Below are positions 1-64,000 of a DNA stretch of 64,000 nt, in pieces. The stretch is from Dehalococcoidia bacterium (GTDB lineage: Bacteria; Chloroflexota; Dehalococcoidia; SM23-28-2; RBG-16-64-32). The first letter of the stretch is position 1. Every line of letters starts with the position of its first letter. The position numbers and the translations under genes are program-made. The stretch spans positions 448,001 to 512,000 of the forward strand of contig CAXXTF010000002.1 in NCBI GenBank assembly GCA_963665775.2, in the 5' to 3' direction. The notes beneath the pieces were generated by a model. The model was given only the letters and a program-made list of their open reading frames with translations. It was not told the DNA's origin and searched no databases.

Positions 1-2448
1 GAGGGACTGAGGGCTATTGATTTCAGCCTCAGCATGGCTGGGGCGGTGGCGACGATGATCCTGGCCGATTACGGCGTTGGCGTCATCAAAGTTGAGCCGC
101 CAGGAGGCGACCCCTTACGGGCGCAGCCAGCCTTCTACGCCTGGAACCGTGGCAAGAAGAGTGTTGTGCTTGACCTGAAGACCGACGCCGGACTGGAGAC
201 AGCACAGCAGCTGGCGGGGCAGGCAGACGTAGTGATGGAAAGCTTTCGCCCCGGCGTCGCTGACCGGCTGGGCATAGGCTACGAGGCGCTGTCCGCGGGG
301 AACCCTCGTTTGGTCTACTGCTCCATTACGGGATTCGGCTCTGCGGGTCCCTATACCAAGCTAAAGGGCTACGATGGCATTGTTGCTGCTAAAGTGGGCC
401 GCTTTCTCCAGTTCAGCGCCATGGCCAAGCGGGAGGGGCCAGTATTTGCAGCAGTGCCTGCGGCTAGCTTTGGAGCTTCTCAGACAGGCCTCCAGGGAGT
501 CTTGGCGGCTCTCTACCTTCGAGAGCGAACGGGCCAGGGGCAGCACGTCCGGACCAGCCTGCTTCAGGCCCTCACCGCCTACGATCTTGGTGATTGGCTA
601 GGCTGGCAACTGGCGCAGCGCAACCCCCAGACGGCGTCACCCGCACCTTCAGGGGGGCGAGGGGGACCCGCCCCTGGCCTCATCTACCTTGTGGCGTGCA
701 CGGCTGATGGTTATTGGCTTCAATTCGCCCAGACCGCACCCCATCTTTTCTTTGCCTGGATGAAGGCTATAGGCCTGGAGCATCTGTATCAGGACGAGCG
801 TTACAGGACATTGCCCAACCTGCCCCCGGAGGAGCGTGTGGCCGTCTGGGAGATGATCCTACGGCGAATGGCCGAGAAGCCCCTGAAAGAGTGGCAAGCA
901 ATTTTCGAGGAGGAACCGGATATCTCGGCCGAGATTGTCCGCACGACAGAGGAGGGCCTGCAGCACCGCCAGATGCTACACAACGGGCAGGTTATCGAGT
1001 CGGAGCAGCCTGATGTAGGTCGCATTAAGCAGGTGGGGCCGCTGGTGCACATGGCGGCCACCCCGGGGGGCGTTCAGGGCCCGGCGCCCTTGCTGAACCA
1101 GCATGCGGAAGAGGTGACGCGCCGGGCATCTGAATCACGTCCGGATATCGAACCAGGGAAGAATGGAGCAGCGATGCCAGCGAGCCCTCTCGAGGGTATA
1201 ACCGTCCTTGAGCTCGCGGGTTACTATGCCGCTCCCTTTGGTACCAACCTCCTTGCCGACCTGGGCGCCCGCGTTATCAAGATCGAGCCGCTGGAAGGCG
1301 ACCCCATGCGATCCATGGGTTCCGATCAGCTTTCCACCAGTACAGTGAAGACCACCCAGGGCAAGGAGAGCATCGCCGTCGACCTGAAGACGCCGGAGGG
1401 CAAAGAGATAGTCCATAAGCTGGTGGCCAGGGCCGACCTCCTCATGCACAATTACAGGCCGGGGGTGCCTGAGCGCCTCGGCATCGACTACCAGACGTTG
1501 AGGGCCATCAATCCTCGACTAGTGTACTTATACGCCGGCTCGTACGGCCCAACGGGCCCTGATGCCAAGCGGCCGGCATACGATCCCACGCCAGGTGCCG
1601 TCGTCGGCAACACACGGTACCAGTACGGGGAGGGTCTTCCGCCCCGGGGCGCAGCCCCGGAGGCCCTTGATGAGTTAAAAAGAGTCTCGGCCCGCCTCAA
1701 CATAGCTAACTGGGGCTTTGGTGATCCAAGCTCCGCCATAGTAGTAGGCACTGCTTTGCTGCTGGGATTGCTGGCGCGGGAGCGTACCGGTAAGGGTCAG
1801 GAGATGATGACGACGATGCTCTGCTCCAATGCCTACACCTCGACCGACTTCCTCGGCTATGACGGTAAGCCGGAGAGGCAGCTGCCGGATGCAGACCTGT
1901 ACGGCCTGGGCCCCATTTACCGCCTCTATAGAGCACGGGAGGGATGGATATTCCTGGCCTGCCTCAAGGAAAAGGAATGGGAAGCTCTGTGCATCGCTCT
2001 CGACAGGCCGGAGCTTAAGGAGGACGCGCGATTCCGTACTCCAACCGCTCGCCGGGGGCATAGCGCCGAGCTCGCGGCCATTCTGGAGGAAGCGTTTAGT
2101 CAGCGCGATGCGGACGGGTGGGAGGCCTATCTGAGCGGCTTCGATGTAGCCTGCGTACGGGCTGACAAGATGCGCTTCGGAGAATTTGCCAACGTAGACC
2201 CGGGGATGGAGGCAAACGGCTTTGTCGCCCAGGTGGAGGCCCCTATCCTTGGCCTCCACCGACGCCACGGCCCGACGGTTCAGCTATCGAAGACCGGTGC
2301 CAGGATGGGGCCGAGTTGCCTGCTCGGCCAGCACACGAGGCAGATTCTGGCCGAGTTGGGCTATGGCGAGGAGCAGACAAAAGGGCTTAAGACGCGGCGA
2401 GTTGTTACCGGGCCGGACGAGACTTGGCTTACGCGGGCTCCACTATGA
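1..2448 (+). CDS. Tandem (two-domain) family III CoA-transferase, CaiB/BaiF; 5'-truncated by the window
   Basis: Frame is open from base 1 (EGLRAIDFSLSMAG). Two CaiB modules: VIKVEPPGGD..NRGKKSVVLDLK..ESFRPGV and LEGITVLEL..LADLGARVIKIEP..GKESIAVDLK..HNYRPGV. Confidence 0.92.
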   Translation, partial: EGLRAIDFSLSMAGAVATMILADYGVGVIKVEPPGGDPLRAQPAFYAWNRGKKSVVLDLKTDAGLETAQQLAGQADVVMESFRPGVADRLGIGYEALSAGNPRLVYCSITGFGSAGPYTKLKGYDGIVAAKVGRFLQFSAMAKREGPVFAAVPAASFGASQTGLQGVLAALYLRERTGQGQHVRTSLLQALTAYDLGDWLGWQLAQRNPQTASPAPSGGRGGPAPGLIYLVACTADGYWLQFAQTAPHLFFAWMKAIGLEHLYQDERYRTLPNLPPEERVAVWEMILRRMAEKPLKEWQAIFEEEPDISAEIVRTTEEGLQHRQMLHNGQVIESEQPDVGRIKQVGPLVHMAATPGGVQGPAPLLNQHAEEVTRRASESRPDIEPGKNGAAMPASPLEGITVLELAGYYAAPFGTNLLADLGARVIKIEPLEGDPMRSMGSDQLSTSTVKTTQGKESIAVDLKTPEGKEIVHKLVARADLLMHNYRPGVPERLGIDYQTLRAINPRLVYLYAGSYGPTGPDAKRPAYDPTPGAVVGNTRYQYGEGLPPRGAAPEALDELKRVSARLNIANWGFGDPSSAIVVGTALLLGLLARERTGKGQEMMTTMLCSNAYTSTDFLGYDGKPERQLPDADLYGLGPIYRLYRAREGWIFLACLKEKEWEALCIALDRPELKEDARFRTPTARRGHSAELAAILEEAFSQRDADGWEAYLSGFDVACVRADKMRFGEFANVDPGMEANGFVAQVEAPILGLHRRHGPTVQLSKTGARMGPSCLLGQHTRQILAELGYGEEQTKGLKTRRVVTGPDETWLTRAPL

Positions 2449-2541
2449 AGTCGTTGTGTGAGGCGGTTCAAGACCGCGACCGTCGTAATCCCTGGGCGGT
2501 CATTTAGCGTGCTTCCGTGTCTGAAGCGCAATCAGGGTGAC

Positions 2542-2901
2542 TTAGTCTTCGGCCAGAATAATGGTGACCCCGCCGTGTTGCGTGCCCAGACTGAAGCCGG
2601 TGCCGTGGCAGAGGGCTATCTTGCAGTCCTTGACCTGCCTCTTCCCTTCATTGCCCCGTAGCTGCCGGGTGGCCTCGATCACGAGGAAGAGGCCTCGCGC
2701 ACCGGGTTGGTTGGAGGAGAGCCCGCCGCTATCCTGCCGTAGTCCCGATAGCCGGCGCTGCGGTGCTCCACCGCCATCGCCCCGCCCAGGAGCCACACCG
2801 GCGGCCTCCGCCTCCAACCGCGGCTCCGTGTAGCCCGGAATGACGCGGCCCGGGAATTCATGGACGCCGACGACAGCCGCTTTCCTGGCAAGAGATCCCA
2901 T
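2542..2901 (-). pseudogene. Internally deleted SCP2/SCP-x-type thiolase relic
   Basis: N-terminus KAAVVGVHE, a middle PVWLLGGAMAVEH piece in another frame, and C-terminus GGLSSNQPG..VIEATRQLRG..ALCHGTG all lie within 360 bp. A full gene would be about 1.15 kb. Confidence 0.8.
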
Positions 2902-3125
2902 TAGAGCCTCCCTTTTAGTCTTCCCCGGCGTTCCCGGCCAAGACTAGCGGCCAAGACCTCAGTGGCCCGATTATACACGTTCGCCACGACTGTCAGATGC
3001 GGAGTAGAGGGCATCGATAGAGTGACCGCCAGCGATAATGAGAGTAGTCGCTCCCTTGGTCCAGCGGGGGCTGACCCTTGCCGGCAGCACGTAGTGTCAC
3101 TCATGTACCGAACGAGTACAATAAC

Positions 3126-3154
3126 TTGACAACTTTGTCGAACGGTAGTTTAAT
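3126..3154 (+). promoter_or_regulatory. Sigma70-type promoter with an overlapping palindrome (possible operator)
   Basis: TTGACA-17 bp-TTTAAT. GACAA-CT-TTGTC inverted repeat overlaps the -35 element. Confidence 0.55.
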
Positions 3155-3190
3155 GCGACCAGAAGTTCACCCAGGAAAGGAGCCGAGCCC

Positions 3191-4399
3191 ATGCGCAACT
3201 ATCAGTTAGTTTCTGCCGATTCCCACGTGGAGGGGCCGCCCGCGTGGGCGGAGAGGCTCCCCAAGGACCTACGGGACAAAGGTCCGCGCATCGTGCAGCT
3301 AGAAGACGGTGATGCGGTAGTGCTGGGCGACGGTAAGCCCGTCCCTATCACTGGACTGGCGTTGACTGCCGGCCAGAAGTACGCCGAGATCAGACTGCGC
3401 GGCCGTAAATACAGTGAGGAGCCAGGCGCCGGCGTCGACCCACAGCAGCGGGTGGCCGAGCAGGACAAGGACGGGGTTGACGCAGAGAACCTCTTCCACT
3501 CCGTTGGCGCCATCCTGGGCCGAATGGAAGATCCTATCCTGATACGGGAGTCGATTCGGGCCTATAACGATTGGCTATCAGACTTCTGCTCTTACGCCCC
3601 GGACCGCCTCTTCGGCCAGGGCTTCTTGCCTTACACCGGCATCGATGACGCCGTGGCCGAGCTGCAGCGGATAGCGAAGAAGCCTGGCCTGCGCTCGGCC
3701 TACCTGCACCGGTTCCCCTCCGGAGGCGCCACGCCATCACCGGACGACGACAAGTTCTGGGCGGCAGCGGCCGATCTCGGAGTGACGGTGGCTTCCCACC
3801 ACAATTTCGGGGGCAGAGGCATGGGCGGTGAGCAAATTCTGGACGACCCCGCCGCACAAATGTTCGCCTGGATCCTAACCTCCGACATGCCCGTCCCCAC
3901 GATGCCCATCGTCACCATCATCCAGCTGATGCTTACGGGCGTCTTCGACCGCTACCCCAACCTGAGACTGTTCTTCGGCGAGACAGGCATCGGCTGGCTG
4001 CCCTACTGGCTGGAACAGATGGACGACCGCTACGACCGCCACCGCTTCTGGCCAGAGGTGGACCTGCCCCGGCGCCCCAGCCAGTACTTCCGCGACCAGA
4101 TCCACGTCTCCTTCCAAGAAGACCATGCAGGCATCGCTCTGCGCCACCTCATCGGCGTCGACAACATCTGCTGGGCCAGCGACTTCCCCCACGCCGTGGG
4201 CGATTGGCCATATTCGCAGGAGACGGCGGCTCGCCAGTTTCGGGATGTACCCGACGACGAGCGACATAAGATCCAGGCCCTGAATATTTTGGAGTGGCTG
4301 CACATCATCACTCTGCCAGAGAAGGAAGAGATGGCTCGCCAGACGGTGGTGGACCGGGCCCCTGCGGAGCTACTGGCTCGCGGCGCCCGAAGGCTCTAA
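3191..4399 (+). CDS. Amidohydrolase family 2 (LigW/ACMSD-like metallo-hydrolase)
   Basis: SADSHVE, RAYNDWL, ETGIGWLPYW and WASDFPH motifs; upstream AGGAG RBS. Confidence 0.9.
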   Translation: MRNYQLVSADSHVEGPPAWAERLPKDLRDKGPRIVQLEDGDAVVLGDGKPVPITGLALTAGQKYAEIRLRGRKYSEEPGAGVDPQQRVAEQDKDGVDAENLFHSVGAILGRMEDPILIRESIRAYNDWLSDFCSYAPDRLFGQGFLPYTGIDDAVAELQRIAKKPGLRSAYLHRFPSGGATPSPDDDKFWAAAADLGVTVASHHNFGGRGMGGEQILDDPAAQMFAWILTSDMPVPTMPIVTIIQLMLTGVFDRYPNLRLFFGETGIGWLPYWLEQMDDRYDRHRFWPEVDLPRRPSQYFRDQIHVSFQEDHAGIALRHLIGVDNICWASDFPHAVGDWPYSQETAARQFRDVPDDERHKIQALNILEWLHIITLPEKEEMARQTVVDRAPAELLARGARRL

Positions 4400-4463
4400 G
4401 CCGGGCGAGGCCGCTGGCCGGCGAGCCCTTGATCGACCGGGCGCCCGCGGAGTTCACTCCTTC

Positions 4464-4712
4464 GTGGAAATCGCCCGGGACAAGGCGCTGCCCGCCGCTG
4501 GCTTTGGAGCCGACACGGACCAACTGGCCCAGAGTGTGGGGCAGATGCCCGCTTTCGCCAGCGGCATCCAGATTGCCGGGGGCTGGCTGAGGTTCGTGGG
4601 CGGCGGCATCCCCCTGCGGCGGGACGGCCAGTTGTTGGGGGCCGTCGGCATCTCCGGCAGCAGCAGTCAGCAGGAGATCGACTGCGCCCAGGTGGGTCTG
4701 GCTCAGCTATAG
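4464..4712 (+). pseudogene. C-terminal half of a GlcG/HbpS heme-binding protein
   Basis: EIARDKA..GGGIPLRRDGQLLGAVGISG..EIDCA motif. The N-terminal half and an RBS are missing. Confidence 0.7.
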
Positions 4713-4738
4713 CGTAGAGGGTACCGCTTAAGGCCTAA

Positions 4739-5485
4739 CTAACCGTTCTCCGCCGCCGCGCTCGGCGCCATTATCGCCCCGACCTTCTTCTCCATGGTCC
4801 CTTTACTCATGGAGCCGATGCGAAACTCGCGGACGATCCCGTCTCTATCTATGAAGAGATGGGTGGGGATGCCGACGATGCGGTAGGTGGCCGCCACGGC
4901 GGTGCTCTGGTCGAGGCCAACCGTGTAGCTGATCCCGACGCGCTCCACGTAGTCCCTCACGGTATCCGCGCCCTCGGCTATGCTTATGGCGATGAGCACC
5001 AGCCCTTCATCCCGGTTCGCTTCATAAACGGTCACCATGTCCGGGCTCTCTGCTCGGCAGGGCGGGCACCAGGTGGCCCAGAAGCTGATCCACACCGGCT
5101 GTCCGCGGAAGTCACTAAGCTGGAATGACTCACCGTCTAGCCCCAGAAGCTCGAACTGCGGCGCCTCCTGGCCGATCCGTGGCGCTGGACCGGTGGCTCC
5201 GGCCGTCAGGGTGATCGCCTCGCTGCCGCCGGCGCCCCCTGGCCGGTCAAAAAACAAGACTAGCCCCACGATGATGAGGCCGACAGCTATGGTCGAGAGG
5301 ATATTCCGCAGGGCGCCTGGCCGCGGCCGAGGGAACGGAGGGCGGGCAAGGATTTCGGCGGCGGATTCGTCCTCCCGCTCAGGAGTGCGCGAGACAGCCT
5401 GTCCCTCTCCATCGATAGCTGCTGACTCCTCGGCCGGTAGTGCTGCCTCGCCGTTGGGTTGGCTGTCGCCTTCGCTGTCAGGCAT
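4739..5485 (-). CDS. resA: ResA/TlpA-family membrane-anchored thiol-disulfide oxidoreductase
   Basis: One TM helix followed by FWATWCPPC; last gene of the ccm system II operon. Confidence 0.88.
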   Translation of the reverse strand: MPDSEGDSQPNGEAALPAEESAAIDGEGQAVSRTPEREDESAAEILARPPFPRPRPGALRNILSTIAVGLIIVGLVLFFDRPGGAGGSEAITLTAGATGPAPRIGQEAPQFELLGLDGESFQLSDFRGQPVWISFWATWCPPCRAESPDMVTVYEANRDEGLVLIAISIAEGADTVRDYVERVGISYTVGLDQSTAVAATYRIVGIPTHLFIDRDGIVREFRIGSMSKGTMEKKVGAIMAPSAAAENG

Positions 5486-6344
5486 AGCTGTGCAAGCCGC
5501 CCAGGAAGTAGTTGCCCCAGAGAGTGAACATGGTAGCGCCGAAGCCCACGATTAGCAGGCCAGCGGCGCCGGCGCCTCGCCACTCTCGCAGTACGCGGGC
5601 GTGCAGGTAGCCCCCGTAGATGAGCCAGGTCACCAGGGCAGCCGTCTCCTTGGGGTCCCAGGTCCAGTAGGAGCCCCAGGCGATATGTGCCCAGACGGCG
5701 CCCAGGATGAGCGTCATCGCCATCAGAGGGAAGCCGATGAGTACAGCCCTGTACGAGATCTCGTCGAGCACCGCTGCCCTGGGCAACCAGCGGACGGTGT
5801 CGTGTCGCTGGAACAGGTAGAGAACGGCGCCGCCGAAGGCCACGGCGAAGGCCCCGTAGGCCAGCACGGCCACGCTGACGTGAACGGTCAGGAGCAGATC
5901 GTTCTGAAGCGCCGGCACCAGCGGCCGGATCTCTGATGGGATGGTTGTCGAGTAGGCCAGCATGCCCAAAGCCACCGGTAGCACCAGCAGGGCCAGCGCG
6001 CGCAGCCTGTAAGCGACCTCGAAGTAGAGGCAGATGATCACGGCGCCCCAGGCGAACGCCAGAGAGAACTCATACATGTTGGAGATAGGGCCGCGCCCGC
6101 TGTCGATCGTGCGGAAGATCAGGGATGCCGACAGGAAGACGAGCGCGTTGATCGTCGCGATGGTGGCGTAGCGACCGGCCGAATCCACGGCACCGAGCGC
6201 TGTCGAGGTCGAGATGGAGCCGCCGTTAGCGGCACCGATCAGCTGGACGCTCCTGGCCCCGACGAGGTTAGCTAGGTAGAGGAACAGCGCCAGGCCCAGC
6301 GCTGCGAATGACGCTACGAAGGCGTATTGCGAAAGCTCATACAT
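5478..6344 (-). CDS. ccsA: Cytochrome c biogenesis protein CcsA/ResC (system II)
   Basis: WAHIAWGSYWTWDPKET (WWD domain) and C-terminal GLHSYA. ATG at 6344 follows GGAGG. Confidence 0.93.
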   Translation of the reverse strand: MYELSQYAFVASFAALGLALFLYLANLVGARSVQLIGAANGGSISTSTALGAVDSAGRYATIATINALVFLSASLIFRTIDSGRGPISNMYEFSLAFAWGAVIICLYFEVAYRLRALALLVLPVALGMLAYSTTIPSEIRPLVPALQNDLLLTVHVSVAVLAYGAFAVAFGGAVLYLFQRHDTVRWLPRAAVLDEISYRAVLIGFPLMAMTLILGAVWAHIAWGSYWTWDPKETAALVTWLIYGGYLHARVLREWRGAGAAGLLIVGFGATMFTLWGNYFLGGLHSYA

Positions 6345-7817
6345 CTTTGGCTCCTCCGCCGGAGTCACCGCTCTCCCGGGCGGTTCCCAGCTCCCCTGCT
6401 ACCCTATCACTTAATCGGTCGAACTCGCGGGATAACGATACGTCTCGTTGCGCCGTCATGCCCAGTCTCACCTCGGTTGTGCCGTCCGGGCCTGGCTTGC
6501 AGAGCGCCCATAGCCGCCGGTGCGGAAAGTAGAAGAGCATGACCAGGCCCAGAAGCATCAGGATACTGGCGATCCAGATAATGTTGATGCCAGGGTTCTT
6601 CACCACCTTGAGGCCGGTGAAACGCCCCTCCCTCTGGAAGGTGAAACTGAGCTCTTCCATCTCTTGAGGCGCACCCTGGGACAGGTTCTGTACGGCCACA
6701 AGCCTGTCGCCGTTCTCCGCGTATACCTCCACCCTCATCTCCCCCGCTGGGACGAGGGGGTCGGTGAGGCCGGATGTAGGCCCGATGACGTTGACGGCTA
6801 GCCCCTGCTCTGGGATGTTGAAGCTTCCGAGAGGGCGACCCTCATCCTTTGTCCGCCCGGCGAGAGGTACGGGCTCACTGAAGAGTGTCTGCCCCGCCGT
6901 GTCCGTCACCTTCATGACCGCTGTCTGACCGAAGAACGATTGGTGGAGGCGGATACCGTCGTAGCTCATCGGGGAGTTGACCCGGATCGTCCCTTCCTTC
7001 ACCGGCACACCCTTATCATAGATCACGACTTCGCTCCGGAAATCTCTAGGTGGCCCTTCCAGGTAGTACTCGTCCACGAAGTGCTCCAGGCTGACCGAGA
7101 TGTCGGTGCCCAGCCCGAGCTCGCTGGTGGCGCCCTCGGATACGATGAACTGGGGGTCGCTGAACCCCCATAGGCTCTCCACAGTGGCGCCGGCCAGGAT
7201 GAGGACGAGGCTTACGTGGCTGAGGAAAGAACCGAATCCGCTGAGGCGGTTCCGGTCCGCATAGATCGCCACCGCGTCGGCGTCCACCTGCGTCTGTACC
7301 CGATAGCGGGTGTCGGAAAGGGCGCCTGTGATGCGCTCCGCTGTCGTGGATACCGGCAGGGCCGGCGTCAGGACGGCGTTGAAGCGGGTGTGCTCAAAGA
7401 AGGCGTCCCCCATACGGGTGCGCGTACCGAACGCGGCGGTCCAGATCCCCTTCCAGCGATCGATCGAGGAGACCAGGATGTTGACGGTTAGCAGTCCCAG
7501 GAGCAGCCGAAACCAGATCGAATGGAAGACGTCGAACAGGAGGAGCGCCTCGAAGACGTCGGTCAGGAAGGGCCCGTATGCGCCGCGGGCGTTCTCCAGC
7601 CACTGAGCGTAGGAAGCTGGGTTGGCCAGAATGGAGGGCGGCACCTGTCTCAGAAGGGTACCGGCCAGCACCGCTGCCGCCAGCAGGAAGATCAGCATCA
7701 GGGCCAGGCGGACAGAGGTGAAGAGGTGCCAGGCCTGGCCTAGAAGGTCTAGCTCCCACGGTTTGCCGGCGGCCTTCTTCGCGGCTCTGCTCGACTCAGC
7801 GCTACCGGTGTCTCCAT
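6337..7817 (-). CDS. resB: Cytochrome c biogenesis protein ResB/CcsB; apparent 1-nt frameshift near 7763
   Basis: WHLFTSVRLAL, DVFHSIWF, HVSLVLIL and VNSPM motifs. The RBS-preceded ATG at 7817 is out of frame with the body. Confidence 0.85.
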
Positions 7818-7825
7818 CGACCTTC

Positions 7826-8542
7826 CTATACGTAGCCCTGCCCCCAGTCGAAGAACTGGGTTATCCTGATGAAGTTATTCGTGAGGAGCAAGACGCCTAC
7901 AGCGACCACGAGCAGGCCGCTCACGACCGGCACTGTCGCCAGCACCGGACGTATGCGTTTGAGGCGTGCGGAGACGCCCTCAACGGCGAAGGCCATGATA
8001 AGAAACGGCACCCCCAGCCCGGCCGAGTAGGCCAACAGCAGCAGGGCTCCCTGTCCCACGGTGCCGCCGATGATGGCCAGTCCGATGATGCTGCCCAGCA
8101 CCGGTCCGATGCAGGGCGTCCAGCCGGCGGAGAATGTCATCCCCATTACCAGCGAACGGGGATAGCCTGTTCTGGCGGCTGGTGCCTGGCTAACGCTGTA
8201 TTCCCGATTCAGGAATCCGATGTTGATGACGCCGAGCAAGTGCAGGCCCATGAAGACAAGGATCGCTCCGCCCATCTCGCGCAGGTAGCGGGCGTTGTCC
8301 AGAAGCAGGAAGCCGATGAGCCCGATGGAGGTCCAGAATACGACGAAAACCAGGGAGAAGCCGGTGACGAACGAAGCGGCGTGGAGGAAGCAGGTCCGCC
8401 GGTTAGCGGATGTAGGAGATTCGGCCGAGACGGTCACCATGTGACCAATGTAAGCTGGGACCAGAGGCAGGACGCAGGGCGAGGCGAACGAGAGCATCCC
8501 CGCCGCGAAGGCGATCAGCAGGGTCACATTCTCGCCATCCAC
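7826..8542 (-). CDS. ccdA: Cytochrome c biogenesis protein CcdA
   Basis: SFASPCVLPLVPAY and GWTPCIGPVL motifs. Confidence 0.93.
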   Translation of the reverse strand: MDGENVTLLIAFAAGMLSFASPCVLPLVPAYIGHMVTVSAESPTSANRRTCFLHAASFVTGFSLVFVVFWTSIGLIGFLLLDNARYLREMGGAILVFMGLHLLGVINIGFLNREYSVSQAPAARTGYPRSLVMGMTFSAGWTPCIGPVLGSIIGLAIIGGTVGQGALLLLAYSAGLGVPFLIMAFAVEGVSARLKRIRPVLATVPVVSGLLVVAVGVLLLTNNFIRITQFFDWGQGYV

Positions 8543-8597
8543 CCGGTGTCACCTCCTCAGCGATCGTTCCCCGGCCGCACACCTTTGAAAGCCCTCA

Positions 8598-9980
8598 TCA
8601 TGAATATTCCAGGTCTGGTAAGGCGTCGTCGGCGGCGGTCGGGTCGTAATCCTCCGAGGATGATCCCTCCTGGAGATCGAGGGCGAAGAACTCGCGCATG
8701 GCCTGAGCGGTGGCCGTGCCATCCCCTTCGACGGCCCGGGCCTTGAGAAGGGCGATGGGGTCATGCAGAAGCTTCTTGGCCATAGCCAGCGTCAGGGCCT
8801 CGATGCGCTGGCGATCTGATTCTGAGAGGCGGTTCAGCACCGAGGAGATGCGCGCCAGCTCCGCCTGCCTGATCGAATCCACACGCTGGCGTAGGGCGCT
8901 GATGGTGGGGACGACCCGCTGGGTGGCCAGCCAGCTCTCAAAGGCAAGAACCGCCTCCTGGATGATGGGCGACACCTTCCGCGCCTCCGACTGTCGTTCT
9001 TTAATGTTGGCGGCGATGGCGGATTCGAGGTCGTCGACGTTATATAGCTTTACGCCGGGTATCTCAGCGACCGACGGCTCGACATCTCTGGGCACGGCTA
9101 TGTCGATCAGGAGAAGTGGCTGTGTCCCTCTCTCACGCATCGCCTTCTCTACCATCTCCCGCGGAATCACGTGGTGGGGTGCGCTGGTACAGCTGATGAC
9201 GATGTCGCAGTGCCGAAGGGCGTCTTCCAACTGGCAGGAAACGACGGCGCCACCGCACTCTTGGGCTAGCCGCTCTGCCCGCTTCGACGTTTGGCCGACG
9301 ACCGACAGCCCGGCGACCCCTTTATCGACGAGGCTCTTGGCTGCTAACTCACCCATCTTCCCGGCGCCCACCAGCAGAACGTGCGAAGACCTCAGATCTC
9401 CCAACGTCCGCCTGGCAAGCTCGACCGCGGCATAGCTGATCGATATGGCGCTGCGGCCGATTCCGGTCTCGGTGCGCGCCCGCTTGCCCACGGTGACCGC
9501 CTGCCGGAAGAGGGTGGCGAGCACCCTCCCTATGGAGCGGTGATCGAGGCCCTGGCGCAGCGCCTCCCGCACCTGACCCAGGATTTGGGGCTCGCCGACG
9601 ATGGCTGAGTCCAAGCCGCTGGCCACCAGGAACAGATGCTCGACCGCTTTTCTGCCCTCCAGACCGTACAGATGCGACTCGAACTCCCATAGCGGGATGC
9701 TGCGCTGCTCGCTCAAGAAGCGCTTGATCTCTGCCTTGGCGCGGCTTGTATCAGGAGCGGCCGCATACAGCTCCACTCGGTGGCACGTGGAGAGGATGGC
9801 TCCTTCTGGGACATACCCTCTCAGGGCAGTTAGCGAGCTCTCCAGATCATAAGGGGGAAAGGCGAGACGTTCCCGCAGGACGAGCGGTGCCCGCCTGTGA
9901 CTGAGGCCCACGACGACCACCTGTGTCCCTCGGTCGCCATCTCCCTCACGATCAGTGGCTCTCGTAGGCATATTCCTCAC
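8598..9980 (-). CDS. hemA: Glutamyl-tRNA reductase
   Basis: GLSHRRAP, LSTCHRVELY, SGLDSAIVGEPQILGQV, GAGKMG and DIAVPRDVE motifs. Confidence 0.96.
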   Translation of the reverse strand: MRNMPTRATDREGDGDRGTQVVVVGLSHRRAPLVLRERLAFPPYDLESSLTALRGYVPEGAILSTCHRVELYAAAPDTSRAKAEIKRFLSEQRSIPLWEFESHLYGLEGRKAVEHLFLVASGLDSAIVGEPQILGQVREALRQGLDHRSIGRVLATLFRQAVTVGKRARTETGIGRSAISISYAAVELARRTLGDLRSSHVLLVGAGKMGELAAKSLVDKGVAGLSVVGQTSKRAERLAQECGGAVVSCQLEDALRHCDIVISCTSAPHHVIPREMVEKAMRERGTQPLLLIDIAVPRDVEPSVAEIPGVKLYNVDDLESAIAANIKERQSEARKVSPIIQEAVLAFESWLATQRVVPTISALRQRVDSIRQAELARISSVLNRLSESDRQRIEALTLAMAKKLLHDPIALLKARAVEGDGTATAQAMREFFALDLQEGSSSEDYDPTAADDALPDLEYS

Positions 9981-10175
9981 ACGGGTATACTAAGCTGAAG
10001 CTCCTGTCCTCAGAACCCGCCATTGCAGCGACTACAGGCGGCACCGGCGCCCGTGGTGGCGCCGCCGGATGCGCGGCATCGACCAGAACTTGCCGCAGGG
10101 CGCAGCCTAATTGGCCCTCCGGTATCCCGGATACCTTGCGTTGGCGGCTTGGGTTCATTATCGCGAGAACCGCTC

Positions 10176-10193
10176 TTGTGCATATCTTAACAA
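10176..10193. promoter_or_regulatory. Rex-like operator upstream of the hemA operon
   Basis: TTGTGCA-TATC-TTAACAA matches the Rex consensus TTGTGAA-N4-TTCACAA at 12 of 14 positions. Confidence 0.6.
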
Positions 10194-10441
10194 TAACCGC
10201 CTCCTATTTGAACCCTAGCTGTTACGGCCCTTCAGGAGGTATCTCAGTTGTGGAATGCCGTGGATCGCCTCGCCTTATGGCTTGCTGGCCAGGACTCAAT
10301 ACCCGTGGTGGAGGAGAGCGAGGGAATCTCCCCCCTCTTGTCTCCGCCCTTAACGCTGGCTAAACAGATTCTTAATTCTTTCTTCCCCTAGCCTTGATGA
10401 CAACGTTAACGACGGCACGCTAACGTGAGTCTGCAGGTGAC

Positions 10442-11101
10442 ATGAGCAGGGAGGGGATGATCATGGCTGCAAACACAACTCTTCCGGAAGAGGTCTTTCA
10501 CGACCTCTATCAGGCCTATTACCCTAGATTGTTCGCCTTCGTATACAGCCGCGTAGGCAATGCGGATACGGCTAAGGATCTGGCCGCTGAGGTTTTCGAG
10601 CGGGCGTATACAAAGGGCGACGAGGTGAGAAAGGCGGAAGCGTACGGCGCCTGGCTGTTCGCGATCGCCAAGAACATCATCACGAGCCACTACCGACGGC
10701 GACGGCGAGATGAAGACATGTTGGAGCGAATGAGGGACTCACTCCAACTGGTCGGCCGGCCCGAGAGCCCAGAAGACCATCTCCTTAAGAGTGAGTGGGC
10801 AAGCCACCTCATAGGTCGGGTCAGCCTGCTCACTTCCCGTGACCAGGAGCTACTCTCGCTCAAGTTCGATGCACAGCTCAAGAATGCCGAGATCGCCCGG
10901 GTCACGGGCATGTCAGAGGGGAATGTCCGCATCTCAGTCTTTCGCGCCGTGAGACGGCTTCGGGTGTACATCAAGAACGAGACTGAGGGGATGCTGCGCG
11001 TCCGTCCGGCCCAATCTCGACAGCGAGCGGGCGATCCAAGCGCCACCCCTCCAGGGAGACGAGCCGAGAGGATCAGGCTTGCCACAGACGTCTCGCCTTA
11101 A
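10442..11101 (+). CDS. ECF-family RNA polymerase sigma factor
   Basis: Region 2 (AKDLAAEVFERAY..AWLFAIAKN) and region 4 (EIARVTGMSEGNVRISVFRAVRRLR). Confidence 0.9.
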   Translation: MSREGMIMAANTTLPEEVFHDLYQAYYPRLFAFVYSRVGNADTAKDLAAEVFERAYTKGDEVRKAEAYGAWLFAIAKNIITSHYRRRRRDEDMLERMRDSLQLVGRPESPEDHLLKSEWASHLIGRVSLLTSRDQELLSLKFDAQLKNAEIARVTGMSEGNVRISVFRAVRRLRVYIKNETEGMLRVRPAQSRQRAGDPSATPPGRRAERIRLATDVSP

Positions 11102-11372
11102 GTAATCTGAGACGCCTACTTTCGCAACTGCTCGGCCAACACGTCCAGGATTCGCTCAAGGCCAGGGTCTGCCGGTCTAAATATGGATTGCGCTTCTGCA
11201 CCGGATGGCCAAGCGGCCCAGCGCTGGGGCATTGAGCAGAGTACAGAATGAGGTTCGGCTTCCTTCTTGATACGATGAAGTCATAGGGTCCCCGATATGC
11301 GGCCGTCTAGCACTGCTTACGATCCTTTGACGGGAGCACGTGATAAGCTCACTGGGCCCTGGGGGATATCGC

Positions 11373-11400
11373 TTGACACGCAATGAAATTGGAGTAGGAT
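11373..11400 (+). promoter_or_regulatory. Putative sigma70 promoter
   Basis: TTGACA-16 bp-TAGGAT upstream of the amidohydrolase gene. Confidence 0.45.
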
Positions 11401-11523
11401 AGTCTTATTCAACGCTGCCGTAAAATAGTTGCGGCGGCTAGATCGGAGAGGTGTGATGGGCCGCAGGGTTCATCGCTGGCCCAGGATCGTTTCCTAATCG
11501 TATCTGACGGGAGGAAATCTCAG

Positions 11524-12672
11524 ATGCTACAAGGGCAAGCCCACGCGAGACTGGATTACAACATCGTAGACTCAGACTCTCACGTTACTGAGCCGCCAAA
11601 CTGCTTTCAGAGCAGGGTGCCACAGAAGCTGAAGGAGCGCGCTCCCAAGGTGGTCAAACTGCCGAACGGCGGCGACGCATGGTCCTACGAAGATGGCAAG
11701 CATGTGCGGCCCATGTTCGTTACTACCAACGCCGGTGGCTTGATGGCCACCGATATCAACGCGGAGGCCGTCGTTAGCTACGACACGATCCGCCCCTCCC
11801 ATTTTGATTCGAAAGCGCGGGTCGAGGACATGGACCTGGACGGGATCGGTGCCGAGGTTATCTATCCTCTTGGCGCCGGCGCCTTCGGAGACGATCGGGA
11901 GCTTAACCTCGCCTGTATTCGGGCCTATAATGATTGGTTGGTTGAAGAGTTCTGCGGACCGTCCGGCAACAGAATTTTCGGTTTGGCCGTGGTGCCTAAT
12001 TCCGGAGTCGAGGATGCTATGGCGGAAGTGGAGCGGTGCATGAAGAAAGGCCACACGGGGATTAATCTCGGTCGGTGGCCCAATGGCTCGCAGATGCCGA
12101 GCCCGGAGGACGATAAGTTCTGGGCCATGGCCGAAGACATGAATCTACCCGTCTGCATCCACATCGGCGGAGGCTTCACGCCCGCACAGTCTACCTTCGA
12201 GGGCATGGGGCCCGATCAGATCGCACTCGGCACTATGGCCAAGTGCGGGGCCTCCACCATGCCAGTTATCGACAGTTTGTTGGGCCAGGCCATCGCCGAA
12301 CGCTTCCCGAAAATCAAGATACTGTTTACGGAGTGCAACATCGGCTGGATCCCGTGCTACCTGGAGCAGGCTGATGACCGCTGGCTGCACTATCGCTTCA
12401 TCACGGGCAAGTCCCATTTGAAAATGGCTCCCAGTGAGCAGTTCCGCCGGAACTTCTGGGCCACCTTCATGTGCGACCACATAGGTGTGGAGCTGCGCCA
12501 CTACGTCGGCGTTGACCGAATTATGTGGTCGACGGACTTCCCGCATGGCGGTAATGAATGGCCCAACAGCCGCAATCAGATCGACCGCCTGTTCAGAGAC
12601 GTGCCCGACGATGAGAGGAAGCTAATCCTGCACGATAATGCGTGCAATTTCTACAACCTAACGGGCGTATAG
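11524..12672 (+). CDS. Amidohydrolase family 2 (paralog of 3191-4399)
   Basis: DSDSHVTE, RAYNDWL, ECNIGWIP and WSTDFPH motifs. Confidence 0.9.
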   Translation: MLQGQAHARLDYNIVDSDSHVTEPPNCFQSRVPQKLKERAPKVVKLPNGGDAWSYEDGKHVRPMFVTTNAGGLMATDINAEAVVSYDTIRPSHFDSKARVEDMDLDGIGAEVIYPLGAGAFGDDRELNLACIRAYNDWLVEEFCGPSGNRIFGLAVVPNSGVEDAMAEVERCMKKGHTGINLGRWPNGSQMPSPEDDKFWAMAEDMNLPVCIHIGGGFTPAQSTFEGMGPDQIALGTMAKCGASTMPVIDSLLGQAIAERFPKIKILFTECNIGWIPCYLEQADDRWLHYRFITGKSHLKMAPSEQFRRNFWATFMCDHIGVELRHYVGVDRIMWSTDFPHGGNEWPNSRNQIDRLFRDVPDDERKLILHDNACNFYNLTGV

Positions 12673-13223
12673 CGGCGATACCTACACAGCTTAGCGACTG
12701 AACTAGGCTTGACACTCGGTGTTTGCCTATCCGGGTCCAAGTGGCCATCGCTACCTCTATTCCATGGGTCAGCAGCGCTAGGTCGCGAGTCGTGGGATCT
12801 TGCTGCTCTGGCACAGAGGCGCGGCCCACCTGAATTAAGAGAGGCCCTTCGAGCCTGGCCGGCGTCACGTAGGCACTATTGGAGTGGTCAGTCTAACGCG
12901 TAGCCCACCGTCGATTTGCCGCAGCTAGAGTGGGCTGTAGCGCATACGCACAACGTCTTCGGTGTGGTGAGCCTCGTACTGCTTCATGATCGCCTCGTGC
13001 TCAGGACGGCAGCCAGTGGATGATCGTGGGGTATTACCGAAATCGGCTTGTAAGGACGCCCGAGGGACGGAGGATCCAGCGCTTCAACCTGACCAACCTA
13101 TGGAATGAGGGCAATTATCGGCTGAGGGCCATGGCCGCACAACCTCCGGACAACGGGAGCTGAGAGGGTCAGGACTTAGCTTATTACTCGGGCCACCTTC
13201 TTCGCTAAGAGGAGGTCATCCAA

Positions 13224-14006
13224 ATGGTAGAACGACTTGAGGGCAAAGTCGCGATCGTGACCGGCGGCGCCTCGGGTATCGGTCAAGCCACGGCGTTGGC
13301 ATTCGCTCGTGAGGGAGCCAAATTAGTCGTGGCCGACGTGGATTCGGAGGGGGGCAAGGAGACAGTTAGCCTAATCAATGCGGCTGGTGGCGGCGCCGTA
13401 TTCGTCGAAAGCGACGTACGTAGCCCGGACCAGGTCGAAGCAATAGTGAGCAAAGCGGTTGAGACCTATGGCGGCTTGGATTACGCCTTCAACAACGCTG
13501 GGGTACTGGGGACGAGGGCTTCGACCACTGACTGCAGCACCGAGAACTGGGAGCATGTTGTCGGCGTCAACCTTACGGGAGTATGGCTTTGTATGAAGTA
13601 CGAAATTTCCGAAATGCTCCGTCGGGGCGGAGGTGCTATCGTTAATAACTCCTCCATAGAGGGATTGCGTGGGCTGCCAGGTTTCGGACCCTACGTCGCC
13701 AGCAAGCATGGGGTGATTGGGCTGACGAGGGCAGCGGCGCTGGAATTTGGCCCTCATGGGATTCGTATCAATGCCGTCTGCCCCGGCACGATACCTACGC
13801 CAATGAATCAGCCGCATATCCGAGAGCGCGAGGGAGCTGGCAGGGAAGGACCCAGAATAGCCATGGGGCGGACGGGTAGTACAGGGGAGGTAGCAGACGC
13901 TGTACTCTGGCTATGCTCCGGCGCCTCGTTTGTGACTGGCTCCTCTCTCGTAGTGGATGGTGGCGAGACGGCAGGCTGGTTAAGTCAGCCACCACGGCCT
14001 GGTTAG
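13224..14006 (+). CDS. Classical short-chain dehydrogenase/reductase
   Basis: TGGASGIG, NNAG and YVASKHG motifs; AGGAGG RBS. Confidence 0.93.
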   Translation: MVERLEGKVAIVTGGASGIGQATALAFAREGAKLVVADVDSEGGKETVSLINAAGGGAVFVESDVRSPDQVEAIVSKAVETYGGLDYAFNNAGVLGTRASTTDCSTENWEHVVGVNLTGVWLCMKYEISEMLRRGGGAIVNNSSIEGLRGLPGFGPYVASKHGVIGLTRAAALEFGPHGIRINAVCPGTIPTPMNQPHIREREGAGREGPRIAMGRTGSTGEVADAVLWLCSGASFVTGSSLVVDGGETAGWLSQPPRPG

Positions 14007-14037
14007 TTTCAGCGATAGCGAGGGGATGGCTCACCGT

Positions 14038-14404
14038 TCAGCCATAGCGTGCCGTCGCCTCGGTGTCACCCAGCGGGGAAGCCGCCGCTTCCGAGCTTGC
14101 CAGCACAGCAGCTGTTAACGCGTGGGCGGCGGATCTCTTCGTTCTGACGAGGGCCATCGCGGCCTGACGTGAACCCCTCCGCATAGGGAGCCGACATCGC
14201 TCCCAAGCGGCCGGCAACTTGGTTTCTGGCACTCGCCCGAGCACGCCGAGGAGGTTGCTGAGGCGCGGCGCCGAAGTCGGCCATGAGCGCCCCAGCGATC
14301 GCGGCCCCAGCCTTCCGGGACACGAAATCTATGACTCGCACGCCTTCGAAGACCTGCTGCTTTGATTGCCTTATGATGCTGCCTCTTTTGCCATCACGGC
14401 CCAA
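14038..14404 (-). pseudogene. Degraded family III CoA-transferase relic
   Basis: VFEGVRVIDF..AGALMADFGA is a CaiB N-terminus, after which similarity is lost. Lies directly after an intact paralog. Confidence 0.65.
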
Positions 14405-14406
14405 CC

Positions 14407-15603
14407 TTAGACAAGAACGCCACGACCCCTGAGCTCGGCGATCTGTTGCTGGCTGTAGCCGATCTCGGCCAGAACCTCATCGGTCTGCTCGCCCTTATCC
14501 GGCGCCGGCCTGGTGGCGACGAACGGGTCGCCTGCAACTTTGATGGCGTTGGCCACCATCTTTATCTTCCCCGCTTTGGGATGATCCTGCTCCACAATCA
14601 TCTCCCTGGATCGGAACAGCTCTGTGCTCTCCAGCTCTCCCAGGGCGTAAAAGGGCGCACCAGCGATGTTGTTCTCAAGGAAAATCTTGGTCCACTCCGC
14701 CTGCGTCTTGGTGCGGAAGAGCTTGATCAACTCCTCCCTTAGCTCCGCGTCGCCGACAGAGCTGTCCATCCGGCTTTCGCTCCAGTCGCCGCGGGTCGCC
14801 AGGTCCGGCCGCCCGACGACCTCACAGAAGTGCAGCCAGAAGTGCTGCTCGATGGCCTGAAGCAGCATGAAGCGGTCGTCCTTCGTCTTGTAGTAGCAGT
14901 ACTTTACTGACACGTCCTCTTCGGGATCTCCCCATCCCCGGCTCTCCTCGTTGAGCACAGACTCCAAGGACCGGTCCAGGGCCATGAGAGCCGCATCAGC
15001 ACAAGAAATGTCTAGATAAGCCCCCTCCCCCGTTGTCTGCGCTTGCAGCAGGGCTCCGAGAATGGCGCTAGCGGCCAACCAGGCCCCGGACGTGGAGCCG
15101 ATTGAGGGCATGGGACGGTGCTGGACATAGCTCCCGTCTTTGAGCTGATACGGCGGCGGAGTGCCGGTGACGGCGTGATAGGCGCCCCCATGGGTGGCCA
15201 GTTGGGCGAAGGGCCCCGTCTGCCCGAAGCCGGTGATGGAGCAGTAGACGATCTTCGGATTGGCGGCTCGCAGGGCCTCGTAGCCCAGCCCCAGCTTGGC
15301 AGAGGCGCCTGGCCGGGCGCTCTCCACGAAAACGTGAGACGATTTCGCCAGGGCGTAGACGACCGCTCTCCCCTCTTCGGTCCTGAAATCGATGCCGACG
15401 CTGCGCTTGCTACGATTGATGCAGGCGAATGAAAGGCGCACGCCGCCCCGGTCCTCAGGCCCGCCCATTCGGAAGTAATCCCCCACCTTTGGCTCCTCGA
15501 CCTTGATGACGTCGGCTCCCATGTCGGCCAGAATCATGGTAGTCAAGGGGCCGGGGATGAGCCTCGAGGCGTCTAGAACCTTGATCCCTTTCAGCAGTTT
15601 CAC
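14407..15603 (-). CDS. Family III CoA-transferase (CaiB/BaiF)
   Basis: LADMGADVIKVEEP, NRSKRSV, ESARPG and APDKGEQTDEVL motifs. Confidence 0.92.
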   Translation of the reverse strand: MKLLKGIKVLDASRLIPGPLTTMILADMGADVIKVEEPKVGDYFRMGGPEDRGGVRLSFACINRSKRSVGIDFRTEEGRAVVYALAKSSHVFVESARPGASAKLGLGYEALRAANPKIVYCSITGFGQTGPFAQLATHGGAYHAVTGTPPPYQLKDGSYVQHRPMPSIGSTSGAWLAASAILGALLQAQTTGEGAYLDISCADAALMALDRSLESVLNEESRGWGDPEEDVSVKYCYYKTKDDRFMLLQAIEQHFWLHFCEVVGRPDLATRGDWSESRMDSSVGDAELREELIKLFRTKTQAEWTKIFLENNIAGAPFYALGELESTELFRSREMIVEQDHPKAGKIKMVANAIKVAGDPFVATRPAPDKGEQTDEVLAEIGYSQQQIAELRGRGVLV

Positions 15604-15894
15604 GGTGACCTCCTTCTATAGGCTACGTCTAGTCGTGAGCGGGGGCACGCCGAACGGCTGGTACGACCTACCACCCGCCTGAGCTACCACAGGCTATGTT
15701 AGTGCAGCCATGACTGTGGGTCACCACTATGGCCGTGGCCGACAGTCGACATATGGAAGGGCTCACGACGAAGGTGGCCAGAGCGTAGTTGGTGCCGTGT
15801 GTCACAGAGCTGCGCTCCCTCGCCCGGGATTGGGTGCTACAATTAGTCGCACTGGTCTCCTGCCGCTGGGCAGGTTCGCTAGGAGGGCCATCGG

Positions 15895-16623
15895 GTGCGT
15901 GCCTCCATCAGCGCTGCGGACATCCCCCGACGCCTATTCTCGCCGGTCGCTTCCGACTATGTCAGTCGCGCCCAACTCCTCAGCTTCTTTCAGTATCGGC
16001 GCTGGCACCGAGCTCTGCTGTCGTCCCTCGAGCTTCCTGCGGGAGCGCGAGTGTTGGATGTGGCTAGCGGCACCGGTGCCCTCGCCTTCGATCTTCTGCG
16101 GCGTCCCGGGCTGGAGGTTGTCGCCGCTGATATCACGCGACCTATGCTCCTCCAGGCCCAGCTTCGATCTTCCCGAGACGGCGCCCGGCTGCACCTGGTC
16201 GAGTGTACGGCCGAGGCTGCCCCGTTCGCCGATTCCACCTTCGACGCCGTTGTCTTCGCTTACCTGCTCCGCTACGTGGCCGATCTCCCCCAAACACTGG
16301 CCGGCTTGGCCCGCCTTCTCCGTCCAGGCGGTGTCTTAGCGTCGTTGGACTTCGCCATACCGCAGGGCCTTGCCTATCCCCTGTGGCGAATGTATACCGA
16401 TCACCTTCTCCCGCGGGCGGGTTCGGTCTTCTCGCCTGCCTGGCGTCGCATCGGTTCCTTCTTGGGCCCTAGCATCCGCGACTTCTATGACAGCTGGCCG
16501 GAGGATCGTCTTCTCCGTGCCTGGCGCGACTCCGGTTTTCCAGATGTCCAGGCACGCCGCCTCTCTTTGGGCGGGGCGCTCATCATGTGGGGAACTCTGG
16601 GACCGACTGAGAAGGGCCCGTGA
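15895..16623 (+). CDS. UbiE/MenG-like SAM-dependent methyltransferase
   Basis: VLDVASGTG, FADSTFD and LLRPGG motifs. Confidence 0.8.
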   Translation: MRASISAADIPRRLFSPVASDYVSRAQLLSFFQYRRWHRALLSSLELPAGARVLDVASGTGALAFDLLRRPGLEVVAADITRPMLLQAQLRSSRDGARLHLVECTAEAAPFADSTFDAVVFAYLLRYVADLPQTLAGLARLLRPGGVLASLDFAIPQGLAYPLWRMYTDHLLPRAGSVFSPAWRRIGSFLGPSIRDFYDSWPEDRLLRAWRDSGFPDVQARRLSLGGALIMWGTLGPTEKGP

Positions 16624-17396
16624 AAATCCGGCTCCGAGCCCGCCATGCGCAGCCCGTGACGCCGGTCGCGACGGAGGTGCGTCCCTCCTTCTACGCGCTG
16701 CGGCACGGTAGCTGGCGCGACTATGTGACTCTACTTCACCCGCCCTACACTCTATGGCACTTGAGCTACGTAATGCTTGGCGTGGCCCTCTCGCCCACCA
16801 TCCGTTACGATCGTCTCGGTGCCACGGTCCTAGCGTTCTTCTTGGCGATGGGTATCGCAGCCCACGCCCTTGACGAACTTAACGGGCGTCCATTGGGGAC
16901 GCGCATACCGGGAACCGTCCTAAAGGCGCTCGCCGTCTTGGGATTCGGTGGAGCCGTGGCTCTGGGTCTGGCGGGCACGCTTCTCGCCTCGCCCTGGCTC
17001 CTGGCCTTCGTGATCTTTGGCCTGTTCATCGCCCCGGCATACAACCTGGAGTGGTTCCACGGCCGCTTTCACTCAGACTTCTGGTTCGCCCTTTCCTGGG
17101 GCAGCTTCCCCTTCCTCACCGCCTATTGGGCCAGCGCGGAGCGGCTGGAACCATCGGCCGCCTTCGGCGCCCTTGCCGTCTTCGCCTTGAGCCTGGCCCA
17201 GCGTACCTTGAGCCGAAGGGTCCGTACCCTGCGCCGCCGCGTGAGTCATGTGGAGGGACGCCTTACCTATGCGGACGGCACAGTTCGCGAGATCGACCGG
17301 ACCTGGGCGCTCGCGACCGATGAGCGGGCGCTACTGCTAATGGCGGCATCGGTGGTTGGCTTCAGCCTGGCAGTCCTGCTGGCGCGGGCCGTCTAG
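16620..17396 (+). CDS. Polytopic membrane protein, divergent UbiA/MenA-superfamily-like
   Basis: Multiple TM helices, LLHPPYT, AHALDELNGRPL and AYNLE. Translationally coupled (GTGA) to the methyltransferase. Confidence 0.55.
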   Translation: MKIRLRARHAQPVTPVATEVRPSFYALRHGSWRDYVTLLHPPYTLWHLSYVMLGVALSPTIRYDRLGATVLAFFLAMGIAAHALDELNGRPLGTRIPGTVLKALAVLGFGGAVALGLAGTLLASPWLLAFVIFGLFIAPAYNLEWFHGRFHSDFWFALSWGSFPFLTAYWASAERLEPSAAFGALAVFALSLAQRTLSRRVRTLRRRVSHVEGRLTYADGTVREIDRTWALATDERALLLMAASVVGFSLAVLLARAV

Positions 17397-17489
17397 CGGC
17401 TGGCGAGGATGCGCCCGCAGGGCACAGCATACGGGTCGTCTGGATGGCTCCCATTCTGAAGTCACTAGGTTGAAATGGGGAATTCCGGC

Positions 17490-17837
17490 CTATATGCCTT
17501 CCTCCGGCAGGCGGACCAGGCCAGTCCGCAGTGCCCGCAGGACGGCTTGGGTCCTGTCGTTGACCATCAGCTTAGAGAAGATGTTGCCGATACGATTCTT
17601 CACCGTCCTCACGCTGAGGACCAACTTGGATGCGATTTCCTTATTGCTCAGCCCTTCTGCCACCAGGCGAAGGACAGCCAATTCCCCGGGCGTGAGCTCC
17701 TCGTAAGGGATGCCTGATTGACGCGGCTCGAGATCCCCGGATATCCGGATCCAGCCTTCGCCGGGATCGCTCCCGGTAACTCTCAGCATCTCCCTGGTCT
17801 CGGCGTTGAAGTAGATCCCCGAACATTTCCTCTCCAT
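17490..17837 (-). CDS. LuxR-type HTH protein with a short non-receiver N-terminus
   Basis: LTPGELAVLRLVAEGLSNKEIASKLVLSVRTVKN; AGGAGG RBS. Confidence 0.85.
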   Translation of the reverse strand: MERKCSGIYFNAETREMLRVTGSDPGEGWIRISGDLEPRQSGIPYEELTPGELAVLRLVAEGLSNKEIASKLVLSVRTVKNRIGNIFSKLMVNDRTQAVLRALRTGLVRLPEEGI

Positions 17838-18200
17838 CCGCCTCCTCCTTCCCGGTGGATCTCCCTACTATATATACGTTGCGGGGGCCCCTCTGGCCTG
17901 CCGTGACGGCGAGAAGGCCGGCGGGCCGGGGTCAGGGACGGAGGAGGATATGCGGAAACCGCTACCGCTCAATATCGCTTGAACTATCCCGTGCTAGAAT
18001 CGGGCCGCGTCATTCATCCGCCGTACGGGACAGGGTCATTGCCTGCCGTATACCTACAACCATCAGCGGCACCTGGGTAATCCCATAGATGACGTGTGAG
18101 ATGGAGTGGTCCAGGGACTGTCGCGCCTGGTCCTCGTCGAGCTCCGTCTCCTCGTTGGGCCGTAGACCACGGCCTCCCTCAAAGACTGGCGGGTGATGCC

Positions 18201-19165
18201 TTAGGGCTTCAGGCGTTCCATGAGGCTGTCCTCATCAGAGAAGTCCCAGGGACGGTCATCAAGGCCCTCCGTCAGGTACCATCGATAGGCTTCTGCCATA
18301 CCGAGAGACATGGGCCTCGGGTGGAAGCCCAGCTGCTCTTGTGCCTTTCGCGTACTGAAGAAGGCGGTACGTCGCCATGGGTAGCGGATCGAGGATGGGG
18401 CGCCTCTGTCGTCCACCATATCGGGCGGCACGAAGACCACCTCAGGTTCTACTCCCACGATCTTCCCCAGGAGGTTCACATATCCCTTGAGGCTGACTGC
18501 CTCCGGTCCGGCCATGTTATAGGCCTGTCCTAGCGACGAGCCAGATTCGGATACAGATAAGAAGGCCTGCGCCAGGTCGCCTGCATGGACGAAGTGGAGG
18601 AAGTTAGAGCCATCTCCCGGAATCAGGATCGGGCGTTTTCGGCGGAGACGGGCAAAGAAGCTGAACTCGCTGCTCGGGCTCGAGTTGTGCGGTCCGTAGA
18701 CGATGCAGGGACGCAGGACGGTGTAGGGGAAGGCGCGAGCGCGCCAGCGTTCGGCCAGGTACTCCTCGCATGCGACCTTGTCGACGCCGTACTGGGAAGA
18801 CCTAGAAGGATCTCTGGATAGAGGTTGCGACTCCAGGATGGGAAGGCTGTCGGATCGCTCGTACACAGCGATCGTGGAACAGAAGACGTAACGACCAACC
18901 CGGCCCTCCAGTGCCTCTATCGCCGGAATAAGAGCCTCAGTCGTATAGGCGGAGATGTCGAAGGCAACGTCGAACTCCCGGTTCTTAAGCGCCCGTTTGA
19001 CGGCCCCCGCGTCGGCCCGGTCCGCCAAAAGCCGCTCCACCTCTTGGGGAAGCTCGGCGGGGGTTGGCCCCGGTTGAGGACTGTGACCTGATGGCCCTGC
19101 CTCAGGAGCTCGTGCACCAGATGGAGCCCGATGAATCGGGTGCCGCCGAAGACAAGTGTGCGCAT
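18201..19165 (-). CDS. NAD-dependent epimerase/dehydratase; apparent 1-nt frameshift near 19063
   Basis: GGTRFIG..VLNRG in one frame; the catalytic YGVDK domain in the adjacent frame. Confidence 0.85.
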
Positions 19166-19672
19166 GCTATCTCCTCCCTGGACTCCACCAGGTCAACTTT
19201 AAGTTACCGACACTGCATCCCGGGCAAGCGCGGATCGCAGTGGCTGACAGTGCCGACAAGAATGTTGCCCATGGCTAGTTCATTGTGCAACCCGGCGATG
19301 GGCCTGGCAAATCGTCTCCTTGGGAGCGCGGGCTCGCCACAGCCGTTGCGGAACTTTGCCCGGGAAGGAAGCTTCTTCTGACAGTTGGGGCAAGTCGTAG
19401 ATAGCGTGGTACCAAGTCTAGCGCTTGCCCAGGTTCGATGCCAGGGGTGTGCTGTGTCAGGACATGTGAGACAGGGAAGCGGTTATCAGGGTCTGGCCGC
19501 CGGCGGTCGAGGTAGTAGTCCAGTCCTCCTGAAATCAAGCGTAATCTCGTCGAGCCCGGTCGTCCACATAACTGGAACCGACAGGATCGTCGCACATGGA
19601 CCCACCCCTTGGAATCTGCGTCCATCCAGTCTACAGTTAGTCAATAGCTCGCCAAGAGATAGAGGAGGAGCC

Positions 19673-20719
19673 GTGAAACGCATTCAGGAGGGGATTTTTC
19701 AGATCGTCACCCCTTTCCTGGCGTACGCCCGACACGAGGCCTACGAGCAGCGGGAGGAGCTTGAAGCGCACCCCCGCGTTACCCGCGGCTTACCCTATGT
19801 CCTCCCCTATTTCATCGCCAGCAAGGGCGAGACTATGCTGGTGGATTGCGGCTGGAATACAGATGACGGCTACGCGGCTATTCGGGAGCAGCTGGGGGAG
19901 ATCGGCAGCGACATCTCGGAGATCCGGGATCTCGTGATCACCCATGCCCATCCGGACCACTGCGGCCTCGCCGGTCGCCTCAAGGCTGAGACGGGATGCA
20001 CGGTGTGGATGCACGAGCGAGAGGTCGGCTTTCTGGGCAGCCGACACAACTCTCCGGAGAATCTCCAGGAGGAGATGGACCGCTGGTTCACGCGGCACGG
20101 CGTGCCAGCGGGGGACCGGCCGGAGATAGAGCGCGGGCCGATGCCGATGCCGCACTTCGTGGCGCCAGTCGAGCCCGACCGCCCGGTCAAGGGCGGGGAG
20201 CGGCTGAGCGTGGGCGACTTCGTTTTCGAAGTTATCTGGACCCCGGGACACTCCCCCGGCCACGTCTGTCTGTACGAGCCGAATCACCGGCTCCTGCTGA
20301 GCGGCGACCATGTCTTGCCGGTAATCACCCCCAACGTGAGCCTGCACCCGCAGCAGCGGAACAACCTCCTTGGGGAGTATATCAGCAGCCTGGAGCGGGT
20401 AGCCGAGCTCAAGGTTGACCGCATGCTGCCCGCTCACGAGTGGGACATCGATTGGTTCCAGCGCCGGATACGGGAACTCAAGGATCATCACCAGACGCGC
20501 TTAGAGGCGATGCTAGCGGTGGTGGGATGGGATGGGGTGCTTACAGCCGCCGAAGTGGCCCGCCGTGTGCAGTGGACTACGGGCGGGTATGATAGCTTCT
20601 CCGCCTGGACGAAACGGGCCGCTATCGGCGAGACGTTGGCACATCTCCAGTATTTGGTGGAGCAGGGGCGCCTTGTGGAGGTCGAAGAGGAGGGGTTAGT
20701 CCGCTTTCGGGCCGCCTAG
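19673..20719 (+). CDS. Metallo-beta-lactamase-fold hydrolase with C-terminal winged helix
   Basis: THAHPDHCG, TPGHSPGH, SGDHVLP and LPAH motifs. GTG start after AGGAGG. Confidence 0.9.
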   Translation: MKRIQEGIFQIVTPFLAYARHEAYEQREELEAHPRVTRGLPYVLPYFIASKGETMLVDCGWNTDDGYAAIREQLGEIGSDISEIRDLVITHAHPDHCGLAGRLKAETGCTVWMHEREVGFLGSRHNSPENLQEEMDRWFTRHGVPAGDRPEIERGPMPMPHFVAPVEPDRPVKGGERLSVGDFVFEVIWTPGHSPGHVCLYEPNHRLLLSGDHVLPVITPNVSLHPQQRNNLLGEYISSLERVAELKVDRMLPAHEWDIDWFQRRIRELKDHHQTRLEAMLAVVGWDGVLTAAEVARRVQWTTGGYDSFSAWTKRAAIGETLAHLQYLVEQGRLVEVEEEGLVRFRAA

Positions 20720-20780
20720 GCAGGACGGCGGCAGGCCAGAGCCTCGGGGTTCTGACCCAACAGGGCTATGCTAGGCAGGT

Positions 20781-21293
20781 ATGATGAACAAACTACAGCA
20801 AGGCGATCGGTTCCCTGACCTTACTCTAAACCTCCTCGGCGGCGGCAACGTCCAAATTCCAAACGACATACCTGGCCGATACGCAGCGCTCCTCTTCTAC
20901 CGCGGTCACTGGTGAACGTACTGTATGCGGCAGTTAGCCGCGTGGGATGAAAAGAAAGCCGAACTGGAGGCTCTCGGCGTGACGATCTACGCGGTCAGCG
21001 TAGATACAGTCGAGCAGGCGCAAGAGGTTGCTGGTCGCGGTCTAACCTTTCCGGTCGCCTACGGTGCCACGAAGGAAGTAGCCGACCTCATCGGAGCGTG
21101 GTGGCAGGCGGAACGAGGCTTCATTCAGCCAGCGGAACTCCTGCTGGATGGCGATGGGATTGTCCTGGGGTCGATGTACGCGTCAGGGCCTGTGGGTAGA
21201 ATGGGGGCTGACGAAGCTGTGAGGCTGATCACGAGCCGCGAGCGTCGAAGAGCTGAGCAAGAGCAGGTCCTGTGGCCCGAGGACGTACGTTAG
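20781..21293 (+). CDS. Peroxiredoxin-like (AhpC/TSA) selenoprotein; Sec45 in a UxxC motif
   Basis: Continuous frame MMNKLQQGDRFPDLTL..LLFYRGHW-TGA-TYC-MRQL. The TGA at 20913-20915 sits at the first Cys of the family's FYRGxWCPxC motif. Confidence 0.88.
20925..20943 (+). promoter_or_regulatory. Putative bacterial SECIS hairpin
   Basis: ATGCGGC-AGTTA-GCCGCGT stem-loop. The loop starts 16 nt after the UGA and has G at loop position 2. Confidence 0.65.
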
Positions 21294-21322
21294 TCAGCCG
21301 TAGTGTGTGGTAGAAGGGGCAC

Positions 21323-22867
21323 CTAGCTCGCCTCCACAGTCACTACGCCCGTGGTGCCATCCACGGTCACCGGCGCGCCATTCGGGATGCGCGCTGTGGC
21401 GTCTTTCGTCCCAACAACAGCAGGAATGCCGAATTCCCGCGCAACGATAGCACCATGGGATAGGGCGCCACCCGCATCCGTGACTATCGCGCCTGCGAGG
21501 CACAGGTACGGCGTCCACGGTGATGTAATGATCGGACAAACCAACACCTCGCCGTCGGCGAGGTGTGGAGCCTCGTTAAGGGATTTGACCACTCGAGCTA
21601 GCCCGCGATAACTTCCAGGCGATGCCGACGTGCCGTGGAGCATTATCGCTTCCCCAGCGCTCGTCTGGCCTGCACTTGTCTGACCTTCCGCTTGCCGTGA
21701 TGTCCCCAATACTCGCGGAGGAGTGGCAGCCCGGTATTCTACCTGCGCGGTACGGCGGCTAGCGACTTCTTTTCGACTGAGCGGATCTTCCCCTTCGAGA
21801 ACTTCCAGAAGTTCCCCCCGAGTGTAGTAAAAAACGTCATCAGCTGAAGCTAATTTACCGCGCTCCACGAGATGTGTTCCGATTGACAGCCAACGAGCGC
21901 GGGAGGCGGAAAATAGGCGTTGATCCACTAACAAATTGTGGTCCTCTAGATTAGGCAGGAACTGTTGTGCCATCTCCATCAGCGGAATCAGGGCTGCGGC
22001 AGCAGGATCAGAAGCCGCTCTGGCCTTTAGCTCACCCTCCAGACGCACCCGCTGCTGGACTTGCCGGTCTGCTGCATCCTGGGGGCTTAGATCGTCTTCC
22101 TGTGCCGCATAGGCCTTGATCAGCCCCATCGGGATGGACGGATCCTCACGCCACGTGGGCAGGTCCTGTTGGCCTATATTCGTGGTGTGTCCGAACGCTT
22201 CCATGACGGAGACCAAGCCATCTCGAAACTTCTGGGCGGCAGGAGAGTCGATAGGAAGATCATCGGACTGACCCACGGCCTCGAACAGCCCGCTGTCCGC
22301 CCGCAATAGGCGACTAATGTCCCACAACATGATGGCCCGGTCGAGTGACCGGTTAGGGAATCCTTGCAGGAGCGCCAAGGCGTCCGCACGGCGGTCTTCG
22401 CCGAACCGATCGATGTAGGCATCTACGAAGCGCTCAACGGCGATTCGGGCAGCGATTACAGCGGTCCGATGCACGCCGGCGAACACTCGCTGGAAGTCGG
22501 CCTCAAGCTCCGCCAGGGTTGTTGCCCATTTCCCCGAGTTGACGCTCCCCGGCTCAAGCTCCGTCAAGCGCTTGGCCAGTACCTCAACCTGAGGAAGCCA
22601 TTCATGCCGCCACTGAGTCAGGGAGGCGGCAGAGTCCGGCGCCGTGACCTCTCCAAAAGGGTGGGCGGCCTCGGAGCGGATGTAGGTATAGCCGTTGACG
22701 CGGATCGCCCGTGGCGGCGCCCGGGACTCGCCAGCTGGGCCGCCAGCGAGCGTCGGCGACGTCGCAATCAGGGGTGTCTGGGAGGCTGGCCCGTGCTCAT
22801 CCTCGTAGAGCCACGTATACTCCTCATACGTTGGGTCGGGAAGTTCGAATTGTACTTTCGCTGACAT
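21323..22867 (-). CDS. PEP-utilising enzyme mobile (phospho-His swivel) domain protein without an ATP-grasp domain
   Basis: C-terminal TDAGGALSHGAIVAREFGIPAVVG..VDGTTGVV; helical central region. Confidence 0.85.
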   Translation of the reverse strand: MSAKVQFELPDPTYEEYTWLYEDEHGPASQTPLIATSPTLAGGPAGESRAPPRAIRVNGYTYIRSEAAHPFGEVTAPDSAASLTQWRHEWLPQVEVLAKRLTELEPGSVNSGKWATTLAELEADFQRVFAGVHRTAVIAARIAVERFVDAYIDRFGEDRRADALALLQGFPNRSLDRAIMLWDISRLLRADSGLFEAVGQSDDLPIDSPAAQKFRDGLVSVMEAFGHTTNIGQQDLPTWREDPSIPMGLIKAYAAQEDDLSPQDAADRQVQQRVRLEGELKARAASDPAAAALIPLMEMAQQFLPNLEDHNLLVDQRLFSASRARWLSIGTHLVERGKLASADDVFYYTRGELLEVLEGEDPLSRKEVASRRTAQVEYRAATPPRVLGTSRQAEGQTSAGQTSAGEAIMLHGTSASPGSYRGLARVVKSLNEAPHLADGEVLVCPIITSPWTPYLCLAGAIVTDAGGALSHGAIVAREFGIPAVVGTKDATARIPNGAPVTVDGTTGVVTVEAS

Positions 22868-23183
22868 GTTGGTGGCCCTTTCTACCGCGCCTCATTGAAG
22901 CTCATTAAGGCCTCCATAACCATTCCTTTTAGGCTACAGCAGAATAGCATATCGCGCGCACCACACTCGGCATACCTGTTAACTGATAGTGTCGGGGCGT
23001 CATCGGCGATAGATGCGGCCTGAGTTAGCGTGGAGCCATGGTGCGTTCCTTGCGCTGGACGCTGGGCGGGAGTAAGCGGCACACCATCCTGAGCTGAGAT
23101 CCGCCCTGGCCTGAGCTGAGAGCCATCCTTACAACAGATCGTGCGCATGCCAGTCCGATGAGGTAGCATCTCATGTAGTTTCG

Positions 23184-24470
23184 ATGCTCGCGAGAATGTT
23201 CCCCAACGTCTACGAAGGCTGGCTGGTTGCCGCCTCGGGTGGCTTCATCATCATCCTGACGACGGCCGTATTCGTCCATGCCTTCGGTACGATCTTCAAC
23301 CCTCTGCGCGACGAGTTTGGTTGGAGCGCTACCTCCGTCAGCCTGGCGTTCTCGTTGCGTTCCGAGGCGGCCAGCATCGCCGCTCCAGCCGTCGGGGTGC
23401 TCCTGGATCGGTTCGGGCCGCGCCGCCTCCTCGTCGGCGGCCTGTTCCTCGCCTCGGGCGGAGTGTTCATGATGTCATTCATTCAACAGCTGTGGCACTT
23501 CTACCTCGCAATCATGATCATCGCTGCCGGTCACAGCGGCGCCAGCGGCGTCTCCGGTTACAAGGCCACGGCCACCTGGTTCGAGAGACGGCGCTCCCGG
23601 GCGATGGCCTTGGTCTCCGTGGGCGCGGGCCTGTCAGGCATCCTCGTGGTGGGTGCGGGCTGGATGGTGGATGAGATAGGCTGGCGGGCGGCGTTGCGCA
23701 TCTTGGCCGTCATCGCCCTCGCCGTGGCCCTGTACCCCGCACTGAACGTGCGCGAGCGTCCGGCCAACCATCGGCAGCCGGTCGACGGTATCGATCCTGC
23801 CGCAGAAGGAGGCGAAGGTGCCGGCGTGGCGTCCTCCGACTGGGGAGTGCCTGTGCGTCGGGCGCTTCGCTCGCGCTCCTTCTGGATGCTCAATCTGGGG
23901 GTGGCGCTCCTCGGCTTCGGCTCGCTAGCTCTCCTCGTACACCTGATCCCCTTCGTGGAATCGTTAGGGTACTCCAAGACCCTGGCCAGCACCACATTGG
24001 CTGTTTTCACGGTCACAACGATCCTTGGGCGGGTAGGAGCAGGAATTTTAGGTGATATCTACCAGAAGCGCATTTTGATGGCCGCCGCTGTGCTGATAAT
24101 GGCAGCCGGGCTCCCCCTGCTCGCGATCGCCGGCCAGCTCTGGCATGTCATTATCGGCCTGCTCATCATCGCCGTGGGCTTCGGCTCCACCCTGCCGTTG
24201 CGCCAGGCCATCATGGCCGACTACTTCGGCACGAGGTATTTCGGCACTCTCAACGGCTTCACTCAAGTGTCGTTCATGATCGGCGCACTCGCCGGACCGC
24301 TAATGGTGGGCAAAACGCTGGACGTCAGCGGGGAGTACACCCTGGGCTGGCTCGTCTCCGGGCTCGTTGTGAGCCTATCCGCTATCGCGATGTGGGCGGC
24401 GCGCGCTGACACCCGCCTCATCACCGAACACCGGGCGCTGGCGCTTGCGCCCAATGACCCCATCGAGTAA
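23184..24470 (+). CDS. MFS transporter (MCT/OFA-like)
   Basis: About 12 TM helices; GVLLDRFGPRR, WFERRRSRAM and ADYFGTRYFG motifs. Confidence 0.9.
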   Translation: MLARMFPNVYEGWLVAASGGFIIILTTAVFVHAFGTIFNPLRDEFGWSATSVSLAFSLRSEAASIAAPAVGVLLDRFGPRRLLVGGLFLASGGVFMMSFIQQLWHFYLAIMIIAAGHSGASGVSGYKATATWFERRRSRAMALVSVGAGLSGILVVGAGWMVDEIGWRAALRILAVIALAVALYPALNVRERPANHRQPVDGIDPAAEGGEGAGVASSDWGVPVRRALRSRSFWMLNLGVALLGFGSLALLVHLIPFVESLGYSKTLASTTLAVFTVTTILGRVGAGILGDIYQKRILMAAAVLIMAAGLPLLAIAGQLWHVIIGLLIIAVGFGSTLPLRQAIMADYFGTRYFGTLNGFTQVSFMIGALAGPLMVGKTLDVSGEYTLGWLVSGLVVSLSAIAMWAARADTRLITEHRALALAPNDPIE

Positions 24471-24706
24471 GCGCCCCGAGACCCGGGTCTGTCAATCAGC
24501 CGGAAACCAAGTTACCCGCAGTTTGGGAGCGAAGCAGAGAGAGGATCGTGGAGCGGGATCATCAGCACTCGCTAGAGGCTCTGCCAAGTTTAATATGGAG
24601 AATTTCGGTAGACTCTAGTGGGCGCCATTTTTCTTCTGGCCCCATCTCGTCCATAATAATGGCAAACGATCCTCTGGCCCACCAGGTTAAAGCGAGGAGT
24701 GCAGCG

Positions 24707-27061
24707 ATGGCTATCGAAACCAGCTCCGAGGTTGAGGCTGAGGCTAGGCAGTTCAAGGTTGTGGGCACTCGGCCTATCCGCCACGACGGCGTGGATAAGG
24801 TGACGGGGCGGGCCAAGTACGCCGCGGACATCCATCTTCCGGGCACACTCTACGGTAAGGTCTTACGCAGCCCACACGCCCACGCCCGAATCCGCTCGAT
24901 AGACACCATGAGGGCGGAGGCCCTGCCTGGTGTGAAAGCCGTGGCCACGGCCAGGGACTTCCCCATCGTGGAAGGCGGGAAGGTGGATCTGGCCCAGACC
25001 ATGGAAAACGTGCGTATGGCGGCAGAGAACGTCCTGGCCAGCAAGAAGGCGTTGTACAAGGGCCACGCCGTAGCCGCGGTGGCGGCCACGGACCCCCACA
25101 TCGCTGAGGAGGCCCTGGCGCTCATCGAAATTGACTATGAGGTGCTCCCCATCGTCCTGACGCTGTACGATGCCCTAAAGCCGGGTGCGCCTCTCCTGCA
25201 TGAGGGGATGACCACCAGGTTCCGCGTGGAGCGGTTCGGCCGGGGCGAGGACACGGGCATCATAAGCAACGCCGCAGCCCACGTCCAGTTCAAGCAGGGC
25301 GATGTGGAGGAGGGCTTCAAACAAGCCTACCTTACCGTCGAGCGGGAGTTCACAACGGAGACGGTCCACCAGGGCTACATCGAGCCCCAGGCATCTACGG
25401 CCTATTGGGCGCCTGACGGCCACGTAACTATCTGGACGAGCACTCAATCCACGTTCGGAATTCGCGCCACGACAGCGGCCATCGTGGGTATACCAGAATC
25501 CATGGTGAAGGTCATCCCAATGGAGATTGGCGGCGGCTTCGGTGCTAAACTCACTACTTACCTGGACCCTGTGGCTGCCATTCTCTCCCGGAAGAGCGGT
25601 AAAGTCGTCAAGATGGCGCTGACCAGGGAGGAGGTCTTTGAGGGCACGGGCCCCACCTCCGCCAGCCATATGCGCTGTAAGATTGGGGCCAGCAAGGACG
25701 GGCACATCACCGGCGCCCAACTCTATCTGGCCTATGAGGCGGGGGCCTTCCCCGGCTCAGCCATGGGTAGTGGTGCGTTCACAGCGTTGGCGCCTTACCT
25801 CGTGAATAACGTACTCATCGACGCCTACGATTTGGTGTGTAACAAGCAGAAGGTTCAGGCCTACCGGGCGCCCGGATCCCCGGAGGCTGCCTTCGCTGTG
25901 GAGTCGGTCGTCGATGAGCTGGCCGAGAAACTCGGCCTAGACCCATTGGGCTTCCGGCTGAGGAATGCCACCAAGCAGGGGGACCGCCTGCCCAGCGGCT
26001 TGCCCTTGCCGCGGGTCGGCCACATCGAGGTCGAGGAGGCTATGAAGGCCCACCCCCACTATAATGCCCCCCTGGAGGGCGCGCACCGTGGTCGCGGCGT
26101 GGCCGTGGGCTACTGGACAAATGGCGGCAACATGTCCTCTGCCACAATTAACGTCAACGCCGACGGCACAATAAGTCTTATCACCGGATCGGTTGACATC
26201 GGCGGCACCCGCACCGCAGTGGCAATGCAAGCCGCCGAAGTGCTGGGTCTCGCTGCCGAGGAAGTGATCCCGACTGTCGCCGACACCGATTCCGTCGGCT
26301 GGACGGGGGCCACGGGGGGCAGCCGGATCGCTTTCTCCACAGGCATCGCGGCAATCACCGCAGCAGAGGACGTCAAGAGCCAGATGCTTGCTCGGGCGGC
26401 CATCATATGGGAGGTCCAGCCTGCCGATGTGGAGTTCACGGACGATGTGTTTGTCTGCACCAGCAGCGAACATAGGATGACCTTCAAGGAGCTGGCCGCT
26501 AACCTCATGCGGACTGGTGGACCGGTGACGGCCTCAGCGACTTCCAATCCCAGGCAGGTCGGGCCCTCCTTGGCTGGAAACATCGTGGATGTGGAGGTGG
26601 ACCCTGAAACTGGCAAAGTGACGATCCTGCGGTTCACTGCCTTCCAGGAAGTTGGTAAGGCGGCCCATCCCAGCTACGTCGAGGGGCAGATGCAGGGGGG
26701 CACAGTTCAAGGCATCGGCTGGGCCCTGAACGAGGAGTTTGTTTACGATGAGGACGGTTCCGTGCTCAACGCCAGCTTCCTGGACTACCGCATGCCGACG
26801 GCTCTCGACGTGCCTATGATCGAAACGGTTATCGTTGAGACACCAAATCCGGGCCATCCCTTCGGCCTGCGCGGCGTGGGCGAGGTCTCCATCGTTCCGC
26901 CCATGGCCGCTATCGCCAACGCCACCTACCGCGCCATCGGGCAACGGATGACCCATCTGCCCATGAAACCAGGGGCCATACTTGAAGCCCTGGAGCAGAT
27001 AGCCGGTCCTAGCTCGCAGTCTGGTAGAGGAAGTGGTGATACCAGCCGACAGGCGTCTTAG
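24707..27061 (+). CDS. Xanthine dehydrogenase/CoxL-family molybdopterin-binding subunit
   Basis: KVTGRAKYAAD, RSPHAHARI, GGGFGAK, AYRAPG, GQMQGG and GVGE motifs. ATG follows GAGGAG. Confidence 0.93.
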   Translation: MAIETSSEVEAEARQFKVVGTRPIRHDGVDKVTGRAKYAADIHLPGTLYGKVLRSPHAHARIRSIDTMRAEALPGVKAVATARDFPIVEGGKVDLAQTMENVRMAAENVLASKKALYKGHAVAAVAATDPHIAEEALALIEIDYEVLPIVLTLYDALKPGAPLLHEGMTTRFRVERFGRGEDTGIISNAAAHVQFKQGDVEEGFKQAYLTVEREFTTETVHQGYIEPQASTAYWAPDGHVTIWTSTQSTFGIRATTAAIVGIPESMVKVIPMEIGGGFGAKLTTYLDPVAAILSRKSGKVVKMALTREEVFEGTGPTSASHMRCKIGASKDGHITGAQLYLAYEAGAFPGSAMGSGAFTALAPYLVNNVLIDAYDLVCNKQKVQAYRAPGSPEAAFAVESVVDELAEKLGLDPLGFRLRNATKQGDRLPSGLPLPRVGHIEVEEAMKAHPHYNAPLEGAHRGRGVAVGYWTNGGNMSSATINVNADGTISLITGSVDIGGTRTAVAMQAAEVLGLAAEEVIPTVADTDSVGWTGATGGSRIAFSTGIAAITAAEDVKSQMLARAAIIWEVQPADVEFTDDVFVCTSSEHRMTFKELAANLMRTGGPVTASATSNPRQVGPSLAGNIVDVEVDPETGKVTILRFTAFQEVGKAAHPSYVEGQMQGGTVQGIGWALNEEFVYDEDGSVLNASFLDYRMPTALDVPMIETVIVETPNPGHPFGLRGVGEVSIVPPMAAIANATYRAIGQRMTHLPMKPGAILEALEQIAGPSSQSGRGSGDTSRQAS

Positions 27062-27391
27062 GAGGCCCGCCCACAGGCCGCTTCAGCAGATGCCGAATCT
27101 CCCTCTGAAGCGCATCATTAGCGGGAAGCCGTGCGGCATAGCCCACGTGCCACCGATCTCGGTTCGGCGAGACGGGCGGCGTTAAGCTTAGTGAGCGCGT
27201 AGCGAACACCCTCTTAGCTCCCTGCAAGATGGATGAGAGCTAGAGCCTGCCATCGAGGAGAGCGTCCCCACGCGTCGATATTGGACTCACGGGAGAATCC
27301 CAAGAAACGTTACCGATGAGCAGGCCTGACTATTCTGGGACACAGGACTATACTAGATGTGTTGTCGGTTCGAACATTCACCGCGCACATC

Positions 27392-27784
27392 ATGGAAGAG
27401 AACTCCTTAAGGTCAGAACTGGAAAACCAGCAGACCCACAGCTGGCATCTGCCTGATGAGATGCGCATCCGCATTCTGGCTGGGGACGAAGAGGCAGTCC
27501 CCTGGTTCCAGGCTCATTTGATGAAGTGCGCTGTCTGCCGAGACCCAATCATGCGGTTGGCGCTTGAGATCCAGGGAACAGCCGAGCCGGATGCGATGGC
27601 TCAGGCTCAATGCGTTCAGACTCGGGCAGCCTTGATTCGTTACTTGGAGACGGGAGTTGAACCCGACATGGCGGCCCGGCACCATCTTGCCCTGTGCCCT
27701 ATCTGTTCCGAACCGTTCGTGGATGCGGCTAAACAGAGAGCACTGCTCGAGTTCGATCCGGACGATACGGGAGAAGCTGGCTAG
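27392..27784 (+). CDS. Small protein with two HxxxCxxC (ZAS-like) zinc motifs
   Basis: HLMKCAVC and HLALCPIC. Start is uncertain (27359 or 27392). Confidence 0.65.
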   Translation: MEENSLRSELENQQTHSWHLPDEMRIRILAGDEEAVPWFQAHLMKCAVCRDPIMRLALEIQGTAEPDAMAQAQCVQTRAALIRYLETGVEPDMAARHHLALCPICSEPFVDAAKQRALLEFDPDDTGEAG

Positions 27785-28066
27785 GCAGCTCTCTCAGCTG
27801 GGAGTCTGGATGTCCTCAACTGCTTATCGAGGAGACGTTGATCTGGTCTTGCGGTGGCAGGGATCAGTTGCCGCCAAGTATTTGCTCACATGGGCTCTAT
27901 TAACCCTTCGGCAATGGCATCGCCAGGACCGTGCTTTTGCCCTTACATCTCCAACCCTAAGATTGGAGCTGGTCAGTTTCTCGCCCTTCAGCATGCGACG
28001 GTAGGGTCGAGTCCTGAGATCTGACACAACCTACATCTCTTATCACACGTAACGAGGGGGACTCAT

Positions 28067-28729
28067 ATGGGATTCACCGTTGTGACGATAGAAAGGCAGA
28101 CAGGAGCCGGGGCGGAGAAGGTGGCTGCTCTTGTAGCTGCAGGCTTGCAATATCAGCTTCTGGATGCGGAGATCGTGCGCCGTGCTGCCGCTGCCGCCGG
28201 AGTTTCCACCGAAACGATAGAGCATTCTGAGCACGTCCCGAGTTTCTTTGAGCGGATTCTATCGGGCCTGGCCTTGGCTGGCTTTCCCGATACGCCTACC
28301 GATCCAGCCCAGTTGGCAATGCCCACGCTCTCAAATCGCCAATACAGGGAACTCACCGAACAGGTGCTGCGCGGGTTGGCGACCCGCGGGCGAGCCGTCA
28401 TTCTGGGACATTCCGGTCAGATGGCACTTCAGCAAGTTCCAGAGGTCCTAAAAGTGCTCGTCTATGCTCCGTTGGAGTTCCGAGTGTCCAATTTCGCTCT
28501 GGAGGCACAAGTGGGGCCCGAGGAAGCGCTCGAGAAGATCGAGAGCGCAGATCGAGATCGGGAACAGTTCTTCGACAGTCATCATAACGTAAGATGGCTT
28601 GACCTCCAGCTGTACGATCTAGCCATAAACACTAGCACCTTCTCCTATGAGGAAGCCGCTAAGGTCATAATCGACGCGGCCGGCAGGCAGGAGGAGGAAA
28701 CCCCATCGAGGTCCGCCCGCAGTTCGTAG
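28067..28729 (+). CDS. Cytidylate kinase-like family protein
   Basis: VVTIERQTGAGA, VILGHSG and YDLAINTS motifs. Confidence 0.85.
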   Translation: MGFTVVTIERQTGAGAEKVAALVAAGLQYQLLDAEIVRRAAAAAGVSTETIEHSEHVPSFFERILSGLALAGFPDTPTDPAQLAMPTLSNRQYRELTEQVLRGLATRGRAVILGHSGQMALQQVPEVLKVLVYAPLEFRVSNFALEAQVGPEEALEKIESADRDREQFFDSHHNVRWLDLQLYDLAINTSTFSYEEAAKVIIDAAGRQEEETPSRSARSS

Positions 28730-29038
28730 AGATTGAGGGCCGGTCTCCACTATGGGGTGTTCTCCTAAGCGACCTTCGGAGCGCCCGTTACCAGTCCCTA
28801 ACTAATACCTGTCGGCATTAGCCTCGGTCGATACGACTGGCGGTCGGCATCTCATCGGTGTACGCGAGTTCGCCGGATAGGTTCACGGTCTCACGGCCAC
28901 CATTGACGAGCGCGTCTTGGTCGCCTTCTCGACAGCGATGGCACACGTGCCACCCTTCGCTGCGGCATTTGAGAGTATAGGGCATATAGCAGAGGAGCTT
29001 GGGTCTCCACCATCGCTCGCGGTCCCACACGCCGGACA

Positions 29039-30328
29039 CTAGTCGAGCTTCCGTATCCGCGGCATGAAGATGAGCATCGATATGGCCACGAAGATAAGGA
29101 CTATAGCGAAGCTGCCGACTGCCCACTGGACGCCTACTCCCTCCGATAGCAGGGCCGCCAGGAACACGGCAAAGCTAGAGAGCCCAAATTCCATCATGTA
29201 GACGCTCATCACCCGACCCCTGTAGGCATCCGCTACATAGTACTGGATCAGGGCACTGGACAGGGTCAGCCGACCGGCTTGGCCCAGGCCAACAAAGAAG
29301 ATGAAGACAAGGGAGAGCGCCATCGTGCCGGAGAAGGAGAACCCTGTCAGCGCAAGGCCCAGGACGACGGCGCTCGCGATGAGCATCAAGCCTCGGTTCC
29401 TATTAGGTAGCGAGGCCAGGACAATGGAGCCGGCAATCGCGCCAACGCCGGAGACGCTCACCAGGATGCCCAAACCACCGGCACCGACTTCCAGGATATC
29501 CTCGGTAAAGACGGGCAGCAGCATCAGATACGGCATGGAGAACAGGACTATGAGAAGGTTAATGACGAGGAGCTGGAAGATGGTAGTCTCCTGGCGAATA
29601 TAGCCTAACCCGGCCCGTATGTCCGCCAGCGCGCCGCGGCCCCGAACAGCGGCAGATTCTGTGAGGGGCATGCGTGATATGAACACCACGGCCACGATAT
29701 ACATACCGGTCATGGCGAAGTAGACGGCCTGGAACCCGTATACAGCAATGAGGAAGCCTGCGATGGCGGGCGCCGATAGCCGTAGGCTGTTCATGCCGAG
29801 GGCGTTAAGGGCTGTGGCGTTCATGAGTTGCTCCTGGCCCACGATCTCGCGGATCATAGCCTGTCGCGACGGCATCATGAAGCCCATAATGATGCCCTGT
29901 ACTACGGAAGCGGCAAGCAAGATCAGCCAGGAGCCGGGCCGGTCGAAGCTGATGACATTGAGGGCGAGGGCGAGGCCGATGAAGAGAGAAACCAGGGCCG
30001 AGCTGGCCTGCCCAGCAATGAGGACATACTTCTTCCGCAGCCGATCGGCTATGACACCACCGAAGAGCGACAACAGTAGCATCGGCACCGAACTTGACAG
30101 GGCGATGATCCCCAGCGTCAACGGCGATTCCGTTAAACGGAAGACAAGAAGTGAGCGAGCTATCATCTGCATGTTCAGGGCGCCCATCTGCCCCACCATG
30201 GCCGCAAAATAGAGGCGGTAGACGCGGTTTTCGAAGGAGCTGAAGGTGCGAAGCTTGCGCACGGAGAAACCGCCTGGGCCCGGCACGACGTCGCCCACTG
30301 GGTCAAGCTCTTCTGATTCGCCCCTCAT
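29039..30328 (-). CDS. MFS transporter (DHA3/EntS-like)
   Basis: GGVIADRL, PSRQAMI and YRGRVMS motifs; about 12 TM helices. Confidence 0.9.
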   Translation of the reverse strand: MRGESEELDPVGDVVPGPGGFSVRKLRTFSSFENRVYRLYFAAMVGQMGALNMQMIARSLLVFRLTESPLTLGIIALSSSVPMLLLSLFGGVIADRLRKKYVLIAGQASSALVSLFIGLALALNVISFDRPGSWLILLAASVVQGIIMGFMMPSRQAMIREIVGQEQLMNATALNALGMNSLRLSAPAIAGFLIAVYGFQAVYFAMTGMYIVAVVFISRMPLTESAAVRGRGALADIRAGLGYIRQETTIFQLLVINLLIVLFSMPYLMLLPVFTEDILEVGAGGLGILVSVSGVGAIAGSIVLASLPNRNRGLMLIASAVVLGLALTGFSFSGTMALSLVFIFFVGLGQAGRLTLSSALIQYYVADAYRGRVMSVYMMEFGLSSFAVFLAALLSEGVGVQWAVGSFAIVLIFVAISMLIFMPRIRKLD

Positions 30329-30352
30329 CGGTCTCTCAACCCGCGGCTCGCT

Positions 30353-30418
30353 TTGTCGTCACTCAATTTGGACTGAGCCTTCCCCTTGTCGTCACTCAAT
30401 TTGGACTGAGCCTTCCCC
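30353..30418. repeat. Perfect 33-bp tandem duplication
   Basis: TTGTCGTCACTCAATTTGGACTGAGCCTTCCCC occurs twice head to tail. Confidence 0.9.
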
Positions 30419-30972
30419 CTCGTCGAGCGATGCTCGCCGGGCTCGAAGGCCACCTGTTCTCGCCATCCCACGAGCCACCGGCACTGCCGACAATACACTA
30501 CTTCACGATGAACCTGGCTAACATAATCGATCGTTCTAAGTCTATAACCCGAAGGAGGAAGAGGCGACAGGCCGTAACGAATGGCGCTAGGTGAGGTGCC
30601 GAGGGACATTAAGACTTCATCGTGTGGTCGGCGAACCTAGTCTGAGCCGGCATCGTTGCCATCCCGGGATCATCAACCTCCCCCACCCTTATCTAATCGG
30701 GGTTGGTGACCGGCCCAACCCTGACGAAAGCGGTCACCGCCGTTTATCGGTGCCCACTGGCCCCTGGGCAGGCGTTCTACCACACCGACCGCGCAAGCCA
30801 AGATGCCCCGGGGGCTGATCCCGCGCTAAGCGGCCTAACAGATATGTTCGGCGGGGCCGTTTAGCTCCCTCTAGATACGCCCGGGCGGGGACATCTCGCG
30901 GCAGTCCGCATCCGCCATGGCCTGCCACGCGTATTCTTGATAGCGGGGTAATAGCCTTACGTCAAGGCAGAA

Positions 30973-32427
30973 ATGTGGCCCGAGGTGATGCACATGTGGC
31001 GAGGCCTAGTCTTACTGTCGATCTTGGTTGTCGCGGCCTGCACGAACGGCGCTCGGGAAGTGTCGCGGTCAGGCGAGCCCAACGAGAGCGATACGCCGCC
31101 GCCAGCTGCTTCTATCGATTTGGAAACCGTCGATCTCGTCGAGCTGATCACCTGGGACCAGCTCGACTTCTTCGGTATGGAGCAAGTGAAAACCGGGCCG
31201 ACCGCGCGAATACTGGAGGCTATTGCGGCCTCGGGCGATGACCGGTTCATCGCCGTGTTGCTAGATCTGGCTTTCCAACCTACGCCTTACCAAGAGCTCG
31301 CGTACGAGCTTCTCCCAGAGGTGTTCGGACCTCATCAGGGAAGATGGGTGGTCGACTGGATTGATCAGAGGGGCTTCAAGGAGCCAGCGGATGACCTCCC
31401 CTCATACTTGGAGTTCAAGCAGCACCTGTTGGCAACGATCGTTCCCGGATTCGCCGACTTTCTCGATCCCTCGCAGCCTCGGACGATTTCGGCACAAGAG
31501 GTCGTATGGGGTGGCGTCAATATCGATGGCATCCCACCTCTGGAGCACCCAGAGTTCATTGCGCCCGAGGAGGCGACTTGGATCAACGATGATGACCTCG
31601 TCATTGGCGTTGAGATCGGCGGCGATGCACGCGCCTATCCGCGCCGAATCATCGACTGGCACGAGATGGTGAACGACACCGTTGGCGGCATACCGGTTTC
31701 GCTGGCCTACTGCACCTTGTGCGGGAGCGCCATCCTCTACGACGGTAGGGTCGGCGACGAAGTGTACGAGTTCGGAACCAGCGGTCTGCTCTATCGATCA
31801 AACAAGCTGATGTATGACCGAACGACACGAACGTTGTGGGAGCAGTACACAGGCGAACCCGTTTGGGGTCCGTTGGTTGGCTCCGGCATCAGGCTAGACA
31901 TCTTGCCGGTTGTGGTCACAACCTGGCAAGCGTGGTACGCCGACCACCCCGATACGACGGTGCTTAGCATCGATACCGGTTTCGTCCGCAACTACGGCCC
32001 CGGTGTCGCCTATAGGGATTATTTTGCGAGCGATGAGCTGATCTTCCCCGCTCCATCTGGCGAGGGGCCACTGGAACTAAAGGCCTCAGTCTATGCCGTC
32101 CGTGTAGACGATGAGCTCACCGCATACCCCATCGCCCTTCTACAGGAACGCGGACTCCTGCACGATACGATCGGCTCTCTGGAGGTCGTGGTTTTAGCCA
32201 CGACGGATGGGAATGGCGGCCGGGCGTACGAAAGCGGCGGCTGGACATTCAGTGTCGTCGACTTGGAGGCCGGCACTCTCCAGAGCGAGGATGGCACACG
32301 ATGGCAGGTAACGGAGAGCAGTTTGATCGCCGATGATGGGAGGACGATGGCGCGGCTCCCAGGACACAACAGCTTCTGGTTCGCCGTTACCAACCATACA
32401 TCTGACAGCCGCCTATATACCGAATAA
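30973..32427 (+). CDS. DUF3179-family lipoprotein with N-terminal extension
   Basis: Lipobox VAAC; WGGVNIDGIPPL, WHEMVND, YCTLCGS and GTSGLLYRSNKLMYD motifs. Confidence 0.85.
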   Translation: MWPEVMHMWRGLVLLSILVVAACTNGAREVSRSGEPNESDTPPPAASIDLETVDLVELITWDQLDFFGMEQVKTGPTARILEAIAASGDDRFIAVLLDLAFQPTPYQELAYELLPEVFGPHQGRWVVDWIDQRGFKEPADDLPSYLEFKQHLLATIVPGFADFLDPSQPRTISAQEVVWGGVNIDGIPPLEHPEFIAPEEATWINDDDLVIGVEIGGDARAYPRRIIDWHEMVNDTVGGIPVSLAYCTLCGSAILYDGRVGDEVYEFGTSGLLYRSNKLMYDRTTRTLWEQYTGEPVWGPLVGSGIRLDILPVVVTTWQAWYADHPDTTVLSIDTGFVRNYGPGVAYRDYFASDELIFPAPSGEGPLELKASVYAVRVDDELTAYPIALLQERGLLHDTIGSLEVVVLATTDGNGGRAYESGGWTFSVVDLEAGTLQSEDGTRWQVTESSLIADDGRTMARLPGHNSFWFAVTNHTSDSRLYTE

Positions 32428-32665
32428 GCGCGTATCTCCTTTTACAACACCTCGTCGGCAGGAAGCCGGATGGCGTAGCCCACAGTTCGCTCTTCCAGGT
32501 AATCGTAGACTCCCGGCCTTAGCGCCATCGTTTGCTATGTCTGCATCGTGACGCACCCTGACAGCAGTGCGGAATCAGGATTAACAACCCAACCAAAGAA
32601 GACTAGGATTCCGCTATGTCGCCCCTGGCTAGATAAGGGACCCGCTGAGCGTCGCCAAGCACGAG

Positions 32666-33205
32666 TTGGGCCAGGTCATGGATCATAATTCTGACCCCAA
32701 TAGCGACTTCCCTGCCGATAGCTTCTTCGACGTCTTATTTGTCATCGACATCGACGCGTTTGGGGGAACGTTCGAGCACGTCACCCAGGAGCCCCTCAGC
32801 TTCCACGGCGAGATCAGCGGGATTCCACCTTTCGGTGCGGTACATTCTCCCTGGGACGGCGGCGAATATCAGGTGGCGGGCACGGGCACTGGGTCAGCTA
32901 GCGCCGCTTTGCAGGACGAGGACTCAACCTGCGATCCCGGAGATCCAATCGCGATCCCCATCCTGGATGTCAGAGACCTTAGCGTTGTCGGCTATATCTG
33001 CGATGCGACACTCGTGATGCCGTCGGTGAACTCCATCAGTGTCCTCAAAGAAGCGGAAGGTGGCCAGCCGCTGTCCGGCTGGAAGATATCCCTCTTCGCA
33101 GGCGCGGGCTGCGATGCCGTTGGCCGCTGTCTTTGGGATAGCGCTCGTCGGTCTAGGTGGAGTTAGGGGTGGGAGCAGGTGGTTGCGGAGAGGTTTAGCA
33201 CCCAG
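32666..33205 (+). pseudogene. Fragment of a secreted/surface protein with an out-of-frame C-terminal TM plus basic tail
   Basis: FPADSFFDV-containing extracellular-type segment with no signal peptide. PLAAVFGIALVGLGG..RWLRR lies in another frame. Confidence 0.45.
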
Positions 33206-33305
33206 AGTAATCCGTAACCGATCGTCGAGGCTCTGGTCGCTGAACGAACCGTCCACCAACTGCGGAATCAAGTTCCGTGATTGGAGAAGATCGGCGATTG
33301 ATATC

Positions 33306-34298
33306 TCACATGGGTTGCCCCTGAGCCTCTGCCGATGCATAGGCTCTGAGGACGAAGGCGAGATCGCCAGTGGCCTCCGCCGATGCGGTTTGAACTGGCA
33401 GTCCGCACGAGATCAAGTCCAGGAATGCATCGAGCATAGTCCCGAAGCCGCTCTCGTCGCCTTCCAGGCTTATCGTGCGTTCACCTCGAATGGATCGAAC
33501 GGTTAATTCACGTTCGTAGAAGTTGAAGTAAGTAGGCCCCTTTGTACCGATTGCCAGAAACGACTGGTGCCCCGGATCTCCCTGAACCGCCCAGGAATAG
33601 GTCAGTGTCCCGATAGTGCCGTTGGCGAACGACGCCCATAGGGAGATCGCCTCCTCCCCTTCCATCTCAGGGAATATTTTGGGCGCCATTACAGCGGATA
33701 TCCGCAGCGGGTCGCCACAGAGCATACGCATCACGCTGACCTCGTGAATTCCTCCGTCGATTAGGGCTCCCCCACCCATCATGTTTCGGCTAAGCCGCCA
33801 GCCCCTGGATCTCTGATATTTGGTGGCCTGGAGGTGCACGGATTGCAGTGACCCGATCGTCCCTTGAGATATGAGGTCTACGCATGCCCTCACGGCTGGC
33901 ATGTACCGAAAGTTCTCCGCCACCATCAAGTGGATGCCAGCCTTGAGGGCGGTGTCTGTCATCGCGTCCGCGTCTTCGATCGTGGTAGCGATGGGTTTCT
34001 CCATGAGGACATGCTTCTTGTGCGTGGCAGCAAGTTCCAGGTTCGGTCGATGGAGAGAATGGGGGGTGCAGAACAAAATAGCATCCACTCGGGGGTCCTT
34101 TGCGGCCGCCTCGTAGCTGCCGAATGCCCCCTCAGCACCGTATCGGTTAGCGTAACGTACAGCCTTGGCTTGGCTTCTGCTGGCAAAATAAAGTCTGATG
34201 CGCGCATCTCGCCTACGGGCCACCTCAGCGTGAGCCTTGGCAATACTGCCACAGCCAGCGATGCACAGACCAATTCTTGACTCAGCCGCGACCATCAA
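33306..34298 (-). CDS. Gfo/Idh/MocA-family oxidoreductase
   Basis: GCGSIA, HVLMEKPIA and GGGALIDGGIH motifs. Confidence 0.92.
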   Translation of the reverse strand: MMVAAESRIGLCIAGCGSIAKAHAEVARRRDARIRLYFASRSQAKAVRYANRYGAEGAFGSYEAAAKDPRVDAILFCTPHSLHRPNLELAATHKKHVLMEKPIATTIEDADAMTDTALKAGIHLMVAENFRYMPAVRACVDLISQGTIGSLQSVHLQATKYQRSRGWRLSRNMMGGGALIDGGIHEVSVMRMLCGDPLRISAVMAPKIFPEMEGEEAISLWASFANGTIGTLTYSWAVQGDPGHQSFLAIGTKGPTYFNFYERELTVRSIRGERTISLEGDESGFGTMLDAFLDLISCGLPVQTASAEATGDLAFVLRAYASAEAQGQPM

Positions 34299-34571
34299 GA
34301 GCGTTCGCCTTTGCCACCGGCAGCAACCGTCATAGCTTTCTCAAGAATTCCTCTATAGTCGATTTCGCAGCCGAATCGTCTTCGAGACGGACCGCGACGA
34401 AAATACTGCCTCATCGTCTCACGACTAGACCTTAGAGGTTGTTGAGGCAGGTGAACCTGTCGCCGTCGTTGTCGTCGCTGTTCGTCCCATCTGGTCAGAT
34501 GGTGTTTCGCCATGGACGCCGGCCAGGTTGGCGCCGCTCAGGTTGGCGTCGGTCAGGAATGCATCGCTTCT

Positions 34572-34646
34572 TGGTGCCGGGGGGCAGAATTGAACTGCCG
34601 ACACCGCGGTTTTCAGCCGCGTGCTCTACCACTGAGCTACCCCGGC
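34572..34646 (-). tRNA. tRNA-Phe (GAA)
   Basis: Cloverleaf GCCGGGGTAGCTCAGTGGTAGAGCA-CGCGG-CTGAAAA-CCGCG..GTTCAATTC..CCCGGCACCA. Confidence 0.96.
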
Positions 34647-34689
34647 ACCATCAGCCATTCTAGGTATCGCCCCATCGGGCAGTCAAGGA

Positions 34690-35577
34690 CTAGGCGGCGA
34701 TGCTGCGCTCCCGCAGGATGCGCTCGGTTACAGCGCCGATATCGGCGGGAGAGTTTACGATTTGGGCACCAGCATCCGCCAGGGCGTCCTTCTTCGCCTG
34801 GGCGGTGCCGGCCGCGCCAGCGATGATGGCGCCGGCGTGACCCATGCGGCGGCCCGCAGGCGCAGTAGCGCCGGCGATGAAGGCGATGACGGGCTTGGTC
34901 ATCTCAGTGCGCATGTAGTCGGCGGCCTGCTGTTCCGCCATGCCGCCGATCTCCCCGATGAAGACTACTGCCGCGGTATCGGGGTCCTCGTTGAACAGGC
35001 GGAGAATCTCGACGGGAGAGGTGCCGACGACCGGATCGCCGCCAGCGCCCACGCAGGTGCTCTGGCCGATGCCCCGCACGGTGAGCTGGGCGACGGCCTC
35101 GTACACCAGGGTGCCGGAGCGAGAGACGACGCCGACCTTCCCGGGCGAGAAGACATCGCCCGGCATGATGCCGACGCGGGCCTGGCTTGGGGTGATGACG
35201 CCGGGACAGTTGGGCCCTATGAGGGTGATGTCTGAGCCCTGGAGGAAGCGCCGGATCCGAATCATGTCCAGGGTGGGGACACCCTCGGTGATGCAGATGA
35301 TGACGGGAATCTCGGCATGGGCGGCCTCCAGGATGGCGTCGGCAGCGCCAGGCGCGGGGACGAAGATGAGGGAGCAGTTGGCGTCGGTCCGGCCGGCCGC
35401 CTCGGCCACGGTGTTGAAGACGGGGACGCCCACGGCGGTCTCGCCGCCACGACCGGGGGTGACGCCGGCGACGACGCTGGTGCCGTATTCGATGCAGCGT
35501 TGGGTCTGGAAGGAGCCCTCGCGACCGGTGACCCCCTGCACCAGGAGGCGAGTGTGCGAACCGACGAGGATGCTCAT
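34690..35577 (-). CDS. sucD: Succinyl-CoA synthetase alpha subunit
   Basis: VQGVTG, IGPNCPG, SRSGTL and RMGHAGA motifs. Confidence 0.97.
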
Positions 35578-35620
35578 AGCGCTTTGGACCTCCGAAGCTG
35601 GCTTATGCGAGGAGTCGGGA

Positions 35621-36223
35621 CTAACCGCGGCCTATCATACGACGCCGCAGCAAGGTAGCGGAAGCGGCGAGCAGGACAGCGGCGCCAAGGCCGGACGCGA
35701 GGCCGATGACCAGCCACGGGGTGTCCGCGCCCGACTGGGATGGCCCGCCCTCGGGCGGAACGCCGGGCCCGGTGATCGCTTGCACCTCGTCAAGGCGCTC
35801 CTGGCCGTGCTCCGGGGTCGATCCGTCGAGCGAAACGTTGTCGGAGCAGATGGTGCTCTCGAAGGGGCTATCGCTGCCCGTGAGGAAGAGGAGGTACGTA
35901 TCGCCCAGGTCACCCTCGTCCAGGAAGCCGCAACTGGCGCCGGAGGGCGGATCGTCCACCACGATCTCGGCCGGGCCCGTGCCCTTCAAGTAGCTCGTGA
36001 CTGACACGCGGGCGTCGAGATCGTTGGGGCCGTCCCCTGTATCTTCGTCATCGATGAGCTGAATGACGGTGCCGATGGCGATGACGTCGGCGCCGTCAAC
36101 GTACCCCTGCGTGGTCAACGGAGCGCAAGAGCAGGCGTGGGCAGAGGGGACGCTCGCCGATAGGAACGCGGCGACCGCCACGAGAGTAGCGAGTGATGCC
36201 AGCAGGCGCGTCATGTATATCAC
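35621..36223 (-). CDS. Exported, C-terminally anchored TIMP/NTR-like protein
   Basis: Signal peptide ending AHA, mature N-terminus [16 protein letters not shown], and a C-terminal TM followed by RRR. Confidence 0.65.
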
Positions 36224-36233
36224 CGTCCTAGGT

Positions 36234-36263
36234 TAAGACGGGTGAGCGGTGGAAAAAGTTCCC
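36234..36263 (-). promoter_or_regulatory. ECF-sigma-type promoter
   Basis: GGAAC-17 bp-CGTCTTA directly upstream of the TIMP-like gene. Confidence 0.65.
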
Positions 36264-36264
36264 T

Positions 36265-36323
36265 CTAACCGCGGCCTACGATACGACGCCGCAGGAGGGT
36301 AGCGGAAGCGGCGAGAAGGGCGG
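36265..36323 (-). repeat. Second copy of the 3' end of the TIMP-like gene
   Basis: Near-identical to 35621-35680. Encodes [18 protein letters not shown] versus [18 protein letters not shown]. Confidence 0.85.
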
Positions 36324-37517
36324 TCAGCGGCCCGGCTCGCTGACGAGACGCTGAAACTCCGGCCCCAGCGCGGGGTCTGACCGGAGGTTCTCAAAGTCCT
36401 CTTCATCTCGGGCCATCTGCCGGCATTCTGGCTCCCGCGAGATTGCGTCCCTCAGCTGCTCTAGGGACTCCTCAAGCCGACCCATGAGAGATAGTGTGCG
36501 AGCCCGCTTATACACCTGCCTTGGGTCGTCAGGGAGGAGTTCCACGGCGCGGTTGTGGTCGGCCAGTGCTTCCCCGTAGCGCTTCAGGCGAGCGAGCGTG
36601 GTGCCGCGGTTACCGAGGGTAGTAGCATGATCGGGGCGGAGTTCGAGGGAGCGGTTGAATTCGGCCAGGGCCTCGTCGTAGCGCTGCCGGGAGTTGAGGG
36701 TGACGCCGCGGTTGTTGATGATGGTGGGGTCATCGGGCCAGAGTTCGAGGGCGCGGTTGTAGTCGGCCAGGGCCTCGTCGTAGCGCTGCAGGTGGCGCAG
36801 GGTGGCGCCGCGGTTGTTGAGGGTGCGGGGGTCGTCGGGGCTGAGTTCGAGGGCGCGGTTGTGGTCGGCCAGCGCCTCCTCGTAGCGCCTCAATTGTTGC
36901 AGGCTGTTACCGCGGTTGTTGAGGACGGTGGGGTCATCGGACCTGAGTTCGAGGGCGCGGTTGTGGTCGGCCAGGGCCTCATCGTGGCGCTTCAGGTCGT
37001 CCAGGGTGACGCCGCGGTTGTTGAGGGTGTAGGGGTGGTCGGGACGGAGTTCGAGGGAGCGGTTGTACTCCTGCAGCGCCTTCTCGTAGTCACCTACTGT
37101 GTAGAACGTGTTCCCCTGCAGAAAGTGGGCCTCGGCGGTCTCCGGGGGATCCAATCGGGCTACCACAGAGGCGGCGGCTCCCAGTACTTCGCGCTCAGCC
37201 TGTGGGAGACTCGCCTCCCCGGCAGTGATAGCTCCTTTCGGGGTCATCCTCTGAACAAGGGACTTGGATAAGAGTAGCTCACGGCGGGCACGATGGAATG
37301 AGCGGAGTTCATCCCGTACACGCTTGATCTCGGCCCCGATGCGCGCTTTCTCTTCATCGGACTCAGCGTCGTTCAGCTCATCCTGGAGCACTGAGAGCTC
37401 GTCACGGTAAGTCTTCTCGATCTCGGTGCGGTCCTCCTGGCCCCATCGCCTCCAGGCGGTGAGTATTGAGCCTGCCCCCTTGGCGGCGTCCTTAACGAAT
37501 GCCCAAACGTCCACCAC
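36324..37517 (-). CDS. Tetratricopeptide-repeat protein
   Basis: About 7 near-identical 34-aa repeats (NNRG..L.RYDEALADHNRALEL.PD) after a coiled-coil-like N-terminus. Confidence 0.92.
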   Translation of the reverse strand: MVDVWAFVKDAAKGAGSILTAWRRWGQEDRTEIEKTYRDELSVLQDELNDAESDEEKARIGAEIKRVRDELRSFHRARRELLLSKSLVQRMTPKGAITAGEASLPQAEREVLGAAASVVARLDPPETAEAHFLQGNTFYTVGDYEKALQEYNRSLELRPDHPYTLNNRGVTLDDLKRHDEALADHNRALELRSDDPTVLNNRGNSLQQLRRYEEALADHNRALELSPDDPRTLNNRGATLRHLQRYDEALADYNRALELWPDDPTIINNRGVTLNSRQRYDEALAEFNRSLELRPDHATTLGNRGTTLARLKRYGEALADHNRAVELLPDDPRQVYKRARTLSLMGRLEESLEQLRDAISREPECRQMARDEEDFENLRSDPALGPEFQRLVSEPGR

Positions 37518-37523
37518 GTAATC

Positions 37524-38696
37524 TTACTTCCCTTCGCCTCGTGCCGCCTCCACGGCCTTCTGCGCGGCCTCTCCCAGGTCGGCGGCGCGGATGAGAGGCA
37601 GATCGGACGCGCCCAGGATCTGTTCGCCCTCCTCCAGGTTGGTGCCGGCCAGACGGACGACCACGGGGATGCGGATGGCCATCTGCTGGTAAGCGTCGAC
37701 GATGCCCTGGGCGATGATGTCGACGCGGGCCATGCCGCCGAAGATGTTGATCAGGATGGCGCGCACGTCCGGGTCTTCGGTGAGAATACGGAAGGAGTTG
37801 ACCACGCGGGAGACGTCGTTGACGGTGCCGATGTCCAGGAAGTTGGCGGGCTCGCCGCCGGCCAGCTTGATGGCGTCCATGGTGGACATGGCCAGTCCGG
37901 CGCCGTTAACGACGCAGCCGATGTCGCCGGTGAGCTTGACATAATTACTGACTCCGAGCGCCTGGGCCTGGGCCTCAAGCGGGTCCTCTTCGTCGGGGTC
38001 GCGCAGGGCGGCGACCTGTTCGTGCCGATAGAGGCTGTTGTCGTCGATGCTGAGCTTGGCATCCGCGGCCAGGAGCCGGCCGTCGGCGGTGACGACCAGC
38101 GGGTTGATCTCGGCCAGGGAGCAGTCGTTGTCCGTGAAGGCCCGGTAGAGGCCGGCGATGAGGGCGGCGGCCGGGCGCATGAGATCACCGCCAAGGCCGA
38201 TGGCCAGGGCTAGCTGGCGGCCCTGAAAGGGCTGGAAGCCGATCGTGGGGTCGACGGCGCTGCGGTGGATACGTTCGGGCGTGCTGCTCGCGACCTCCTC
38301 GATGTCGACGCCGCCGGCCTCGGAGGCGATGACGACAGGGAGGCCGATGGCGTTGTCGATGACGATACCCAGGTAGAGCTCGCGCTCCACCTGAAGCTGC
38401 TCCTCCACCAGGACGCTCTTGACGAGACGGCCCTCCGGCCCGGTTTGGTGGGTGACGAGCTGCATGCCGATGATCTGACGGGCGGCCTCGCGGGCGCCGT
38501 CGGCGTCGGCCGCCAGCTTGATGCCGCCGCCCTTGCCGCGGCCGCCGGCGTGGATTTGGGCCTTCACAGCCACCGGCGTTGCCAGCTCGCCGGCGATGGT
38601 GGCGGCCTCGGCGGGGTCGGTAGTGACGCGGCCACGAGGGACAGGGACACCGTAACGGGCGAGGAGCTCTTTGGCCTGGTATTCGTGAATTTTCAT
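37524..38696 (-). CDS. sucC: Succinyl-CoA synthetase beta subunit
   Basis: [30 protein letters not shown] and ANFLD motifs. Confidence 0.97.
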
Positions 38697-38729
38697 GGCT
38701 ATGTGACGACCTCCGCTATGTCATTCGTG

Positions 38730-39227
38730 TCATTGGATGGTGTAGAACTCGGTCTGGGAGGGCTCCTGGCTGCTGCATAGGATGATAACGGGCTTTCCTT
38801 GGATGATGGCGATCATGCAGGTGATGTCTTGGCCGGTGAGGGGTGGGATGGGTGCGTAGGTTCCGCGGCCGGGGCAGCGGGCTAAGGCGGTTCTGGGGTC
38901 GAACTGGCAGTCCTCCCAGTTGACGGTCTGGCCCTCGTACTGAGTGAGATCGGCGGGGGCCACGGCTGAGATAGGGCTGGAGGCGGGGGTAAGGGACCCG
39001 GAGGTAGGCGAGGCTGTAGGCGTAGGGCTCACCGTGCCGGACGGCGTCGTCTGAGGGGAGACCGTCGGAGATGGCGTTGCCGTCGTGGGGGTCTCGCTGG
39101 GCTGCACGGTGGGGCTTTCCTCGCCGGTTGGGCTGACGCTCGCTGCCGGGCCTCCGCTGCCGTTGCAGGCTAGAGTGAGGAGGGCCAGGGAGAGCAGGGA
39201 AACGACGGCAAGGAGATGTCTGGACAT
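38730..39227 (-). CDS. Hypothetical lipoprotein with Ser/Thr/Pro linker and 4-Cys C-terminal domain
   Basis: MSRHLLAVVSLLSLALLTLAC lipobox followed by an S/T/P-rich linker. Confidence 0.7.
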   Translation of the reverse strand: MSRHLLAVVSLLSLALLTLACNGSGGPAASVSPTGEESPTVQPSETPTTATPSPTVSPQTTPSGTVSPTPTASPTSGSLTPASSPISAVAPADLTQYEGQTVNWEDCQFDPRTALARCPGRGTYAPIPPLTGQDITCMIAIIQGKPVIILCSSQEPSQTEFYTIQ

Positions 39228-39285
39228 GAGACCGCGATCAGTGTAGCTGCGAGTGGTAAATCTGTCTAGGCTGGTAGCGGCGAGC

Positions 39286-39377
39286 TGGCAAAGGGGGTGG
39301 GATTCGCCCAGACGGGCGGGCGTCTGCCCGAATCCACGAGGGCCGCCGGGACCATAGCGGCTTTCTAGTTCGCTGCG
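39286..39377 (-). pseudogene. Degenerate 3' part of a tRNA-Ser-like gene with a palindromic insert in the T-loop (att-like relic)
   Basis: Minus strand reads AGCGAA-CTAGAAA-GCCGCT, a long variable arm, then CGTGGATT[insert]CGAATCCCACCCCCTTTGCCA. Confidence 0.5.
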
Positions 39378-39732
39378 CCCGGTCCGCCACTGTCTGTCAA
39401 AGCTCCTCACCGTATCTGAGGGCGACCCTTCGGGTCCGTCTCGATACACCCGAGGTTGCTGTCCACCTTGCTGTCAGGGCACTTTCCCTCACTGGGTCCG
39501 AAGTGTCCTCAGTTGCGCTCATGACCTGAGAGGGGTAGGAGGGCTTGCTACGAGATTGCCCAAAATTTTCGGGTATATGCTGGCGGGCGCTATCTTGCAC
39601 ACTGCGGCGGGTGTGTGCAGATTCAGGCTGCGCGCCGTTGATTTTGTGGAGGACACCCGCTACGGTTAAATCATCGCCCCTAACGAATGCGCGACGCAGC
39701 TGTCTGAGCACAGCAACGGAAAGGAGTTCAGT

Positions 39733-40368
39733 ATGGCGAGCCAACACGGAGATGAGACTAACAACCACCACGTCGTGGGAATCTCCGGTAGTCTCCGAAA
39801 GGCCTCCGCCAACAGTGGTCTCTTACGAGCCGCAGAACAAGTTGTTCCTCAGGGCATGGATATAGCCGTCTTTTATCCTCGCGACATTCCGTTTTACAAC
39901 GGGGATGTAGAGGCTAAAGGAGATCCCGGTCCTGTCATTGCCCTCAAGGAAGCCATCCGCGCCGCTGACGCGGTTCTATTCGCCACGCCCGAGTACAACT
40001 ATGGCACTTCAGGTGTGTTGAAGAACGTCGTTGACTGGGCCTCCCGTGACGGAACGGAAGGATCGCTGATGGGCAAGCCCGTTACTATCATAGGAGCCGG
40101 CGGTAGGGCCGGCACGGCTCGGGCTCAAATGCAGCTTCGGGAGACGCTCGCCGAGACTGGTGCGGTGGTCATGGTTAAGCCCGGGGTGCTGGTCACGGCG
40201 TATAGGCCTGCGAAGTTCGATTCAGAGGGTAATCTGATAGACGAGGAAACGAGGCAGATGCTTCAGCGCCATTTGGAAGAGTTCGCCAAATGGATAGATC
40301 GCTTGCGTGTTCGTCCGGAGCTCGTCCGGTTCTTCTGCGAAATGGACGTTCAGCCCACCCAGGCCTAG
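39733..40368 (+). CDS. NAD(P)H-dependent FMN reductase (ChrR/SsuE-like)
   Basis: GISGSLRKASAN and ATPEYNYGTSGVLKNVVDWASR motifs. Confidence 0.92.
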   Translation: MASQHGDETNNHHVVGISGSLRKASANSGLLRAAEQVVPQGMDIAVFYPRDIPFYNGDVEAKGDPGPVIALKEAIRAADAVLFATPEYNYGTSGVLKNVVDWASRDGTEGSLMGKPVTIIGAGGRAGTARAQMQLRETLAETGAVVMVKPGVLVTAYRPAKFDSEGNLIDEETRQMLQRHLEEFAKWIDRLRVRPELVRFFCEMDVQPTQA

Positions 40369-40413
40369 TGCAGGCGCTTGGCGCCTGCCTTTCCTGCCAG
40401 CGGACTGGTGTGC

Positions 40414-40938
40414 TCAGGGAGTTAGCAACTCGCCTAAGAAAGTCTGGTGATACTGCTTCGCTAGTTCGCGGATCGCATCGAAGTCGCCCGTCTCACTCAT
40501 TATCTTCGCGAATCTCTTGAAGTATTCCTCAATCTGTAAGCCGGGATACAAGATAAACTGCACCCGGCCAATTGAAGAGCCAACGACCAGGAAACCGTGA
40601 GGTGTCCCCGGAGGCACCACGGCGATGGCGTTTGCTTCGGCCTCGAACGTCTCCTCGCCGATACGAACCTTGTGGGACCCTTCAAGGAATCGGAACATCT
40701 CCCACTGCTTATCGTGGATATGGGTGGGTGGGCCTAGCCCTGGCTCATTGACCTCCTCGAAGACAGCAAACTGACCGTCCGAGTCTTGGGACCGAATCTT
40801 GATCACTATCTCTGTGCCGGGTACTCCGATTCTTTCGCCTTCCGCCTCAGGCACGATGATGGCTCTTGTCACAGCCGGATCCCTTCTAGTAATCCGTGTA
40901 CTGGAGCGATTATCATTATCGTCTCGTTGGTGAAACAA
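40414..40938 (-). CDS. Cupin-domain protein
   Basis: GPPTHIHDKQWE and VPPGTPHGF motifs. Start is uncertain. Confidence 0.85.
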   Translation of the reverse strand: MFHQRDDNDNRSSTRITRRDPAVTRAIIVPEAEGERIGVPGTEIVIKIRSQDSDGQFAVFEEVNEPGLGPPTHIHDKQWEMFRFLEGSHKVRIGEETFEAEANAIAVVPPGTPHGFLVVGSSIGRVQFILYPGLQIEEYFKRFAKIMSETGDFDAIRELAKQYHQTFLGELLTP

Positions 40939-41088
40939 TCAAGGACTGTGGCCGTATACGGATCAAGCGCATCTAACCCACCAGGGCTGCATCTATTGCG
41001 GTAACCCTCGCTAGACAGGCCACGCTTCGCGGTCTGGTGACCACCTGAACGGAGAGAGCTGGGGATTCTACGGGGCGGAGCCCCCTGA

Positions 41089-41165
41089 TGGTCGGGGCGG
41101 CCGGATTCGAACCGGCGACCTCCTGAACCCCATTCAGGTGCGCTACCGGACTACGCTACGCCCCG
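41089..41165 (-). tRNA. tRNA-Pro (GGG)
   Basis: CGGGGCGTAGCGTAGTCCGGTAGCGCA-CCTGA-ATGGGGT-TCAGG..GGTTCGAATCC..CCCCGACCA. Confidence 0.95.
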
Positions 41166-41262
41166 ACCACGCCATGCTAACATGACCACCCTACCCTAGC
41201 AAGGCAACCGCCAACCCTTTCAACCGGTGGGTCAGTTCAGGACGGACGAACAGAGTCAGGGG

Positions 41263-42093
41263 CTAGAGGTAGGCTTGGGAGAGTGTGACGATGAGGAGCC
41301 CCAAGGCAGCGATCCCAGCGAACTCCCCGGCCGTGCGGATACTTGGTCGATACGCCAAATGATTGTGCATTAGCCCGGTCAGCAGGTAGAAGGCCAGCAG
41401 CAGGGAGACCGCCGCGGCACCGCCCTCCAAGGGGAGAAAGTGCACCGCCCAGGCGCCCTCCGACAGAAGGATTGCGATGGCTGCCGCATACAGCAGCGTG
41501 TATGAGGTATCCATCGCCTCCTCCCGCAGAAATTCGATCGCTAATAGAAGGCTGACAGTTCCAGTGGCGAAGGTGGCTGTCACCAGGCCAAGGTCGAAGT
41601 CGTAGATAATGGCGAAGAATAGGAAGGCCGTAATGTAAGTCGCCACGTTCAGAATCAGTCGCGCAGACTGATAGCGAGGCGATTCGCGGTCGACCGAAGC
41701 GTACTCGGCGTGAAGGATCGCCCAGAATGGGATGCCGGCCAGGAAACCGGTGGCCAGGGTCCAGAAGCCCTCCGCCACCTCCTCCAGAAACAGTCCTACA
41801 GCCAGCGTGAACAGCACCGGCACGATCATGAACAATGCCGTGTCATCCAGCCGCTGGGAGCGCCCTTGTGGGTGGGAGCGGATGATCCCCCTGGTGCCCA
41901 GAGCGCTCAGACCGGAGAGGAGGAGGAGAAGCCAGTGCTGAGTAGGCTCGATCGCTAGGATGGTGGTAAGCCCTATGGCGAACAGGACCGCCATCACGTG
42001 GACGGTGTCGACATGACCCACGAGGGCGTTCAGCGCCGTTGGCACCCGCTCATCGACTCGCTCAGTCGGCCGCATGGGCGTTAATTTCTTCAC
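41263..42093 (-). CDS. Conserved polytopic membrane protein (DUF5656-like)
   Basis: About 9 hydrophobic helices; directly follows mfd. Confidence 0.7.
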   Translation of the reverse strand: MKKLTPMRPTERVDERVPTALNALVGHVDTVHVMAVLFAIGLTTILAIEPTQHWLLLLLSGLSALGTRGIIRSHPQGRSQRLDDTALFMIVPVLFTLAVGLFLEEVAEGFWTLATGFLAGIPFWAILHAEYASVDRESPRYQSARLILNVATYITAFLFFAIIYDFDLGLVTATFATGTVSLLLAIEFLREEAMDTSYTLLYAAAIAILLSEGAWAVHFLPLEGGAAAVSLLLAFYLLTGLMHNHLAYRPSIRTAGEFAGIAALGLLIVTLSQAYL

Positions 42094-42126
42094 GGTGGCG
42101 TATGCTAATTGCTCAGATTCTGGGTG

Positions 42127-45100
42127 TCAAACCTTGAGGCTTTCCGAGCCATGGGCCCCATCTACCTTCGGATGCGCCTCTCCTACCTTGCTGGCTGCCG
42201 CCAGCTGCTCCAGCGCCCAGCGCAGCCGCTGCCGCCAGCCGTCGCCCATCTCCACCCTCAGCAGCGTCCGACCCACCTGCACCCCCCTGGGCGCCTGAGG
42301 CTCGATGGCCTCTTGGGGTAGTAGTAGCCCTTCCCTCAGCCGGACGATGGCCTCTCTATCCTCCGCCAATATCGACCGTACACCGGCCTGGGCAGCCAGC
42401 GTACGCAGAGATATGACGTACAGGAGGTTGCGAGCGGCTGGCGGCGGTTCCCCAAAGCGATCCACCATCTCCTGGCCGATAGTGCTCACCGCCTGGGGGC
42501 CGGCCGCCGCGCTCAGCCGCTGGTACAGCGCGAGACGAAGGTTGAGGTCCGGCACGTAGGAAGGCGGCAGGTGAGCGGATAGGGGTAGCTCGATGGTCAC
42601 CTCCGGTACCTCAGGGATCTCTGTTGCGGGCTCGTCCGCCGTCGTGGCCCGCAACCTCTCCACCGCCTCCGCCAGGAGCCGACAGTACAGATCGAATCCC
42701 ACGGTTGCCATGAAGCCGCTCTGCTCGCTTCCCAGGAGGCTGCCGGCGCCACGGATCTCCAGATCCCGCAGGGCGATCTGGAACCCGGCCCCCAACTCCG
42801 TCGCCTCGAAGATCGTCTGTAGTCGTTGCCGCGCTGTCGGGGTGAGCCGCGCCTTGCGATCGTATAGCAGGTAGGCGTAGGCCCTATGGGCGCCCCGGCC
42901 GACGCGTCCCCTCAGCTGATACATCTGCCCCAGCCCCAGCTTGTCGGCCTGGTTGATGATGATCGTATTGACGTTAGGTATATCCAGCCCCGACTCGATG
43001 ATGGTGGTGCAGACCAATACGTCCGTGCGGCCCCGGACAAACTCGTCCATCGCCCGCTCCAGCTCTCGCTCATCCATCTGGCCGTGGCCGATGCCTACCG
43101 TGGCCTCCGGCACGATCTCCCGCACCTTCTCCGCGATAGAGTGGATGTTGCGCACCCGGTTATGCACGAAGTATATTTGCCCGCCGCGCTCCAACTCCCG
43201 CACGATCGCTTCCCTCACCAGCCGCTCGTCGAACTCGCTGACGTAGGTCTTGATGGGGAGGCGTTCCTCCGGTGGCGTCTCCATGACGGACATATCGCGG
43301 ATGCCGCCCAGCGCCATGTACAGGGTGCGCGGTATCGGTGTGGCGGAGAGGGTGAGCACGTCCACCTCGCGCCGCATCTGCTTCAGCCGCTCTTTGTGAG
43401 AAACGCCGAACCGCTGCTCCTCGTCGATAATCACCAGCCCCAGCTCCTTGAAGGATATGTCCTTCTGTAGCAGCCGGTGGGTGCCGATAACGATGTCGAG
43501 GGCACCCGAAGCCAGCTCCCCGATAACCTGGCGCTGCTCGCTCTCTGTGCGGAAGCGCGACAGCACCTCCACGCTAACGGGGAACGCCGCCAGCCGCTCG
43601 CGAAAGGTCTGGTAGTGCTGCTGGGCCAGGACAGTGGTCGGCACCAGGATCGCTACCTGCCGGCCCTCCATAACGGCCTTGAAGGCGGCGCGGATCGCCA
43701 CCTCCGTCTTGCCGTATCCGACGTCGCCGCAGACCAGCCGGTCCATCGGCCGCGATGCCTCCATCTCTTCCTTCACCTTGGCGATGGCGGCCGTCTGGTC
43801 TGCGGTCTCCAGGTAGGGGAAAGAGGCCTCCAGCTCCGCCTGCCACGGCGTGTCCGGCGGGTATCCGTGACCCGCGATCACCTCTCGGGCGGAGTATAGG
43901 GCCAGCAGATCTACGGCCAGGGCCTGGACCGCCCCCCGGACGCGTTGCTTGGCTCGCTGCCAGTCGCTGTTGCCCAGGCGGGTCAGGTGAGGCTCCCGGC
44001 CGGGCCGGCCCAGGTAGCGGCTTACCCTGTCCACCTGGTCCGCGGGCAGGAACAGCTTGTCGCCCTCCGCGTAGCGCAGATCCAGGTACTCCCGCTCGTG
44101 GCCATCTATGGTCATCCGCACCAACCCGGCGAAGCGGGCGATGCCGTGGTCGATGTGCACCACGTAGTCGTCGTTGGCGATCTCGGCCAGGAACGCCTCC
44201 CGGTTCACCGCCTTGCGGGGCGGTGTCCGTCGCTGCTTGGCGAAGCCGAACACCTCCGAGTCGGTGATCAGCGTCATCTCCAGCCCGTCCTCGCTGAGTC
44301 GCCAGCCGCCCGAAAGCGAGCCCTGGACCAGGGTAAGCCTCGGTGGCTCCGAGCTTACATCCGATACAACCGATACGGGGGCCCCCTCGTCTGTTAGGAG
44401 CTCCGCCAGCCGCTGCGCCTGCTGGGAGACGATGACCGTGCGCGAGCCTGCCCTGTCCCGGCGCAACACTTCGGTTACCAGACGCCGCAGCTGGCCGGCG
44501 TAGGCCTCTGCCGCCGCGAAGGGTAGGCGAACGGCGTTTGGCTCCTCCCCGGTGGCCCAGCGCGAGAGCCGCAGCAGGCGAGGCATCTCCTCCAGCGCCT
44601 GACGAAGCCGCGGCCACGGTTCCAGAGGGGATGGCAGACCCCCTGGGATCTCCCCGCGCGCTTCCATCTCCAGACGGGTGGCGTCCGTCTGCCCCTGTGC
44701 CTCCTCTATGGCCGCCGCGATCTCCGTCTCCTCGTCCACGAGCGCCAGCGCGCCAGGCGGCAAGTGCTCCAGTAACGTCCCGTCCGCCAGGAAAGGAGCG
44801 TAGAAGCTATCGCCGCTGAAGCCGACTCCCTCTCTCAGGTACGAGAGCTCTTCCTCGAAGCGCTGTCGTACCCCCCGCGAGCATGCCGAGAGGTCCAGGC
44901 TGGATAGCACGCCTCCGCCGGCGCCGGGGCTCAGCACCGCTTCCCGGGCGGGCCCCAGCGTCACCTCGTCGACAGTACGCACCGAGCGCTGGGTCGCCGG
45001 GTCGAACAGGCGCAGGCTCTCCACCTCGCGCCCCACTAGCTCGATGCGCAGCGGTAGCTGTGACGCGGGCGGGAAGACGTCGATGATGCCACCACGACGG

Positions 45101-45645
45101 CTGGCCTGGCCGGCCTCCTGCACCAGGGGCTCCATCACATAACCGGCGGCGGAAAGCCTGGCCAGGAAAGCATCCATCTCCAACCGTTGACCCGCCTTTA
45201 GCCTCTGGGTGGCGTTCTGGGCCCCGCCGACCGAGAGCGTCCTCTGGGCCAGCGCCAGCGCCGAGGCGACGATCACCCGGGCCCCCGTCTTCGCCATCGC
45301 CACCGCCTGCAGACGATCCCGCACCGCGTCCGAGTCGGGCGCGAGCCGCTCATAGGGGAGATCGTCCCGCTCTGGGAACAGGAGTATCCGCTCCTGGTCT
45401 CCCAGCCATGTCGCCAGCTCCTCGGCCAGAGCCTCGGCGCCTTGTGGCCGGGGGGTAATCACGATAACCGGCGACTGCTGGTCGTGGACCAGGGCGGCCA
45501 CGGTAGCGGCCTTCGTAGGATCGTTCACGCCTACGGTGAGGCGGACGTTCGCTCCGCCGATGCGCTCTCGCAGACGAGCGAACGACGGCGCCTGCGATAT
45601 GACGGACAATAGCCCCGATAGGTTCACTGCTTCTCGGTCAGACAT
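42127..45645 (-). CDS. mfd: Transcription-repair coupling factor
   Basis: YVVHIDHGI, CGDVGYGKT, DEEQRFG, SATPIPRT and QLRGRVGR motifs. Confidence 0.98.
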   Translation of the reverse strand: MSDREAVNLSGLLSVISQAPSFARLRERIGGANVRLTVGVNDPTKAATVAALVHDQQSPVIVITPRPQGAEALAEELATWLGDQERILLFPERDDLPYERLAPDSDAVRDRLQAVAMAKTGARVIVASALALAQRTLSVGGAQNATQRLKAGQRLEMDAFLARLSAAGYVMEPLVQEAGQASRRGGIIDVFPPASQLPLRIELVGREVESLRLFDPATQRSVRTVDEVTLGPAREAVLSPGAGGGVLSSLDLSACSRGVRQRFEEELSYLREGVGFSGDSFYAPFLADGTLLEHLPPGALALVDEETEIAAAIEEAQGQTDATRLEMEARGEIPGGLPSPLEPWPRLRQALEEMPRLLRLSRWATGEEPNAVRLPFAAAEAYAGQLRRLVTEVLRRDRAGSRTVIVSQQAQRLAELLTDEGAPVSVVSDVSSEPPRLTLVQGSLSGGWRLSEDGLEMTLITDSEVFGFAKQRRTPPRKAVNREAFLAEIANDDYVVHIDHGIARFAGLVRMTIDGHEREYLDLRYAEGDKLFLPADQVDRVSRYLGRPGREPHLTRLGNSDWQRAKQRVRGAVQALAVDLLALYSAREVIAGHGYPPDTPWQAELEASFPYLETADQTAAIAKVKEEMEASRPMDRLVCGDVGYGKTEVAIRAAFKAVMEGRQVAILVPTTVLAQQHYQTFRERLAAFPVSVEVLSRFRTESEQRQVIGELASGALDIVIGTHRLLQKDISFKELGLVIIDEEQRFGVSHKERLKQMRREVDVLTLSATPIPRTLYMALGGIRDMSVMETPPEERLPIKTYVSEFDERLVREAIVRELERGGQIYFVHNRVRNIHSIAEKVREIVPEATVGIGHGQMDERELERAMDEFVRGRTDVLVCTTIIESGLDIPNVNTIIINQADKLGLGQMYQLRGRVGRGAHRAYAYLLYDRKARLTPTARQRLQTIFEATELGAGFQIALRDLEIRGAGSLLGSEQSGFMATVGFDLYCRLLAEAVERLRATTADEPATEIPEVPEVTIELPLSAHLPPSYVPDLNLRLALYQRLSAAAGPQAVSTIGQEMVDRFGEPPPAARNLLYVISLRTLAAQAGVRSILAEDREAIVRLREGLLLPQEAIEPQAPRGVQVGRTLLRVEMGDGWRQRLRWALEQLAAASKVGEAHPKVDGAHGSESLKV

Positions 45646-45723
45646 CCTCGTCCCTAACGCCTCCAAGGGCCCCGCTCCCAAGGGGGCCCACGGACGATAT
45701 TCTATCACGGCCTAGGGGTTGCT

Positions 45724-46314
45724 CTAGCGATTGTACAGGTTCATCGCCGCCTCCAGCCCCTCGCTCGTAAGAACCCCTACGGCCTCGGCTGCCGCAGTCA
45801 CGGCATCCTGCAACGCCTCCAGCTCCTGCTGCGGCGGGTCGCTCAGCACCCAGGCCGCTACGTCGTCGGGGTCCCATACGGGTTGGTCGTCCACAACCGG
45901 GCGGCCGATACCGATGCGGAGGCGGGGGAAATCTGTGCTGCCTATAGTCCCGATGATGGAGCGGAGGCCGTTGTGGCCGCCGTGGCCTCCCCTGGCCCGC
46001 AGCCGCAGCTTGCCCGGCGGCATGTCCAGGTCATCGCAGATCACCAGCAGCCGCTCGGGGCTGAGGGACGCCTGCTTGAGGACGGCCGAAACGGCATGGC
46101 CACTGCGGTTGACATAAGTGCGAGGCTTGGCCAGGACCAGCGACCGAGTGGTGCCGCTGCCTTCACCCAACGTCGCCAGACGCCGCGCCTTTAGCGGGAT
46201 GCTGTGGAGACGGGCCAGACGGTTGACGCACCAGTAGCCGACGTTGTGTCGGTTGTGCGAGTAAGAGCGGCCTGGGTTGCCCAGACCTACGATGAGCCAC
46301 CGGTCAGCGGGCAT
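45724..46314 (-). CDS. pth: Peptidyl-tRNA hydrolase
   Basis: IVGLGNPG, RHNVG, GGHNGLRS and RLRIGIGRP motifs. Confidence 0.97.
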   Translation of the reverse strand: MPADRWLIVGLGNPGRSYSHNRHNVGYWCVNRLARLHSIPLKARRLATLGEGSGTTRSLVLAKPRTYVNRSGHAVSAVLKQASLSPERLLVICDDLDMPPGKLRLRARGGHGGHNGLRSIIGTIGSTDFPRLRIGIGRPVVDDQPVWDPDDVAAWVLSDPPQQELEALQDAVTAAAEAVGVLTSEGLEAAMNLYNR

Positions 46315-46328
46315 GCCGCCATTTTAGC

Positions 46329-47980
46329 TCATCTCCTGGATCTCTTGCTGGAGCCGCTCTTGATGACTGGCTTAGGAGGAGGGAGGGAGCGGGCGCTGGC
46401 CCGAAAAGCGCGATCGAGGATGCGGGCTAGCTCGCGTAGAGTCTCCTGCGCGTCCTCTACGTTGGGCGAACCCCTTCCTCCAGGCGGGACATGATCGGAT
46501 TCAGGAGCGAACCGATGCGGGCCTCCACCAGGAAGCGACGCAGGTAGCCCACTAGCTCGTCGTCCAGGACCTCCGGCAGCGAGGCCAACTGCGCGGCTTG
46601 GATCACCTTCAGGAACCGCTCCACCCGGGCGTCGCCGCTCCTCTCCAGCACCTGACGTATGGTTACCGAAGAGAGCCGCGTCATCTGGCGTTCGATGGCC
46701 CGCTCAATCTGCTGAAGGATCTCTGCGGTCCGCTTTGCGGGTGGTTCCTGGTCCAGACGCAAGCGGCAGGCCGGGCAGACGGCCGCGTCGCTCAGTCCCT
46801 CATCGACACCCACGATGATCCAGCACTTGGGAGGGTCATCCAGGAGTTCCTGGTAGGCGCTCATCGTTCTCTCGTCGACCGCTGGTCCCAACTCCGTCAG
46901 GGTGTTGAGCCTGGTCAGCGCCTCCACCTGACTTTTCGCCTCCAGGAGCTGGCCACGCAGGCGGTCCAGCTCCGTCCAGTAGCTTCTGTGATGGCGTTCG
47001 TACCGGCTGCGGTAGCTCTTGTGAAAATGATCCAGCGCCGCTCGGGCAGTGTCCAGACCATGCGGTTCCGCGACGAGGCTCGCGAACTGGAGCTGCTCCA
47101 TGACGATCGCCTTGTCCAGGGCGAGATCATGGTCTGTCGGTGGAACCGCCGCCTCCCTGACGAAGGCGCGCATCGCCAGCACCTCCAGGGCATCGGGGAG
47201 CCGCTCCTCCAGCGCTCGCGCCAGGTAAGCGTCCTCCGCCAGGGAGGTCACCTTGGGACAGAGTTCGTGGGCCAGGGCTAGGAATGGCCCGCCCTCCTTG
47301 GCAACGGCCAGTCGAGAGAGGCGGTCCAGGGCAGCGGCCGGCTCCGGTTCCGCCTCTCGCCGGGCTTTACGTAGAGCCGCCTGGGCGTTGTTGATGATCC
47401 GGCCGAGCGCGCTCATCAGCTCTCCGTAGGAGCCCCGGCGAGGGGCAATGGGAGCCGTTAGAGCCACGGCTAGAGCGGTCAGATAGCCGGCGGTGGCCTG
47501 GCAAGTCAGGAGGTCCCGGGCCAGCAGCTCCAGGTGGGGCTTGCCGCTCTTGAAGACGAGCTCAGGCGTGATTGTCAGTTCCGTTGCCGCGTACAGCTTA
47601 CCCCCACGCAGGAGCTTAGCCTCCGCGGCCGTCAACGACCGCCGCGGCGCTTGCGTACGGTGTTCATAGGTGACGGCTGCTTCCCGCACGGCTGATTGCT
47701 CCCATACCGTCGGTGCAGGAGCGCAGATAACGGTTCCCGGCGGCACCTGGGGCGATCCCTCCGGCGGCTCGCTCAGGATGACGATGCAAAAGTCACCGCC
47801 ACGGCGCTCGATGTCAGCCGCTGTGGCGTCGTCCCAGCGCGTCGCTCTCAAGACGTCGCCCTCGCGCCGGTCGCCAAAGGCGTCGAGGAGAGAGATGTGC
47901 TGGGGGTCCCCCCTGGCGCCAGTGGTCTGTGGGCTGGAGACCTCAGCCTCTTGGTTTGAGCCCGGTTGCGAATGATACAT
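46329..47980 (-). CDS. Hypothetical helical protein with a C..CPxC zinc motif; apparent frameshift near 46472
   Basis: 507-aa ORF. The shifted frame continues as helical SPNVEDAQETLRELARILDRAF to a TGA at 46329. Confidence 0.65.
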
Positions 47981-48090
47981 ATCGCAGCAATTCCCGCGGG
48001 TTTACGATCCTTACGGCGTATGGCCCTTCTGTAGATATATATCGCGGCAAAGCTAAAAACGTTAAAAATCTGGTGTCAACTCGGTTCTGG

Positions 48091-48801
48091 CTAGCGCACC
48101 ACGATCCGAGCGTCCACCGTAATGGCCCCGTCCTCATAGGCGAACACCGGATTCAGGTCCAGCTCCTCGATCTCCGGATGGGCCTCCGCGAGGTCTGATA
48201 GCTGTAGAAGCAGCCTCTCCAGCGCGCCCAGATCCGCCCGCTCCTGGCCGCGGTAGCCCTCAAGCACCGGGAACCCCTTGATCTCGTGGATCATCTGGCG
48301 GGCGTCTCGCGGCTCAAGGGGCACGATCCGGAACGAGACATCTTTCAGCACCTCCACAAGGATACCCCCTAGCCCGAACATGAGCACCGGCCCGAACTGC
48401 GGGTCCAGGCTCATCCCTACGATAACCTCGATGCCCGGACGCGCCATCGGTTGCACCGACACCCCAACGATCGGCGCTTGGGGCTGCCGCCGCTTGACCG
48501 CGGCGATGATCTCTTCGAAAGCGCTCTGAACATCCTCGTCGGAATGCAGGCCCAGTCTCACGCCGCCTACATCCGACTTATGGGTCACAGCCGGGGAGAC
48601 GATCTTCAGGGCCACGGGGTATCCAACCTCGGCGGCGGCTCGGGTCGCATCCGCGGTTGTGCGAGCCAAGCTGGCCTTGATCGTAGGGATGCCGGCCTCT
48701 TCCAGCAGCTGCTTGGACTCCACCTCCGTGAGGAGAGTGCGCCCCTGGCTCCTGGCCTTATCGATAACCTCAGCGATAGACATACCCCCTCCGGCCATCA
48801 A
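48091..48801 (-). CDS. Acetate-CoA ligase (ADP-forming) beta-type ATP-grasp subunit
   Basis: LTEVESKQLL, HKSDVGGV, DPQFGPVLMFGLGG and ELDLNPV motifs. Confidence 0.9.
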   Translation of the reverse strand: MMAGGGMSIAEVIDKARSQGRTLLTEVESKQLLEEAGIPTIKASLARTTADATRAAAEVGYPVALKIVSPAVTHKSDVGGVRLGLHSDEDVQSAFEEIIAAVKRRQPQAPIVGVSVQPMARPGIEVIVGMSLDPQFGPVLMFGLGGILVEVLKDVSFRIVPLEPRDARQMIHEIKGFPVLEGYRGQERADLGALERLLLQLSDLAEAHPEIEELDLNPVFAYEDGAITVDARIVVR

Positions 48802-48869
48802 GCGTGCCCACGAAGAGGCCCCCTGCCAGAGGCGTCACCAATAGGTGGCGCGGCAGTTCGGATGCGTTT

Positions 48870-49076
48870 TTACGGTTTGCTGCGCTGCCCGTTCGACGTC
48901 CTTCGCACCGGGGAGAGCGTCTGGCGCTGGTTATAGTTGAAGAACTCCCGGCTAGCTCCGCACAACCGGCAAGTGCCCCTACTGGTCTCCCCGGCTGGAC
49001 TCTCGATGAGCCAGTGATGCGCGCAGGGATCGTCTTCGGATGGGCCCACGTTGATGATCGCCTGGTCACCTACCAT
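48870..49076 (-). CDS. Small zinc-ribbon protein
   Basis: CAHHWLIE..GTCRLCGASREF; GGAGG RBS. Confidence 0.75.
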   Translation of the reverse strand: MVGDQAIINVGPSEDDPCAHHWLIESPAGETSRGTCRLCGASREFFNYNQRQTLSPVRRTSNGQRSKP

Positions 49077-49448
49077 TGACGGCCTCCCCTGTCACGCCGG
49101 GCCGAAGCCCCAGTCGTCAGCTCTTGGAAGCCGAATCCGCGCGAGCGATCGGCGTGGGTGCGGTAGTGGCGGGTGCGGTAACGATGGAGACCGTAGACGT
49201 ACAACCTACTCACCGGGGGGGCCTCCTCTCGATTCTCCCCGAACCCATCGGGGGAGACCTTACCGCTTGCACACCTGCCTCCAGACTCCGGTGTAGGGAC
49301 GGTGGGAGGCAGACCTTCCCCACTATACACTTTCTGTGGCCACCTGGGTAGCGCCTTCCCATACAGGAGAAGAGACGGATCAAGAGCGATCTGCGGCGGC
49401 GGCGGGTGGTGTTGGTGGCCGGGCGCTTGATCGAAGTAGTGCTTGGCT

Positions 49449-49478
49449 GGTAACTTTTCCACAATGAGTGGCGTTTTA
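49449..49478 (+). promoter_or_regulatory. ECF-sigma-type (autoregulatory) promoter
   Basis: GTAAC-17 bp-CGTTTTA about 80 bp upstream of the ECF sigma gene. Confidence 0.6.
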
Positions 49479-49558
49479 CCCAGTGACGGGGAAAGTAGGG
49501 TATTATACGGGGGCAACCACCTAGCCGCAGCAAGGGGGCTAAATGGGAGGATTGCCCC

Positions 49559-50140
49559 GTGAGGCCTGACGGAGGCGCTCACGCGGAGCGCTCGCTGGTA
49601 GATTCCGCCCGAGAGGGTGACGAAGCGGCGCTCTCCGAACTCTACAATCTCTACTTCCCCCGGATATATCGTTACATCCTTGCCCGCACGGGCAACACAT
49701 ACGACGCCGAGGACCTGGCGGAAGAGGTATTTATGCGCATGCTGGCTGCCATTGAGCGGTTCGAGTGGCGAGACGCTCCTTTCTCCGCTTGGCTGTTCCG
49801 GATCGCGCACAACGCCGTGATCAGCCAGCGGCGACGGGATGGCGCCCGCGGCCCATCGGCGCCGTTATCGGAGAGCTTACCCATGAACTCGCTGGGACCA
49901 GAGGAGTTGGTGGAGAAGCGAATGGCTCTTAACGAGATCATGCGGGCGGCCGAGACGCTGCCGGATGCTCAGCGCCAGGTAATCTCGCTGCGTTTCGCGG
50001 CCGGGCTTTCGGTAGCGGAGACAGCACGGGTTATGAATAAGGGCGAGGGGAACGTAAAGGTAATACAGCACAAGGCGATCGTCAAACTGAGGGAGATGAT
50101 GGGGCAGAGGCCCAGGGTTCATGAAACCAAGAAGTCTTGA
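49559..50140 (+). CDS. ECF-family RNA polymerase sigma factor
   Basis: [21 protein letters not shown] and [20 protein letters not shown] motifs. Confidence 0.93.
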
Positions 50141-51137
50141 ACAGATTCTTGAAGAGTGTCTGTCGGCCTATCTCGAAGGGCGGCGAGGCATCAATGAGAG
50201 TCTCGCTCTCTATCCCGGCTTGGCCGAGGAGCTGGAACCGCTCCTCAGCACGGCGGTCGAGATAGCCGCCCGCGTTGACTATGGGGAGCCCCCGGCGGCG
50301 TTCCAAGAGCAACTACGAGAGCGGTTCCTGATCGCCGCGGCGACGCGCCGTCGGGAGCGGATGCGGGAGCGGAAACCGGTCGCGGCTCAATCGGGATGGG
50401 GCTGGCGGTTCAGGAGCACCTGGTCCCTGGCTGCCGGGGCCACTATAGCGGTCATCGTGGCACTGACGCTGGGCGGCATGGCCTTGCTCCGCGATGGTGA
50501 TGACGGGCCGGGTGGCGTGATCGTAGAGCTGGTGCCTACACCTTCGCCTGCAGCCGAACCAACGGCTGCCCCTTTCGCCGTGGCGGACATCACCTCTCAG
50601 CTGGAGAAGGCGCGAAGTGACCTGGCGGCGCTGCAGGCAGTGTTGGATCGAGGAGACCCTATCGAATCGGGAGAGATCGGCGCCCTGAAGGACAGCACAC
50701 AGGAGATAGTCGATCAGCTGGCCGGCGCCCCCTCGGTCCTAGAGGCGGCCTTGGGCGAAGATGACAAGGAGGCGCTAGCCTCCGTTATCAGTGACGAGTA
50801 CAAGCTGCTATCGTCGCTCGACGAAGCTGAGCTCTCGGAGGGAGAGCTCGCTGATGTGGAGGAGGCGCTGGCGCTCACCGAGGAGCTAGCCAGGAAGCTA
50901 GGCGTGCCTCTCCTAACGCCGACGCCGGAACCGACGCCTACGCCCACGCCAACCGCGACGCCCGAGCCTACACCTACACCTACCCCGACACCCGAACCGA
51001 CTTCAGAGGTTACGCCCACACCGGAGCCGGAGCCGACGCCCTCACCTACGCCGGCGCCGACCACGGAGCCCGAGGTCACACCATCGAACGCCGCGCCAGG
51101 GGCTGTACTGTTTGACACAGTCGGCGAGCAGTCATAG
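50121..51137 (+). CDS. Putative membrane anti-sigma factor with Pro/Thr-repeat tail
   Basis: Overlaps the sigma gene. [16 protein letters not shown]-terminus, one TM helix, (PT/PE)n tail. Confidence 0.75.
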
Positions 51138-51152
51138 GTTTGACTGCCCGAT

Positions 51153-51941
51153 ATGGCTGAATTAACCCTGTCGGAAGCCGCAGCACGATTCGCAGCTAGC
51201 TTGAGGGATGACGCTCCCGCCTCCACGGCGGTCGTAGTGAACCGGTTCGTGCGATGGTATGGCCCCGACCTCCCGTTAAGCCAACTGCGCGGTCATCAGG
51301 TTTCCCTCTACGCGGATGTCCTGGGCGCAGCCGCTACCGAGGCGAACCGTCGCGCGGACCAGGTAAAGTCCTTCTTGGCCTATCTCAAGAAGGAGGAGCT
51401 GCTAGCAGCAAACCTGGCGCCGCACCTGCGGTTGCGCAAGGCCGGCAAGGCCAAGAAGGGGACAGAGGGCCCATCTCAGGCGACGGTGAAGCTGACCCGT
51501 GAGGGGGAAAGGGCGCTACAAGCCGAGCTGGAGATGCTGGTCGAGCAGCGAGTCGCGGTCCGTCACGATATTCGACTCGCGATGGCGGACAAGGATTTCC
51601 GAGAGAACTCTCCGCTCGATGCTGCCAAGGAGAGGCAGGGCCACATTGAGGCGCGAATCCGGGATCTGGAGGGGACGCTGAGAGGTGCGGCGGTGGTAGA
51701 TGAGGCGGGCCAGGACGGCCGTATACGGGTAGGGAGCACGGTAGTGGTGAAGAACCTGAAAACCGAAACTGTGACGCGCTATACGATTGTGGGGCCGAAG
51801 GAGACGAACGCCGCCGACGGCAAGATATCAAGCGAGTCTCCGGTTGGTAAAGCCCTGTTGGAGCGTGGTGCCGGGGACGAGGTGCAGGTTTCGGCTCCGG
51901 CAGGGGCGTTGCGTATTCGGGTGGAGGAGGTCGAGGGCTAA
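51153..51941 (+). CDS. greA: Transcription elongation factor GreA with a ~100-aa N-terminal extension
   Basis: DKDFRENSPLDAAKERQG and ISSESPVGKALL motifs. Confidence 0.9.
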   Translation: MAELTLSEAAARFAASLRDDAPASTAVVVNRFVRWYGPDLPLSQLRGHQVSLYADVLGAAATEANRRADQVKSFLAYLKKEELLAANLAPHLRLRKAGKAKKGTEGPSQATVKLTREGERALQAELEMLVEQRVAVRHDIRLAMADKDFRENSPLDAAKERQGHIEARIRDLEGTLRGAAVVDEAGQDGRIRVGSTVVVKNLKTETVTRYTIVGPKETNAADGKISSESPVGKALLERGAGDEVQVSAPAGALRIRVEEVEG

Positions 51942-51962
51942 AGCTCCGTCGGCAGTGAGGAT

Positions 51963-51994
51963 AGAGTCTGCCCAGGGGGCAGGCTCTTTTGTTT
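51963..51994 (+). terminator. Rho-independent terminator after greA
   Basis: AGAGTCTGCCC-AGG-GGGCAGGCTCT followed by TTTGTTT. Confidence 0.75.
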
Positions 51995-52185
51995 CCTACC
52001 GCTGAGGGCGAGGGGAGGGAGTCGTCGGTGAGGGCGGCTTCGTGAAGAGAATCCGGCGCTGTTGCCTGGGCGTATCCTCTATAGCAACGATGTTCGATCG
52101 TTGCAGTTTCGGGGGCTGCGGTGGAGCACGATAGGACGGGCGGAGTGGCTGGCAGCCCATCCGCAGCCCCCTTCCTCCTCATGGC

Positions 52186-53421
52186 GTGAAAGTGTTGCTG
52201 ATGGATGCATCGAGAATGGTGCGGAGGCTAGTCTTCCTGGCGCCGGTGGCAGCGCTGGTGACAGCAGCCTGTCTGGGAGCTGGGGCGGGTGACGGCGACT
52301 CCGCCACTCCTCCTACGGACGAGGCTGGGAGTACGGAGAAGCCGACAGTGGTGGGCATACCGCCTGTGGTGGGCTGGGCCACGGACTGGACGAAGAGCAG
52401 CATCGATCTGAGGGAGCTGATCCTGGGCCTCCGTGCTCCAGACCCGCGAGATCTCATCTCGCCTCTGGACGCACCTACCTTTGAAACGGTAGAAGAGGCG
52501 TCCCAGTGGCTGGCGGATCGGGAGCCGGTGCTGCGGCTGGAGTTGGCTGGTGAGGTGCGGGCCTATCCCCTGCAGATCCTGACCAGGCACGAGATCGCGA
52601 ACGACCAGGTGGGAGATATCCCCATAGCCGTCACCTATTGCCCTCTGTGCAACAGCGCCTTGGTGTTCGAGCGCACGGTGGACGGGCGGGTGCTGCGGTT
52701 CGGCGTGTCCGGGTTGTTACGCAAGAGTGACCTGGTGATGTGGGACCGACAGACGGAGTCGCTGTGGCAGCAGATCACCGGCGAAGCGATCGTGGGCGAG
52801 CTGACCGGCACGCAACTTGAGTTCGTGCCGTCGTCGATCATCCGTTGGTCGGAGTTCAAGGAAAGCTTCCCTGATGGGCAAGTGCTCTCACGGAACACGG
52901 GCTTCCCACTCGCTTATTACAACCCCTACGTCGGCTACGACCAGGGCCGGATGGGCGCCTTCTTGTTCGACGGCGAGATCGACGAGCGCTTTCCGGCGTT
53001 CGAGCGGGTTGTGGGCCTGAGGGTAGGGGACACGACGAAGGCGTACCCCTTCAGCACTATCTCCGGGGAGCGCGCGGTCAACGACGACGTGGCCGGACAG
53101 CCCGTCCTGGTGTTATGGGGGGCCGAGGACACGGCCTCCGCTCTCGATAGCAGCGATATCGCCGAGGGCCGGTCAGTGGGGGTCGGGGTGGCCTACCTGC
53201 GGACGATGGAAGGCCAGCTGCTTACCTTCAAGGCTAACGGAGGCGACACCTTCGTGGACCTGGAGACGGGTACCACCTGGGACCTGCTGGGTAGGGCGAT
53301 AGCAGGGCCCCTGGAGGGGAAGCAACTGACAGCAGCGGTCCACACCAACGAGTTGTGGTTCGCCTGGGCTGCATTCAACCCGAACTCACCCGTGTACGGA
53401 GACGAGACGGCCAACACCTAG
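52186..53421 (+). CDS. DUF3179-family lipoprotein
   Basis: Lipobox TAAC; HEIAND, YCPLCNS, FGVSGLL and WFAWAAFNP motifs. Confidence 0.85.
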   Translation: MKVLLMDASRMVRRLVFLAPVAALVTAACLGAGAGDGDSATPPTDEAGSTEKPTVVGIPPVVGWATDWTKSSIDLRELILGLRAPDPRDLISPLDAPTFETVEEASQWLADREPVLRLELAGEVRAYPLQILTRHEIANDQVGDIPIAVTYCPLCNSALVFERTVDGRVLRFGVSGLLRKSDLVMWDRQTESLWQQITGEAIVGELTGTQLEFVPSSIIRWSEFKESFPDGQVLSRNTGFPLAYYNPYVGYDQGRMGAFLFDGEIDERFPAFERVVGLRVGDTTKAYPFSTISGERAVNDDVAGQPVLVLWGAEDTASALDSSDIAEGRSVGVGVAYLRTMEGQLLTFKANGGDTFVDLETGTTWDLLGRAIAGPLEGKQLTAAVHTNELWFAWAAFNPNSPVYGDETANT

Positions 53422-53677
53422 CCGGGCCGGAGGATCTTCGGCAGCAGGCTCCTCGCGGCCGCTGGGTACCAAGGGCTTGATCCTTGGCGAGTTGATCCAG
53501 GTAGCAACGTCGTTGCAGTAGGGCCGCACAAGGATGCTGCCGCCGACCACGATCACGGCTATCCGCGTAAGGGAATCCGCGTCCGCGATGACGGCGGATA
53601 CGACGACGCCAACGCTGATGGCAGCCGTAAGAGGCTAGAGGCTGGGTCGTTGAAACGATTGTGTCGTATTCTCAGAC

Positions 53678-54190
53678 CTACTCGACGATGACGGTGCCGG
53701 TCATCTCGGTGGGGTGAAAGTCACATCGGAAATCGAAGGTGCCAGGCTCCTCAGGTGCGGTCCAAGTGAGGACGGCGCTGTCACCGGGACTGAGGGCGGC
53801 GGGGTCTGAGCACGGTTCGTCGCCGCCGACTTCGCACAATGTGGCGTCGAATGTATTGTCGGTGCCTGCAATGTGCATGTTGTGCAGGGACTGGCCGTTG
53901 TTCGTGAGGTTAAAGGTTAGTTGCTGGCCGGGGCTGACGGTGAACTCGTCGGCCTCGAAGAAGTTGTCGCCCTGCTACACATCGAAAGTGGCGGGCCCAG
54001 CCGGTGTCGGCGTAGCGGTGGCGGCCGGTGTGGGTGTCTCGGTGGGCGTTGGCGTCGCCGTGCTGGTCGGTGTCCCGCCGTCTCCGTTATCGTCGCCGCC
54101 ACAGGCGGCGGCCACGAGCGCGAGGGCGAGGATAACGATGGCGGGGATGAGGAAGCTCCTCAGCCTACGGTCGGCTATTGGTTTGGGCAC
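53678..54190 (-). pseudogene. Cupredoxin (type-1 copper) lipoprotein interrupted by an in-frame TAG at 53975-53977
   Basis: Lipobox AAAC and PT linker, then TFDV*QGDNFF..HNMH..FRCDFHPTEM, all in one frame. Confidence 0.8.
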
Positions 54191-54230
54191 GCGGTCATAC
54201 CTCCCTTAGGGCGATGGTGCTGGCACATCA

Positions 54231-55145
54231 TCACAGGAGAGTATCCACCATGACCGCCACGAAGAGCAAGGCCAAGTAATAGAGGGAATACTTGAAGAGG
54301 CGGAGGGCGTGGTGGTTCGATGGCTCGCGCCAGAGCCTGTAGGCGAGGAAGACGAACGGACCACCCAGCGCGAGCGAGGCTCCCAGGTAGAGGTATCCGA
54401 TCGCCGAGCTGGTCACCAGTAGCGTGGAGACCACGACCAGGAGAATGGCGTAGACGAGGATATGGACGGTTGTTTCGTGGACCCCGCGGGTGAGCGGAAG
54501 CATAGGCACGCCCGCTCGCTCGTAGTCCGATGAGTAGACCAGGGCCAGGGCCCAGAAGTGAGGCGGCGTCCAGATGAGGATGATGCCGAACAGGATGAAG
54601 GCGGGCAGATCGAGGGAGCCGGTGACGGCCGCCCAACCCACGAGAGGAGGCATGGCGCCGGCAGCACCCCCGATCACGATGTTCTGGGCTGTGGTGCGTT
54701 TGAGCCAGACCGTATAGATGATGATATAGAAGGTGTTGGCTCCCAGCGCCAGCAGGGCGGCCAGGGTGTTGACGAAGGCCTCCAGCGTAAGGACACCGGC
54801 GGCGCCCACAAGGAGGCCGAAAAGGAGGGCGTGCTCGGCCTCCAGGCGGCCCGCGGGCAGCGGTCGGCTGCGGGTGCGGTTCATCAGCCTATCGATGTCC
54901 CTGTCCAGGTAGCAGTTAATGGTGTTGGCCCCGCCGGCCGTGAGAGCGCCACCAACGAGGGTGATGGCGATGAGCCATAAAGACGGGATTCCCGCCGCCG
55001 CCAACACCATGGCAGGCACCGTCGTGACAAGCAGGAGGACGATGATACGCGGTTTGGTGAGCCGCAGGTAGGCGACGACGACCTCCCGCCACAAGCGGAG
55101 TCGAGGTCGGGGGATGAGGCCAGCTACCTGCGGTCCGACGGCCAT
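54231..55145 (-). CDS. ctaB: Protoheme IX farnesyltransferase (heme O synthase)
   Basis: LTKPRI, DRDIDRLMNRTRSRPLP and WTPPHFWAL motifs. Confidence 0.96.
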   Translation of the reverse strand: MAVGPQVAGLIPRPRLRLWREVVVAYLRLTKPRIIVLLLVTTVPAMVLAAAGIPSLWLIAITLVGGALTAGGANTINCYLDRDIDRLMNRTRSRPLPAGRLEAEHALLFGLLVGAAGVLTLEAFVNTLAALLALGANTFYIIIYTVWLKRTTAQNIVIGGAAGAMPPLVGWAAVTGSLDLPAFILFGIILIWTPPHFWALALVYSSDYERAGVPMLPLTRGVHETTVHILVYAILLVVVSTLLVTSSAIGYLYLGASLALGGPFVFLAYRLWREPSNHHALRLFKYSLYYLALLFVAVMVDTLL

Positions 55146-55146
55146 A

Positions 55147-56088
55147 TTAGGATTCCTTCACCAGTACCGGTACGGGTGCGGTTTGGGTGACGTGGTAAGG
55201 CGCGACCCCGTAGTAAGCGGAGGCCGTCAGGATCACCAGGGAGGCCCAGATAGCGGCGGCGATCCCCAGGTGAGCGGCAGCCAGGGCCGGTTCGAGGCGG
55301 GACCAGACGTTGGCCGCGCCCACCATGACCTGCAGCGCGTACAGAGCGGGCGTCAAGGCGGCGGCGACCGTAAGGAGGCCGAAGCCCCTCTCATATCGCC
55401 AGGCCTGAACCGCCAGGGCGAGGACGAGAAAGCCCACGAACGCGGCTGCCAGGCGGTGAAGGAGATGGATGTTGGCCAGCCGCCCCCCCTCTGGCAAAAG
55501 GCTGCCGTTGAACAGGGGCCAATCAGAGAAGGCCAGCCCGGCGCCGGCGCCGGTCACGTAGGAGCCGGACAGGATGAGGGCGAAACTCCCCGCAGCGGCC
55601 ACCAGGGCCAGCGCTGGGAACCGGCTGGAGGTGGCCCTGGGTCTGGCACCCTCGTCCAGGAAGAATGTGGCGACGGTTGTGATCAGCAGCGTGGCCAGGA
55701 GGGCCAGGGCCAAAGCCAGGTGAGCGGTAACGATTTCGGCGGGGAGCTCCAGGTTGACGGTGACGCCTCCCAGCAGGACCTGAGCGATGAGCAGGACGAG
55801 GGCCAGGCCGGCGGGGACGAGAACCGTCATCTGCGTCCGGTATGAGCGCCAGGCACCGATGGTGGAGGCGAGGATCAGAAAGCCCACAATCGTGGCGACC
55901 ATGCGGTGCGAGTATTCGATGAGTACCTCGCGCTCCAGGGGTGGGATCACCTGCCCGTGGCAGAGAGGCCAGTCGGGACAGCCCAGCCCTGACTCGGTGA
56001 TGCGAACGACTCCGCCCAGTATGATGAGGGCGAAGGTGGCGATGGACGTAACTATGAGGAGCTTCTGATAGCCGTTGGTACGAATCAT
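55147..56088 (-). CDS. ctaA: Heme A synthase
   Basis: GLGCPDWPLCHG, IEYSHR and HLLHR motifs. Confidence 0.93.
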   Translation of the reverse strand: MIRTNGYQKLLIVTSIATFALIILGGVVRITESGLGCPDWPLCHGQVIPPLEREVLIEYSHRMVATIVGFLILASTIGAWRSYRTQMTVLVPAGLALVLLIAQVLLGGVTVNLELPAEIVTAHLALALALLATLLITTVATFFLDEGARPRATSSRFPALALVAAAGSFALILSGSYVTGAGAGLAFSDWPLFNGSLLPEGGRLANIHLLHRLAAAFVGFLVLALAVQAWRYERGFGLLTVAAALTPALYALQVMVGAANVWSRLEPALAAAHLGIAAAIWASLVILTASAYYGVAPYHVTQTAPVPVLVKES

Positions 56089-56266
56089 CCGGCTCCGTTC
56101 CCCTGGAGCGCTTTGGGCAGGCTGGTTGGAGCGCGCCGGGCGCGGACGGCGACGCCTAGGCGACGCATCTGGGCACCTTCTCGCTGGAACCAGAGACGGA
56201 GCATGGAGCCTGAGTTCCTTTCCTGGCGCGACCAACGACCGTTGTGTATGGGACTCCTTCGCTCCA

Positions 56267-56294
56267 ATTATCATAATCGAGGAATTCATGTCAA
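56267..56294 (-). promoter_or_regulatory. Putative sigma70 promoter of ctaAB
   Basis: TTGACA-16 bp-GATAAT. Confidence 0.45.
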
Positions 56295-56434
56295 GGAACA
56301 CAGTAGAGATGAAATCGGGTCAGGACACGGGTAATCGCCGCCCTGGTGTCCTCGTCTATAATGGCGGCGAGATTGACCGGGTAGGGTGTCCGTGGTAGCC
56401 TAAAGTGTAGACGCCACACTAAGTCATTATCACG

Positions 56435-58171
56435 ATGCATAAGCTGAGAGTCGGTCTGGCCCAGATCAACACCACGGTTGGGGACCTGGAAGGGAACGTC
56501 CAGAAGGTCCTGGCGTACCTGGATCGCGCCCGCGAGCTGGCGGTGGACGTGGTCTCCTTCCCGGAGCTGACGGTGACCGGCTATCCGTCGGAGGACCTTC
56601 TGCTGCGACCCAGCTTCGTGCGGGATAACCTGGCTGCCCTGCAGTCGGTGGTCCGTGGCTGTAGCGGGATCACGGCTGTCCTGGGGTTCGTCGACCTCGA
56701 CGATGGCGACATCTATAACGCGGCGGCGGTCATCCACGACGGCAGGCTGGCCGGGGTGTACCACAAGCAATACCTCCCGAACTACGGGGTGTTCGACGAG
56801 TTCCGCTACTTTCGCTCCGGCACCGAAAACCCGGTGTACACAGTGGCCGGGGTCGGTGTTGGGATCAACGTCTGCGAGGACATCTGGTACCCCGGGGACC
56901 CTACGCGGGCTCAGGCGTTCGGGGGGGCGCAGGTGATCATCAACATCAACGGCTCGCCGTATCACGCAGGGAAGCGCCGCTTCCGCCAGCAGATGCTGGC
57001 GACGCGGGCCAGCGACTACGGCATATTCGTCTGCTACACGAACCAGGTGGGCGGCCAGGACGAGCTCGTGTTCGATGGCGGGTCGATGGTGCTGAACGCC
57101 GCTGGGGAGGTAGTGGCGCGGGCGGCGATGTTCGAGGAGGAGCTGCTGGTATGCGATCTGGACGTGGAGGAGGCGCTGAGGAGGCATCTCCACGACCCGC
57201 GCCAGCGGCGGGAGCGAACCGCCTACGCGGCGGCGCAAGAGGCGCCGCGCTCGCTCCTGAGCGAGGCCCCGTTCGTCACCGATAAGGCCTCGTTGGCACC
57301 GCGCCTGGCGCCCGCCCCAGAGGAAGAAGCGGAGGTCTACGCTGCCCTGGTGACGGGCACCGGGGACTATCTCCGAAAGACCGGCTTCGATAAGGCCGTT
57401 ATCGCTCTCTCCGGCGGTATCGATTCCAGCCTGGTGGCCACAGTGGCCGTGGACACTTTGGGCAAACAGAACGTCACCGGCGTAGCCATGCCCTCTCGCT
57501 ACTCCTCCGAGGGGAGCATCAAGGACGCCAGGGAGCTGTCTGACAACCTGGGAATCGAGTTCATGATCATCCCGATCGAACCGGCCCACGCGGCCTATCT
57601 GGAGATGCTGGAGGGACCCTTCGCCGGCGGCGAGTCGGGGGCTGCCGAGGAGAACATCCAGTCGCGCGTCCGGGGCAACATCATCATGGCCCTCTCCAAC
57701 CGATTCGGCTGGCTGGTGCTGACCACGGGGAACAAGAGCGAGATGGCCACCGGATACGCCACCCTGTACGGCGACATGGCCGGCGGGTTCGCCGTGATCA
57801 AGGACGTGCCGAAGACGTTGGTCTACCGGCTGTCGCGCTATCGGAACACGTCAGGGGAGCGACCCGTGATTCCGGCGAGCGTGCTTACCAAGCCGCCATC
57901 GGCGGAGCTGAAGCCGGATCAGCTCGATCAGGATACGCTACCACCGTACGAGCTGCTGGACCCGATCCTGGAGGCGTATGTGGAGGAAGACCGGAGTGTC
58001 GCGGAGATCGTGGCCCTGGGGTACGATTACGCCACCGTAGTGCGGGTGATCCAGATGGTGAACCGAAACGAGTACAAGCGGCGGCAGGCGCCGCCGGGGG
58101 TGAAGATCACGCCGCGGGCCTTCGGGCGGGACCGGCGGATCCCCATCGCCAACCGGTATCAGGGGTTCTAG
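56435..58171 (+). CDS. nadE: Glutamine-dependent NAD+ synthetase
   Basis: Nitrilase domain (FPEL, VCEDIW) plus SGGIDS, TGNKSE and PPSAEL motifs. Confidence 0.97.
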   Translation: MHKLRVGLAQINTTVGDLEGNVQKVLAYLDRARELAVDVVSFPELTVTGYPSEDLLLRPSFVRDNLAALQSVVRGCSGITAVLGFVDLDDGDIYNAAAVIHDGRLAGVYHKQYLPNYGVFDEFRYFRSGTENPVYTVAGVGVGINVCEDIWYPGDPTRAQAFGGAQVIININGSPYHAGKRRFRQQMLATRASDYGIFVCYTNQVGGQDELVFDGGSMVLNAAGEVVARAAMFEEELLVCDLDVEEALRRHLHDPRQRRERTAYAAAQEAPRSLLSEAPFVTDKASLAPRLAPAPEEEAEVYAALVTGTGDYLRKTGFDKAVIALSGGIDSSLVATVAVDTLGKQNVTGVAMPSRYSSEGSIKDARELSDNLGIEFMIIPIEPAHAAYLEMLEGPFAGGESGAAEENIQSRVRGNIIMALSNRFGWLVLTTGNKSEMATGYATLYGDMAGGFAVIKDVPKTLVYRLSRYRNTSGERPVIPASVLTKPPSAELKPDQLDQDTLPPYELLDPILEAYVEEDRSVAEIVALGYDYATVVRVIQMVNRNEYKRRQAPPGVKITPRAFGRDRRIPIANRYQGF

Positions 58172-58800
58172 TGGACGGAGCGAGCCGCAATATCGCTGCC
58201 GTCTTCTTCGACTTCGGCGGCGTCATCGACTCCCTAAACCAGGAGGAGATGAGCCAGCTGGAGGGGCGATACGGGTTGCCGGAGGGCGGGTTTCCGCAAG
58301 CGATGTACGAAATCCCAGAGTGGCGAGCGCTGGAGGTGGGAAAGGGCAGTGAGGAGGCCTGGCTGGAGGCCGCGGGACGCAAGCTGGACGAGCTGGCGGG
58401 TCGGCCCATCCCAGGCATCCGTGAGGAGTGGTCGCGGATTTCGCGCCGGCTGGACGCCCCAGTTGTGGATCTGGCGGAGCGACTGCGGCGACGCTATCGG
58501 GTGGGCCTGATCTCCAACGCTGCCTTGGACTTGGAGGATATCCTGCGCGATGATCTCCAGATCGACCACCTGTTCGAGGTGGTCGTCAACTCGGCGCGGG
58601 TGGGGATAGCTAAGCCGGACCCGCGCATCTTCCGCCTGGCCGCCGAGCGGGTGGGGCTGGAGCCAGCGGCTTGCCTGCACATCGACGACTTCTGGCCGAA
58701 CGTCCATGGCGCCCGGGAGGCGGGCTTCCAGGCCATCCACTATGATGGCGACTGCGCGGTGCTGGAGCGGGAGCTGCGGTCGCTGGGTGTGGAGTGGTAG
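58171..58800 (+). CDS. HAD-superfamily hydrolase
   Basis: FDFGGV, KPDPRIF and HIDD motifs. Confidence 0.9.
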   Translation: MDGASRNIAAVFFDFGGVIDSLNQEEMSQLEGRYGLPEGGFPQAMYEIPEWRALEVGKGSEEAWLEAAGRKLDELAGRPIPGIREEWSRISRRLDAPVVDLAERLRRRYRVGLISNAALDLEDILRDDLQIDHLFEVVVNSARVGIAKPDPRIFRLAAERVGLEPAACLHIDDFWPNVHGAREAGFQAIHYDGDCAVLERELRSLGVEW

Positions 58801-58872
58801 GAAAGCCCGAGGGCCGCGTTCAGCGGGAAAACGGGAATCTCTAAATAGTGTTGGCTAGGCCGCTCGTCTGTG

Positions 58873-58902
58873 TTGACAGGCTGCTCTGCCGTCTGGTAGG
58901 CT
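58873..58902 (+). promoter_or_regulatory. Sigma70 promoter of the Fe-S carrier gene
   Basis: TTGACA-18 bp-TAGGCT with a TGn extended -10. Confidence 0.55.
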
Positions 58903-58940
58903 GAAGATGCTGTATATAGGCTGAAGATGCTGTATATAGG
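58897..58940. repeat. Perfect 20-bp tandem duplication
   Basis: TAGG followed by CTGAAGATGCTGTATATAGG twice. Confidence 0.9.
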
Positions 58941-58969
58941 AAGTATAAACTAGAGAAAGAGGTGGAAGC

Positions 58970-59329
58970 ATGGTTAGCATCACTGATAAGGCTGCCGCCA
59001 AAGCAAAGGGTATGTTTGAGGAGAAGGGGATTAGTGGGGGCGCCCTTCGCGTGTTCGTGGTAGGCGGCGGCTGCTCCGGCTACTCCTACGGGATGGCGAT
59101 CGCCAAGGAGTTCGAGGAAGACGATCTGGTGTTCGAGGACGCCGGCGTGAAGCTCGTCCTCGATCCCGAGAGCGCCCCCCTGTTAGATGGCGCCGAAATC
59201 GACTACGTTGAGGACCTCATGAAGTCCGGCTTCACCATCAACAACCCCAACGCTGTCTCCTCCTGCGCCTGTGGCACCAGCTTCCAGACGGCTGAGGGTG
59301 GCGGTCAGGCAGCGGCCTGCTCCCACTAG
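58970..59329 (+). CDS. A-type Fe-S cluster carrier (IscA/ErpA/HesB)
   Basis: GGGCSGYSY and NPNAVSSCACGTSF motifs. Confidence 0.95.
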   Translation: MVSITDKAAAKAKGMFEEKGISGGALRVFVVGGGCSGYSYGMAIAKEFEEDDLVFEDAGVKLVLDPESAPLLDGAEIDYVEDLMKSGFTINNPNAVSSCACGTSFQTAEGGGQAAACSH

Positions 59330-59349
59330 ACTCCGTATAGGGACACATG

Positions 59350-59378
59350 AGGGCCCGATGCCAAGCGTCGGGCCCTTT
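59350..59378 (+). terminator. Rho-independent terminator
   Basis: GGGCCCGATGC-CAA-GCGTCGGGCCC followed by TTT. Confidence 0.7.
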
Positions 59379-59467
59379 AACGTTGGGGGCTGAACCGGAC
59401 TCGATATCGGCTGGCCAGCGTTCGATGGGCCGGCCACGAGGGTAACCACTCGCAGGGCGGAGGAGCC

Positions 59468-59917
59468 ATGGCTTACTGGATCGTCGTTTGCTCGGAGGAG
59501 AACATGCGGATCGCCGAGGCGCGGGGTTTCGACATCTTCGGCTTCAAAAGCACCCGCTCGCGGCAGGCCGCCCAGATCAAACCCGGCGATAAGCTGATCT
59601 TCTATCTGACCGGCATCATGAAGTTCGGCGGCCTGGCCACCGTCACCTCGGACTCCTTCGAGGATCACAGGCCCCTATTCAAGAGCAAGAAGCCAAGCGA
59701 GGACTACCCCTTCCGGGTGCGGACGCAGGCCGACGTGATCCTGGAGGTTGAGCAGTACCTGGATGTCAGGGAGATCGCGCCGCAGTTGCAGTATCCGAAG
59801 AAATGGCCGCCGGAGCACTGGCGGCTCGCCTTCCAGGGGAACCTGCATCAGATTCCGGAAGAGGATTACGAGCTGATCGTCTCGCTGACGCGACAGGCGG
59901 TGGCGGTCAGGACGTAG
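59468..59917 (+). CDS. EVE-domain (PUA-like) protein
   Basis: YWIVV..IKPGDKLIFY..YPFRV..IPEEDYELI pattern. Confidence 0.85.
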   Translation: MAYWIVVCSEENMRIAEARGFDIFGFKSTRSRQAAQIKPGDKLIFYLTGIMKFGGLATVTSDSFEDHRPLFKSKKPSEDYPFRVRTQADVILEVEQYLDVREIAPQLQYPKKWPPEHWRLAFQGNLHQIPEEDYELIVSLTRQAVAVRT

Positions 59918-60024
59918 GAGATGCTTCAGCCCCTTTCTCGGCCTTATTCGTGACAGACTGGCCCCCCGGCCATCGCAACCTCCCGATTGCCAGGCAGTCC
60001 ACTATCCGATAAGCTGAACCCACC

Positions 60025-60969
60025 ATGAGCGACGGCCAATCCTATCCTATCGCCGCGCCACCTATCCCCGAGATCGCCGCCGAACCCACCACCTTTCGCG
60101 ATAAGCTGGCGGCAGGGCGCTTCGTGGTCTCCGTGGAGGTGGACCCGCCCCATGGCCTCAGTGCTCGGAGCGCTCTCCAGGGGGCATCCCTCTTGAAGGG
60201 TGTGGGTGTGGACGCAATCAACGTGGGGGACAGCCCTACGGCCAAGGTGCGCATGTCTCCCCTGGCCATGTCGGTGCTCCTCCAGCGAGAGCTGGGGGTG
60301 GAGATCGTCATGCACTATACGACGCGGGACCGGAACGCCATGGCGATACACTCGGATATGGTGGGCGCCCACATCCTGGGCATCCGCAGCGTCCTCTGTC
60401 TGCGGGGCGACCCGCCCTCCGTGGGCGGCTATACCGATGTGGTCGGCGTCTGGGACGTGAGCGCGGTGGGGCTGATGCGCTTCCTCAAGCTTCTGAACGA
60501 CGGGGTGGACTTCACCGGCAAGTCCATCGGCCGGCAGGCGTCCTTTTTTGTCGGTGCCGCCGCTAACCCCAACGCGAATCCGCTGGAGCCGGAGCTGCGG
60601 TTGATGCGACGCAAGGTGGAGGCCGGAGCCCACTTCTTCATGACCCAGAATCTGTTCGACGAGAAGATCTTGGAGAACTTCCTGGAGAAATCCGCCCGCT
60701 TCGGGCGGCCGATCATCGTGGGCCTCCTTCCCCTGAGCAACACTCGCCACGCCGAGTTCCTGCATCGAGAAGTGCCGGGCATGTACCTGCCGGATTCCGT
60801 TCGCGACCGGATGCGTCGCGCCGGCGAGGAGGGTGGTCCCAGGGAGGGCCAGGCGATGGCCCGAGACTTCATCGCCCTCTGCCGCGAGAAGGCCGCAGGC
60901 GTCTATCTGGTCCCCGCATTCGGACGGTATGATCTCATCGCCGAGCTGGTCTCGGAAGCGAAGTCCTAA
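60025..60969 (+). CDS. metF: Methylenetetrahydrofolate reductase (similar to the YitJ C-terminal domain)
   Basis: VEVDPP, DSPTAKVRMS, HYTTRDRN, GDPP, KVEAGAHFFMTQ and EVPG motifs. Confidence 0.85.
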   Translation: MSDGQSYPIAAPPIPEIAAEPTTFRDKLAAGRFVVSVEVDPPHGLSARSALQGASLLKGVGVDAINVGDSPTAKVRMSPLAMSVLLQRELGVEIVMHYTTRDRNAMAIHSDMVGAHILGIRSVLCLRGDPPSVGGYTDVVGVWDVSAVGLMRFLKLLNDGVDFTGKSIGRQASFFVGAAANPNANPLEPELRLMRRKVEAGAHFFMTQNLFDEKILENFLEKSARFGRPIIVGLLPLSNTRHAEFLHREVPGMYLPDSVRDRMRRAGEEGGPREGQAMARDFIALCREKAAGVYLVPAFGRYDLIAELVSEAKS

Positions 60970-60977
60970 CGCGGTAA

Positions 60978-61005
60978 GGCTATAGCTCCCGGTAAAGCTA
61001 TAGCC
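60978..61005. terminator. Intergenic hairpin
   Basis: GGCTATAGCT-8 nt-AGCTATAGCC, with no strong U-tract. Confidence 0.4.
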
Positions 61006-61058
61006 CTAGGAAGGCGCCCACGAGCCGTCCCCCTGCGGGCCACGAGAAGGGAAGCCCT

Positions 61059-61586
61059 ATGACCGAGTATGAGCAAGAGATCAAGCAGGTCATGGACGAG
61101 ATGCCGTATGGCCTGTACATCCTCGGTTCGAGGATGGACGGCGAAGTCAACGGCATGTTGGCCGACTGGGTGATGCAGGTCTCCATGAGTCCGCGGCTAC
61201 TGTCCGTCTCGTTCGAGAACGACGCTCGCACCCTTCAGAACGTCCGGGAGAGCGGCATCTTCACTGTGAACATGCTTTCGCAGGATCGCGATGGCATGGA
61301 CTTGGCCGCAAAGTTCGTGCAGCCTTATTACGGTGACAAAGTGAAGGGCCGCAAGGCAGCCGCTTCTGAGGAGATCCATCGCAAGCTGGCAGAGGTTCCC
61401 CATACGAAGAGCGAGCGCGGCTGCCCGATCCTGGAAGCGGCAATGGCCTGGCTGGAGTGCGAGGCAGAGCAGTTCCTGCCGGTTGGGGATCACACCCTGG
61501 TCATCGCCAGAGTAGTGGATGGGCGAGTCGTCCGTGCGGAGGAGCCCCTGACCTCCCTCTTCACGGGCTACACCTACAGCGGCTAA
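61059..61586 (+). CDS. Flavin reductase-like protein
   Basis: PYGLYILG, WVMQVS, AWLECE and GDHTLVIARV motifs. Confidence 0.9.
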   Translation: MTEYEQEIKQVMDEMPYGLYILGSRMDGEVNGMLADWVMQVSMSPRLLSVSFENDARTLQNVRESGIFTVNMLSQDRDGMDLAAKFVQPYYGDKVKGRKAAASEEIHRKLAEVPHTKSERGCPILEAAMAWLECEAEQFLPVGDHTLVIARVVDGRVVRAEEPLTSLFTGYTYSG

Positions 61587-61601
61587 CCGCGCCGGAGCTG
61601 T

Positions 61602-62171
61602 CTAGCCCTCCTCTCCCTCTAACCTCGCGGCCTCGGCCATCCGCTCCTTGAGCTGGCGCACCTGCCACAGGTGCTCGAGGTCGTGCTGGGCTAGCTCCCG
61701 CGCGATCTGCCTCAGGGTCAGCGGTCCGCGATAGGGATGCTCCGCTGCTCGCATCCACTCCTCGTCCATCAGCCCCCACAGAAGGGAGATCGTCTCACGG
61801 CGGCGGCGGCGGAACTCTGTCAGGAGAAGCGACAGGTTCGCGGCCCGGTAGTCGCGTTCCAGAGGCAGCACGTCGACGTCCCAGATCGGCAAGGGGCCCG
61901 GCGCGCCCGAGTCGATGGCGGTCATCTGGGCCAGCGCCAACTCCTCAGCATTTCGGAGGTGGGCCGCCGTATCGCGCAGGCACCACTCGTCGGCGGCTGG
62001 CCGCCACGAGAGCTGGCCTCCCGCCAGTCCGCGGAACTCGGCGAGCAGCGATCCGCTCGTCTCCCGCAGCGCCTTCAAAACCCAGCCTTGGGCGGCTCTC
62101 TCCTCCAGCACATCGCTATTGTAACGGGTCAGCCTCCCAGCCGAGGGCGGCTGTCCGTCTACCGTCATCAT
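61602..62171 (-). CDS. DinB/YfiT-family protein
   Basis: EWCLRDTAAHL and HDLEHLWQ motifs. Confidence 0.88.
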   Translation of the reverse strand: MMTVDGQPPSAGRLTRYNSDVLEERAAQGWVLKALRETSGSLLAEFRGLAGGQLSWRPAADEWCLRDTAAHLRNAEELALAQMTAIDSGAPGPLPIWDVDVLPLERDYRAANLSLLLTEFRRRRRETISLLWGLMDEEWMRAAEHPYRGPLTLRQIARELAQHDLEHLWQVRQLKERMAEAARLEGEEG

Positions 62172-62440
62172 TCATCATAAAGGGGGGCGACGCCGTCTTA
62201 TCGTGGGTGGGGGCTTCTCGAGGGGAGGAATTCTCTTCGATTTGCGGCCGTCGCCCCCCTTTTGCTGCAGGCCGCTGGGCCCGCCTAGCCATGCATTCTA
62301 CCACGTGACAGCACCTATGTTCCAGCCGCTGACGGGGGTTTTCGCGTAAAATCTTTGGCGATGGCCGTTTCCCTTGCCGCAGACACAAGAGCGGGTTCTC
62401 CGATGGGGATTCCGAGGGCGTGATTCCGCCCCGGCCGCCC

Positions 62441-62674
62441 ATGCGTAGGATCTTGCTACTGCCCTTAACGGCTTTTCTGGTGGCCTTTGCTATTCAGGTG
62501 ACTCTCAAGCTGGTCGGCGTACCCTCGACCAGTGCGCTGCGCGTCCTGGCCACACCGGCGATCGCGGGTGCCGTCGTTTACCTAGGGCTGCGGCCGTATC
62601 CAACAGCCGGGCGTCTGCGTCTGGCAGCGATGGTCCTTATCGGCCTCCTCCTGGTCGCTATTATTACGGCCTAG
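62441..62674 (+). CDS. Small membrane protein (about 3 TM helices)
   Basis: Hydrophobic 77-aa ORF that fills the gap between neighbours. Confidence 0.6.
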   Translation: MRRILLLPLTAFLVAFAIQVTLKLVGVPSTSALRVLATPAIAGAVVYLGLRPYPTAGRLRLAAMVLIGLLLVAIITA

Positions 62675-62680
62675 CTTCCT

Positions 62681-62709
62681 TTGCCGCGGGCTACTGCTTG
62701 TGCTATAAG
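62681..62709 (+). promoter_or_regulatory. Sigma70 promoter
   Basis: TTGCCG-17 bp-TATAAG with a TGn extended -10. Confidence 0.6.
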
Positions 62710-62715
62710 GGTGGT

Positions 62716-63062
62716 CACAGGTTGCCGGCGGACTGGCTCGACCTAGCGATTGGGAGGGGGAGATGTCGATCAAGGTAGGGCTCGACATCTCCCCACGCCG
62801 ATCACGGTGGCTCCGACGATAGTGGCTCCGAAAATGGAGGCTACGCTGGAGGGGATGGCGGAAGTGAGGGTGGCAAGGCCATAAGCTCGCGGAAGCGGGC
62901 CGCCGCACGGAACCGGCCGCCGGTCTGGGACGGTGGCTAGGAAGGGCTACATACGGTATCATATCTACGAGCTAGGGAGATCAACTGAACGCCGTGGCCG
63001 TCGGAGCCTTCCACCACCGTATCGGCGGCGCTCTTCAGGGGCTCCCTGACAGGGTTCCGCTT
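62716..63062 (+). ncRNA. Candidate structured RNA of unknown family
   Basis: 13-bp perfect hairpin, ~22-bp long-range helix, nested hairpins, an upstream promoter and no credible ORF. Confidence 0.5.
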
Positions 63063-63087
63063 ATTCGTCTAGGAGATGCTCTCAATC

Positions 63088-64000
63088 ATGGATGAAGCTG
63101 GCGTCTGCCTGCAGATGTTCCTCTCATGGCTATCCGAATCTCGGGGCCAACGCCTCAACGTGGACGAGCGCGAGGAGATCTCCCCAGGCGGCCTCAGCGC
63201 CCTCGCCTCCGACGGCACGTTCCGGCTGGCGCTGGAGGTCCGATCCCTCCTCGGCGCCACCGAGGATTACGTCTGGTTGAGCCATCGCGACCAGCTCGCG
63301 CAGGAGATGTCCGTCGCCAACCCAGGTACCACCTTAGCCCTCTGGCTTCCTCTCGGCGCCGACCTACCACGCGAGGCTGCCGAGGCCGCAGATCTCCTTG
63401 AGCGGGTCCGGCAGACCGCCGTCAGCCTCGAGGCCGCGGAGCGCTCCTTCGTGCCGCTGCCCATCACCCTGGTTCTCCGCAAGGCGAGCGACGAAGGCGG
63501 AATCGTGGAAGTCAAAGGTGGTCTCAACCCCTACTGGGCACAGTTTACCGACCAGGTTCGCGGCCTCGGCACCTTCGTCCTCGATTCCACTCGCCTGCAC
63601 CGGCTTCCCGAGTCCGAGGAGCACCGGGAGCAGCTTCTGGATACGATCCGCGAGCGGCTCAAGGAGCTTGAGAGCGTACGGCAATCGGTGGAGATCGAGA
63701 CGATAGACACTTGGACGATTCAGCGATTCGATGGAGCGGACGGCCTCGCCATCATGGGCCTCCCGCCTCGGGAGGTCCCGGACGTAGGGCTCGCTGTCCG
63801 CCGCAACTTCCGGCGCATCCTGGCGGAGGCCGGACCTCGACTGCGCCAGCGAGAGGCGGACCTGCGGGCCATCGTGGTCTTGGGTCACTACCCCCGTCTG
63901 GAGCAGGAAGGCGCAACGACCGCGCTCCGTGGTTATGACCCCGCCCTGTACGCCGGCCTGGACTTCGTGGGCCTGGCCGCCGACGGTATCCTCAAGCCCC
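63088..64000 (+). CDS. Hypothetical protein, 3'-truncated by the window
   Basis: Open frame MDEAGVCLQMFLSWL.. runs to the window end with coding-like GC3. Alternative ATG at 63076; upstream AGGAG. Confidence 0.75.
   Translation, partial: MDEAGVCLQMFLSWLSESRGQRLNVDEREEISPGGLSALASDGTFRLALEVRSLLGATEDYVWLSHRDQLAQEMSVANPGTTLALWLPLGADLPREAAEAADLLERVRQTAVSLEAAERSFVPLPITLVLRKASDEGGIVEVKGGLNPYWAQFTDQVRGLGTFVLDSTRLHRLPESEEHREQLLDTIRERLKELESVRQSVEIETIDTWTIQRFDGADGLAIMGLPPREVPDVGLAVRRNFRRILAEAGPRLRQREADLRAIVVLGHYPRLEQEGATTALRGYDPALYAGLDFVGLAADGILKP

Follow-up and report, generated by a model that had tools for sequence, protein, structure and literature searches.

Within the window, by which we mean the whole 64-kb stretch of Dehalococcoidia DNA analysed here, positions 20781..21293 of the plus strand hold a coding sequence of 170 codons followed by a TAG stop (21291-21293), which opens with an ATG at 20781 and emerges from read-through translation of a single in-frame TGA, codon 45 (20913..20915, plus strand), taken here as selenocysteine (Sec, U). 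Under translation table 11 the same interval appears as two open reading frames lying in one frame, the first ended by the TGA (20781..20915; 44 aa) and the second running from 20925 to the TAG (20925..21293; 122 aa). The read-through product, with the TGA as U, has 170 residues and contains the sequence F-Y-R-G-H-W-U-T-Y-C, in which a redox motif, U45-T46-Y47-C48 (20913..20924, plus strand), directly follows the conserved F-Y-R-G-H-W. A hairpin of the SECIS type, delineated by its MFE fold, by covariation and by codon entropy, lies inside the coding sequence on the same strand (20924..20944).

The initial annotation had joined the two frames into one redoxin gene, a proposal borne out by the Pfam AhpC-TSA profile, which matches the read-through protein in a single alignment, unbroken across the TGA (residues 8-128 aligned to positions 2-121 of the 124-position profile; E 1.4e-20, 73.9 bits, cut-off 26), whereas the separate halves reach only 14.1 and 37.0 bits. 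Furthermore, when differing codons were tallied over all sequence pairs, 49.5% were synonymous upstream of the TGA (39 codons), compared with 10.0% and 7.2% in the shifted frames, and 37.8% were synonymous downstream of it, compared with 10.0% and 8.7%. This in-frame excess of synonymous differences on both sides of the TGA indicates purifying selection, with both halves coding in the same frame. The interval 20781..21293 is a single gene, interrupted at codon 45 by a TGA.

The gene is preceded on the plus strand, after a gap of 61 nt, by a gene for an MBL-fold hydrolase (19385-20719), and is followed by a convergent gene for a PEP-utilising enzyme (21323-22867, minus strand). These flanks are not common to the other loci at which relatives of the gene were found. 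The commonest neighbour, located directly downstream and on the same strand at 27 of 81 loci, is a gene with a DinB/MDMPI_N domain, for which tblastn gave no match in the window. The largest cluster of neighbours (44 loci), taken to be made up mainly of ORFs that overlap the gene in antisense, was discarded. A scan for promoters and terminators returned no promoter-like site and two terminator-like sites, both on the minus strand.

The TGA codon in relatives and databases

A word-indexed protein search yielded 628 homologues at E <= 0.001 out of 779 candidates, of which the best 120 were examined. Among these best 120, 96 were 104-134 aa in length and covered the C-terminal 49-72% of the query, and the other 24 were 164-240 aa in length. 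Of the 11 short homologues that were aligned, nine open with the Met that corresponds to M49 (M-R-Q-L-A) and the other two start three residues further on; since all 11 begin just past the UxxC motif, gene callers appear to have cut the gene at the TGA. Likewise, a database protein 98% identical to the product, present on two contigs, is called from the Met right after the motif. Alignment of 19 full-length homologues placed a Cys at the position of the TGA in 16 (W-C-P-Y-C in 14 and W-C-R-H-S in two) and a Trp in three. The Trp of these three proteins, all from JGI, probably stems from a TGA translated with a Trp-reading code.

Nucleotide relatives were gathered by scanning one genome per species, and the best 80 of 337 loci were kept and aligned with the window gene, giving an alignment of 81 sequences. 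The tblastn matches at these best 80 loci show 59-75% identity and run through the TGA. Labels of Dehalococcoidia, Chloroflexota or SAR202 MAGs are carried by 77 of them, whereas L015 is given as Entotheonellaceae, L030 as “bacterium” and L059 as “uncultured bacterium”. A TGA occupies the aligned codon in 80 of these best 80 loci, which stem from different genome records; 77 were recognised through the motif pattern and three by direct reading, and columns T13, G14 and A15 of the alignment are invariant. The homologues therefore display the pairing of Cys with TGA (16 Cys forms; TGA at all 80 loci) that follows from the earlier placement of the TGA where the first Cys of a CxxC motif belongs. 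The Cys forms, at about 50% identity, are more remote from the window protein than the 80 Sec forms.

These observations also bear on whether the TGA is a defect, that is, a pseudogene or a sequencing error in which a Cys codon (TGC or TGT) has become TGA and no full-length protein is made. The TGA is indeed one base from either Cys codon, and the window is without visible Sec machinery, as such a defect would allow. It would, however, have to recur at this very codon in all 80 related loci, taken from different genome records, to coexist with purifying selection on both halves in one frame, to share its position with a 98%-identical protein that on two contigs likewise starts after the motif, and to be followed by a conserved, covarying hairpin (see below) exactly where a SECIS element is required. 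We regard a pseudogene or sequencing error as close to refuted and give it next to no credence.

Variation within the motif was tallied over the 81 Sec forms, among which UPYC is the most frequent (59), followed by USYC (11), UGYC (6) and UTYC (2), with UPCC, USHC and UWYC occurring once each. Apart from the UPCC form, these sequences (80/81) are of the UxxC type, in which Cys stands at +3 and the +2 residue is a conserved Tyr or His. The residue following Sec is P in 60, S in 12, G in six, T in two (the window gene and L035) and W in one. The initial annotation had considered the Thr atypical; it is rare, at two of 81 forms, but this carries little weight, since the position varies between P, S, G, T and W. 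As judged from the aligned sequences, Thr in this place is a minor variant, the position being plainly free to vary.

The hairpin as a candidate SECIS element

In its MFE fold, the hairpin at 20924-20944 comprises 8 bp (6 Watson-Crick and 2 G-U) and a loop, AGUUA, at 20932-20936, which begins 16 nt downstream of the UGA. For the 23-nt segment the folding energy is -12.4 kcal/mol, and a conserved 5-bp core pairs 20927-20931 with 20937-20941. The 7-bp stem described earlier (20925-20943), with the same loop and spacing, is hence recovered and lengthened to 8 bp by the MFE fold. According to the model of bacterial SECIS elements given in PMC13188914, the apical loop measures 3-9 nt and the stem 4-16 bp, a G stands in the first two loop positions and is mostly followed by G or U, the distance from UGA to loop is 16-37 nt, and the MFE is at most -7.5 kcal/mol. 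These criteria were applied by hand to the folded segments, not through the bSECISearch program, and the window hairpin agrees with each of them through its 5-nt loop, its 8 bp, the G at loop position 2 with U after it, its 16-nt spacing and its folding energy. The designation of the hairpin as SECIS-like is accordingly upheld.

The energy of the hairpin is by itself unremarkable: a stretch of 71 nt gave z = -0.87, and an equal or better fold was obtained with 37 of 200 shuffles. Given that the fold energy is not exceptional, the case for the hairpin rests on conservation. Across the 81-sequence alignment, the core C-G-G-C / G-C-C-G is nearly invariant. At the closing pair (columns 27 and 41), 58 sequences have G-C and 15 have U-A, and pairing is lost in eight. 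One inner pair is changed to U-A in L047, L023 retains a 5-bp stem that is offset in register and has a loop of 4 nt, and L034 and L046 each contain one internal mismatch. The loop reads AGUUG in 59 sequences, AGUUA in 16 and AGUU in three, with another fold in the last three; the limit of -7.5 kcal/mol is reached by 78 of the 81 and missed by three, and in 19 of the 81 the folded 23-nt stretch forms only 5 bp.

The 7-pair helix attained a covariation score of 0.133, compared with 0.062 +/- 0.009 in shuffles, none of which (0/500) reached the observed value. Because shuffles can be outscored by related sequences that have no structure at all, we place more weight on controls with slid partners and on codon usage. 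When the pairing partners were slid by 1-3 columns the covariation score was at most 0.066, and the proportion of paired cells, 82.9% in the proposed register, ranged from 17.7 to 45.1%. Codon entropies were likewise depressed over the hairpin when compared with the same amino acids in other conserved columns: 0.32 bits at R50 (1.33-2.29 for Arg elsewhere), 0.00 bits at Q51 (0.75-0.80 for Gln), 0.72 bits at L52 (1.15-2.09 for Leu) and 0.20 bits at A53 (0.94-1.84 for Ala). Leu52 is always encoded by TTG or TTA, CTG being the commonest Leu codon elsewhere. Synonymous variation is strongly reduced precisely over the hairpin codons. At the protein level, RQL is found in 81/81 and RQLA in 78/81 of the Sec forms, compared with 7/16 and 4/16, respectively, of the Cys forms.

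Two further searches concern the RNA of this region. A permissive Rfam scan of 20700-21400 returned two chance matches (E 1.7 and 8.5), and the hairpin was matched by no Rfam family. RNAalifold additionally proposed a helix involving the UGA itself (columns 11-14 with 19-22), which was not counted, as no pair in it was changed on both sides.

Compared with bacterial SECIS elements as captured by the bSECISearch consensus (E. coli fdhF type), the window hairpin is alike in being a stem-loop directly 3' of the UGA within the coding sequence, with a small apical loop bearing G then U, a spacing of 16 nt and an MFE below -7.5 kcal/mol. It differs in that its spacing is the shortest that the 16-37 nt range allows and that its conserved part is a 5-bp G+C-rich stem only. 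With this minimal in-frame hairpin, strongly conserved among relatives, the locus adds a well-supported case of the SECIS type.

Probable selenocysteine decoding and the reading of the UGA

Stop codon usage in the window was determined from 30 family-backed genes, of which 12 end with TAG, 10 with TGA and eight with TAA. For several of the genes that end with TGA, the profile match extends to the final positions (e.g. CcsB, 252/252; HemA, 415/416), in line with the initial annotation, which had seen no global change of code. The Sec-decoding machinery was sought both in the window and around the related loci. An Rfam scan at gathering thresholds detected two tRNAs only, and no tRNA-Sec, in the 64-kb window, NCBIfam models found no SelA, SelB or SelD among 50 window ORFs, and tblastn searches with E. 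coli K-12 SelA, SelB and SelD against the window and the flanks of the 80 loci gave no match at E <= 1e-5. Also, no second selenoprotein gene with a Pfam domain across the TGA was found among 50 of 115 TGA-bridging candidates in the window, those seemingly antisense to long genes having been left out.

Among the relatives, ARAGORN placed a tRNA-Sec about 4.5 kb from the gene at two of the 80 loci (L034 and L046), and both were confirmed by Rfam RF01852 (70.3 bits against a gathering threshold of 47). The ORFs around the tRNA-Sec of L034 include glnS, asnS and hflKC and no sel genes, and the position beside asnS and glnS looks incidental. In Table 2 of PMC13326102, the BSepDB paper, the isolate to which locus L075 belongs is listed with 46 selenoprotein genes, a number that puts it in the top ten of the bacteria given there. 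Dehalococcoidia are already reported as one of the groups richest in selenoproteins. From these relatives, namely the tRNA-Sec at two of 80 loci and the 46 selenoprotein genes of the L075 isolate, we infer that the organism decodes Sec, and the window likely derives from a Sec-decoding relative within the Dehalococcoidia.

Alternatively, the UGA might be read as a standard amino acid (Trp, Cys or Gly), whether by near-cognate suppression or by reassignment of TGA in this lineage. The W shown at this position by three full-length database proteins would agree with such decoding, and the insertion of Sec here is itself inferred. Several observations argue against it: TGA ends 10 of the 30 family-backed genes, several of them profile-complete; plain suppression would have no need of a hairpin conforming to the SECIS model; a tRNA-Sec at two related loci and an isolate listed with 46 selenoprotein genes in PMC13326102 speak for Sec decoding among relatives; and the homologues have Cys, not Trp, as a Sec/Cys pair predicts. 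We consider a standard amino acid at codon 45 very unlikely.

The N-terminus of the predicted protein, MMNKLQQGD, is not hydrophobic, and for this reason the protein is taken to be cytoplasmic. Together, these findings make it highly probable that the gene encodes a cytoplasmic, stand-alone Trx-fold oxidoreductase of the UxxC selenoprotein type, with UGA45 recoded by way of the SECIS hairpin. Under such a mechanism the hairpin, which starts 9-11 nt past the UGA and carries G-U in its loop, would recruit SelB and Sec-tRNA(Sec) to the ribosome, and the ribosome arriving at UGA45 would insert selenocysteine.

Active site, family and comparison with known systems

An AlphaFold2 model of the protein had a mean pLDDT of 88.3 and a pTM of 0.84, with low confidence at residues 135-139 in its most conserved motif. 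The solved folds nearest to the model are those of AhpC, Prx6 and Bcp (TM 0.70-0.78, ~20% identity). A profile of 46 family members compared with solved structures gave remote matches to 3hjp (Bcp4; 2.9e-9) and 6q5v (Prx6-type; 5.8e-9), and the same profile matched structures of ResA at 9.5e-8 to 6.5e-5, the best being 3c71 (9.5e-8). None of the NCBIfam naming models applied, the best hit being PrxU (NF040737; 37.8 bits against 270), while ResA (NF002854) scored 31.5 bits against 170.

Peroxiredoxins proper share a PxxxT/SxxCp motif and a catalytic Arg, and a CxxC motif together with a Pro like Pro117 marks an oxidoreductase of the Trx/ResA type. In the profile alignment to 6q5v, Sec45 falls opposite the Thr and Cys48 opposite the Cys of an F-T-P-V-C stretch, Arg41 opposite the Pro of the PxxxTxxC motif, and the invariant Pro117 opposite the Arg of V-R-A-V-F-I-I-D. 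The Thr, Cys and Arg of 6q5v aligned here are what we take to be the catalytic Thr, the peroxidatic Cys and the catalytic Arg of a peroxiredoxin. Accordingly, the Thr/Ser and Pro positions of the peroxiredoxin motif are held by Sec45 and Arg41, and that of the catalytic Arg by Pro117, the last being an assignment of moderate confidence drawn from one remote alignment. The earlier term “peroxiredoxin-like” is thus apt for the fold, but the catalytic Thr and Arg positions of a peroxiredoxin are absent. On that reading, the protein would combine an active-site layout of the Trx/ResA CxxC type with a Prx-like scaffold, with Sec at the exposed nucleophilic position.

In terms of family, the protein has the two features by which Prx-like thiol:disulfide oxidoreductases are recognised, a PF00578 domain (73.9 bits against 26) and Sec in a UxxC motif (U-T-Y-C). 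Table 2 of PMC2398784 lists 225 Sec and 2,740 Cys sequences from GOS for “Prx-like 1” (pfam00578, UxxC), and gives Sec-containing true peroxiredoxins with TxxU. The “Prx-like thiol:disulfide oxidoreductase” (PF00578, UxxC/UxxU) is described as predicted with high confidence in PMC13188914, with WP_010940744.1 as its reference protein, and is counted in eight of the genomes analysed in PMC1794560. Our search of the literature on the family found no biochemically characterised member, and the name thiol:disulfide oxidoreductase is one given by prediction. Based on PF00578 and UxxC, the gene fits a predicted Prx-like thiol:disulfide oxidoreductase selenoprotein.

As an oxidoreductase of this type, the protein would use Sec45 as the exposed nucleophile of a Trx-type CxxC site and Cys48 as its resolving partner. 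Motif and fold suggest a cycle between the selenol/thiol form and an intramolecular Sec45-Cys48 selenenylsulfide, in which the enzyme would reduce a substrate disulfide, or possibly a peroxide or a sulfenic acid, and would be re-reduced by thioredoxin or a low-molecular-weight thiol. The rapid reaction of selenols with peroxides, well established for glutathione peroxidases, favours a true peroxidase, in which peroxide would oxidise Sec45 to a selenenic acid that Cys48 would resolve. The nearest structures, AhpC, Prx6 and Bcp, are peroxiredoxins, and the best profile matches, to 3hjp and 6q5v, likewise favour such an enzyme. Conversely, the alignment to 6q5v, with Sec45 at the Thr, Pro117 at the Arg and Arg41 at the Pro, argues against it, as do the matches to ResA structures and, by prediction only, the designation of the family as thiol:disulfide oxidoreductases in PMC13188914 and PMC1794560. 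A true peroxidase is, in our assessment, a minority prospect that still deserves consideration, and a Trx-type oxidoreductase is the reading we retain.

The Dehalococcoidia group has a C-terminal part of its own, in which the sequence G-S-M-Y-A-S-G-P-V-G-R-M is followed by a helix with R-E-R-R-R; in the AlphaFold2 model the extra C-terminal helix spans residues 143-164. It is conceivable, though rather improbable, that the group constitutes a distinct, Sec-only Prx-like subfamily, defined by the invariant Y-A-S-G-P-V-G-R-M loop, which is modelled at low confidence, and the basic C-terminal helix, and perhaps working with a thiol-dependent enzyme of the DinB/MDMPI type. Were this so, the selenoprotein and its DinB/MDMPI partner would form part of a redox or detoxification system that uses low-molecular-weight thiols and is particular to these Chloroflexota. 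We found no literature describing this particular Dehalococcoidia subgroup, which BSepDB and the supplements of published papers may well list.

In a wider context, Prx-like UxxC selenoproteins have been catalogued since 2005, in the Sargasso Sea and GOS studies (PMC2398784, PMC13188914), as the initial annotation had recognised in treating them as already known. The locus is a real but ordinary selenoprotein gene, and knowledge of selenoproteins is unchanged by it. Its value lies in annotation, where callers split the gene or start it at Met49: with 96 of the best 120 homologues shortened, and three of 19 full-length ones given a spurious Trp, the active site is absent from most public protein records of this family.

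Set beside the Prx-like 1 family, the window protein is alike in its PF00578 match above cut-off, in Sec as the first residue of UxxC, in having Cys homologues that are far more numerous, in the SECIS hairpin right after the UGA, and in a function known by prediction. It differs through the conserved C-terminal part peculiar to the Dehalococcoidia group. With PrxU (NF040737) it shares the AhpC/TSA fold and the status of a selenoprotein, but the Sec of PrxU stands at the peroxidatic position after Thr (TxxU), whereas that of the window protein would lie three residues earlier, at the Thr position, with a Cys at the peroxidatic position. Thiol-disulfide oxidoreductases of the ResA/TlpA/StoA type are membrane-anchored and extracytoplasmic. 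Elsewhere in the window, at 4739-5485, there is a true ResA-like gene of the Cys type. The selenoprotein resembles the ResA/TlpA/StoA structures 3c71, 1st9 and 3erw (profile matches of 9.5e-8 to 2e-5) in its motif of the W-C-x-x-C type and in a Trx fold with an N-terminal extension, and differs from them in having no hydrophobic N-terminus and in carrying the extra C-terminal helix.

Database annotation and the conserved motif

The family to which the selenoprotein belongs is widely mis-annotated in databases. N-terminally truncated calls make up 96 of the best 120 of its 628 database protein homologues; one homologue, of 116 aa, is listed at NCBI as "redoxin domain-containing protein", and three JGI "peroxiredoxin" entries have Trp at the TGA position. 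Of all motifs in the family, Y-A-S-G-P-V-G-R-M is the most strongly conserved, and it is within this motif that the AlphaFold2 model falls below a pLDDT of 50, solely at residues 135-139 (window ~21183-21197). This region may represent a flexible functional loop.

Gene neighbourhoods in related loci

Across 81 loci, comprising the window and the best 80 of 337 related loci, 27 were found to possess a gene of ~272 aa directly downstream of the selenoprotein gene and on the same strand (e.g. L026, 10527-11363; L059, 5508-6338). The encoded protein has SCP2/MDMPI_C in addition to a domain of the DinB/MDMPI_N type, corresponding to the N-terminus of mycothiol maleylpyruvate isomerase, and may be a thiol-dependent partner of the selenoprotein; no counterpart of this neighbour was identified in the window by tblastn. 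Also identified, 1.5-3.5 kb downstream of the selenoprotein gene in 10 loci, was a molybdopterin oxidoreductase of ~950-1020 aa (L001, 11675-14734, minus strand, with the same type in nine further loci). These proteins are of the formate-dehydrogenase type, comprising 2Fe-2S, 4Fe-4S, molybdopterin and dinucleotide-binding domains, and, since the gene was called as an intact ORF, it apparently lacks a TGA interruption.

In two related loci, a tRNA-Sec with anticodon TCA (Rfam RF01852, 70.3 bits) lies on the minus strand ~4.5 kb from the selenoprotein gene (L034, 14558-14652; L046, 14734-14828), adjoined by asnS, glnS and hflKC.

Other genes of the window

An ORF with an HbpS/GlcG-like domain (4125-4709, plus strand), which contains an in-frame TGA upstream at 4281, was examined as a candidate second selenoprotein. 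Its Pfam match extends from residue 114 to residue 192, over positions 49-127 of a 128-position profile, and stops short of the TGA, giving no sign of a second selenoprotein there. An ORF of 804 aa (34-2448, plus strand) comprises two regions of the family-III CoA-transferase (formyl-CoA transferase-like) type in tandem, at residues ~1-372 and 384-701, and looks like a fused duplicate; a further, single-domain CoA-transferase copy is located at 14407-15603 on the minus strand. The window also harbours a cytochrome c maturation cluster (4739-7698, minus strand) consisting of a ResA-like thiol-disulfide oxidoreductase, CcsB and ResB. The ResA-like gene contains no in-frame TGA; its product carries a W-C-P-P-C motif of the Cys type and matches the NCBIfam selenoprotein model WAxxUGC_long weakly, scoring 64.9 bits where the cut-off is 300.
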